From the NCBI GenBank assembly GCA_051294375.1, contig CM119268.1:16945947-17009946 (forward strand): a stretch of 64,000 nt of DNA, written 5' to 3'. Below the pieces are notes generated by a model. The model was not told where the DNA came from, made no database searches, and worked only from the letters and a program-made list of their open reading frames with translations. The stretch comes from Paraspadella gotoi (lineage: Eukaryota > Animalia > Chaetognatha). The stretch's first letter is position 1, and the number at the start of each line of letters is the position of its first letter. Shown piece after piece: positions 1-64,000 of this stretch. A program made the position numbers and the translations under genes.

Positions 1-3000
1 GTCGTACGCCGCAGAGACGATCGAGAGCGAGCGCAAGAAAACCTGTTACGCGGCTATCCCGGGCCGACTTAGAAACATTATGATAAGCCAGGCGAAACTG
101 TACTCCCGGGACACGACGAGCTGCAGGATGGGACTGAGAAGAGACGGAGAAAATAAACGAGTGCGAGGGTATGAAAAAATGAAGTCGCTTGGCAATATAT
201 TTTTTTTTAAAAAAGGCCTTTTTATCTGTTTGTCCAATCCCAAATTTTTATTTTTAACTCAATTATTAACCCTTAGCGCTTTCTAAAGTGTATAACTGTT
301 TTTGCTGGTTCAGTCGGGCTTAGACAGCCAGTTATGTAGAGGTACATTTAATTAGCAATGATACAATATTAGAGACATGTTGTAACAATTGAGAGATCGG
401 GGTGAGAGAGACTAAAAAGTTAAGAGCGCGGCATGATTGCAAAGTAATGAGAGAAGGAGAGAGAAGAGAGAGAGAGAGATGAGAGAGAGAAGAGAAGAGA
501 GAGAGAGAGAGAGGGAGAGAGACGAGGATGAGAGAGAATCAGATCGGAATAGGGCCGCTTTCCACGAGCGACCACCGAACAGACGTGGCCAAGAGCTGGA
601 GGGTTCAAGATCTTCTATAGATGGGCATCCCATAACAGTAATACCCTACTCTATCCTTTAAGGCTTAAAAATCGTTTNNNNNNNNNNNNNNNNNNNNNNN
701 NNTTGAACTTACCTATGACGTACATGATGAAGTTGATGCTGTGACTGGAGACCTGCATGAAGGCCGTGACACGAAAGGCGGAGATGACCGTCGGCGACTG
801 AATGATGATGTTCGAGGAGTAGAGTAAGATCAGGACTGACATGGNNNNNNNNNNNNNNNNNNNNNNNNNNNNNNNNNNNNNNNNNNNNNNNNNNNNNNNN
901 NNNNNNNNNNNNNNNNNNNNNNNNNNNNNNNNNNNNNNNNNNNNNNNNNNNNNNNNNNNNNNNNNNNNNNNNNNNNNNNNNNNNNNNNNNNNNNNNNNNN
1001 NNNNNNNNNNNNNNNNNNNNNNNNNNNNNNNNNNNNNNNNNNNNNNNNNNNNNNNNNNNNNNNNNNNNNNNNNNNNNNNNNNNNNNNNNNNNNNNNNNNN
1101 NNNNNNNNNNNNNNAATTGGTCATGAATATTCTCTCAATTTCAGGCCCAAAAGTAATCTAAACTATACGTAGTAAAATGTCCTTTATACCGAAACAAAAA
1201 GAAAAAGGGGAAAAAGTGCGGAAGGAAAAAAGAAAAGAGGAAACCGATAAGAGATTGATGGGAGAAAAAGCCTCTCTGAAGATAAGAGAGAGAAAAAAGA
1301 ACAAAAAAGACAAAGAGCCGAAACATTTTGGAAATGTTTTTAAGGTAAAAAGACAATTATCCTGTCATTATACGTAAAACTGTTAAGCTATAAGCTAAAT
1401 CAAAACGGAGAGAGAGAGAAAGAAAGAGAGAGAAAGAGAGAGAGAGAGAGAGAGCGCCAACCTGATGTTCCGAATTCATTTGCGGATTCGTAGGCAAATC
1501 GCGGACTTTTCCCAACTTCCATAAAATTAAGAAATTAAGGATGGAGACGACGACGAGAGGGCCTAAAAACAAGAGAGGGTGACGGAGACAGTGAGAAAAA
1601 AAAGGAATAAAAGGAAACCTAAAATTAAGGAGACAAGCGTCGTTTTTTTATCTCGTGATTTCTGTTAGAGGAAAAAAAGGGAATTTAAATCCCTTTCTCC
1701 CTCTATCTCTCTCTCTCTCTCTTTCGTTAATAACGAAACCGGATATAACGAGTTTCGGGCAAATCCAATCCATCAAAAATGAATATCGATAAAGAAGGCG
1801 ATTATTTTNNNNNNNNNNNNNNNNNNNNNNNNNACTGTGCCAAGGTTAACAATCGAAATTCAGCGTTATATATTTTGGTTCTAGTTTGGTTGGCGACTTC
1901 GCCATGGCGATATCGCCAGGGCTTTGGCGATGTCGCCAGTCCCCCCACTGGCGACCTCGCCAGTGATAAAAGTAGCGAATATAATGAAAAACGCAGCTAA
2001 CACAGGGATGAGCATCACCTTCAGGCTCCTCTCCCAACCCTAACCCTAAACCAAGCCTTCCGTTCAACTCTGTGCCTCTCCCCTAACCCTAACCCAGGCT
2101 CAGCCTCCCGTACATCTCCGTGCCTCAACCCTAACCCTAACCGCTTCGATGCATCAACCACGGGCCCCTCCCCCAACCCTAACCCTAAACTAAGCCTCCC
2201 GTTCAACTCCATGCCTCTCCCCTAACCCTAACCCAGGCCCAGCCTCCCGTACATCTCCGTGCCTCAACCCTAACCGCCTTCGATGCATCAAACCATGGGT
2301 CCCTCCCGCAACCCTAACCCTAAACCAAAGCCTCCCGTTCAACTCCATGCCTCCTCCCTAACCCTAAACCAGGCCCGCCTCCCGTACATCTCCGTACCTC
2401 AACCCTAACCCTAATTGCCTTCGATATATAACCCACGGGCCTCTCTCCCAACCCTAACCCTAAACCGGGCCCAGGCCTCCCGTACATCTCCGTACCTCAA
2501 CCCTAACCCTAATTGCCTTCGATATATAACCCACGGGCCTCTCTCCCACCCTAACCCTAAACCGGGCCCAGGCCTCCCGTACATCTCCGTGCCTCAACCC
2601 TAACCCTAACGCGGGCCTCTTGGTCATCACAACACCCTCCCTACCCCTATCGCCTAAAATTGACATTAATATAAGCCTAAAATAAACTTAACTTAACTCA
2701 ACCCTAACCCTAACCCTAAACTACTCAACCTAACCCTAAACTACTCAACCCTAACCTAACTACTACCTACTCGAACCCTAACCCTAAACCAACTCAACCC
2801 TAACCCTAAACCCTAATCTGAGTTTATTTTAGGCGAAATCGCCATAACTAGAACGGCTAGATGTAGTTCACAGTTAAACCACCAAATGCGAGGGCGTCAT
2901 TGGCTAAGTCGCGAGGCACAGTGGCACAGTGGCACAGTGGCTCGCCGAAACGACGAAGATGAGCGCCATTAATTCCAGGCGGAAACGCGAACCAAAAATG

Positions 3001-4019
3001 TGGGCGGAAAAGTTTTATTTATTATTTATGTAGCGAGAGGAAGGAGAATATTATTTATTTATATGTTAGGATTTGAAAGAAATGATTTTGAGAGGTTATG
3101 ATGATTGAATAATTGAACTATGTTCGAATAACTTTTTTATTTTCCTTATTTTCCTTTCAAACGGAAAAATCTTATTTTTAGCCTCTTTATCAAGAATTAA
3201 TGAAGAGACCAGAAGGAGAAGGGTTGATCACTGACATCTGACCAGTCCAATCCGCGTGGGTAGGGTAATCTTGCTGGGACTAGAATTTTGATCATAACCT
3301 CTGACCTTGCGGTTCTGGGTTTGTAACACCGTTCGCCATCGATGATTGGAAATTTGGAACAGCCCTTTGCAACGAATAACGAAGTTTGTCGACTACGAGA
3401 TTTTCTGTCACGCGAGGCCAATTTTTATGAAAGAAAAAAAAACGACTACTAAATATATTGGCAATATTGCGTCTCCATTTATCGGAATTTTCTTCATCAG
3501 ATTTTGATAAAAAATAAGTCAACGTCGCCAAAAATATCTCGACGAAAATAACGGAATCTCGTTCGTCTCCGGATGAAAAAAATGTTTGTTTTTTTTGCAT
3601 CTGTCGTTTCCGTTCGTCAATTTGCACAAATCGATACCATTACGTCTCGATTTTTTCAGGTCAAGATGAACTCGTACGATGAGCATGAAGCTCGCCTTTC
3701 AGTCTTCTTATTATACTCGATAATGTCGAGTTGACGTCTAAAAAGCTTTAGTGAAAGATAGATATGCAACAGTAATATTAATTGTATTATTATTCTTATA
3801 TAACTAACTTCTTAAATAACTTATCATTATTAAAAGTATTTTTGAAATAGTAAAATAAAACTTCCATAAAAAGGGTATCAAAAGATATGAGAAATAATCA
3901 AAAGAAGACCGCAATCTCATTTGAAATTAACCACAAGTTACTCTGCAACAAAATTTCTTCCCTATCAATCCTAATCAAATTCTTTGCGTCTCGTTGTTCA
4001 ACTAGTATCATCATCAGCG

Positions 4020-4060
<41 letters not shown>

Positions 4061-6092
4061 TTCATCGTGTCGTCAGCTTCCCTCCTCTCTTCCTCCCCCT
4101 GACTCACCAATCGTCATCAGCGTTGCCTCCAAGATCCACTTGGCCTGCAGGTCCATGTCGTGGGAGCAAGTAAGCTTGGCGACGTTGGTGCGATTGCGAA
4201 AGGACCCGTAGTCGACGATTTTGGAAGTGAAGAAGAAGTGGGAATGCATGAGGGCGCCGAGGAAGATGATCAGGGCGAGAGCGAAGCGGGGGCGTTCTTG
4301 GGGGTAGTAGGCGCGGGAGCTGAAAGAAGGGGGGAAGCGATGGGATTGGATCGGTTAATTGGTCGGTTTGTTTGTTTGTTTGTTTGTTAAGTAGGTTTCT
4401 TGATAGTTTGGTTGATAAGCTTTTGTGGTAGTTTGATTTTTTAATTGTTTGTTTGATTGTTTGGATCGTTGATTGCTTAATTTCTTGTTGGTTCTCTGAT
4501 TAGTTGTTTGATTGTTTCATCGCTGGATGGCGGAAGGAAATAACATTATATATTAAGGGAGTGGTCTTTTCATACAATTGAAACATTTTTTGAAATATTA
4601 TACCACTTCATTGATAGGGAAGCCAGGTACTCTGGGTGTGAATAAACTCGACTGTGAGAGAGTCTTGATTAAAAGCTTGCAGGGGCCGGCTATGTCATTA
4701 TCTTGTAAGAGTGATGGTGGCCTTAAACCACCAAAGCCTGTCCAAGTCAGGGGCAAGTTAGCTTATTTATTAAATGAATGGAAATTTTTATATTGGTTGT
4801 ACCAATGTACCATTTTCATAAAAATGTAATGTAAAATCAAGAGAAAAAAACTGAAATGAAAACAACATGAATTTCTTCACCTGATGGGGTAATAGACGGC
4901 GACGAATCTCTCCAGCGAGAGGACGACGATCGTCCACACGGAACTGAACTGGACGCTCGACTCGACGAATTGAACCACCTTGCAATACCACAGAGACACC
5001 AATAGATGGGCGTAGGTGGTGAACTGCTTGGTCAACAGTCTGTACAGCGTTGACCACAGGACGATAGTGTCAAGAATCGCCAGGGCATTCAGGTAAAACG
5101 TGACGCAGAGGGCCTGGAGTGGGACGTCGGGGAAGAGGAAGAAGAAAAAGGGAAATTTAATCGAAATAGGAAAAAATTCAGCAAAAAAATGGAATAAAAA
5201 GAACAAAGGAACAAATATGAGGAACCCAAAAAGAACAGAGTGTGTGGGAGAAAGAGAAAGAGGAAAATAAAACGAAAATATTTATTTTCAAATAGATTTT
5301 ACTCTTAATTTTAAAATAACTGCAAATGAGAGTAAATGACGGTAAAATAAAATATATACGTATACATTATTAACTTAATTTACTGACGAAATTAATGAAA
5401 AAGAAAGTGAAGAATAAAGTTGTGAAAAGGAAGTTGAGGAAAAATTTAAAAAAAGTAAATAAAAAGAAAAAATAAGAAGAATATAATTAAAGACCTTGAA
5501 TCGTTTGGACTGAAGGACGACGAAGGAAACGAGATTCCCCACCGTCCCGAAGAAGATGACGACGAAATAAGCGACGGTGATGAGATCGAAGCCTCTGAAG
5601 GGATTCACGCGACTCGAGTTCGTCGTCGATCGGGAAGAGTTCTCCGCCTCCGCGCCATCTTTTGAGAATCGGGGTTCAGGGTGGCGGGAAGAATGAGAGG
5701 TTTGATTCATGTTATCACTTATGGTAATCGAAGGCAATTGTAAACATCATCTCGGATGACTGAAACCTCATCATCTTTATCATCGTAATTAACATCGTGA
5801 TCATCGTTATCATCATCTCGTTCATCCTCATCATCGTCATCATCATCAGCATCAATTCATCAACATCATCATCATCTCCACCACCTTTTGTCGTCATTGC
5901 CATCGTCATTGCCTCCATCGCAGCAGCCGTCGTTCTGAAAGTCTGATTGACTGATTCTAATCGTCCCATCGTTTGATTGATCGATTCTAATCGCGTGATT
6001 GATTGATTGATAAAATCACACCCGCGTGTCGAAGAGTTCGTCTCGTTTCCCGCCAAAACGGTGGCGGTGACGTTGTCGAAGAAGAGGCTCAT
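1..6092 (-). CDS. Class A (rhodopsin-like) peptide GPCR, FMRFamide/TRH-receptor-like; multi-exon, runs off the window and across gaps
   Basis: Exons with GT-AG ends: N-terminus with many NxS/T sequons from 6092 to TM1 (..FGTVGNLVSFVVL.., donor after 5495); 5113-4881 (FYLNALAILD; LSLERFVAVYYP = TM2-TM3/ERF motif); 4319-4108 (TM4, ECL2 Cys); ~843-711 (SHSINFIMYVI = TM7); candidate helix-8 exon 120-1 (ARRVPGVQFRLAY). The TM5/TM6 exon was not found and may lie in a gap. The junction between the two N-terminal frames (~5890-5720) is unresolved. Confidence 0.85.
845..1114. other. Assembly gap (270 N); further N spacers at 678-702, 1809-1833, 39876-39885, 53512-53521, 59869-59893
   Basis: N runs seen directly; the fixed 25-N and 10-N lengths indicate a scaffolded or gap-filled draft. 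Confidence 0.99.
1879..2853. mobile_element. Non-autonomous inverted-repeat-bounded element (MITE/Helentron-like) with a telomere-like satellite core
   Basis: Left end TTCTAGTT(tggt)TGGCGACTTCGCC is the imperfect inverse of right end GGCGAAATCGCCATAACTAGAA. Four GGCGA-NN-TCGCC palindromes sit near the left end. Internal CCCTAA-based array. Confidence 0.6.
2036..2817. repeat. Higher-order minisatellite: AACCCTAACCCTAA blocks alternating with three recurring ~30 bp spacers
   Basis: Spacer order C-A-B,C-A-B,C-A-B',A'-B',A', then degenerate (AACCCT)n/ctactc units. Confidence 0.9.
4671..4807 (+). mobile_element. Dispersed short repeat, family B (SINE-like 3' part), copy 1
   Basis: Closely similar to 37439-37580. 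Diverged copy at 36465-36574 and tail-only copy at ~45580-45615. Ends in hairpin ATTGGT-TGT-ACCAAT. Confidence 0.8.
4699..4760 (+). ncRNA. Twister-like ribozyme, type-P5 permutation (family B copy; L4 one nt short)
   Basis: P5 TATCTTGT/GCAAGTTA; AA; P2' GAGT; GA; T1 TGG/CCA; P1 tggcct; TAA; P2 ACC; T2 AC/GT; P4 CCTG/CAGG. Confidence 0.6.
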
Positions 6093-9000
6093 GGTTCCGT
6101 CGGTCGAGCACGTCGAGGAAGGAACTTTTTCGTTTTCGAGGCTTTTTTCCCCCGGACGAGCGTCTCCAGCTGCAGGTGTGCCTGAAGGCTTTTTCGATCT
6201 TGAAATGGTGACTTCGAATAATAATTAGGTTTTTTCCTGTTTAGATTCTTCGTTGGGAAGATGAATTTTTTAAATTTATATCGAATTTCGTTTTTGTTCT
6301 TTTGTTCTTCGTTTGTGTTCTTCTGTTTTTTGTTTTCTCGATATTTTTGCTTCTTTTTTTTGTTTCTGAAAAAAAAAAAGATTTGAAACCAATCGAGTTT
6401 TCGACAACCGAAACTCAGGTGCGATTTAAAACTCATTTCTTGTCTTTGTATGAAAGAAAAGAAAACATTTTTTGTTGTTTCCTCACTTTTCGTCAAAAGC
6501 TTTGATCAAATTTGTGATTCGAATACAGGGAGGTCCAGCTCCATTGGGACTAACTTCAAGTGCTTACAGCACAGAAACGGTTTATGGCAGAAGAAAAAGG
6601 CAATCAATCATATTTGGAAATTAGGTCAATTTTTTTTCCTATCGATATAAAAAAAATTCTGAAAAATTTAACGGCAACTCCTGTAATTGATTCTAATTGA
6701 CTAAAAAATAAATTAACATGTACTTATTAATTAATTATTAATGATCGTGGCAAGTCCGGCATTGTTTGCTCAAACTAGTTCTGACTGAAATCCACTCGAT
6801 TAATGAAAATGTAGGATAAAGAAGCAGAATGTCTCACGCATCCCCTCCAGAACTCTCCACTTCCTGATAGCAACAATAGTAGCAGGAATGGCAGAATTCC
6901 CAATGGACCGGTAACGAAAGCATATGTTGCCTTCTCTGAACCCTTAGAGAAGGTTATGGTTGCCAAAAGTGATTGTATTATTTTTTAATACTTTACATGC
7001 GTACTAATTTTTATATCATAATCAATATTGGACTGAAGTTGCATCATAAAAATTGAGGCTTTTTTGACGAAGTAATTTTCTTTTTATATTTTTGTATTTT
7101 TTTTCCTGATATTCAATTCTGAGTTTGAATCCAGGCCATTGTTTCCTTCGAACCTCCGACGCTTAGATGTGACAGCTGCTTCAGTATCTTGAGTCACCAC
7201 GTGAAAGAAGCAGAAATGAGAAAAAAGAAGGTAAAAGGTGATCAATCAACAAAAAAAATCGCGTATCTCATTGTCAACTTTGGAGACTTAGTGCCGACCA
7301 ATGTTGACGTTAAATTGATAATCATCTTAATGTTAAATGGGTTTATTTTTTGTGGATTCGTTTCATTACCCAATCCAAAGATTTAATTACATCAAATTTT
7401 ACAGGTTTTGTTCAGCAAAGGTTTTTTTAAAATTTAATTATCAGTCAGATCTAAAATATTGATTTACTAAAAAGAAAAAAAACAATTGAAACAGCGTCAA
7501 AATTTATTTCCTACACGCGACCAATTTTAATAATATGGTAAAAATAATAATCCGCTGTGCTCTGTCTTTGAAAAAATATATGGATTTTATTGATGTTTAA
7601 AAAAATACTTATTTTTTATTTATTTAATAAAAAGCTTTTCCCGATTGCCTAAAAAAATTCTACAATTTGATTGTTAAATTTTACCTCCGTTAAAACTCGA
7701 TATCTTTGTATTTTCGCTCGAATTACTTTCTGTACGAGTTTAAAAAAAACCCAGAGCTGCGATAACGATGCTTTTCACTCCAGAAAATCTCAATGGTAAT
7801 GAGAGCCACTTTCGATTTTAAAACATCAACGCCGACTATCGGGTGATCCGTGATTTAATTGGCGGCGGCCATTTTTAAATCGGCGCGTCCGATAAGAGAA
7901 CAAAAGGCGAGCCGTGGCGATTCTCTCAATCGAGCGTTGACCCGGTGACGCTCAGAGATTATCGCCTTTCAAGTGGCGTTCATCGACGGGAGCAAAAAAA
8001 AATTAAATTGTGTAGAAAAAAGAGAGAAAAGAAAGAAAGAAAAGAAGAAATAAATTTAAAAAGTTGGTTTTAATCTGTGAAGTCAAAGAGGTGATAATAT
8101 ATAATATATAACTAAATAGGGGAGATAATAAAATAAAAAAATGAAAATTACTTGTTTCACAATTTTAAATTTTTTAGATTTCAAAATATTAAATAGAAAT
8201 GATTTTATTAATTTCATGTCTTTTTATTTCTGTTTTTAATTATTCTTATTTTTAGTTATCTATATCTAATAATGATCAGTGATGTTTTCTAGAATAGAAT
8301 AGATTCATGCATCATAAAAGTCACTCCTAATGTCAAAAAGACTCTTATTTCTAATTCATTAGAGCTTCAATGAAGTTGCCTAAATTGGAATCCAATTTCC
8401 ATCCATAAAAAAAAACATTTTTAATGGGAAACTAGGGTGACTTTTTCCGAGAAGCAATAAAATTTTGAAAAACTCTTCCTGGAGACTAAGAACCAGATAA
8501 AGAGAGTCGTGTATCCATATTTAATTTTTCAATAAATTCTCTCTTTTTCATAAATATTTCCTTTCGGTCTTTCCTTCTCACGTTCTTCAATTTAAAAAAA
8601 AGAATTCAATATGATTACCCGTTCGTATTATTGATATCAACGCGTCGTTTCCTTGTGGAATCGAAGACCGGTATTTTTAATGAGTTTTTACTTCGCATCA
8701 GTGGCTCCATTAGGTTGTGGTTCTTGTTATTAGTTTGTTGTTGTTGTTGATCTAAAGACATATGATGATTAAGAAAGCAACAGATGAAGTTCAATCTAGG
8801 GCACTTAAAACCAATGCATCAGCTTTGTTCCTTTGTACTATTTTGTATATTTCGACACAAAAATAGTTAGAATGAACTATTGACATATCACCATTGAAAC
8901 GACTGCTCTCTTCCTCTTTGCCTCAACGTTCCTGATCTTTAACATCTTGGGAAACCAAAGTCTCGTTGCGGCATTAACCCTTCGACACGTTTCTTGACCC

Positions 9001-12000
9001 GTTACCTTGTTAAAAACCATTTCTGACCGCCCACCTTTCTCAAACCATTTCCTGACCCTCGATCCCTTTTAGATACTAACTTTTCCCCAACTCGTTCACC
9101 ATCCCCAACAACCTCCAACTAGAAAACGTAAGAGCGAAACCTGAGAACGAAACCCTGACAACCTGACACTTTTCTTCTTCGTTGGCCATAATTATTGCGG
9201 TCAGGTTTTTCGGCCACGTGACTCCGTGATCTCCAGTTCGAGATTAAAAGAAAAGCGGAAATTTTGGCGAATCCTAAATTCGCCTCCCGTATAGCTTGGT
9301 GAAACTCAGCTCGTCCCATTGGCTTGGACAGCTAAGTACTCCTTCACTAACCGTGACTTTCGGGTTCGTATTTTAAAGAGGTTGTGAATTTTCCTCGTCA
9401 CTTTCGTTTCAAATTCAGGTACAGACTTTCGAACTTGTCACGACCAGACGTTAGGCTCTAACGGGCCCCATTTCCTCGAGACATCGGTTGAATTTTATAT
9501 CGCATGTACTCGGAATCAAATTCAGTCACTAAAGCTTCTTCTCCCATCAGATCAAGATTTAGCTAAATCTCGCATTTGTGTTACAAAAAAAAAAAAAAAA
9601 AACTTATTCGAGATCGTTAACAACCCGGCGTTTGGAGTCTCGACTCTTGAGTTTTAGATTAAACCTTTCGTCAAGGGGAGAGGAGAGGAAAGGAAAGGAG
9701 AGGAAAGAAGAGAAAAGGTAGAGAGAAGAGATTTAAAAGAAGGGTGAGGGAGAGGAGAGGAAAGGAAAGGAGAGGAAAGGAAGAGAAAGGTGAGAGAGAA
9801 AGAGATTAAATGGAGAGGGTGAGGGGAGAGGAGATGGAAAGGAAAGGAAAGGAGAGGAAAGAGAGAGAAAAGGTAGAGAGAAAAGAGATTAAATGGAGGG
9901 CGAGGGAAGAGGAGAGGAAAGGAAAGGAGAGGGGAGAAGAGAAAAAAGTAGAGAGAAAAATTAGAAAGAAACTGAGGAGAGCAAATGATCTAAGAAGTCA
10001 AGAGGCTGACGAAACCCTCTGGGCCATTTTTAAAGCAAGACCCCGACCGACTTCCCTCCGAACCATCTCTGCCCAGTGATCACAATCTATTGAAAAGCGA
10101 CCCTCGTCGGTATGAATACCTGACTGCGAGAGGGACCAACTAAAACCACAACGGTCCCAAAGAAACGTCCTCATTGCCCACTTTAACGACCACCACCTGC
10201 CGCACGAACCACTTTTGAAATCTCAACGTCAGACTCATTCCTCTTCAACTCCTTAAAAAAAGTGGAGACCTCAGTAAAGTTTCTTCAAATTTCCTAGAAT
10301 TAGAATCGAAATGGAAAAGATTCAGGTGAAAATAAGTTAACAGTCCATTGAAGAGTTTTTCTATTACTTTCTTTTCTATTTCTCATTTCATTTTTTCCTC
10401 TCTGTATTTCCTACTCACTTTATCTATCTATCATTCTCTCTCTCGCTCTTTTCTTTCTTCTCTCTCTCTCTCCCTCTCCCCCCCCTCTCTCTCTCTCTCA
10501 CTGTGTTTACGCAACGGATGCGCCGCGAAACGCCTTTTTCGCTAAATATATTTTACACTCATTCATTTTTATTAATATTTATTCACAGTTATGCGTCCGG
10601 CGCATTTTCCTCCCCGGTTTCCCTTACCCCCCCCCTCCCCCCTCCTCCCCTCCCTCCCCCCTCGTACCACCTCCTCTAAACTTTTTTGTCTGTTTTTTCT
10701 CGCTTTTCGCCTCAAAACGTGTCCTCCGCTTGTGAACGGCCGCTCCTGATGTATGGGAGAAACGTGAGACCAATTTTTTTTATTTTTTGAGATTTCTAGT
10801 AATTGATTTTTAAAAAAAAAAATATTTTAAAGTTCGTGTAATAGGATTATTTTAAATTTTCGAATGTTTCAATGTTTCATGACCAAGTTTGTTCAAGTTA
10901 GTACTTTATTTTGTTTATTAGTTTGCTTAGTTTAGCTTTCGTTTTAATTTATTTGGTTAGAGTTTTTAAAATTAGTTTTTTAAATTTAAAAAAATAAAGG
11001 CATAAAATTACAAGATGACCAGTTAAAACCCGCCACGAGAAAATATTTATTAAACGAAACTGTGAAGAGATTTTAACATTTTTAATAGAGATACTTAAAG
11101 ACAAAACATTTATAATTTTTATATATAAATATAATTTTCCTTTGTTTACTTTTACTTAAACTGTTAGAGGTAAAAGATTGTTTGGAAAATGATTTACCAT
11201 AAAAATTTATAAAGAATTTATAAAGAAAAAAGCATTAATATTGATATTGCCTGAAAGCCCTAAAAAACTGAATTCTATGATACATTTTCCGTTTCTGTAG
11301 TATAAAAAATATCTTCATAGGGCCCAGTCAAAGTATAGAATTATAACTATTCTAATTTTAAGAATAGTCAATGGCAAGGTAACGGAGCCATGAATTCCAG
11401 GTGAAAAATGTTTTTTTTTCTGATTGAAAAGCTCGAATTTGCTCCTTATCCCATTTCGCTTATTACGAACTCAAAACAAAAAGAATTATCAACAATTTTT
11501 TTTAATTAAAAATGTATGTGTTTTCTCTTCAAATGTATGGTTTGTAAAATATCAAAATCTTTTTGGTATGGTAAATTTTTTATAGCAGCGTGTTTCAAAT
11601 TGTCATGATGTACGTAATGTAGCAAAGCCAACTGAAAACTGATCTTAGAACTAATTTAAATGTCTCGAAAAAGTTTAAATAATCGAAAACATAATAACAA
11701 CCAAAAGACCTAAAGTAGAGAGAAAAGTAAAGAGAATCAAAAAGTGAGGGACGCTTCTGTGTTAATGTTTTTAAATAAACTTTACTCTACGTTTCTTCCC
11801 ATAAATTTTCTTCGCTTTCGTGTAAAAAGGAACTTTTACGGGCTCACCTTGTTTGAGACACATTTAAGCATCTTTCATAGGCAAGTTAATGCACTTGGAC
11901 ATAGTATCAAGAAGAGATTTTAATCGATATTTGTTAAACATAGCCTACTTTTTTCAAAAAATTAAGTGTTTTTAACTTAACGTATTTTTTTGTTTAACAT

Positions 12001-12734
12001 AGATAAACAACCTAATTATCGACGCATCCTTGAACGTTCCGGTTCAAAAAGTCGCCCTCCCACTTTTCCCTCGCACAAATCACCGTTGAGAGGAAGCTTT
12101 ATGCGTCCAAACCATCTCTCAATGTAGAAGAAGATTCTCTTTATCCATACAAACTACTCTCCCCGGATGTAATAGGGATACTTTCACCGTGAGTTATAGC
12201 CGGAGTGGAGTCCACTGCTTTGCTGTCTTCCGGGTAAACAGAAAAAAAAATGGAAAGAGCCGGGCAGTGGTGGACGAAGCCAGAGACGCGGCCGACCCGA
12301 CGGGTTGTCTTGGTTACGAAAGTAAGAAAGGAGATATAAAAAAAAGGAAAGTTACTGAGATTGAGAAGCAAATATAAAGAAAGAAAACTCCTCCTCCCCC
12401 CCCAAAAAAAAAAATACTTGTGAACTGCGATGAATCACAACGAATTCCGTCATTTCACGAAATTAGCGGTCATCTACATGGAGAGTTCGGGGTCACTCGG
12501 GTCAAGACCTTACCAATCAAAAGCAACGACAGAAAGAACAAGTAAAATACAAAGTAGGACTGTTAAGAACGCAGGGCCGCGAGTCACATATTGTTGGGGA
12601 CTGCAGTAAATAATTTTCGACGGAGGATGGGTTGCCAAAACTAATAAAAAGTAACATGAGCTCACATTACTTTCTATGAGGCGACAATGTTGTGGTATCC
12701 AAGCGAAGCAAGGGAAGATAATTGAGAAAGAGAA

Positions 12735-12801
<67 letters not shown>

Positions 12802-13142
12802 TTCTGTAAAAATAGGTATTTGTAAAAAAAGGATATTTATTATTACGTCTTCTCCCCCGAGATTCCCTCATTAAAATTAATTTTGCAGTAGTCTTTGACA
12901 TTTCCATTGTTTTCTTTTCTTATGTTTTCTTATTGTTCTTTTCTTTTCTTCCCTCGAAAGGCAATAATTTTTGCTCCGCGTCGTCAGTTTTATCCGTTGT
13001 TTAACACGAAAGAATAAAATGAAAACCGCTTCTTTTTTCTTCTCATTTCTCTTTCATCTCATTCGCTTTCAAACACAGGTAACGAGAGAAGTTTCACTTC
13101 AGTTGGTCACCCGGAGTGAAACTGATTTACAGAATCGGGTTT

Positions 13143-13228
<86 letters not shown>

Positions 13229-13954
13229 CTCTCCCTACTTTTAAATGACTGAAGATTTAAGATTCTTAAAGTATATCTTCACCGTCAAATCATCGCAAAC
13301 CGCAGATAAGTCACCGATCAAATTTAAGATGAGTATAGTGGGAAAACGAAAAATAGAGAGAGAGAGAGAGAGAGAGGCAAAGTCGTTCTAATTTTCGACG
13401 ATACGTTGAGGGTTCGCGTCCCGTGGTGGACGATGTTCGAAAAAAGTATATATATGTCTGTGGATGAGGCGCAAAATGAACTTATGCAATGCCCGACTAC
13501 TCGCATGATTGCGTGGGTGGGCAAGAACTTAATTATGTGATGGTATATTCACACCATCTTACCTCACCTCAATTATTACTTTAAACTATTTGAAATACAC
13601 TAGTCATATTAAAAATATTAAAACGAAAGCTAAAGTGGATATAATAAATTGGTTATTATCAACTTCCTTTACATTTTTAAATAACCGCTTTTCGTTTTGA
13701 TCTTTATATAAACTTCACAGCCCCATCGTACGAAGTAAATAAATAAATATAAAAAAATAGGTCCACGAGAAAAACTAACGTGATGACAAATTCTCCATGC
13801 AAATCAAAATGTCGCCCGTCGTTTGAAGTGATTCTTTTTTGTTTTTTTGTCCGTTAGATGGCGTAAGACGTCATTTCCTGAAGATTCCATCACCAGAGGA
13901 AAAAAATGGTCGAAAAAAATCGCTTTGATGGAATTTTTTTTACTTGGAAGGCAA

Positions 13955-14087
<133 letters not shown>

Positions 14088-14475
14088 ACCCGCGGTTTCA
14101 ACTCCATCTATGTCAGGCTCGACAATATGTTGTTGTCGTTGTGATCGTTTTGCTTGACGACCCAATATTTGTCGTTGACGACTTCACGTCACCAACCGAT
14201 GACCTTCACAGCTACCAATCACCCTATCCCGATCACTTTTTAACTTCTAAAGAGAGAGAGAGAGTTGAAATAACTTACGGCCAACGATTTCGAGAAGTTT
14301 TAAAAGTTTAAATAGCGCAAGAGTTTCTTTTTCCAGATCTAAAATTTAGAGAGCGACCGAGAGCGCAAGATGAAGATTCACGAGCGGGGGATTTCACGGA
14401 GCGAGGGCGAAAGAAAATTCGATCTCCTTTAGAGGAACGAACTTTTTTGCAAATGGCCGTGAATTTCGTACGTGA

Positions 14476-14552
<77 letters not shown>

Positions 14553-16018
14553 CGCACGCGTCGTGACGCGACGCGCGCGCGTTAACGGGTGACGCCTCGA
14601 AAGGGCCGCCGACATCTCACCAGTTTCCCGCCTCCCATGTTTGTATATAATTTTTTTTTTATTTATTTATTTTTGTTTTTTTGGTTTGACTTTACGTCAA
14701 CTATTCCTCTTAGCCTCGTTTCTTTACCAGAACATCTTCTTTTGTGTCTATTTTTTGTTTTATTTCTGTTCCTCCCTTAACCTTGGTCATGATCTTCTGA
14801 CCTTGAGTAATCAGAGTTGTTTTCGCATCAATAAATTTAAAAAATCAATTAATTCGGACGACTCGTGGTAATCTTGTTCATCGTCGTGTTCGTCGTCGCG
14901 GTGGTCGTTGTCGTTGTCGTTGTCTAAATCTGTGCCATCAGAAAAAAAGTAAAAATATTAAATAAAATATGTAGTCGGGTATCTACGCTTACAGCAATTG
15001 AAAAGAAGATTGATGACTTTTCCAGAAAAACTTAAATGAGAAAAATGGTCACAAAATATAGATGTATTGCAAAATGGTTAAGAATTTATCGGAAAAATCA
15101 AACTTTATAAATTATATTCATTTTATATTTTCTCTCTGTGAAATCACTTAGTACTTCACGCTCGCGATTGCTACCGTTCCGGTGTCGTCCGTCCTTTGTT
15201 AGTTTGACGTAGGTTTTCATGAATCTTTTCCACTGAACATTTAGTAAATGATGAATGAAAAGTAGAGATGGTTTAGAAATTTGTTTTTAGTTAAAAATGT
15301 TCATAAAAAATCCTGTAAAACTCAAGTTCAGGGCGGGCGATGTAACTTTTATTAATGCAAAAATTAACAAAATATTTCTCTCCGGTCTGTTCAAATTACG
15401 AGAAAAGAATGACAAAATACCGACGAAATACTAACCAGTAAATTATTTGGCCGAACGGTCAAAATAAGACTTCGGCCGAGAAAGGAAAAAAGACAGAAAT
15501 AACCGAGGCGAGTCATATTATTTAATATTTATAAATTTTGCGCTTATTTCATCCGTTATTTAGTAAGTATAACCTAATTTTCTAATCTTAAACATTTAGA
15601 AAGATTACAAACAAATAAACAATTCAGACATAACATATTATTAGCGTTTTAAAACAGAAAAAAAAAGTTCCTTCCTATCTTAAAAAAAAGCCTCCGCTTT
15701 GGAATTTCCACTTAGTTTTTATCGTTGGTAAAAAAGTTTGCCAACTGGGAATGGAATCACGAGCGGCGGCGGCGGCGGCGGCGGCGGATGCTGCGTGGGC
15801 GGCCTGGGATTCTGATTTGGTGGTAAGTCAGCGAGGGAAGGCGGAGAGTCAGAGTAGAGTTGGCAGAAGCGGCGAGAGTTGAGAACCTTCGAAAGGCTTA
15901 TCGCTCGGCCTCTTATCTTTTCAATTCACAAAACATCTCACGAATCGGGAGTGATTTTTTCTTTCTCTCTTCCTTTTTTCTCTATTTGAAAAAAGACCTT
16001 TGCTTTGCATAACAGCTT

Positions 16019-16102
<84 letters not shown>

Positions 16103-16146
16103 AATCAACCAAAACGGAATTAAATGTTTTCCAAATAAAAATAGTT

Positions 16147-16463
16147 ATGGGCGGAAAGTTGGGAAAATCTCGTTTAAAAAATGACGACGACGACGACGAA
16201 AATTTGATCGTGAATCTGGCTTCGGAATTCATTGAAGAAATTTCGAAATGGAATCAAGAAAAGTTCGAGAAAATAAAAGAAGATTTCGTCTGCGATGGAA
16301 ACAAATGCACGATGGTCAAACTGTCCAACACTCAGAGAGAAGTAGGCTAATTTATTGGCAGTTACTGATTTACTGATTGATTTTTTTGGTTTTTTTGTTG
16401 TTTTTTTTAATCTTTTTTCCTTCTTTCTTCTTTTTTTCTTCTTTCTTCTTTTTTTATTCATTT

Positions 16464-16554
<91 letters not shown>

Positions 16555-17318
16555 CTCTTTATTTTTTTCTTTCTTTCTTAGAGAAAGTGAAACGAAACCA
16601 CCGGACCACCTCTGGTCATTTATTTTGCCAAAAAGCAGCATCCTAACTGTTACTAATTATTTATTGCGGATTCGCTATGTTATGGAAAGTGTGACGCCAT
16701 TATTTTGGCCGGGACGCCATCCCCGTCGTTGTTTAACTATCTTTCTTTCACTTTCTCCCGCACATGTTTTAATAAAGCAGTTCATTGAGTAGCAAGCATT
16801 CAGAAATTTTTGTTGGATTTTTTCATTCCCTTTTAATTAATTTCATTGACTTTGAAAACTTGACACTTGTTCTTTTCTGACACCGCGAGCCCGATAAAAT
16901 CCGTTTGCTCTTTCCATGCCTTTGACAAGATTGCTTTTCTAATGAAATGATTGTCTACGTAATTATTAATTTAATAGAATACAATAAAAAATATTTACTT
17001 TTAATCAATAAAACAGACATTAAAACACAGGGATCGACAGAAACAGAGAAAGTCCATCAGAAAGTCAAAAAACCCGACAATCGGATCAAAACATAATAAG
17101 TTGCTAAAAATAGAAAGGACGCCGTCGAGACGCCCCCTGTCGTCCTCACAATAGCTTTGAAATAAAAAAAAACAACGGAAGACTCAGAGAAGCAAAAACT
17201 CGAGGAACAATGTGAATTGCGCAATATTGTTCTTCTTTCCATTTCGTATTCCGCGCGTATTCGATGGTTATTGACTCTTGTCAAGACTTTGAATGGAGGA
17301 AATGGGATTTCACCGATG

Positions 17319-17355
<37 letters not shown>

Positions 17356-19791
17356 GCTAACTCACTCTTGTTTCGCGCGTTGATTAATAATTTCATGAAA
17401 ATTATTTTTTAATTATATTTAAATTTTAGTTTCTACTCGGCCCCGACAGGTGGATATCGTAAAGACGTTGGGGGCCTCGGAATCCATCGCCGGGGGCGCG
17501 TTGGGAATCATAGGCGGAGTCATGCTGTTCACCCCTGCAGCTCCGGCCGGCCTTATTATCGGACTTACCGGTAAAGCTACGCAGATTGGAAAATAATCTC
17601 CGTTCGAGACGTTGAGTATGGCACAGACTTTTAGTTTTTAAATTGTATTCAATTAATTAAAAATATCAGAATGCATTTGATTCCGATACGACTTACAAAT
17701 AAATACCTAGTACATTTTGGTAATTAAAGCTGTCGTCTGAAGCTTTTTGTAATTTTACTTACCAAATATTTAAACATCATCGATTTTGTATCAGTTCATC
17801 GTAATGACCGACATTTTCGCGTCTCATTCCTTTCCGTTGTTGTTGTTGTCGTCGTCGTCATCGTTGTCGTCGCTTTCCGGCTTTTGTTATGGCGTTTCCA
17901 TTAATTCTTACGCGAACAGTTGGATTTATGGATTTCATAAACCTTTTTCCGATTTTCCACTTTTTTCTCAGCGTGAACCAATCCAAGGATTTTTGAGAGA
18001 TCTTTTTAGAATTGAGACTCGACTTTCGATGCTGATATCACTTCCCACTTCTTCCTTCCCACTTCTCACATCTCACTTCTCCCAATTCACTTCTCAGGTT
18101 TAGGTCTCGGATTGAAGGGGTCATTGCTCGAAGGAGGCGCCGCGGTCGCCGGCAAAGTCGCCGGAAAATCCGTTCTCAAGGTAAAGTGGGTTTATCAGAG
18201 ACGCGAAGATCTTTCCTTTGTCTTCACGCCCGCGGAGACGAGCGTTCGTGGTTTCACCCAGACGAACGTGAGTTTCCAAGAGAAAAAGTCGGGAATAAAA
18301 ATATGAGACTTTTATTGTACAGCAATCAGAAACTCGTAAATAGGGAGCTTCTTTCAAGCGAAATAGTATCAGTGAGATTTCAAGCGAAAATCTCTCTGAA
18401 AATTGAGGCGGGAGAAAACTGCCCGCGAAAATATGACCGTAAAAAAAGAATTGGCCTAAAAGGGGTGAAAAATGAGTAATCAAGGCTAAATATCTTTAAC
18501 AAGATATATGTTTAGTACCGTTCACATTATGTTTTTATTATTAGATCGAGATTGAGGAACTGAGTGAAAAATGACAAATAGAGAGAGAGCGAGAGAGAGA
18601 GAGAGTGAGAGAGAGAGAGAGGGAGAGGGAGTCCCTTGAGGCTTGAACAATAGTAAAAGTACTACAAATGTTAATATCTACAACAACATTAAGGAATTCG
18701 TTAAACGAACCGAAGACGCGAACATTGGACTGAAAAACTTCGTCGCCATTTTGAGGCGACTCGAAGAAATGGCGGGACGATTGGCAAAAAAGGAACAACA
18801 ACGACGACGACGAAAACAACAGCAGAAGGAAGAACAGTTGAAGGAGCTGACGATTGAGAACAACGAAGGTTCTTGTCACCGTTGGGTGTGTCGATGTGAA
18901 AAAAGGAAAATTTATCTTATCGTGTAAAATTTTGAGTCTACTATGTCGTTACTATATTTTACTTCTTTTTTTTTAAATTGTTGAGATAACAGATATGTTC
19001 AAATAGAAAACAGAAAAAGAGAACGGACGTTAAAGATTAATTGAAAAGGGCGTGCCCACTCAAGCCCGGTTAGCTCAGTCGGTAGAGCACAGGACTCTTA
19101 ATCCTGGGGTCGTGGGTTCGAGCCCCACATTGGGCGCCCTCTTTAAAATAATTCACTTTCTTTGAGATGATTTTTTTAAATTCACCCCGCCTATATACAT
19201 GACAAGAAAAAATCAATAATAATTTTGAATTTAACTCTTATCGCAATCCTACAGAAGACTTTTTTTATATATTTTTTTTACATTGACGCATTCAAAGTGT
19301 TTATCAGTAAATGCAGTCGGAACAGCGGAAAATGAGGACGACAACGGCGAAGACGACGACGACAATGACGATGACGAACCGGACGCCAACACCGACGCCG
19401 GTGATCAACCTACTCGTCGACAGCACGTGATCTTCCTCAAAGTCCTCAACTTCATCGCGACGCTGTGGCTGCGGCGACTGCTGCAGGAGCGGCGGTGCTG
19501 CGGCGGCGATCGTCGCTCGTCTCTCGATTTGTCTGCTGAGGCGGAGGCGGAGCTGGCCGACGTTTTCGGGGACGGAGTTCTGGCCGACATGTGGAAGGGA
19601 GTGCAGGTGAGGGGGTTCGGGAATGAGAAGGAGAGGAAGATAGCCGACTTTAATTCATTGATTAATTTCATAACTGTTTCACATCTTTTTATATAATTTT
19701 TAATTATTTTGTTACATTTCCTATTCTTTTGAGTAAATTTAATTACAATTAGATGATTAATTCTAATTTTTATGTATCACTTCACAATTTA

Positions 19792-19833
<42 letters not shown>

Positions 19834-20622
19834 TTCTCTCTCTCTTTCTCCTCCAACAGAACGGCGCGAGCCTCGTCTCGCATTGGGCTCCTCCATCCAC
19901 GGGATCGTCAAGGATTCCCTCTTCGTCGCGCGCGGAGGCCTCAAGTTGCTCGTCGACGTCGGCGAAGAATCCGTTGGTTTCGCCGTCGGCGCCGCCGGTT
20001 CCGCCGGCGCCGTGGCGGGCAAAGCCGACGACGTAGGCAGAGCCGCCGCCGGCGTCGTCGCCGGCGTCGGTTCAACGGCGGCCAAAGTCATGAACGTCGT
20101 CGGGATCGCCGGTGATTGATTTATTACTTGATTTATTTATTTATTAAATGATTAGTTTGTCCATTTATTTATCACATCCTTTTATTTATGGAACGATTGA
20201 TTTGTTGATTCATTATATTTTTTTTTAAAGTTTTTTGATTGATTTATTAATTTCATTCATCGATACGTTTATTTTCAAATTATTTTTTCATTGATTAGTT
20301 TGCTTTATATTTTGATTGAAGATTTTGATTTATCGATTGATTGTTCAATCAATCCACCCTCAATCCACCCTTTCATCCAGGCGGCGTGGTGGGCATCGCC
20401 TTCTCCTCCTATTCCATCCATCAAAGCCTCCGGTCTCTAAGCAGCGGGAGCCATTCGGCGGTCGAACGCCTCGTCACGGGTCACGTGCAGAATCTGGAGA
20501 TGGGGTTCATGATGAGGGCGTTGGTGGAGGAGAACCTCAAGCGCTGCGTCGAGGAGTGTCGCGCGAAGAGGAAGAGGAAAGAGGAGGAGGAGGCGGAGGC
20601 TGAAGGAAGTGTTAGGCAATGA
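16147..20622 (+). CDS. Apolipoprotein L-like (ApoL family) protein
   Basis: Exons 16147-16341, 17450-17570, 18098-18180, 18694-18868, ~19308-19606, 19860-20111, 20381-20622. Hydrophobic Gly-rich hairpin DIVKTLGASESIAGGALGIIGGVMLFTPAAPAGLIIGLTGLGLG and C-terminal GGVVGIAFSSYSIHQSLRSLSSGSHS resemble ApoL. One apparent frameshift near 19880. Confidence 0.7.
16463..16552. repeat. (TTTC)n tetranucleotide microsatellite
   Basis: Direct inspection; intronic. Confidence 0.95.
19064..19136 (+). tRNA. tRNA-Lys (anticodon CTT)
   Basis: GCCCGGTTAGCTCAGTCGGTAGAGCA-CAGGA-CT-CTT-AA-TCCTG-GGGTC-GTGGGTTCGAGCCCCAC-ATTGGGCG: 73 nt, complete cloverleaf, intact A and B boxes. Confidence 0.96.
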
Positions 20623-21260
20623 ATAATAAATATCTATCAATGAATAATAAATGAATAAACAAATCAATGAAATGTTTTATTTGTCAATAAAATGAATAAA
20701 AGTCCGTAGAGGAATCTTAACGAAAGTTTTTTCCCGACGGAAGGACGACGAAGTAATAAAGATGATGAGAAATTGATCTTCATTGGTCTTTAATACTGAT
20801 GAAATTAATAGCTTGGACGTTTAGTGCGTTGTATGCACAGAAAAATGACATCTTACAAAACCATAGTCTGATTACTAAAAAAGCAATTTGTTTATCATTT
20901 GTCCCAAAAAATTAAAGTTGTGCTAAGTGTGATTAGTTGTGGAACAATTGGAACGCGAGCAAAGGCAGGGTACAAATCAATTATATTGATTGCATTTAAT
21001 TAAATTTATACCGTATGGTCAAAAAGAATGGAACACAACAAATAAAGATAATTTTAGGAGGCATCTAAGTAATTTAATTGATCTGGTTGTTACGAGTTTA
21101 TTTCTTTTACACAAAGACCCGCACATTTAGATCGTTGAGAGAAAAAAAAATTATTTTGTCAATTTCTTCCGAGTTTTCTCGTTATCTAATTCTCAATCTA
21201 CCGGTTGACATAAAATTGTTTTATTATCTGACACTTTTTGCTTAAGTTCAAAGGTTTCTT

Positions 21261-21362
<102 letters not shown>

Positions 21363-21656
21363 ACTTTTCGAATTTTTTAGTAACTTCCTCCCGCCTCAAT
21401 TAGAAAAAATTATAAACTACAAAAAAAGACATAAGATTAAAATAGAGAAAAAATATAAATCCTTTTGACAATGCGTGAATAATTGCATAAATTTTAGTAA
21501 GTTTAAGTAAACGCCATCTATGACTCAGTAAACTAAAAAATCTATAAAGGAAAAGCAAAAGACTTTTAACGAGCGACGACGAAATAAAAAAACAAACAAA
21601 CTAAAAAACCTAATTAACAAACAAACAAAAAAAAAGAACAATCGAACGAATCGAGG

Positions 21657-23659
21657 ATGTCTTTTGTTTCCGTTTCTCTTCAGCTTCACGCTCTTCTCTT
21701 CGTCGTCACCCTGGTCGCCGTCGTCGTCGTCGTCATCGTCGTCGAACCCACGTTGTACAGGTCCGTCTCTTTCTCTCTTTTTTTCTTTCCCTGCGGAGAA
21801 TCCACGACATCCGGGTGATTTATTTTTGACGCTAAAGCGACGGAAATGGGCGGACGTCGGCGGGGAAAGAGAAACGTGGTCTCCAGTTGAATTAAGACCG
21901 TGAAGATGGGAAAGGATGAAGAACGGGTTGTTTTTTTTTCCTTGTTGTTTTCTGGTACATCGTTAATTTAGAGAAATTATTTTAAATAAAGTCGGTGATA
22001 TTATAACAGAAACAAATCCTTTTTACTTTTTTTTTGACAGTTCAAGATAAATTGAATTTTGAATTTTGTTTGATTTTTTGCTTTCTTGTTTTTGTTTTGT
22101 TTTTATTATCTCTCGTAACTGTTTATTTTTATTCCACCTCGAACTTAATCTTTAGGGAGTAACATGGAGACTAAATTATGACCAAGTCCGCCATAAAAAC
22201 ATCGTTGAACTCGGCACGCGTGAGGAACTAATTCTTTCCTAACGATCCGCGCTCCAGTGACCGAGAGCCGAGATCCTTAACAGAATGTAGAGTCAGAGAA
22301 AAATTCAATTATTATTGTTAGGAGGAAACACATTCGCTCTCGTCTTTTTACAAACCCAGCCGGATAATTAAGACCGATTATTATTTTTAATATCCTCATT
22401 CCAATATTTTCTTAATTTGTTATGCGCGAGTGTATAATATAAAATATATAAAATACTGTATATTGGTCCTGAGACTTGTAAAGGTGTTAATCCTTCACGG
22501 CCACGTCGACCAGGGATGTTTTAGTCCTCGCTCCTTCCTTGAATACGTGATTACATGAATCAGAATGTTCTATATAATATATATAGTATATATTTTAGTC
22601 AAAATAACGGGCAGATCAAATACACCTCAGATTGAACACAAAAAAAAAAACGAAAAAAAAAGTCAAGGAGAACGAGAGAGATAAGGAAGAGAGGCATGAT
22701 ATTTCATCTTTGTCCTATTTTTATTTTAGACGAAAATACGTGGACGCCTCTTGTATCAAGACCAACGTCTCTCTCGAAGAGAAGGCGTCGCATCGTTGCA
22801 GATGCGGAACGCTGTGCACCTCCGTTAAACCTTGCCTCAAGGTCGTGGTGGATTTCTCGGTGCATCCTTGGGATGAATCGATTAGGTAAGAGAGAGCGGG
22901 AGACGGATGGGAGCAGAGAGTGAGAAAGAAAGAAAGAAAGAAAGAAAGAAAAGAAAGAAAGAAAGAGAAAGAAAGAAAGAAAAGAAAAAGAAAGAAAGAA
23001 AGAGAAAGAAAAAAAAAAGAAAATAAGAAACGTATAACCAATTAGAAAACAGAAAAAAAAACACCTTGAATTTTTCTAGATTCTTTTCAAACCAAACTGA
23101 AGGAACAGAAATTCTGTTGGACAAACTGACGTCTTATGCCTCGAACGACGATGGCTCAGTCTGCTCCAACACCGGTAACACAATTATTTGTTATCTATTA
23201 TGTTATTAAACGTTATAATCGCTTTAAAAACGATGACCGCAGATTGCTTTTCCGATCCCTTCGAGAACGAACGCTCATCCGACACGTTGCTCGAGAAAAT
23301 CCGAGATTTTAATGCGTCGTTTTCCTGTCGAGGTAAAACCGAAGGCGACTTTAAATGCTTAATTCGAATGTCATGTTACCATTTCAATTACTAGATGCCA
23401 TAGTGTTATTTTTGTTATTTAGTCAATTTCAATAATTGATAATTTATTTTAAAAGCGCAAAGGAACGTAATATAACAAAATTACTAAAACAATTACTCTC
23501 TTAGTTAACATCGACGCTTCACACGATTCGCGCGTAATTTTGACGACACCGGAAGAGGGCGTCTATTTTTGGGCTTGGCTCGTCACGCCGTGGGTTTGCG
23601 TCTATCTTGTCCTTTTAGCGCTTGCAGTGTGGGAACGAAGAAATAAGGTATCTCTCTCT

Positions 23660-23711
<52 letters not shown>

Positions 23712-24025
23712 TTTTATGTTTTCTTTTCATTTTTAAGATAATTTCCTTTTATATTTTTCATTCATCTTCCCTTCAGATCTCAGCCCCGCAAACACCACCG
23801 GCGATGGCCGCTCCGACCATGAATGGATTGTCCAAAGTCAACAGAGAGACCGGATCCACGGAACTTTTGGTTCACGATGAGTAAGATTTAAACTTTTTTT
23901 CCTTCATCTTTTTGATACTTAACATTTTTAAAATATATTTTTTTTTTGTTTCATTTATCAGAGGCAAGTTTTCCGTGGAGTTCGTTGGAACAAGTGCGAA
24001 GTTCAGGAAGCGAAGCATCAATTGA
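21657..24025 (+). CDS. Two-TM protein resembling the Ca-activated K+ (BK) channel beta subunit / TipE-type auxiliary subunit
   Basis: Seven phase-consistent exons: 21657-21760, 22730-22885, 23080-23174, 23243-23332, 23505-23647, 23777-23880, 23962-24025. TM1 (LLFVVTLVAVVVVVIVVEP), Cys-rich loop (ASCIKTNV..CRCGTLC..KPCLKVVVDF..CS..C..FSC..VIL), TM2 (YFWAWLVTPWVCVYLVLLALAVW). Confidence 0.72.
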
Positions 24026-24704
24026 ATATTCGTGCATAATTTTTGGGTCAAATAATAAAACAAATAGATTAAAATTATCGTTATTTGCCCTAAATTTTTG
24101 AAATACCTGATGACTAAAGCGTAGCAAAAATATTAAAATCAAGGAGAATCAAAAGTCGAATAGTACTCCGTGTCAGTTCGCGAGTGACACCAAAAAAATC
24201 TTGACTATACTTTAACTATTTAATAAACATAATTCATAGGTATATCATTAGTTGGATTAAAAATATAAAAAAATTATGTGTCAATTTTTGCATAGCCCAT
24301 ATTTATACATAGTACTCACTATAGAAAATGTCAAAATTTTGAAATATTTTTTATTTTTTTTGAAAGCAGATTCTAATTCCTGAAGAAAAGTTGATAAAAG
24401 GAAATATAACTCTTAGAAAATTATTTCATTAAGAGGGTCAAAATCCTAAAAAAACTATTATAATTACATATAATAACTATATTAAATTTTAGTATAAAAA
24501 TATAGTTTTTAAATTTTTAGGTAACTTAATGAAAGACTTTTGATTAAGACTTATATTGTCCTTTTTATGAGGAATTCAAATCTGATTTCAAAACTAAGAA
24601 AAAACTTTTTAAAATTTTTAGCATTTTTTATGGTGAGTACTATATATAAATATGGGCTTAAGCGAAAACTGATGACCAGAGAATCTCAATTAAAAGTTGG
24701 AAAC

Positions 24705-24802
<98 letters not shown>

Positions 24803-24877
24803 AAGAGAAGAGAGAGAAAAAAACGGACACGCTATGTCAGTTTAGTCGTTTGGGGAGAAAAGAGAAACAGAAAACAG

Positions 24878-24942
<65 letters not shown>

Positions 24943-25359
24943 GAAGGAAGAGAGAGAGAAAAAAAGAGAGAGAGAGAGATAGACAGATTGAAAACTGGTT
25001 TTTCAAGTTGTCATCTGAGCTAAATTCAAGTAGCGGCGAGTGGCAAGTAATTCTTCTCCAAATAAATTAGACAAAAAATTTAAAAAAATGTTTTTGTTGA
25101 AATATTGAATCAAATTCAACAAGCGTCTGTGGCAAAATCGAAGTTAAAGGAATTAACTTCTTTGTCCAAAATAACAACAACGACAAAAAAAAATAGACGC
25201 TATTTAAAAACACTTAAAAAACGATTGTACGTTGAAAAAAGAAAGGAATCTACTACAAAAAAAAAACAAAAAAAAAAAAAGCTACATATAACAAACAAAC
25301 GAAAGAGCGAAAATAAACAAAAAACGTAGGTAATCTAAATCCAGGCAGCCGACGAACCC

Positions 25360-27825
25360 ATGAAGAAATTTGCAGGCATTCCGCTCGACCTTCGAACGAC
25401 GATGGGCAAGAAATTCGGTTGGCGTTGGTCCTTCCTCATCGTCGCCGCCATCGCCGTCGTCTTCGTCCTCGTTGGAATTCCGCGGTCCGCGCTACGCACA
25501 GGAACCGGAATCGCGCTACGCTCCTCCGGCGTCGACGTGGACTTTATGAGGAAGCGACAAGGGCCCGTCGGGATTGTCCGCGGGATAGGAAGAGTGGGTC
25601 AGGGGAGCGGGAAGGTGGAGCGAGGGAGGAAGGAGGAGTCGAAGGAGAGGGAGGGACGACGGAAGTCGGGAGGAGGTGGAGGAGGAGGGGAGGGGTGGAG
25701 GATGGAGAGTGGAGGAGTGGAGCGGATCAGAGGAGCGGCGCGAATCGGAGGAGCGGATTCGTCGAATCGAGCCGAAATGAAGGTTGAGAAAGAAGAGGGA
25801 GGAAAGAAAAAAGGAGGAATATTTGTTCGTCAAGAAGAAAAAAGAATAAAAGGAGAACAAACGTATTTCGGTAAATTAAAAGAAAAAGAAATGACCGATC
25901 ACAAACGAGCGAAAATCTTTGGAGAAATGAACGAGAGGAAATCAAAGCAGACGAAAACATTTGAGGATATTGAGAAACGAACGAAACAAGTGAATGATTT
26001 GCACGACGCATTGGATTCAGCGAAAAAAATGGCGGACGAACAGAGAAAAGATCAGGAAAAGTATTTGGAAGAACTAAAGATACGACGGAAATGGAATGAA
26101 GAGTTGGAGAGAAAGAAGGGATCGATGACGAGTGCAGAAAGATCGAAGATCGAACAAAAGGACAGCGAAAGATTTGAAGCGAGAGAAAGAAAAATGGCCG
26201 AGGAAGACATGAAGAATAAGGAACTACAAAAAGCGAAACAACTAAATAAAATAATTGAAAACAAAGAAAAAACTGATGACACAACCGAACGACAACGACA
26301 ATTGAATAAGTTGGGGGAAGAACAAAGTAAAGGACAGAAAGGAATTAATCAGAAAACTGAAAATCTGAAGAGGAATTACTCTGGAGACTTGTTGGACCAG
26401 CGGAAAATAGGACAACCGTTCACTTATCAAAAAATGAAGCCGCAGATTGGGAAAAAAATGGAAAATGAGCAGTTGAATATGAAAAAGGAATTAATGAAAC
26501 AAGAAAAAGCGGAAAAGAACGGAACCGCATCGGCGGGAGCGAAAAGTAACCAAAAAGATTATCTTCAACAACAACAACAACTAAAAACAACAGAAGTAAT
26601 GAAAACAAATTTACAGCAAGAAGCTACGAAGAAGTGGACGAGGATAAATAAAGGACAAGCGGTTGTCAATAAAGAGCCGATGAATCGTCAAACCCGATTT
26701 CAAAACGAGGAACAGTTGAAGAAAAATACAACGCTTACTACAAAGGCGGGAAGAATAAAATCTGGATCCAAATGGAGCGAAGTGGAAGCTGGTGAAACTT
26801 TGAAAAATAAATTAGCAAAGATGAAGGAAAAAAAGAGTTACAAGGATATATATAACAAAACACGATTTTCTGAACTAAGAACAACTAGAAATGTTACGAA
26901 GCCAAGTTTGAAAGATCAACAAGAACCTTTGCAGCGTCGTTCATATAATCGCAGTCGAATTAATGAGTGGGGAAAAGGGAATCCTAACAAGCAAAGTCGC
27001 GATGGAGAAAGGATGGAGGACAAGCGAATGAAAGAAGATATAAGGCCTAATTTCGCAGCGCAGAACGAAACTGAACAGAAATCAATTGGGCCGACAGCTA
27101 TGAAGGTTAATCAACAAAATTCAATGACAAATGGGTCTAGTCAACTGGCGATCAATCAACGACGGCGACCTCGTCCCAATGTATTTCCAAAACAGGATAA
27201 ATGGCAGAAAAGAGAGAAACCGATCATGATGGATAAAACAAAGAAAAACTTGGAAGACGAAACTTTGAGAGAAAAAAGAAAAGAGGAAAAGCAGAAAATA
27301 AAGAAAGGAACAATCGAAATCGAAAGTGGAGGGAAGCAATTTGAATCTGTAGGAAGGAGCAATCAGAATGAGAAAAAGAAAGAAGAGTTTGGAATCGGAA
27401 GAAGGAAGGAAACTTTGAATAAAGTGGGAGGAATTCAAATAGGAAAAAGAGAGGAAAAATCTGAATTGATAGAGGGAAGTGACAATCAAAATGGGAGAAA
27501 TGAAAGGGTCATAAATATTGAAGGAAAAAAAAAACAATCCGAAGTAAACAACAATCTAAATCAAATGGAGAAAAGAACAATAAAGACTGGGGGAAGACCT
27601 GAGAAATTGGAATTGAAAGAAAGAAATAGCAATCAAAGTTGGAAAAAAAAAATAATAAATAAAATCAGTAAAAGAAGAGACCCGAAGAGCGAAGCAATCC
27701 GAATTGGTGAAAAACAGAGACAGTCTGAAATGGAAGCAGGAATTATGAATAAAAATTGGAAGACGGGAGGATCAATCAAAAGGGGCGAAAAAGCAAGCAG
27801 AAAGCAGAAGAAGCAACCAATTTAA
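25360..27825 (+). CDS. Intronless 821-aa type II membrane protein with long Lys/Glu-rich coiled-coil/disordered ectodomain; function unknown
   Basis: 2.5 kb open frame in AT-rich DNA. Basic N-tail followed by a single TM (FLIVAAIAVVFVLVGI). No recognisable catalytic domain. Confidence 0.7.
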   Translation: MKKFAGIPLDLRTTMGKKFGWRWSFLIVAAIAVVFVLVGIPRSALRTGTGIALRSSGVDVDFMRKRQGPVGIVRGIGRVGQGSGKVERGRKEESKEREGRRKSGGGGGGGEGWRMESGGVERIRGAARIGGADSSNRAEMKVEKEEGGKKKGGIFVRQEEKRIKGEQTYFGKLKEKEMTDHKRAKIFGEMNERKSKQTKTFEDIEKRTKQVNDLHDALDSAKKMADEQRKDQEKYLEELKIRRKWNEELERKKGSMTSAERSKIEQKDSERFEARERKMAEEDMKNKELQKAKQLNKIIENKEKTDDTTERQRQLNKLGEEQSKGQKGINQKTENLKRNYSGDLLDQRKIGQPFTYQKMKPQIGKKMENEQLNMKKELMKQEKAEKNGTASAGAKSNQKDYLQQQQQLKTTEVMKTNLQQEATKKWTRINKGQAVVNKEPMNRQTRFQNEEQLKKNTTLTTKAGRIKSGSKWSEVEAGETLKNKLAKMKEKKSYKDIYNKTRFSELRTTRNVTKPSLKDQQEPLQRRSYNRSRINEWGKGNPNKQSRDGERMEDKRMKEDIRPNFAAQNETEQKSIGPTAMKVNQQNSMTNGSSQLAINQRRRPRPNVFPKQDKWQKREKPIMMDKTKKNLEDETLREKRKEEKQKIKKGTIEIESGGKQFESVGRSNQNEKKKEEFGIGRRKETLNKVGGIQIGKREEKSELIEGSDNQNGRNERVINIEGKKKQSEVNNNLNQMEKRTIKTGGRPEKLELKERNSNQSWKKKIINKISKRRDPKSEAIRIGEKQRQSEMEAGIMNKNWKTGGSIKRGEKASRKQKKQPI

Positions 27826-29178
27826 GGAAAATATAAGGGCAATCGCGAATAAAGAAACAAAAGAGCAACAAAATTGGAAAAAGAAAGGAGCAATCGAAAA
27901 TAAAAAGGGAGAAAAAAGCGTAAAAATAGCAGAGTATGGACGATACAAGTTTCAGATCAAGAAATGAGAGGATGAAATGTTAAATAAATAGAAGGGTCAG
28001 AAGAAAGTAAAGGAAGGACTCTTTTAGTAATATAATAGTTCCAACGAATAAAAAAACTATTACTTTAATTTTACCTCTCTTTCTCTTTTTTGTTTTCTAC
28101 TCAAGTTACTCTACATTTGTCTATTCCGTTGCATTTACTTTTGTTTTATCATTAACTTGTATCATAATTTTTTCACTCACAATGAAAAGCCAGAATATAT
28201 AACTTTTGGAGAATCTATTGTTCCTTTATTCATTGCATTCTTTTCGATCTAATAAAATTCTGACATACGTAATGATTAATCGTTGACGTCTAATTTAAAA
28301 CACTTATTGATTCTAAACATCCAAATTTCGAATTGACGATTTTGCGTCTCAATCTTTCAGTCTCGAGTTCAAGCCCGCGACATTCCGCCTTGAAAAAAAA
28401 AATTAAAAAATTGTGTCTAAAGAAATTCCGTCTTTTATGTATTGATGATTAGAGTAATATCAATTGCTTTTTTAGGAAAAAAAACATTGTCATTTGTCAA
28501 TTTGCCAAATCTTACGAATTTTAGTGTAAAACCGTATTGGTGAAATAAATAAGATAATGTATATTTTGCGAATGAAGAATTTAAATATTTATTTCGCGGA
28601 TTAAATATTAAAATCAAAAGACTGTGGCAACAACAACACGCGACCTTAGAAGATCTCTTTATAAAAGGGAATAAGTCAATAACGCTATTTTCGGTCATTG
28701 ATTCCAAAGTGATTCATTAAGTTAACCCAGGAATGATTTTTCCCCCCAGACCATTTTAAGATTAATTTATCAAATGAGGAAATAATTCCGAGAGATTTCT
28801 GGTGAATCTCGATTGGAAGGAACTCTCCAAGTGGAAAAGGGAGAATCTAGAGGAAACACGACGCAGATCGAGACCAGAGAGAAACCATAAGGGAGATTTT
28901 TGATAAAAAGGAAAAAGGAACAAGAAGGAAAGAATATGTCTTAGAAATTTATCAATTCAAGTCGTACAGTTTCGCTTTTCCTCGAGCGAGAACCCGTTTT
29001 CCAAAATAATATTTTTACTCTCAGCGTAGAGCTACAATTCATTTTCTGTCTTTCTACGTTAATTCTATGCAGTTGATGAGCGGAAATTGTAAGATATAAG
29101 CATAGGTATATTACATAATATATGTAGTCGGGCATTGCCTAGGTTCACCCCGCCAAGAATCCTGACACTTTCAGTTGT

Positions 29179-29400
29179 GACCCGGTGGCTCATTGAGTAA
29201 AGCCATCAGCTCATGACCACTAGGTACCGGGTTCAATCCCAACCCAGTACCTACCCTGCGGGAAGCGTGAGGACGGCCGTAAGCCGCCTTGGGGGCATAG
29301 CAAACCCTCAAGCCTGGTTCCAAGCCCAGGGACCCGTTCCATGGCTGCTAGAGGGGTTTATAGAAGTTACGGACAGTCATCTTCAGCCCACGTAGCGCCT
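29179..29400 (+). mobile_element. tRNA-derived SINE (family A) carrying a twister-like domain
   Basis: A-box-like GGTGGCTCATTGAG and B-box GGTTCAATCCC, followed by a GC-rich structured body. No intact tRNA cloverleaf. Confidence 0.75.
29258..29337 (+). ncRNA. Twister-like ribozyme, type-P5 permutation (best-preserved copy)
   Basis: P5 GCGGG/CCCGT; P2' GCGT; GA; T1 GGA/TCC; P1 cggccg; TAA; P2 GCC; T2 GC/GC; P3 CTTGGGGG/CCCTCAAG; P4 CCTGG/CCAGG enclosing the 8-nt loop TTCCAAGC. Confidence 0.72.
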
Positions 29401-29607
29401 TATCCACATATATCATAGCGCGAGAAGAGAAAGTGAGTAATCGCGAGGGACATGGGGTTATTCCCAAAGATACCTAAGGTCGTTTGAAGTGATTTCCGGT
29501 CTGTTTTACCCTTTTTTAGAATAAAGGAATTCGAGGGAATGAGGAATAAGCGTTTTACTTTGAATATAATTGAGTTCTTCCACTCCAACTGGGTTAACAA
29601 ACCCGTC

Positions 29608-43629
<14,022 letters not shown>

Positions 43630-44902
43630 CGCTCTGGACAGAGATGATGATGACGTTAAAACTTAATTGCCAGAGCTTATATTTGACTCTTAGGGCAATA
43701 CTCTTTAAGGATGTACTATAAAGAATTCGCCGGCCGCACGCGCGGTCTTAATGACTAAAAATGTTTCAGATCCTATGACGATAAAACTTAGCCGTCCGCA
43801 CGAGCGGACAGAGCGGACAGAGAGAGAGAGAGCGAGAGATCATTAAAAAAAAAGCCCAGAATGACTCGGTATTCATAGCGACTGATCCACCGCTTCTCAG
43901 AGGAGACGCGTTAAGATCGGTTAATTTAGTAATTCCTCTTTAACTCTGGCTCCTGAAATGCGCTGAAAGAACTCGAAACCGAGTCGAAACATTTCTGTTT
44001 TTTATGTCATACAAAAATTGTTGTTGTAACAAACAAATATTTTTGCTAATCTCATAATACAACAAACGAAAGGATACCATCGAATTCTAATTCTAGTATA
44101 TTTTGTTTTCTCTTCTCTCCTTTTGCTTTCTATTTTTCTTTCTCTACTTCTCTCTCTCATTATTTTTGTAGTTGTTAGTTTTTTGAACGCTTGTTTTTCT
44201 GTTGTTAGTCTTTCATAAACCATGACCATTTGACCATTAATATAAATATGAATTTTAATTTATTGATAGACTGGTTGATTTATTGATTGATCAAAAGATT
44301 TATTGATTAATAAATATATTTTTCAGTTAAATAAAAAGTATATCATCCTTATTGAAGAATAGTTTTAGTGAGCCTTAATGTCTTTTTTAAGATTCGCTCC
44401 TTCTAATATCAATTTTAAATTTTTATAATAATTTTTTTATTTGGTTTTATATTTCATTTTTTGCTTCTTTGTTCATTTTAAAGAGGGAAAAAAAGAGAGA
44501 AAAAGTAAAATAAGGATTATTTTATTTTTAGCTAAATTGAAATATATATTATTGCATGGAATGGCGAAAAAAAAGAAAAAGGTAAAATAAAGGGAGAAAA
44601 AAGGAGAGAAAAGAAAGGGTGAAAAGAAAAGGGGAAGTGAGAAGAAAAAGAAAGAAACAGGAGGAGATAAATAAAGGGGAAGAAAGAATAAGAGAGAGAT
44701 TAGGATAGAAAAAAAAAGAAAATAACAAAGGAAAAATCAGGGAAAAAGTGGAGAAGAGAGAGAGGGGTAAAAATATGGTGAGAACGGGAAAGGAGAATAA
44801 GAGAGGATAGGAAATTAAAATATATTTTTTTTAAATTTAAAGATTTCATACTGTTAACGGTTATCGGAACACTACTTCTCAGTAATACGATTTCACATTA
44901 CT

Positions 44903-45050
44903 TCCTCGGCGGAGAAATTCCAAAGCCTTCCTCAGCGACGAACGTCCGAAAAAGCCTTCCTCAGCGACGAAATTCTTCAACCTGGAATTTCCTAATCGCT
45001 CCTCAGCGGCGAACTTTCTCTTCTTTTTCACTTTGCGACGAAATTCCTAA
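44903..45050. repeat. Short direct-repeat cluster (TTCCTCAGCGACGAA, ~5 degenerate copies)
   Basis: Motif recurs at ~30-40 bp spacing; resembles subterminal repeats of a DNA transposon remnant. Confidence 0.6.
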
Positions 45051-45270
45051 TTCCGTTCACGATTTCCTGTGACGTGAATCGTTGAGACGCGAGAATAAAT
45101 TTAGTTTTGTTTGAGGAAAATCTAAGCGAAGGAATTAAAACTACCTCGCTTTTTATTCGTCCATTATTTTATTTAATTTCGTGACGGACATATAAACTTT
45201 ATATTTAAAGGACTTCATGTCGCGAAAAAAAAATCCAGTATGGTGGACTAAAATCCACCAACCGTTCATC

Positions 45271-45460
45271 GGTGGCCATTGGTGCCGCAGGCAAGTCATT
45301 CGCCTCCCAACTCAAAGGTCCGGGGTTCTAGCCCGGTGACCGCCTAGCAATTAAGAGGGACGGGACGCTTAACCCGCCTCTAACTCGGTGTTCCAGCCTG
45401 ATCCGAAGCTCAGGGACTGCTTATATTGAACGGTTCTGTCACTAACACATGACAATAATT
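45271..45460 (+). mobile_element. tRNA-derived SINE (family C) carrying a twister-like domain
   Basis: tRNA-like head 45271-45344 (acceptor-like GGTGGCCA/TGACCGCC, T-arm CCGGG-GTTCTAG-CCCGG), immediately followed by a structured body. Confidence 0.75.
45347..45420 (+). ncRNA. Twister-like ribozyme, type-P5 permutation (family C)
   Basis: P5 GCAATT/GACTGC; AA; P2' GAGG; GA; T1 CGG/CCG; P1 gacgct; TAA; P2 CCC; T2 GC/GC; imperfect P3; P4 CCTGA/TCAGG with loop TCCGAAGC. Confidence 0.7.
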
Positions 45461-48400
45461 ACTGTCTCTTCACCATTTTTAAAATATTTATATTAATCTC
45501 AGTTGCTAAAGGAACAATAGCTGGTAAATTGTCATAAAATTTTATTTTTTATGATCTGGTATTATATAAAATGAAAATGAATGGATAATTTTTATATTGG
45601 TTGTACCAATTTCATAAACCTTTTTTATATTTAAGTTCATTTGTTTAAAGATACGAAAGCACGAACAATCAAAAATGTGCTGCCATCTCTCAGAAACTGA
45701 CTAAATTTTGATGAGGGCCCTAAAAACAAAAGTCAAGTTAAAATATTTTCTAATTTAAGATAAAAAGTCGCTAATTAAATAAACTTCAATTTCATAAGAA
45801 TACTCTGTTACCTTTTTGTTTGCAGGTTTCAAGGTATTCAAATTGTATTCGCAAAGGATGTATACTTGTATATACATTAAGGCGGAACAAGTTAAAAACT
45901 AAGAGTTCTGTAATATAAATAACTTTTAAATTTAAAAAAAATTGATATGATGTATAGTTGATAACATACCATGATGGAAAAAAAAATTGTCCCAGTTACT
46001 TTCCAGTTATTTTTCAGCATTTTAATGTAAGAATCAAAAAATAAATTTAATTCATATATCAAAAAAGAGTAATATTTAAAATACGTTAATGCTGTAGATG
46101 TTAGAGAATATCATTTTTAAATTGTAAAGTATCACTAAAAGTTATGAGGTTTTGGGTAACCTTTCTGTAAGCAAAGTTATCATTTTTATTTACCTTTGGA
46201 TGTATTATCAGAATCAAGTATCAAACAAATTCAAAAATAAAAAATAAAAAATTTTGTTGAAGTGAAAAACAATGCAGCAACAACTCAAGCCTGGTTTAAT
46301 TTTTAAAGGATCAATCTTTTTCACTGCTTGCTAAGGACTATTTTTTACCCCAAATCTGATAAAAAATATCATGTCAGAGATATAATATTAAAAACAATGT
46401 GAGTAGTCCTCTTAATAAAAAAAAAGTGAAAACAGTTAGAGACAATCTATGCATTGAATAATTTTATGCTGTTAAGAAATAATCATTTTATTCAGTCATA
46501 TTACCTATTTATTATTTATTATTATTTATTAACCAAAAATATATTTAACAATAAAATTAACTGACTTTTCCAAACCGCAACAATTCTTTTTTCCATCATG
46601 GTAAAAACATTTAAAGTTTATCGTATTACTATAAATCATAACAAATTTTTTTTTCAAATTCAAATAAAGCTTAAAAAATAAATAAAAAATATTATTACAA
46701 GATTTTCAAATTTTTATGTTTTATTGGTTAAAATTAGCAAAAACTAAAAAAATTATGGTATAATGATAAAGATGATGATTTTTAAGGGTTTTTTCCTTAT
46801 TTAACCCACTTATCATCGAAATATTAAAAAATGAATTATACATTGGTGAAAACACTTTTTATGGGCTAAATCCGTTCTTAAAATAATTTTTTTACAAAAA
46901 AATGTTTTCATTGCCTATGCATAAATATGCTTAACTAGTTAAAAAAGTGATTGTAAATATTGATTCAGTATATAAAGGACAAATGAATTTTATATTACAG
47001 AACTCCTAATGAAAAAAAGTGATCAATTTTGGCCCGCCTAAATATACGTATAAAATATTGTTATTGCATTTCGCTAACTACATGAACGTCTCGTTTTCTG
47101 CCTTACGAAGCTCCCATAATTTTAAAAGGTTTGATGCACTTGGCGTTTATTTCTTTCTGATATTATCAGTCGGGACTACTAGACACAATATTCAAAGGCC
47201 ACTGCTTAAGAAGTACTCGTAAAACAAATTGACAAATCGCTGAGTTTTTAGGCTGAAGGGACACAATTTTTTTTTGGTTTTTGGTTTTGTTTTATCTCGA
47301 AACAAAGTTTTTTTGGGGGGAAAGAGTGAGAAAGAGATACGAAAAAAACGAGGAGAGTAAATCATGGTACAATATGACATAAAGGGACCATGAATGAAAA
47401 CAATTATATTCCTAAAAGCACACACAACATGGAACCGTAAAAAACGAATAAGTTAAAAACAAGATTGTCATCGTTCAATAATTTTAAGAGTCAAAATTTC
47501 AAAATTTATTTAAACGTTAATTTATTCTTATTTGAAAACTCCTTTCTTTCCAAATTAGACGTTTTTTTACAAAAAAAAAATTGAACGATAACGCGTGTTA
47601 GAAATCGACACAAAAATAATTTATTGAAAAAAAACGTTCAACGATCTACTTATGAACAATATTTCTCTCGGAAAAACCAATGAATGAATTTTTTTCATTC
47701 ATTACAATTTTTTCTATTCACACAAAAAATGCCGCGTAAAAATATCGCGTGAATCACGCTGTGATATGACGCAGAAAAAATACACATAAAGACACAGAGA
47801 CACGAAAAACTCTTGACTCTCTCGAATTAATTAATTAATTAACTTATCATGTTTATGATATATTCTCGTCTTCATCAAACAATGAAGGACGTAGTTAAAA
47901 CAGGTAAAGTGGGGGAATATTTTCATAAGTTAAATATATATATATATATTCATCTCAGTATGTAAACAACATTAACAACAGTAACAACAGAGAACAGTAT
48001 GAACGATATGACGAGGTTTTTGAAAATTGAAAGGAGTCCCAACAAAAGATAGTGGGATCTCTTTACAAAGTTATACTGCAAAACGTGATCCGGAAATGGG
48101 TCAGAAAATAAAAGAGCGAGAGACTGAGCGGAGAGGAGAGAGACAGAGGAGAGAGAGAGAGGAGAGAGAGGAGGAGAGAGAGCGAGCGGAGGGAGAGAGA
48201 GAGAGATGAGATGAGATGGATGGGGACGAAGGGAATCGGAGAGATGAGCGAGAGCAGATAGAGAAGAGGAGGGAGAGAGGAGGGGAAAAGGAGCGAGTGA
48301 TGAGATTGGAAGAAGAAAGACGGAAGGAGAGAGGAGAGGGAGAGGAGGAGAGACGAGAGGAAGAGAGGGAGGGTTGGGAGAGGGAGAAGAGAGGGAGACG

Positions 48401-48553
48401 AGAGAGAGAGGAGAGAGAAGAGGAGAGAGGAGGGGAGAATGGGCGAATGGAATTGACTTTTTGATTTTTGTTGAAATCACACATATTGGTGGTGAATTAT
48501 CTGCTTTTCTTTATAAATAGAGGAGATATTAGAGAGAGAGAGAGAGAGAGAGA

Positions 48554-48597
<44 letters not shown>

Positions 48598-49184
48598 ATG
48601 AGACATAGAATTTAACGACGAAACAGATAAATCGGATAGAGAGGGTTTTGCTATTGATTACAGTTAAGGCGTAAAAGGATGACTACTTCATTTCTCTTGT
48701 GGCAAATCGTCGCGTTTTTTCTTCAGTTTCAAATTTTGGCTACATTTTTTTTTAAAATTAATTTAAAAAGTGAACCAAATAATACGATTACCCTCAAGAG
48801 ATTTTTTTAAATTAACTTTTTTATACATATATTTAAAAATCTAATCGTTTCTTTGGCGAAAAACGAGAAACGAATTAAAATCAGAATATTGCACGATTAA
48901 GGCCTGGGGTGGCATCTTACTCACGACCTCGGCCATTGTTGAGTTAAAACGCGGGGTGGTCCCACTCAACCTAAGACCGGCCGTTCTCGGATGCCCAGCA
49001 AATTACGTATTTAATTTATAAACAGAGAAATAATTACAATCAATCGATTTACCGCATAACCTACGATTGTCGAAAAACATAAATATTTTTGAATTATTTT
49101 TTCTTATGGGTTGTACAGCAAAAAACGAGAAAACATTTAAAGCAATTAGATAGTCTAGGAAAACCTAAGTTAGAAGCGAGGGAT

Positions 49185-49297
<113 letters not shown>

Positions 49298-50434
49298 GCG
49301 AGCTATTTGTCGGGTTTGATTACACGAATGTTTTCCATTAATTTCTTTTTTGTTAGTCACGTTATACAAAAAATTACGCGTCAAATTGAGCTTAAAACAG
49401 TTGAACATAAAATTGTAAAAACAAAATCTTACCATTTTTGCTAAAAAAAAACAAAAAAAAACTTAAAATTACAAAATTAAACATATAAATTTGTTTTCAT
49501 ATTCTGATGGAGAGTATGTTTTCAATATAGTTACGACAAGAACAAAGAAAAACAAAATTTCGAAACAGAAAATTTGTTACCAAGCATCGCAAAATTTTGA
49601 GTGCACACAGCCAGGGGGTTGGGGTGGAATGGAGAGACCGAGAAGCAAACGGAGACAAAAAGAAAACGTGATTGAGGAAAATGCAAATCATAAACCAATT
49701 CTAAATTTAGAAAAAAAAGGTTTACAAGGTAATGGAGAGAAAAACATTTGGCAACAGGGAAATTTTGATTGAAATTTATTTTGAAGCTCCATGACGACAC
49801 TGTCAACGTTTAATTAGGGTTGCGTATTTTGAACCACGATGTCTATTTTAAACATAATATTTGTAAGTTAACATTTAAAAAAAAAGAGAAGAAGAAAATA
49901 TTTCCTTAAAAATATTTGTTGTTTCGCAGTAACGAATTAGGCTTGTTTTTAAGAATGATAAACTCGAAAATTTTAAATTTCTTGGCCCCTTTGTCTCAGG
50001 AAAAAAAAAAGAGAAACTAATTATTACATCTAATAGCAAAAAAAGAATAAATTATAGGAAAAAAAAATTAAAGGTAACAAGATCCGAATGATTCAAATAA
50101 GGAAAGACAAAGTTTGTCGACCTACGAGCGAGAAAAAAAGGTGAGGATCATATTCTAGGTTAAGAAAAAAAATTGTCATTTTGGTAAGGCAGCTTCGACC
50201 CGATTACTCGGGATGGGGGCTAGAGTAAGGTCGAAGCCGCTGGGTGAGCATCGGTGACGGATTCGCTGTCGCAGTGAATCGGTGAAAGGAGCGACAAAAT
50301 GTGAGCAAGCATCTTCCGTGAGCGAGGATCCAGGCGGCTTTGGCAAATAAGATTTCTTCACAATTTTTGCCGCAGATTTCGGCCCATAATTCGGCTCCGA
50401 TTCGCCGCAAATTTACCGCAAATTCGTCGCATCT

Positions 50435-52655
50435 TCAACTCTGCGTCAGCAGCAGCGACTCCAACTCTTCGGCCGATCGATAGAGAAAAGCGGCCGACTC
50501 CCTGTAGCCGGCGATTAACTGCCTGACCGCGACTACCTCGCCGGCGCTGAGATGACAGCCCGTCGGCGGGTGCGTCGGCGGCGGCGGGTGCTGCGGATGG
50601 CCCGCGAGATGCGGCGGCGCTGGCGGCGGCGGCGGGTGCGGCAGCGTAGGCCCGTTAAACAGGGCGGGGTGAGGAGGAGGGAGAGCGGGGGCGGCGACGA
50701 CGGCAGCCGTAGGGGAGCGGGGAGAGTGAGGGGCGGAGGAGGAGGCGGACGAGGAAGATAAAGGAGAGAAGGAGGAGGAAGAGGAGGAGGACGTTTTGAC
50801 GTCGTTGTTATTGGCGGCGGCTGCCGCTGCTGCGGCGGCGGCGTCGGCGGAGGACACGGTCGGCGTTTTGGGGCGAGGCACGAACTTACTCAAGCTGAGG
50901 TCGGTGGGGACTGTTTGATTAGGGTTGGGGAAGAGGAAAATCCCTTTCTTTTTAATTTCGTTCTCGGTTCATTTTGAATGATACATATTTTAATTATTAC
51001 TGAACGTATTTAAAAAAAAAAACAATATAAAAAAAATCAAAAGGGGATAAAAATTAATTATTTCTCCTGTCTTATTCGCTGTCACATTGTGATCACGGTA
51101 AGTATCTCTATCATAATTACGATATTTATCACTTTATCACAGTTCATCACTCACCCGCCGCTTGTGACGAAGCCGCGGCGAAGAACGCTTCCTGTACCGG
51201 CGCCGGGGGCGCCTGGTAAGCAGCACCTGGCGGAGGCGCTTGTGGCGCCTGAAACGGCACCTGGAATGGCGGGCCTGACTGAGGCAGGTGCGAAGGACGG
51301 AAGATGCAGGAGCTGCTTCCGGTCCCGTTGGCGGGCTCGGCGGGCGGAGGTGGCGGGAAGAGGAGCGGGACGGGGGAAATAGAGCAGGGACGGGTACTGG
51401 GAAGGGGGAAGAGGGGCAGAGGGAAAGGAGAGGGAGCGGGAGGACAATCATTATCGAGTACGTCTTAGTGGGGCTACTATTTAACATAATTTTTATATAA
51501 CTATAAAATTAAGAGCTTTGATAATGAATTTTAATATTTTGTTATTGTTAAATAATTATAAATAATCACCCATCATCTTCGACGGCGACGTAACCAAGAG
51601 GAAACGGTGCAACTCCGTTGACGCAGACCGGGCCACCGATTCCGTTCGCCATGCTAACCGCCATGCCGCCCGCCATGCCGCCCGCAACGACGCCGTTAAG
51701 GTAAACGCCGTTGACGGCGCCATTTGGAGACGACGCAGGGAGGACGTCCGGAGACGCGGCGCCGGATTTGGGCGACGATGACGCTGGCAGATTCGGCGTC
51801 AAATGGATCTGAAGGGGAAAACGATTTAATTTAAATAATTTAATTGAATTAATTGACTTTAATTCAGCATTTGCGCTTTGCCGATTTCATTAAAGCCTGA
51901 TTGAAAAAAAAATAGGGCGATATTAAAATTTATTAAGACATTCCACAGGAGCAATCGGCCTCACACTCGGACACACCTGAGAATATGGCACACAGGGCAA
52001 ACTCACAAATCCGATCTTTCCAACATGGCCGATCCGAAGGGCCTTCGTACCAGAGAGTGACCAACCTCTCCAGTTGGTTTCACCAGGTTAATGTAATTGG
52101 CCGTTTGAAGCCACCATTCACAATGACCAATTTTCCTCACCTGACTAATCTGATTGGCCCTCAGAGGCTCGAGCCCCAACCGAATTCTCTTGGCGTTGAT
52201 GCTCTCGTTTTCGCAGGCGGAAGCGAGGATGGCCTCCGCCGCCGCAGAAGTCAGATGCGGAGGGGTGGGCCTTGAGACGATTTATTCATTCATTATATTA
52301 TATTGTAAAAAAAAATACACTATTAAAATATGATAACTTTTTTTATGCCGAATAGTCGTCGAGGCGCTGCTGATAACGTTTTTCAAGCTTAACGACTTTG
52401 GTTTACTCCAGTTTCTGGGCAAATATAATTGCTTTTTGTTTATTGCATGCAGTCAATACCTCAGCTCTGGAGGGAGATGACTAAATCCGTTGGTTCCTGC
52501 AACTGATGCGACAGCCGTCGCCTGAGATGCTGCATTCGATGCTGCAGTTGAAGCGTGTGAAGCGACCGAAGCTGCATTTTTCCCGTTGGGAGATAGAGGT
52601 TCGAAACCCGTCGAGCCTTCGCGCGACTTGCGGAAGCGTCTGATGTATGTGAGAG

Positions 52656-52718
<63 letters not shown>

Positions 52719-54207
52719 CATTTGCAAGTACGTTTTCTTCAATATATGACTTTTTTGAGTAATTTATAAACTTAAATTTCCTAATGTAACTAACTCCTAA
52801 TTACTAGCCATTAACTTACCTACAAGACTTGAGGTAAGTCCTGATCCTTTTCCTCGCCCGATCATGAAATTCGGGGAACTGGCGATTGCAAGAGTCGATG
52901 ATGGCTTGGATTTTCTCCTTCGGTTGCTTGGAGATCGGGACGCAACGATCGAGGTTTTCGTCCACGAAGAGGCGGACGAACATCTGGGGGGGGGGCGATA
53001 TGAGAAAAAGTGGGAGTTGGATGAAAATTAAGGAAAAAGGAAAATTTAGGAAAACAACGTAAAAATAAAGAAAGGCGGGGAAAAAAGATAGAAAGGTAAA
53101 CAAACTAGAAACAAAATAATCAGCAAACTAAAAAAGGATTAAAAAAAAAGAAAGGTAAATTATAGAAAAGAAAAGGAAAAGGATAAAGACAATAAGCGAC
53201 TAACGTTAAAAGCCTTGAGCCTCTCCGAATCGAATCCGTGGCCGGGAGGAAGTTTATCTTCGTCTTCGTCGTCGTCTCCATCGTCGTCTTCAACCTTGAC
53301 GGCTGCGGCTTGCAGCAAAGAATCTATGCCGCAAACGGGCGTCGATGATGCGGTGCCGTTGACGCAAATTGGCGCGGCGCCGCAAGCACCTGGGGAGCCG
53401 GCGTTGCCGTTTATACGGCGCCATCCGTCGACGTGATTGACCGACGATTGGTATATTGCGGCGCTCGGGGCGTCGATGGGATTGTCCGGCGTCGAAATCA
53501 CTGTGCGAAGCNNNNNNNNNNGAGAGAAAAGATAGTGCATTCAACGAATGGAACGGAATTGATGGAACATGAGAAGAGAAAAAAAAAGATTGGAATAAAA
53601 AATTAACACATACTCTCTCTCTCTCTTTTCTTTTTTTTACTTTTTCCCTCAAAACATGGAGACAGAGATTGAGACAGAGATATTTTTTATTTAAGATTAA
53701 CTTGTATTGCTTAAAAATGTAACATTTATTGACAAAATATCTGGCAAGGAAAAAATTAGGCCTGACAAACATTAAAATAGTCACATAGCCTATATCTGAT
53801 AGCATCTGTGATAAATCCACGACATCATCATTGTTATCAAACTTTCAAAAAGTAAGTTCTCCCTTTTGAACTCACCCTTCCGGCTTCTTCTTCCGTCATC
53901 TTCCTCTTCCTCCCATTCCTCGTCGTTGTCAGGCCTTTTGTTTCTCTCGTTTTTTCTCCGCAAGGGGCGTTGAGATCTTCGCTTTTGGCGGCGTCCTCGT
54001 CTCCGCCGCTCGGATTGACGTTGGCGTTGACGGCGTTGATGATCGCGGCGACGGCGGCGGTGGCGGCGGCGGTGGCGGCGCCGTCGTGCCCGTTGACGGC
54101 GTTGTTACCGCCCCGGGCGTCGCTCGCCGGGCAACTGACGATCTCGCCGCACAGTCCCGCCAAATTTTCGCGAGGACTCTGCGGCGGCATCGTCGGCCGC
54201 GATTTGA

Positions 54208-54240
<33 letters not shown>

Positions 54241-54511
54241 GGTTCGTCACGGCGATCGCCGTCGTCGATATCGTCGTAGTCGTCGGGGAATCGTCATCGT
54301 CGTTGTAATTGTTGTTGTTGTGATTGTTCGTCGTTTGATTACCGATAGGCGGACGTTTCTGCTTGCGCGAAATCTTTTGTTTTGTTTCGAGCATGCGTGG
54401 TTCGACCGGTGCTGCCGCGGGCGACAACCACGGGGAACCTCGCGACGACAAATGAACATCGGAAGGAGGAGACAAGCTGCCTTCCCGGCTGTTGCCCGAT
54501 GAGTGAGATTC
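50435..54511 (-). CDS. NOL4: Nucleolar protein 4 / NOL4-like homologue (5' end uncertain)
   Basis: Exons 54511-53876, ~53511-53205, 52983-52820, 52639-52460, 52270-52141, 51808-51570, 51396-51155, 50910-50435. Hallmark motifs ERLKAFN|[84 protein letters not shown], and [30 protein letters not shown]. Confidence 0.93.
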
Positions 54512-55690
54512 CTGGGTAGATTTTAAAAATATATTGTTTTATAGACACATACGTAAATACATAAACATATATTATAATATATATTTTAGTATATTATATT
54601 AAAAATATATATATAATAATATATATAACATAATAATAAACATTACAGTATATCGTTTTTCCTGAAAATTATTCAATCATTACTTTTAGACATCGTATAC
54701 CAAACGGAAATAATTACATTCTCATTATAATGACAATTTAACCCTTAACATATAATAGCAGTGTTTTCGGGGTATTAACTATCAAGGATAAGAGAAAAGA
54801 CAGTCTAACGGGGGGGGCATCTTAAATTATTATTAACTCATCTCATTTGAAATGAAATTAACCCGGAAGCGATTTTTTTTTTGTTAACAATGACAATTAG
54901 TTTTTTACTTTTAGATAGTGGTTTCTTCTTTACATTGTATTTAATTTTAATTAACTTTACTTAATTTTACTCAAGGTACATTAAAGTCTGACTACCAAAC
55001 AATGTAAACACCCCTGAGAAAAATTCAGTTAAAAAATAGATGTAAAAACGCACGATTCTGATCCTGTTGCCTCTGGAGGGCTCCTTTTTTTTCTTATGTC
55101 AAATAACCATCATTTTGACATCAAACCATTCGATACAAATGGACTGATCCGCTCAGGAAAAAAATTTTGACGCAATTTTTATATATAAAATAAAGGAATT
55201 TCTCAACTTCAATACAACGTAAACGCATTTAAGGTATGTTGTGATTTTACAATAGCCATATGGCTGAAGAGCTCTCAAAATTTTTCTTTACATCTTATTT
55301 AGTTATTTTAATATGATACAATCATGGTAAAGTGAATAAGTCCATTTTGGTGAAATTTTTATTTAAAGTAAAAGTAAAAGAGGAGCTAACGATCGGAATT
55401 CTAAGAGTTTTAAACCGGGAGCCAGATTCAGGAAAAAATCTTCTATGGCGAAAATCTTCCAAAGAAGGGGGAAGAAGGGGTGGATTTTCTAAGATTTTGG
55501 TTAATATTTTCTCTATTTATGGTGGTTTTTTTTTTAAACTTAACAATAGCAATATTGCCATCGTTCTACATTTGCCGGTATAAGTATATATTAAAAAAAC
55601 CTCTGGCTTTTTTCGTCAGAGCTTATCCTAGTACATGTCTATGGACTAGAACACTGCTTTAAGTTTCCAAAATTCAAGATTCGTCTTGGG

Positions 55691-55750
<60 letters not shown>

Positions 55751-56759
55751 AGAGAGAGAAATTCACTCGGGCGTAAAGGGTGAACTTAGGTAATATTTTG
55801 CCTGATTAACTGAGCAAATTACCTAGGTAAAGAAAATATTTTTCTTAATTAAGATAGGCATTTTCTTTGTATTTTTTAAAAAATAAATTAAACAATATAT
55901 TTTTTTGGGTTTGATTTCCTTATTAACTTGATAAATGATGAATTGAAAGATGATAGAAAGACTAGTAATAATAATGTGGGTGCATACATTTAAAAAGATC
56001 TGTAATGTACATATCCTGATATGCTTGAAAGGATGAAAACCTCGATCAGAAAAATGTTATAAAATATATCAAAGACTCAAATGATCCCCCAAAAATTTGC
56101 ATCTTATCATCAAAGTCAAAGCTTACTAGAAATTCTTTGTGCTCTCATACGATTTACTTGTCTCATTACTTAGCTGATTATGTAAAAAGATATGTTTAAG
56201 ATACAGAAAGTACAAAACTAATGGTCATGACATACAAACAAAAAAGTATAAGAAAATTCAGCCGACAGCTATTTTTTATTATTACAGAAGTTTTAATCTA
56301 GTTAATGTGAGAAATAACATTTATTAACATATTAAAAAAACATCTTAATCTTAATCGAAAAAAATTATGTGCTGGAGTCCAAACCCTGTCACCAAACTTG
56401 GTCAAAGCAAAGTATACATTTTTAGCTGTTAATTTTTCTTTTTAATAAGATTATTTTTTTTGTTAAAAGTATTCTAGGGCTTAAAATAATGTAATGTCAA
56501 TGTTAAGCAAAGTTTTATATTTTAAAAAGATGTATAATTTAAAAATTAATACCCTAAATATTGCATTTTATTAATTTAATCATTTATATGTAATTTTTTA
56601 TCAATTTGTCTGAATTTATTTAAAATAATGTTTCTCTTCTTAATTTTAGCAAATTAGATCATAAATTTGTCAGTTATATTTCTATTTTAAAGCTACTTTC
56701 GTCAATTAAAAATTGTCTACTTTTATTTAGAGAGAGAGAGAGAGAGCGAGAGAGAGCGG

Positions 56760-56792
<33 letters not shown>

Positions 56793-57203
56793 GAGAGAGA
56801 GAGGAAATTGCTCTACTTATTCACGCGATTCTAATTCTTTATAAAAACTCATTCGCGATTCGGTTCACAGGTTCTGTGTTGCAGCTGATCAGACGAGAGT
56901 GCTCTCTTTTCATAGTATTTCTGTGTCGACAATTATCTTCTACTTTTCCTCCTTTTGCTTTCTCAGGAGTTTTAATAATTAATTATTACCGGCTTTTCTA
57001 ATTTTTTTTTATTACTTGAGATTTCGTTTTCTCTGAAACCCGTTGTTCCAGTTTTTAACAATTGCAATCTTTCCGAAGATATCGCTCTCCGCCTCTTTTT
57101 TTTTCACATCCCGTTTCTTTCTTAGTCGGACTCCCCAGATTTCAAAGATCGCTCGATCGTCTTCGAACTTCCGTTCTGCTTCCGAAGTTAAAGAAACTTA
57201 ACA

Positions 57204-58259
57204 ATGGGTAAGAATGAATACTTGTTTACATGAGATTAATTGGTGAATTTATAGAAGGGAAACGCCTGTTTTTGATGAGGTCGCAATTGTAAGTAAATCT
57301 TAAACGGCGATAAAACCAGAGAAAAGCTCCAAAATGTAACGCATTAGTTCAGAGTGTAACATCCTAGACCATGCTTTACAGCGGATGAAACAGAGGTTCC
57401 GCACAAGAACCCGATCCGGTGACCGGCCTGACCAAAAACCAAGCCGAGATTCTGCAGGTCACGTGGGCAAAGCGATCAAGGATCAGCGTGCCGCCGGGGT
57501 TTCTCTTTTGGAAAATATTTTTCAACAGGTGACCATCGGGATTTTGGTTTTAGAGATTTCGTTGGACAAATTTATATTGGATCAACTTTCATTTCAGATC
57601 ATCCTGACGCGAGGGACTTATTCAAGGAGTTTAAGGACAAGCCGATTGAGGAGGTAAAGGTTTTACTAAATTTTTACTAATATTTACTAATCACAACCAT
57701 CTACTTGTTATTTTTTTCAAACTTTAAAAAGATTTTGTCAATGCGCGTCTCCGCGCGCACGCGTCACAGTCATGCGCGCCATCTCTACGGTCATCGATAA
57801 TCTCGACGATGCCGACGTGGTCGTCGAACTACTTGACAAGCTGGTGATGACAAAAAGGAGTTGACAATGACGAGGGCGGAGTTGCTATGGAAAGAGTGAC
57901 AAGACTAACATTAAATTTTTAAGGGTTACAAACCATTTCGCTCGTGGCGTCAATAGTGAGCATTCACCCGCGTCAAAAACGCTGGTCGGTCAAGATGCTG
58001 AAGGAGGCGCTGGAAGACGAATTTCAAGAGGAAGTCGCCGAGGTAACATCATGATCTATTAACTGACTCTCGGCTGAAATAAATAATAACCTTTTTCAGC
58101 GAAAAAAAGTAATGTCAGTAAGGTTAAATTAAAATTTTTGGTCTATCGGTGTAATTGACACCGTGATCTTTGAATTGCAGACTTGGGAGAAAGCTTTGGA
58201 CGTGGTGGAGGCAGTCGTGCATTCAGGGAAACGAGAATGCCGCGTCCGAGAGCCAATGA
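57204..58259 (+). pseudogene. Globin gene (6 exons) with ~10 single-base indels: pseudogene or uncorrected sequence
   Basis: Exons 57204-07, 57382-528, 57598-653, 57732-843, 57924-58042, 58181-259. The frame-corrected protein has PDPVTGLT..Q..ILQVTW, HPDARDLF (CD1 Phe), RLRAHA.TVM (E7 His), IDNLDD, L|..NHFARGV (F8 His) and ETWEKALD. Confidence 0.85.
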
Positions 58260-59068
58260 TCAATTGGCGATTATGACGACAGACGTCAGATTTTAGCCAT
58301 ATTGTATGCTAGATTTTTACCCGGTTAAAGATTCAAGTAAATTTTTACTTGTGAAATTTAATTAATAAACGGAAATGGTGGATGTTTGACTTTTTCTTTT
58401 TTAAAACGATTCGTCAGAAATTTTAGTTTTCTATGAAGTATAATTCTTCTCTATTACTTAGTACTTTGTAATTTTGGGATTTGGTCATCAAGTACAAGTT
58501 TTCGCGCTATCACTTTCCAATACGAATGTTCCCATTTATATCAGCTAAAAATCAAAACTCTGCTTCTTGCAGAGGTTGCAGTGCTGATACACAATTCGTG
58601 TCCTGTACGACGCTTGCGGACATTGCCATTCCGACATGAACGCCGACTTGGGTTTCGTGTTGAGCGCTCGGCGGTTCGCGTGAGAGGCAGTGAACTTCCG
58701 CGTTCAAGGGAATAAAGGTTAACAAATTAGTTTTCTCCCTCGAATTTTCTCTTTTTTTCCTCTCTCCTTCTCTATCTTCGTTTCCACTTCCCCGTTTTTT
58801 TTCTCTTTCCGTCTCTCCCACCCTCGAAGAACCGATAACTTTATTATGTCCTCTTTTTTTTTTTCGTTTTTTCGTCAGTTAGATTTCAAACGCGTAAGAA
58901 AAAAGTCAAAACCTGAATTTAAGATTTTAACAGATCACCTCTGTTATGATTTTCAATGCCTTTTGATAAGAGGGAGAAAAAACTGAAACTATTACCATTT
59001 TTATCGATGAAATATTAGCAAAAATTGTACCAGGAAAACATATTCATTGAGCAGGAATATTAAATTTA

Positions 59069-59255
59069 GGCTAATTTTACTTTCGCCGACCGCGGTTTTT
59101 GGAGGCTTTTTGAAAAAACCATTAAAAATATTTATTTTATAAAAAAGAAAATTCCTTAATTACCTTAACCCTAACCACCCTAACCTTAAACCAACCCTAA
59201 ACCACCCTTAACCTTAACCCTCCCTAACCCCGGTTATCGAAAGTAAAAGTTACCC
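59069..59255. mobile_element. MITE with telomere-like core
   Basis: TIRs GGCTAA-TTTTACTTTCG / CGAAAGTAAAAGTTACCC, flanked on both sides by TAAATTTA (59061-68, 59256-63). Internal degenerate CCCTAA repeats at 59163-59230. Confidence 0.75.
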
Positions 59256-60349
59256 TAAATTTAAATAAAGCACTATTGTGACAAGTATTTGTTGTTGGAT
59301 AATAAGTCTCGATCTGAACTCTGTCCCGTTTATTTTTGCCACGACTATGACTATCCTTTTAAAGAAAATCTAAAGGCTTGCGAGCGTCATTCTCCAACCT
59401 TCGACTTCGCCTTACTGCGCTTATAACATCTTCGATTTATTTTTTTTTTTATCTCCTCGCCGCTTCAATTATTTCCCCGCCCCAGTACCTCCTTCCCTAT
59501 CTCCCCGAAATCTCCGCCCCCCCCGCGCCCCCTCCATCCTCGCAGTCTCCCTCGTCTCTTCTCAATCTCTTCTTTGGAGCCAAATTTTGTACAATTCAAT
59601 TAGCGAAAACTTCAGGACGTCCAACGACCGGGGGAGGACGCTTTTTTTTTGTGTGTGGGGCGAGAAAGAGAGGGTGAAAGACTGAAAGTTGTGGGGAGAG
59701 TTGGGGGAGCGAAGAGTGGAGGGGAGCGAAGATGTGGGTGGGCAATGCGGAGGGAGGTGGGACGGATTTTTTTTTTTACGGTTGCGGGACATGAGACTTG
59801 GTGAGCGAGCGGTTCTTGTTTTTTTTCGAGACAAGAATGGATCGGAGGGAGAGAGGAGAGGCGAGAGANNNNNNNNNNNNNNNNNNNNNNNNNGTAATTA
59901 AACACTATATAGAGGAACAGAAAAGAACGGTGTGTACAGAATTTAACAAATTTGTAATGGTTTGTACGTACGCTACTCAGTTCCTCCTCTGTTGCTAGGC
60001 AACCTGACTTCCTCCTCATTCCCCGTCGGCTCTAATTCGAATTTTAATTTCTTAGAAGTGTTTTCCGTGTCGTCTTGAGTTGTTATTTTCGTGAAATAAG
60101 TTCATAGTATCAAATGTATTTTTTTCCTTTTTCTTCCCTAACTAACTTGCTCAATCACTCAGTTTCACGTCTTATAATTTTGTTTAAAGTTTAATTAACT
60201 TCATTTTTTTTTTTTTTTTTTTTTTTTTTTTCATTGCTGGGCACAAACGTAATAAACAAATCTAAATATAGCTGCATCTGTCCTCTTATTGTTTCTCTCA
60301 TTTATCTTCTTTTTGTAAAGTTAAAGGTCAACTGGTCCACTAACTTTAA

Positions 60350-62830
60350 TAAATTGATTTGTTTGACAACAACCTCCATGTCGTCGTCATCGTCGTCTCT
60401 CTGAGCCGTAGAAACCATTTCTTTCCTCTTATAGGTCCCTCAACTCGTGTTCATGTTTACACCATCCAAGCCTCGTGAATTTTACATTATCCAGAGTTTT
60501 CCTTTCACTCCAGAATATTTTGGCTCACATCTTTCTCCCTTGAATGTGAGTCCTCAAAACAAAATTTATTTCACCTGCAAGTTTATGCACCTTTTCCTAA
60601 GGCATCAAACTTTGTCAGCTGCTCCAAGCAGCAAGTTGTAGGAGACCTTCTCCTAAGCAACTTTTTTCGTCTTTCTTCTTCCCTTAGACGAGCATCGTAA
60701 CGAAATATTGGCAATATTAGCAATTTTAAATGTGAGACCAAGCTCGCCGAATTTGTGAAAAAATTGACATCACAAATTTCTTTCTTTGTATTAAGCATTA
60801 ACTTAAAGCCCAGCATGTTTTATTCGTCAAACACATGAATTTTTCTCTTTATCCTTACATTTTACTACAAGTAGATGTGATCAAACGATAGTGACGAAGT
60901 TTGTGATAATTCGTTGAACCAAACCGTAGTGTCATAACCATAATCCTATACATTTCCGTCCTTATTAGATCTCCTCATTCATAGAAAGATTTTTTAGACG
61001 TTAGAAAGGAAAGCAAGGGGTGGAGGCTCCACCGACCTTTTTACACGTAAGACCTTGGTACTTAAACAGATTGAGCATTCATAGTACAGAACATCCAGCT
61101 CGGCCTTGGCGTTTGACAGCTTAAACTTAGGCTCAAACAGAAGACTTAAGAACTGAATTGTCGACGATGTTCAGATGAAGTAAGGCGTAAAATGAACTCC
61201 AAATGATAAAAAAAAAGTATAAAATTAGGCCCACTCATTCATATGTGCGGCAGCTCTATGCAAACTTCTTCTCCATGCCATACGACCAGCGATGTGGAGA
61301 CAAAGATGCTTCTTCAACCTCAGACTCTGTATGTTACTTGATCACAGGTTGATGACTCTTTCGACAGTTTTCCCCTTTAACGGCTTCTTTAGCCACTTCT
61401 CTCCAGCAGCTTCTCCTGCAGCTTCTCCAAAGCTCGTTCGCTACCTCCACAGCAACATTTTCCGCAAAGCTTTTTCGCAGCTTTTCCGGCAACTTTTTCC
61501 GCAACCTTTTTCGTACTAGTTTCGCGAACTTTTCCACAACTTTTTTCCGTAACATTATTCGCAACTTTTTTTCGTCGTCGTTTTTTTTCCACAACTTCTT
61601 CAACAACTTTTTCCGTCAACTATTTCCGCAACTTTTTCCGTAACTTCCTTCTGCGACTTCTTTACAGCTTCTTCTTCATTAGCAACTTCTTCAGCAGAAA
61701 ATTCGACAGCAGACAGCCTTTCATTCAGCAACGCTTCCTCTGCAGTAACCTTTTTAGCAGAAACTTCGTACTTCAGCAGCCTTTTCATCAGCAATCTCTG
61801 AGTAACTTCTTTAGCAAAATTTCTACTTAGTAACCTTTTCTACAGCAACTTTTTCCGCAGGCAGCTTCTGCAGCAGGTTTTTTCTGTCGCGCGACGTCTT
61901 CTTCAGCAACTTCTGCAGCAACTCTTTCTGAAGCAAGTCTTTTTCAGCAACTTTTCTCCAGCAACTTCTATCAGCACAACTCTTTCTGAGCAAGTTTTTC
62001 TTCAGCAACTTCTTCTCCAGTAACTTTTGCAGCAACCTTTTCTGTACGCAATTTTTTTGTCAGCAGAAGTACTTCGAGCAATCTTTCTGCACAACTTCCT
62101 CCTGCAGCAACCCTCACAGCAACTTGTTTCCTCACAGACTTCCTCCACTAGCCACTTCCTTTGCAGACGCATTAAACGGGTTTCTCACGCAGCAGTTTCA
62201 GTTTCAGCGGGGTGATACAGTGGCAGTTGATGGCCGGCAACAATGGCGGGCCGGCGTGCGAATATCTTCTCCAATGACGGAGGGACGGCCTGATGTAAGA
62301 TTGATTTCGTCTCCGTCGTCCTCGACGGAGGTCCACGTCGCGGCGGTCGGCGGCCGATGATTCTTCATTGCTGCTATTTCTCCGATGGCTTCTCGGACTT
62401 TGAATGAGTTCGTCGAGATGCCTTAGTTTGTTCTCCTTTTGATTTGCCTCTACTAATGTTATGAATTCTCTCTTTGGCCGCTTTTTCTATTTCTTTCATC
62501 GTTTCAATCTGAATTCGTAATCACCCTTCTTTCTTACTTTCCTTGCATCTCTCATTAACTGTAGCCCTGTCTTTTAAATCGTTCTATATCTCGCTTTTCT
62601 ATCTATCTTTGCTCTCTCTCGCTTTTTTTCATCTAAGTCCTCTTCTCAACCTTGATCGAGACCTAACCTGATACTGATCTCTCTTGAGACGATCGAGGAC
62701 GTTAGTTACCGACGTGCCTTCCTTTCTCGATGAATCGGACGCTGCGTTTCGATCGGTCCAAAACTCCCGAGATTCCGTCGTGGACCCGCTCGACGGCGCG
62801 GATTCTCATGATCTCGCGAGGGAATGCTGA
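60350..62830 (-). pseudogene. Decayed intronless coding sequence (RS-rich start, EEVAEK-type repeats, C-terminal CxxC), probably a mobile-element or retrocopy relic
   Basis: Coding-like composition across frameshifted fragments (KVAEEVVEKK.., LYYECSICLSTK) with many stops; no splice signals or intronic microsatellites. Confidence 0.45.
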
Positions 62831-64000
62831 GTAAAGGAGGGGGGATTTTCTGGGACGGCGAAACGGACATCCTTCCTAATTAGACGTGCCCTCATTATGC
62901 GCGTACTGAACGGTCGGAATTATCTCATCTAACAACGACTTTACGCAATCGTTTCAAGTGCGTGAGGGGGGGGGGGGTGCAACAATAAATTGTGCGAGAA
63001 TCAGTGCACATGTCGGAACATGTTCCCCGCCGCCTTCGGCCTGTCGGGTCGCCTGGACCTCCGACGTAACTTTGCATTATTAGTATACGTTTTAAAAAAT
63101 TTCGAGTTCGTATTGTACATTCTTTAACGAACGTTAACTCTCTCTCATTTTGATTATAATGTTATAAAATCTTGGTTTATTGGCCAATAGTTTCATCGTC
63201 GCACGTTGAGACCCGTTGCAATTTTTTTTCAACTCACTTTGGCCGAAAGGCTTCGGCTCAGCCGTTCTTTATGGCCGATCACAAAAGATCCCCGGCCAAT
63301 GTTTTTTCAGCAAAAGAGGTCCGGCCTCCCGGTGTTGCCCGTTATCCGATGGCTCGCCACTTTCTTTCCGAATTCCTCAAACTGGTCAGCAAGAGAACGT
63401 GATCAAAGTTATGATTTTTCGAATTTAGACCCAAACCTCGGGAAGCCAAAGGTCGCTCCAAGTCCCAGGCTGCTTCGGTCTATTTTTTTTATTTTAATTA
63501 GTTTGTTTAGATAGAGATCTCCGTAGGAAGACGTTTAGTTCTAATAATAAGTACGGTAAGTGCTACTAGCCTCAGCTATAAACTTTCTATCGTCCATGAA
63601 GCCCGTGATCATAACGAATTTGAAATGTATTTTGTAGTAAGATGTTGTTGTGAAGAGTTGGTTTGTGTGTTAAGATCCTTCAAAGGCAAATAGTAAGTTC
63701 AATGTCAAATAATCAATAATTCTGTGCAAGTAAAAATACTAAGTAGGCTCATCCGGGGAGTTGTAGAAAACCGCTGTTCATCTCTCGTTTCAGTTCTTCT
63801 TTCATTTCTCTTCATCGTCTCGGGTCTAGCGGCGATCCTGGCGTTCCTTAGACTGTACTCGAGTTTCCTACTCCGTAGTTTAGTATTCAACAAATGATCA
63901 GTGTTTTATAAGCGTCGACCGCAAGTATCTGCGTCGCGTACGATCTCTCTTAACACAATTAGATATAAGAACGTTAAATACACCAGAAAACGATTTTTTT

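Follow-up and report, generated by a model that had tools for sequence, protein, structure and literature searches.

A candidate solo LTR combining a tRNA-like head with a P5-type twister fold in the chaetognath Paraspadella gotoi

Introduction

LTR retrozymes are known from plants, in which they carry hammerheads. To our knowledge, almost no biological roles of twisters have been established beyond the 5′ ends of RTE elements. The plant elements place a hammerhead within LTRs of 300–400 bp and are described as replicating through circles (Cervera et al. 2016, PMC4918200); a 2026 preprint likewise presents LTR retrozymes as mainly a plant phenomenon (10.64898/2026.07.22.740005). Helenus TRIMs, which stand with Cassandra and Ajax among the TRIMp3 elements, carry a tRNA-like segment in their LTRs and have a Gypsy-type PBS (Kojima 2024, PMC10886601). 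RTE LINEs, Perere-3 among them, have been described as bearing T-variant twisters at their 5′ ends (Liu et al. 2021, PMC8501958), and SINE-like elements of schistosomes combine a Pol III promoter with a hammerhead (reviewed in PMC6765202).

Here we analyzed a 64,000-nt stretch of the P. gotoi genome (assembly GCA_051294375.1, contig CM119268.1, positions 16,945,947 to 17,009,946, forward strand), hereafter the window. We read its family a repeat, with a probability of about two in three, as the solo LTR of a Helenus-like non-autonomous LTR retrotransposon (TRIM) that carries a tRNA segment together with a P5-type twister and that may have been propagated by a two-LTR retrozyme mechanism.

Results

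Sequencing contigs from four of the nine listed runs were aligned to stretches of the window including 29000–29690. In the contigs on this stretch, depth rose from the flank level to a plateau at ~29120–29407; among the positions listed, loose ends accumulated at 29123 in three of the four runs and at 29408 in all four, and unrelated AT-rich sequence lay beyond both pile-up points. The depth plateau and the pile-ups thus delimit the family a element (Table 1), and the span of 29179–29400 proposed for it in the earlier note was wrong. Relative to the flank, depth on the plateau was higher by factors of ~6,600 in run X2, ~11,600 in X1 and ~8,600 in X5 (run X9, whose flank is uncovered, falls outside these ratios); such a ratio is not a copy number, and some of the runs possibly derive from the window's own sample. 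The genome likely holds thousands of family a copies. The ratio of 5′-half to 3′-half depth was 0.91–1.39, indicating no 5′ truncation gradient, and the 3′ end has neither an A-rich nor a microsatellite tail. Since the flank is AT-rich, duplication parses of 5 and 6 bp fit this copy as well as the 4-bp one, and the two termini match as inverted sequence at just four of five bases. No second full copy was found in the window by blastn. Two further observations concern the family: a short match to its 5′ end lies at 14955–14982, and loose ends before 29247 mark a subfamily that has a divergent B-box region, GGGATCGATCCC, with the twister half in common.

A Pol III A/B-box head directly 5′ of the twister, as claimed in the earlier note, was confirmed: against the consensus, the A box (29186–29196) has two mismatches and the B box (29230–29240, GGTTCAATCCC) has one. 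Compared with the tRNA-Lys gene of the window, the head shows 65% identity across 65 nt. It received no tRNA call from ARAGORN or Rfam, and with both silent we ruled out a functional tRNA gene. In the leader of other family a copies we found CCCCGCCTATAAG, a TATA-like word ~24 nt before the head. Neither family a nor family b, described below, contains a run of four T between the head and the element end.

Table 1 Features of the three twister-bearing repeat families in the window
Feature	Position	Strand	Description	Basis
Family a element	29123..29408	+	286 bp, TGTAG...CCACA termini	Depth step and loose-end pile-ups, sequence read
Left target-site duplication	29119..29122	+	TATA	Exact 4-bp match at depth-defined ends
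Right target-site duplication	29409..29412	+	TATA	Exact 4-bp match at depth-defined ends
Family a leader	29123..29178	+	56 nt, putatively U3-like	5′ of tRNA head, common to copies
Family a tRNA-like head	29179..29249	+	Degenerate cloverleaf, CAT at anticodon position	
Family a P5-type twister fold	29258..29337	+		Sequence read, descriptor; Rfam Twister-P5 sub-threshold
Family a P1 segment	29274..29279	+	CGGCCG, self-complementary; 1–2 bp hairpin or 6-bp intermolecular duplex	
Family a predicted cleavage site	29280..29281	+	U/A	Position in twister consensus (PMC8501958)
Family a trailer	29338..29408	+	71 nt, U5-like	
Family a internal-deletion copy	13459..13501	-	Both ends kept; ~25 nt of 5′ end, 14 nt of 3′ end	
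Family b element	45239..45472	+	234 bp, TA...CA ends	
Family b leader		+	33 nt	
Family b tRNA-like head	45272..45343	+		
Family b twister	45347..45420	+		
Family b trailer		+	52 nt	
Family c twister	37468..37528	+	Without P3; T1 UGG/CCA, T2 AC/GU, P1 AGGCCU	
Family c twister	4700..4759	+	One L4 base lost	
Family c twister	36466..36526	+	Decayed copy	
Family c 3′-end fragment	45575..45616	+	Sharp family end ...TTTCATA (45614..45616)	

As read from its sequence, the structure behind the family a head is a real twister-like fold. Its strands run in the order P5-AA-P2′-GA-GGA-P1-UAA-P2-GC-P3-P4-P5′ partner, with GCGU as P2′ and GCC as P2. P5 comprises 5 bp including one G-U (29258-62/29333-37), P3 comprises 8 bp with one G-U (29288-95/29305-12), and the 5-bp P4 (29313-17/29326-30) encloses TTCCAAGC. 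The conserved L4 sequence UNNNAAGC is present, the L1 UAA faces G29269-A29270, and both pseudoknots, T1 (GGA/UCC, 29271-73/29319-21) and T2 (GC/GC, 29286-87/29324-25), are Watson-Crick throughout. The P5-type order, the lengths of P3 and P4 and the two pseudoknots had all been reported in the earlier note and can be read in the sequence; the predicted cut, which the same note had put between 29280 and 29281, falls at U29280/A29281, where the twister consensus places it. The note omits that P2 has 3 bp (29265,67,68/29283-85) with C29266 bulged and that the 6-nt P1 segment can give just 1–2 bp as a hairpin. Natural twisters are reported to tolerate P1 defects and stem bulges (PMC11662667).

Strand order, the GA/UAA loop, both pseudoknots and the P4 loop agree with the Rfam Twister-P5 model (RF02684), whereas the P3 insert, the bulged 3-bp P2 and the 6-nt P1 depart from it, and the score reached 17.1 bits against a gathering score of 37.6. 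In the Rfam check suggested by the earlier note, the Twister-P5 model returned this fold below threshold; no gathering-level twister match was found in the window, a whole-window Rfam scan giving solely the tRNA-Lys gene, and no hammerhead family matched in the window or region scans. A generic twister descriptor matched the window three times, at 29269, at 45359 and at an AT-only stretch that is a false match, compared with a mean of 0.14 and a maximum of 1 on 100 dinucleotide shuffles. The nested minimum-free-energy (MFE) fold was no stabler than that of shuffles (z 0.83), a statistic that is uninformative here. In the monomer, the lowest-energy fold traps the catalytic strands in an inactive hairpin and is favored by 9.3 kcal/mol over the active-like nested fold, a comparison that leaves out the pseudoknots. 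Self-cleavage of the family a twister is a prediction. The earlier note suggested that the cut might define template ends for retrotransposition; the predicted cut does not mark insertion ends, for the well-supported pile-ups of copy ends are at 29123 and 29408, and no pile-up of copy ends at the predicted cut was seen among the loose-end positions listed (24 of 1063 for family a, with none at 29281, and 24 of 919 for family b).

We then compared variation within family a, using 40 of the 43 variants that reach at least 3% and excluding 29299, which is private to the window copy. Nine twister sites vary: four in the L3 loop, three in stems, and one each at the bulged base and a junction G. All three stem-base changes preserve pairing (C-G to U-G twice, U-G to U-A). 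Variable sites make up 6 of 16 unconstrained twister positions and 3 of 64 paired or conserved ones (Fisher p 0.0015); outside the twister, 23 of 206 sites vary. None of these 40 variants falls on a catalytic or pseudoknot base. The family a twister fold is apparently under selection, and its retention in amplified lineages suggests that the RNA structure serves the mobility of the element.

Family b has the same order of parts (Table 1) and a predicted cut between 45370 and 45371. Its plateau reached ~14,500 and 46,000 times the flank depth in two runs, its flanks read CCAG and CCAT (a 4-bp duplication with one mismatch), and its termini show no inverted match. In the window copy, five twister pairs are broken, one each in P5 and P1 and three in P3; at a 5% threshold, the majority letters of the family mend all of them as well as the single broken pair of the acceptor stem. 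T1 is disrupted by a variant at a CpG, 45405 G>A, which accounts for 12%, 4% and 1% of the depth in three runs; the T stem, too, is disrupted by a minor variant. With majority letters, the 7-bp acceptor stem and the 5-bp T stem of the head are both complete, so the head may possibly act as an RNase P or Z substrate beyond its use as a promoter. In addition, a perfect 7-bp hairpin, TGGTGGA/TCCACCA, lies at 45241–45261, just inside the family b 5′ end. Families a and b can be aligned solely over P4 and the B box; barely alignable as they are, they have the same leader-tRNA-twister-trailer layout.

Family c differs from both. No tRNA head was seen at its window copies, which begin at different points and look 5′-truncated; given this variability and the sharp 3′ end, the family is perhaps LINE-mobilized. 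Its twister sits ~55 nt before that end, and the high-depth repeat stretches of the family are 4560–4810, 36457–36580, 37436–37580 and 45575–45616. The "five-copy system" of the earlier note is consequently not a single family, the five twisters dividing into one of family a, one of family b and three of family c. T1 reads GGA/UCC in family a, CGG/CCG in b and UGG/CCA in c, and T2 reads GC/GC, GC/GC and AC/GU, respectively. Across the five window copies, both partners have changed in 9 of 15 core pairs, and pairing holds in 87.8% of cells. Neither value was reached in any of 500 shuffles, and slid partners paired in 19–57%; because there are only three families and the structure was drawn from them, the covariation count is support rather than a probability. 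The family c pattern gave a result of 3 against 0, but these copies were themselves the source of the pattern, so the result is circular.

The ends of family a (TG...CA) and family b (TA...CA), together with apparent 4-bp duplications, have the anatomy of solo LTRs. Like Helenus, both families form an LTR-sized unit with a leader and a tRNA-like segment conserved at boxes A and B (PMC10886601), and animal Helenus elements have a 4-bp target-site duplication and abundant solo LTRs; for the duplication, two copies are readable here, copy a exact but ambiguous and copy b with one mismatch. TA...CA ends also occur in some published Helenus LTRs (supplement of PMC10886601). In contrast, Helenus elements consist of two LTRs around a PBS and a PPT within less than ~1.3 kb, whereas the window copies are solo, and in most of the published Helenus LTRs examined the tRNA is followed by a T-run before a short trailer, where families a and b have a twister and no T-run. 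Neither the window nor the loose-end positions listed in the contig tables (24 of 1063 and 24 of 919, unweighted) revealed a two-LTR copy, a PBS, a PPT or an internal region. For family c, the 5′-truncated copies and the unseen head argue against assignment to the LTR class.

An LTR of this design has a precedent. The LTRs of Helenus-2_SyJa and Helenus-2_SyUm from gall wasps (DataS1 of PMC10886601) have no T-run and, by eye, carry an apparent full type III hammerhead right behind the tRNA, composed of a GUC triplet, a 7-bp stem I, CUGAUGA, a 4-bp stem II, GAAA and a 6-bp stem III, with complementary loops. Since the internal parts of these two elements include a PBS and a PPT, they exemplify the design in complete elements. 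The hammerhead goes unmentioned in PMC10886601, in whose text "twister" does not occur and "ribozyme" occurs once, in a reference title; a word search of the supplement, where line breaks can hide matches, found no twister in published Helenus LTRs.

The earlier note had labeled the family a repeat a tRNA-derived SINE, and a related account would make it a true tRNA-SINE, mobilized by LINEs, whose twister was inherited from an RTE 5′ UTR (a bipartite RTE-type SINE). By the established mechanism of SINEs, a constant segment upstream of the Pol III start cannot be part of the element. Copies of families a and b share leaders of 56 and 33 nt, respectively, upstream of the Pol III head, so the label fails for both, as the missing tail and, in family a, the TG...CA ends with an apparent 4-bp duplication also indicate. 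The RTE-derived account draws on the internal A and B boxes, on the 5′-truncated look of family c, on the occurrence of twisters at RTE 5′ ends (PMC8501958; PMC7761336) and of RTE 5′-UTR pieces behind the head of many tRNA-SINEs (PMC5786205), and on the resemblance, by eye, of the family b P3 to that of the schistosome twister (Table 1 of PMC8501958). RTE twisters and family a are alike in having a twister core in an animal retroelement, a P3 and a weak P1 (PMC8501958). Yet RTE twisters are P1-type, truncated at the cut and part of non-LTR elements whose 5′ end, beside the target-site duplication, is the cut itself, whereas the families here are complete and P5-type, and the predicted family a site is internal and matches neither end. 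The sharp, tail-less 3′ ends, the depth without 3′ bias and the absence of a long target-site duplication (3–6 bp matches only) count against a SINE as well. We consider this origin quite unlikely, and for families a and b it is largely refuted given the fixed upstream leader.

The fixed position of both ends would suit a MITE-like element, a non-autonomous DNA transposon with, for example, TGT...ACA ends and a 4-bp target-site duplication, that captured the tRNA-twister cassette and carries it as a passenger. So would the internally deleted copy that retains both ends, and the absence of a PBS or PPT from the window and from the contig positions listed. However, the terminal inverted repeat is no longer than four of five bases, variation within the family preserves twister pairs, which a passenger would not need, and two barely alignable families have the layout in common; we assign this explanation a low probability. 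Other classes were rejected: a Helitron, by the absence of TC...CTRR termini, and a Crypton, by the absence of a terminal direct repeat (both by the rules for these families), and a tandem non-LTR retrozyme, no head-to-tail joint being present among those listed (15 of 100 and 15 of 83).

The earlier note did not know the pairing as a standard described SINE architecture. No description of a twister behind a tRNA head, or in an LTR, was found in the full-text literature, subscription papers and Repbase aside; Pol III repeats with hammerheads are already known (PMC6765202). Schistosome SINE-like elements and Penelope/non-LTR retrozymes resemble family a in joining a Pol III promoter to a ribozyme and in a palindromic stem-loop suiting dimers, and are distinguished by a hammerhead, tandem arrays and the lack of LTR ends, where family a has a twister and LTR-type ends.

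Discussion

Reading family a as the LTR of a TRIM suggests how such an element might move. In a two-LTR parent, Pol III transcription would begin at the 5′-LTR head and continue into the 3′ LTR, and the twister, cutting at U/A in the LTRs, would stand in for the absent oligo-T terminator. The cut would release a unit-length RNA with a 5′-OH and a 2′,3′-cyclic phosphate, which could circularize, be primed at the PBS and be inserted by a Gypsy-type reverse transcriptase and integrase, as proposed for plant retrozymes; the integrase would leave the TG...CA ends and the 4-bp duplication. Solo LTRs could then arise by recombination or, again as proposed for retrozymes, straight from circles. Those such as the window copy would be dead ends, as their own transcript lacks the 56-nt leader.

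Plant retrozymes share with this scheme a ribozyme in the LTR (here assigned by structure), 4-bp target-site duplications, solo LTRs, a non-coding sequence and dependence on Gypsy elements (PMC4918200). They differ in having a type III hammerhead and no tRNA-derived Pol III promoter, where the animal element has a tRNA head followed by a P5 twister; circular RNA has been demonstrated for them and is a prediction for family a.

In a variant of the mechanism, the twister would cut in the 3′ LTR only and act purely as a terminator substitute, yielding a linear RNA with 29179–29280 repeated at both ends and no circle. Ordinary LTR replication requires such a terminal repeat (PMC10886601), the LTR does lack an oligo-T terminator, and the competing inactive hairpin could silence one twister copy. 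Because both LTRs would be identical, however, silencing just one of them needs an extra rule, and plant retrozymes cut in both LTRs (PMC4918200). We give this variant only a slim chance.

We tentatively propose, as a model that is itself rather doubtful, that the twister of these animal Pol III retrozymes cleaves as a domain-swapped dimer in which the P1 hexamers of the 5′ and 3′ LTRs form a 6-bp helix, so that cleavage would be on only in full-length two-LTR transcripts and low in the thousands of solo LTRs. Self-complementarity of the P1 hexamer holds for family a, for two of three family c copies (a terminal U-U interrupts it in the third) and for family b when position 45365 carries the majority letter; the innermost two bases of the hexamer, which would form the loop of a hairpin, are GC in families a and c and CG in b. 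With RNAcofold, a swapped dimer was the lowest state of two family a copies (-75.1 vs 2 × -31.5, or -63.0, kcal/mol), with the P2 register shifted, and an active-like swapped dimer reached -60.7 vs -44.4 kcal/mol for two active-like monomers. In Penelope-element hammerheads, a short palindromic stem-loop enables cleavage as a dimer (PMC6765202). Our confidence in the dimer stays low because there are only three families and P1 is reported to be dispensable in monomeric twisters (PMC8501958, PMC11662667). A literature search found no natural dimeric twister; this would be the first, and it would couple cleavage to two-LTR transcripts. Taken together with the apparent wasp Helenus hammerhead, it would imply that Pol III TRIMs repeatedly trade their terminator for a ribozyme.

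If the solo LTR reading is correct, family a is an animal counterpart of the plant retrozymes built on a different ribozyme, and an animal LTR family of high copy number with a tRNA head and a twister would unite Helenus Pol III TRIMs, retrozymes and twisters. It would explain how the transcript of a Pol III TRIM passes the 5′ LTR yet ends in the 3′ LTR, would lead one to expect small circular RNAs of a new class, and would provide a short natural construct for dimeric twister catalysis. It would also carry two warnings: tRNA-headed repeats classed as SINEs could turn out to be solo LTRs, and twisters of the families found here go undetected at Rfam thresholds.

Collection scans and other features of the window

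Scans of viral contigs returned 0, 0 and 0 matches to further family copies, and a metagenome scan returned one locus, a chance match on a bacterial contig without T1. Among 11 viral loci matching loose twister patterns, one is a real twister, a P5-type on a phage contig (L011:501-568) whose P1 is long and whose 3-bp P2 is bulged as in family a; it scored 35 bits, just below gathering. Further loose patterns matched 19 bacterial and 4 viral loci, of which the sole pass (L034) is the same place as L011.

A general repeat search of the window was dominated by microsatellites. We searched 150 stop-to-stop frames with Pfam (149 of the 224 higher-complexity frames among 695 in total, plus one added) and detected no reverse transcriptase or integrase, the only match being NOL4; exons of a NOL4-like gene (PF23079) lie at 50438–53127 on the minus strand. 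An exon at ~4850–5050 (minus strand) resembles a GPCR transmembrane segment by eye, with no Pfam match, and an 828-codon open frame at 25339–27825 (plus strand), rich in lysine and glutamate, has a predicted N-terminal hydrophobic stretch and no Pfam match. The intact tRNA-Lys(CTT) gene occupies 19064–19136, and ~44 nt downstream of it, at 19180–19203, lies a piece matching the family a leader.

Follow-up and report, generated by a model that had tools for sequence, protein, structure and literature searches.

What kind of mobile element would set a tRNA-like head directly before a predicted self-cleaving RNA, and what part would that RNA play in its replication? These questions are raised by a repeat in a 64,000-nucleotide stretch of Paraspadella gotoi DNA (contig CM119268.1, positions 16,945,947 to 17,009,946; hereafter the window, within which all positions are numbered). 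A preliminary description had placed the repeat at 45271-45460 and called it a tRNA SINE with a twister-like ribozyme module, the second such element after one at 29.2 kb. Here the repeat is termed family 2, the 29.2-kb element family 1 and a further group with the same module family 3 (Table 1).

Table 1. Coordinates of the features of family 2 and of related copies in the window
Feature	Position	Strand	Basis or remark
Family 2, whole element; likely solo LTR, ends TA...CA	45239-45472	+	contig pile-up
Probable 4-bp target-site duplication, left copy CCAG	45235-45238	+	three of four bases as in 45473-45476
Probable target-site duplication, right copy CCAT	45473-45476	+	
Leader (U3-like), with 7-bp hairpin 45241-47/45254-60 and 5' strand of long-range helix 45260-68	45239-45271	+	family depth
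tRNA-like segment, likely internal Pol III promoter; acceptor-like stem, T arm, B-box-like motif	45272-45344	+	
Predicted P5-permuted twister-type fold; P5 45346-51/45416-21, P2 45373-75 with 45358, 45357 and 45355	45346-45421	+	
Twister core strands: L1 3' strand (general-base G 45359); L4	45359-63; 45402-09	+	
Pseudoknots T1; T2	45361-63/45403-05; 45376-77/45408-09	+	
Further stems P3; P4	45379-85/45389-95; 45397-401/45410-14	+	
6-nt linker at the place of P1; self-complementary with the family majority letter at 45365, broken in the window copy	45364-45369	+	
Predicted cleavage site U^A	45370-45371	+	place in twister model
3' strand of 9-bp leader:downstream helix	45427-45435	+	9/9 pairs
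Family 1 (29.2-kb element), likely solo LTR, TG...CA, TATA/TATA duplication	29123-29408	+	6,638 X1 contigs, loose ends before 29123 and behind 29408
Family-1 twister variant, predicted cut 29280/29281	29258-29337	+	
Family-3 copy, same twister variant without P3, general-base G at 37481	37436-37582	+	
Further family-3 copies	about 4668-4806; 36457-36580		
Family-3 tail only	45575-45618		

A predicted permuted twister fold next to the tRNA-like segment

Positions 45346-45421 fit a P5-permuted twister, for which self-cleavage is predicted. The preliminary description had put the twister-like core within 3 nt of the tRNA-like head, and the two do lie that close: 1-2 nt separate the segment from stem P5, and the predicted cut falls 26 nt downstream of the segment. 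Its proposed cut between 45370 and 45371 is likewise retained in the model, where the U^A step occupies the twister cleavage position. We number the fold by the O. sativa twister scheme, with G45 and A7 placed as in PMC5408937.

Eight of eight conserved L1 and L4 positions, general acid and base that were checked were present in both full copies (family 1 and family 2), in which P2, T1, T2, the 15-19 pair and P4 were also unbroken. Across the three families, the T1 pair 27-47 reads G-C, C-G and A-U, pair 25-49 reads C-G, U-A and C-G, pair 13-31 reads G-C, G-C and A-U, and pair 9-44 reads C-G, G-U and A-U. A MAFFT alignment of four copies paired 29 of 29 cells with three pairs changed on both sides, and 2 of 500 shuffles reached its covariation score, a figure that comes from a small sample of four sequences and is not a probability. 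Slid registers of this alignment paired at 12-58% only. A register using GAGGG (45355-59) as the L1 strand was rejected, as it leaves P2 without a partner, and MAFFT, unaided, chooses the other one. The recurrence of one ribozyme-like module in sequence-distinct tRNA-headed repeats, as first described, is borne out by twister positions and pairs kept across three families. The scant primary similarity to the 29.2-kb element is also confirmed, with blastn aligning only 26 nt at 81% identity, the P4/L4 part.

The module stands out from chance. Two descriptors, both written with the copies already in view, were run on the window: one of general twister positions scored the family-2 copy 23 of 23, the 29.2-kb copy 22.5 and the copy at 37481 22, the next real match in the window reaching 21 and none exceeding 21.5 in eight shuffled windows, and a stricter one gave two matches in the window versus three across 30 shuffles. 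Rfam misses the twister variant of these families. It returned no twister match for the family-2 window copy at E<=10, and its Twister-P5 model gave 17.1 bits (E 0.28) for the 29.2-kb element and 20.6 bits (E 0.019) for the copy at 37478-37520, the gathering score being 37.6.

P2 of the family-2 copy comprises three pairs and a bulge, compared with four pairs in a standard twister, and there is no P1 hairpin, the 6 nt between the L1 strand and the cut being too short to fold. Nested-only folding of the window copy was no better than that of shuffles (z -0.7 to 0.3). Twister P1 is dispensable in vitro, and T1 consists of three Watson-Crick pairs and an A-A pair (PMC5408937); natural twisters tolerate imperfections in P1 and P2, but no pseudoknot mismatches (PMC11662667).

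Pattern scans beyond the window returned one locus in viral contigs and 14 in metagenome contigs, which are ordinary twisters or chance matches; none of them lay with a tRNA and none showed similarity past P4/L4. Ordinary twisters occur on phage and metagenome contigs at L001 588-641, L006 742-796, L008 788-841, L011 806-862 and L013-L015, up to three per 1.6 kb, and in this set UUCC in L4 goes together with GAGGA in L1, which confirms pair 25-49. A 12-nt stretch spanning the predicted cut (45367-45378) recurs in two LTRs, those of Ajax-1_NGe and Ajax-1_LiLo, with no P4/L4 behind it; this match is probably due to chance.

Extent, abundance and decay of the repeat

Family extents and majority letters were derived from contigs of four of the eleven listed sequencing runs, aligned to the family-1 and family-2 window copies. 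Family 2 is a high-copy repeat, in agreement with the multi-copy status expected of it: 11,776 contigs of run X1, which comes from the same organism, aligned to the element, and summed X1 depth was 1.4-5.8 million over 45246-45469 versus 218-311 in the flanks, a measure that is not copy number and supports 'high copy' only. Loose ends of X1 contigs define a family length of 234 bp with both ends fixed and no common tail. Among the loose ends listed, 125 contigs end before 45239, 51 before 45238 and 23 before 45237 on the left, and 203 end behind 45472 and 35 behind 45473 on the right. The interval 45271-45460 of the preliminary description therefore lies inside the element but is 32 nt short on the left and 12 nt short on the right of the family, 45239-45472.

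The window copy is a decayed family-2 member, so judged because five modelled pairs and the linker palindrome are broken relative to the family majority. It departs from that majority at 11 positions, six of them in modelled pairs and a seventh in the linker palindrome, and all five broken pairs are restored by the majority letter. With majority letters 54 of 54 modelled family-2 pairs close, versus 49 in the window copy; P3, P5 and the acceptor stem were drawn with these letters in view, which makes 54/54 no independent test. In the leader, the hairpin closes 7/7 pairs and the helix with the downstream strand all nine, position 45260 being common to both.

The tRNA-like head

The head has an acceptor-like stem (45272-78/45337-43), a T arm (45320-36) and a B-box-like motif, GGTTCTAGCC, at 45324, which deviates from the B-box consensus. 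Neither ARAGORN nor Rfam called 45272-45344 as a tRNA. Its CU-CCC-AA loop presumably points to tRNA-Gly. We regard the segment as a likely Pol III promoter inside an LTR. No run of four T occurs inside either LTR, as represented by the window copies of families 1 and 2.

Run X9, which is only guessed to be RNA, showed a fall in depth across the cut site resembling that of X1. CpG-type minor letters were considered as a sign of expression (they are rarer in X9 than in X1; at 45405, for example, 1.8% versus 11.5%) and rejected, as contigs lose rare variants at lower depth. The acceptor-like stem kept by family 2 is 7 bp long and might be recognised by RNase P or Z, whereas family 1 has a long hairpin in its place, an extension of the T-arm region at 29220-29255. 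Elsewhere in the window, an unbroken tRNA-Lys(CTT) gene occupies 19064-19136, and 45 nt downstream of it, 15 nt (19181-19195) match the leader of a subfamily of family 1 that is known from loose ends.

Ends, flanks and the SINE label

A SINE would begin at its tRNA-derived head, whereas family 2 starts at 45239 and its tRNA-like stem begins 33 nt inside this left end. Instead of a variable poly(A), simple-repeat or LINE-derived tail, the element has a fixed end at 45472 and loose ends without a common tail, and the long, variable target duplication of SINEs was lacking at two loci. The family-2 copy has ends TA...CA flanked by CCAG and CCAT (3/4 bases alike), and the family-1 copy has ends TG...CA flanked by TATA on both sides (4/4, within a TA-rich run). 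No shared words of at least 8 nt were found near the ends of these two window copies.

A polypurine tract, AAAGGGGGGAT, closes the consensus built from the 51 X1 contigs with a loose end before 45238 (agreement 0.41) and resembles the ends of the internal regions of Helenus elements. The tract is absent from the other loose-end rows shown, which are plain A/T, and was not visible in the X9 row at the same position (13 contigs). On the right, a single mosaic contig of depth 2.1 from run X10, another organism's run, passes 45472 into TTGGTGAGCCCGAC, 13 of 14 letters of which match the start of Helenus-2_SyJa-I; a PBS was not visible in the X1 consensus behind 45472 (203 contigs). For family 1, record 10 of run X11 reads LTR 3' end, 162 letters and LTR again on the same strand (about 120 nt internal), and one X1 contig has a G-run directly before the LTR start. 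No two-LTR, full-length copy of family 2 was seen in the contigs examined, and the window offered no recognisable internal region of PPT or PBS type, its pattern matches being one with three mismatches and three with two. The left end of family 2 is TA, as against TG in all Helenus LTRs of the supplement portion examined.

Together, sharp ends, no tail, no long duplication, a 33-nt leader and PPT-, PBS- and 4-bp-TSD-type signals led us to abandon the SINE label. We consider it quite probable that family 2 is the solo LTR of a Helenus-like, non-coding miniature LTR retrotransposon. Because of the same ends, leader and signals, its replication partner is likely to be a Gypsy-type LTR element and no LINE. 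A Helitron or DNA transposon was rejected, as terminal inverted repeats are missing and a PPT is present. On this reading, tRNA-headed repeats classed as SINEs can be solo LTRs.

Three families and one module

The preliminary description had left open whether the module was an ancient shared domain or had been captured repeatedly by different elements. In all three families the P2 strand has 3 nt and a bulge, a palindromic linker of 6 nt stands where P1 would be, and the fold is P5-permuted; P3, P5, the linker sequence and the head differ between them. Because these shared traits are unusual, descent of one module fits better than repeated capture of unrelated twisters, which favours the former of the two proposals. 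Family 1 also has a leader:downstream helix at the same place, of unrelated sequence (9/11 pairs with majority letters).

Several further observations concern the relatives of family 2. Family-3 copies end in TTTCA or TTTTA followed by TA (4/4 copies), and the copy at 4.6 kb may have a degenerate tRNA-like head, as 4624-4630 pairs with 37452-37458 of another copy. Positions 45706-45750 may hold a strongly decayed family-3 ribozyme remnant, with a score (19.5) inside the shuffle range. A biofilm metagenome (run X11) contains a sister version of family 1 with fixed differences; two of these, at 29259 and 29308, preserve or strengthen pairing in P5 and P3, and 29266 is the P2 bulge. Apart from repeats, the window contains a NOL4 exon (52819-52986, minus strand; 86-95% identical to relatives including insect, lancelet, fish and barnacle), rhodopsin-family receptor exons (4880-5746, minus strand) and an 828-codon open frame (25339-27822, plus strand) without a Pfam match.

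A palindromic linker and a competing hairpin

Family 1 and two of the three family-3 copies have perfectly palindromic linkers, the third copy matching at 4/6 positions, and with the majority letter the family-2 linker is self-complementary with G-U ends. The hexamers of the three families all differ in sequence. Among GC-rich hexamers in the window, 259 of 12,757 (2.0%) are perfect palindromes. Hammerheads with palindromic loops cut as dimers and spare monomeric circles (PMC4209133). By analogy, the palindromic linker suggests that the twister would cut as a dimer of the 5' and 3' LTR copies, with P1 made between copies.

Single-copy, nested-only folding, in which pseudoknots lie outside the model, predicted a competing hairpin over the cut site with probability 0.77-0.99 and P2 with a probability near 0. 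The hairpin was predicted with and without the leader, giving no leader-dependent switch. When two family-1 copies were cofolded, an 8-bp linker duplex displaced the hairpin, whereas it stayed on cofolding of two family-2 window copies; the cofold dimer energies are not specific. The hairpin was rejected as a conserved structure, its register not being alike in families 1 and 2. The preliminary description had proposed a cleavage assay on 45340-45425; this fragment of the window copy alone would probably not cut, even if the family is active, because of the decay of this copy and the predicted requirement of the fold for a second one.

A proposed cycle and its rivals

In the cycle we propose, transcription of a full-length copy by Pol III would begin in its 5' LTR, near 45272, and would read through, because the LTR has no run of four T. 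The full transcript would carry two ribozymes, one in each LTR, whose palindromic linkers would pair and supply the missing P1, and both would cut at U^A. The resulting cut-to-cut monomer would have no terminal redundancy; its ends, clamped by P5 and the leader:downstream helix, would be closed into a circle by a host tRNA ligase. A single-copy circle would fold the competing hairpin over its cut site and stay uncut. Reverse transcription of the circle, starting at the PBS, and integration with a 4-bp duplication would then fall to a Gypsy-type partner, in line with the model for plant retrozymes. Plant LTR retrozymes form cut-to-cut circles and have been proposed to be copied as circles (PMC4918200), and RtcB ligates animal retrozyme RNA (PMC7229834). 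The P5 permutation would suit such an LTR-to-LTR cycle, as the catalytic G upstream of the cut is kept at the other end of the monomer; a SINE or a LINE 5' end would lose this G in each round. Taken as a whole chain, from the solo LTR of a miniature LTR element with a tRNA-like promoter, through a P5-permuted twister active only in pairs, to a circle copied by a Gypsy-type partner, we rate this account at slightly below an even chance.

Two rivals keep the LTR element and change the role of the RNA. One, which we regard as unlikely, has the twister cutting as a monomer, mainly in the 3' LTR, whose leader would be part of the transcript; there it would set only the RNA 3' end and leave replication to ordinary R-region strand transfer. 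The 9-bp leader:downstream helix, possible only in the 3' LTR copy of the RNA, agrees with this, as do the unrelated helix at the same place in family 1, the lack of a Pol III terminator in the LTR and the cleavage of twisters without P1 (PMC5408937); it leaves unexplained why three different linkers are all palindromes, and the competing hairpin, predicted with and without the leader, also speaks against it. The other, also unlikely though slightly less so, is an ordinary Helenus-type TRIM whose LTR holds an inactive twister relic or a fold with a structural role in packaging or RNA dimerisation, self-cleavage having no part in replication. In LTR elements, RNA dimerisation is another use of palindromic loops. 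The Rfam matches, absent or below threshold, the short P2 and the strong competing hairpin point the same way, and known Helenus elements need no ribozyme (PMC10886601). Such a relic or structural fold is hard to reconcile with the conservation of the general-base G, the U^A-A and the two pseudoknots, compensatory changes included, in three families that have almost no other sequence in common.

The remaining rivals assign the repeat to another replication system. It could be a non-autonomous element reliant on Penelope-like (Naiad-type) elements, with a permuted twister from their pseudo-LTR and only incidental LTR-like signals. Animal hammerhead retrozymes have been linked to Penelope-like elements (bioRxiv 2026.07.22.740005), but animal non-LTR retrozymes are tandem repeats without PBS or PPT and with longer duplications (PMC7229834), whereas fixed ends, a PPT and 4-bp duplications mark the dispersed copies here, and we find this reliance quite improbable; a Naiad origin of the twister module would be compatible with the proposed circle-based LTR cycle too. 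Least credible to us, and very improbable, is the SINE reading, in which a tRNA SINE would have acquired a twister as its middle body from a LINE, such as from an RTE 5' UTR. RTE 5' UTRs do supply SINE middle bodies (PMC5786205) and RTE elements do carry 5' twisters (PMC8501958). Against it stand the absence of a tail, the 3' end fixed at CA, the 33-nt leader and the lack of a long duplication by the ends. Moreover, the cut of the RTE twister lies close to its 5' end, and nothing but the P1 5' strand precedes it (PMC8501958), whereas the strand with the catalytic G lies upstream of the cut here, and an active ribozyme would behead a SINE, as argued by Kojima 2018 (PMC5786205).

Returning to the proposed cycle of paired cutting and circle copying, a broader reading is that one animal lineage of miniature LTR retrotransposons, with at least three diverged families in one genome, reached the retrozyme life cycle independently and with other parts. 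These would be a tRNA-derived Pol III promoter in the LTR and an obligate-dimer twister, whose palindromic P1 forms only when the 5' and 3' LTR of one transcript pair and whose circular RNA product a Gypsy-type partner copies; we put this forward tentatively, as a possibility somewhat short of even.

Comparison with known systems

The literature searched, which lay largely outside subscription journals, Repbase and Dfam, yielded no report of twisters in LTRs or tRNA-headed repeats, and within it we found no description of a tRNA-like promoter and a predicted pair-dependent twister in one repeat. A search for further twister permutations found none, in the part of that report examined (PMC10085705).

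A close match in overall organisation is Helenus (TRIMp3; Kojima 2024, PMC10886601), which has short LTRs with an internal tRNA-like A/B-box, as in family 2, and to whose 4-bp duplication in animals, Gypsy-type PBS and PPT, short internal region and many solo LTRs the putative LTR signals of families 1 and 2 would correspond. In the Helenus LTRs examined, the tRNA-like part ends within a few tens of nucleotides of the LTR end, whereas in family 2 this distance is about 128 nt, with the twister fold following. No ribozyme is reported for Helenus: the word 'twister' is absent from the examined text of the Helenus paper, and the strings ccaagccc and ccgaagc are absent from the examined supplement, in which line breaks could hide a few.

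Type-P5 twisters (RF02684; PMC5408937) share with our families the strand order P2-3', L1-3', cut, P2-5', T2, P4/L4, the general base G and acid A, and the T1 and T2 pairs; phage members and family 1 both have a 5-bp P4 and a U-A pair at 25-49. Our families differ from type P5 in the presence of P3 and P5 stems (P3 being absent from family 3), the missing P1 hairpin (replaced by a 6-nt palindrome), the three-pair, bulged P2, scores below the Rfam gathering score, and T1 pair 27-47 and T2 pair 13-31, which are swapped in some families. A twister in an animal retroelement has a precedent in the T-variants of the RTE element Perere-3 (PMC8501958), which is non-LTR, has its cut at the element's 5' end, takes a P1 strand from the host target site and has no tRNA head. 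Theta ribozymes of gut phages (PMC10879173) are self-cleaving RNAs beside a tRNA, as here, but of an HDV-like class and in phages.

The palindromic linker recalls the dimeric minimal hammerheads of Penelope-like elements and animal non-LTR retrozymes, in which a palindromic loop replaces a missing stem; these differ in ribozyme class and in their tandem or pseudo-LTR context without PBS or PPT (PMC4209133, PMC7229834). Rfam scans of our elements gave no hammerhead match, and the motif is twister-type. According to the sources as examined, LTR retrozymes are plant elements that carry type III hammerheads, LTR, PBS and PPT are missing from animal retrozymes (PMC7761336, PMC7229834, bioRxiv 2026.07.22.740005), and twisters are tied to the 5' ends of RTE elements (PMC8501958). 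If the proposed cycle is true, family 2 would be without precedent in the literature searched, both as a retrozyme-like LTR element of an animal and as a natural twister that depends on dimerisation. The presence of a twister in an animal LTR element would show that circle-based LTR retrotransposition arose more than once and that ribozyme classes are interchangeable, and a twister needing a second copy would be a simple built-in sensor for full-length transcripts.

A functional parallel is provided by plant LTR retrozymes (Cervera et al. 2016, PMC4918200), which are non-coding, carry a self-cleaving motif in each LTR, and have a 4-bp duplication, PBS, PPT, solo LTRs and a cut-to-cut monomer without R redundancy. 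They are described from plants only and have type III hammerheads, LTRs of 300-400 bp and, in the examined text, no tRNA-like promoter, whereas family 2 is an animal element with a predicted twister fold and a tRNA-like segment. Family 2 may share the retrozyme mode of action although the published definition of a retrozyme does not cover it.
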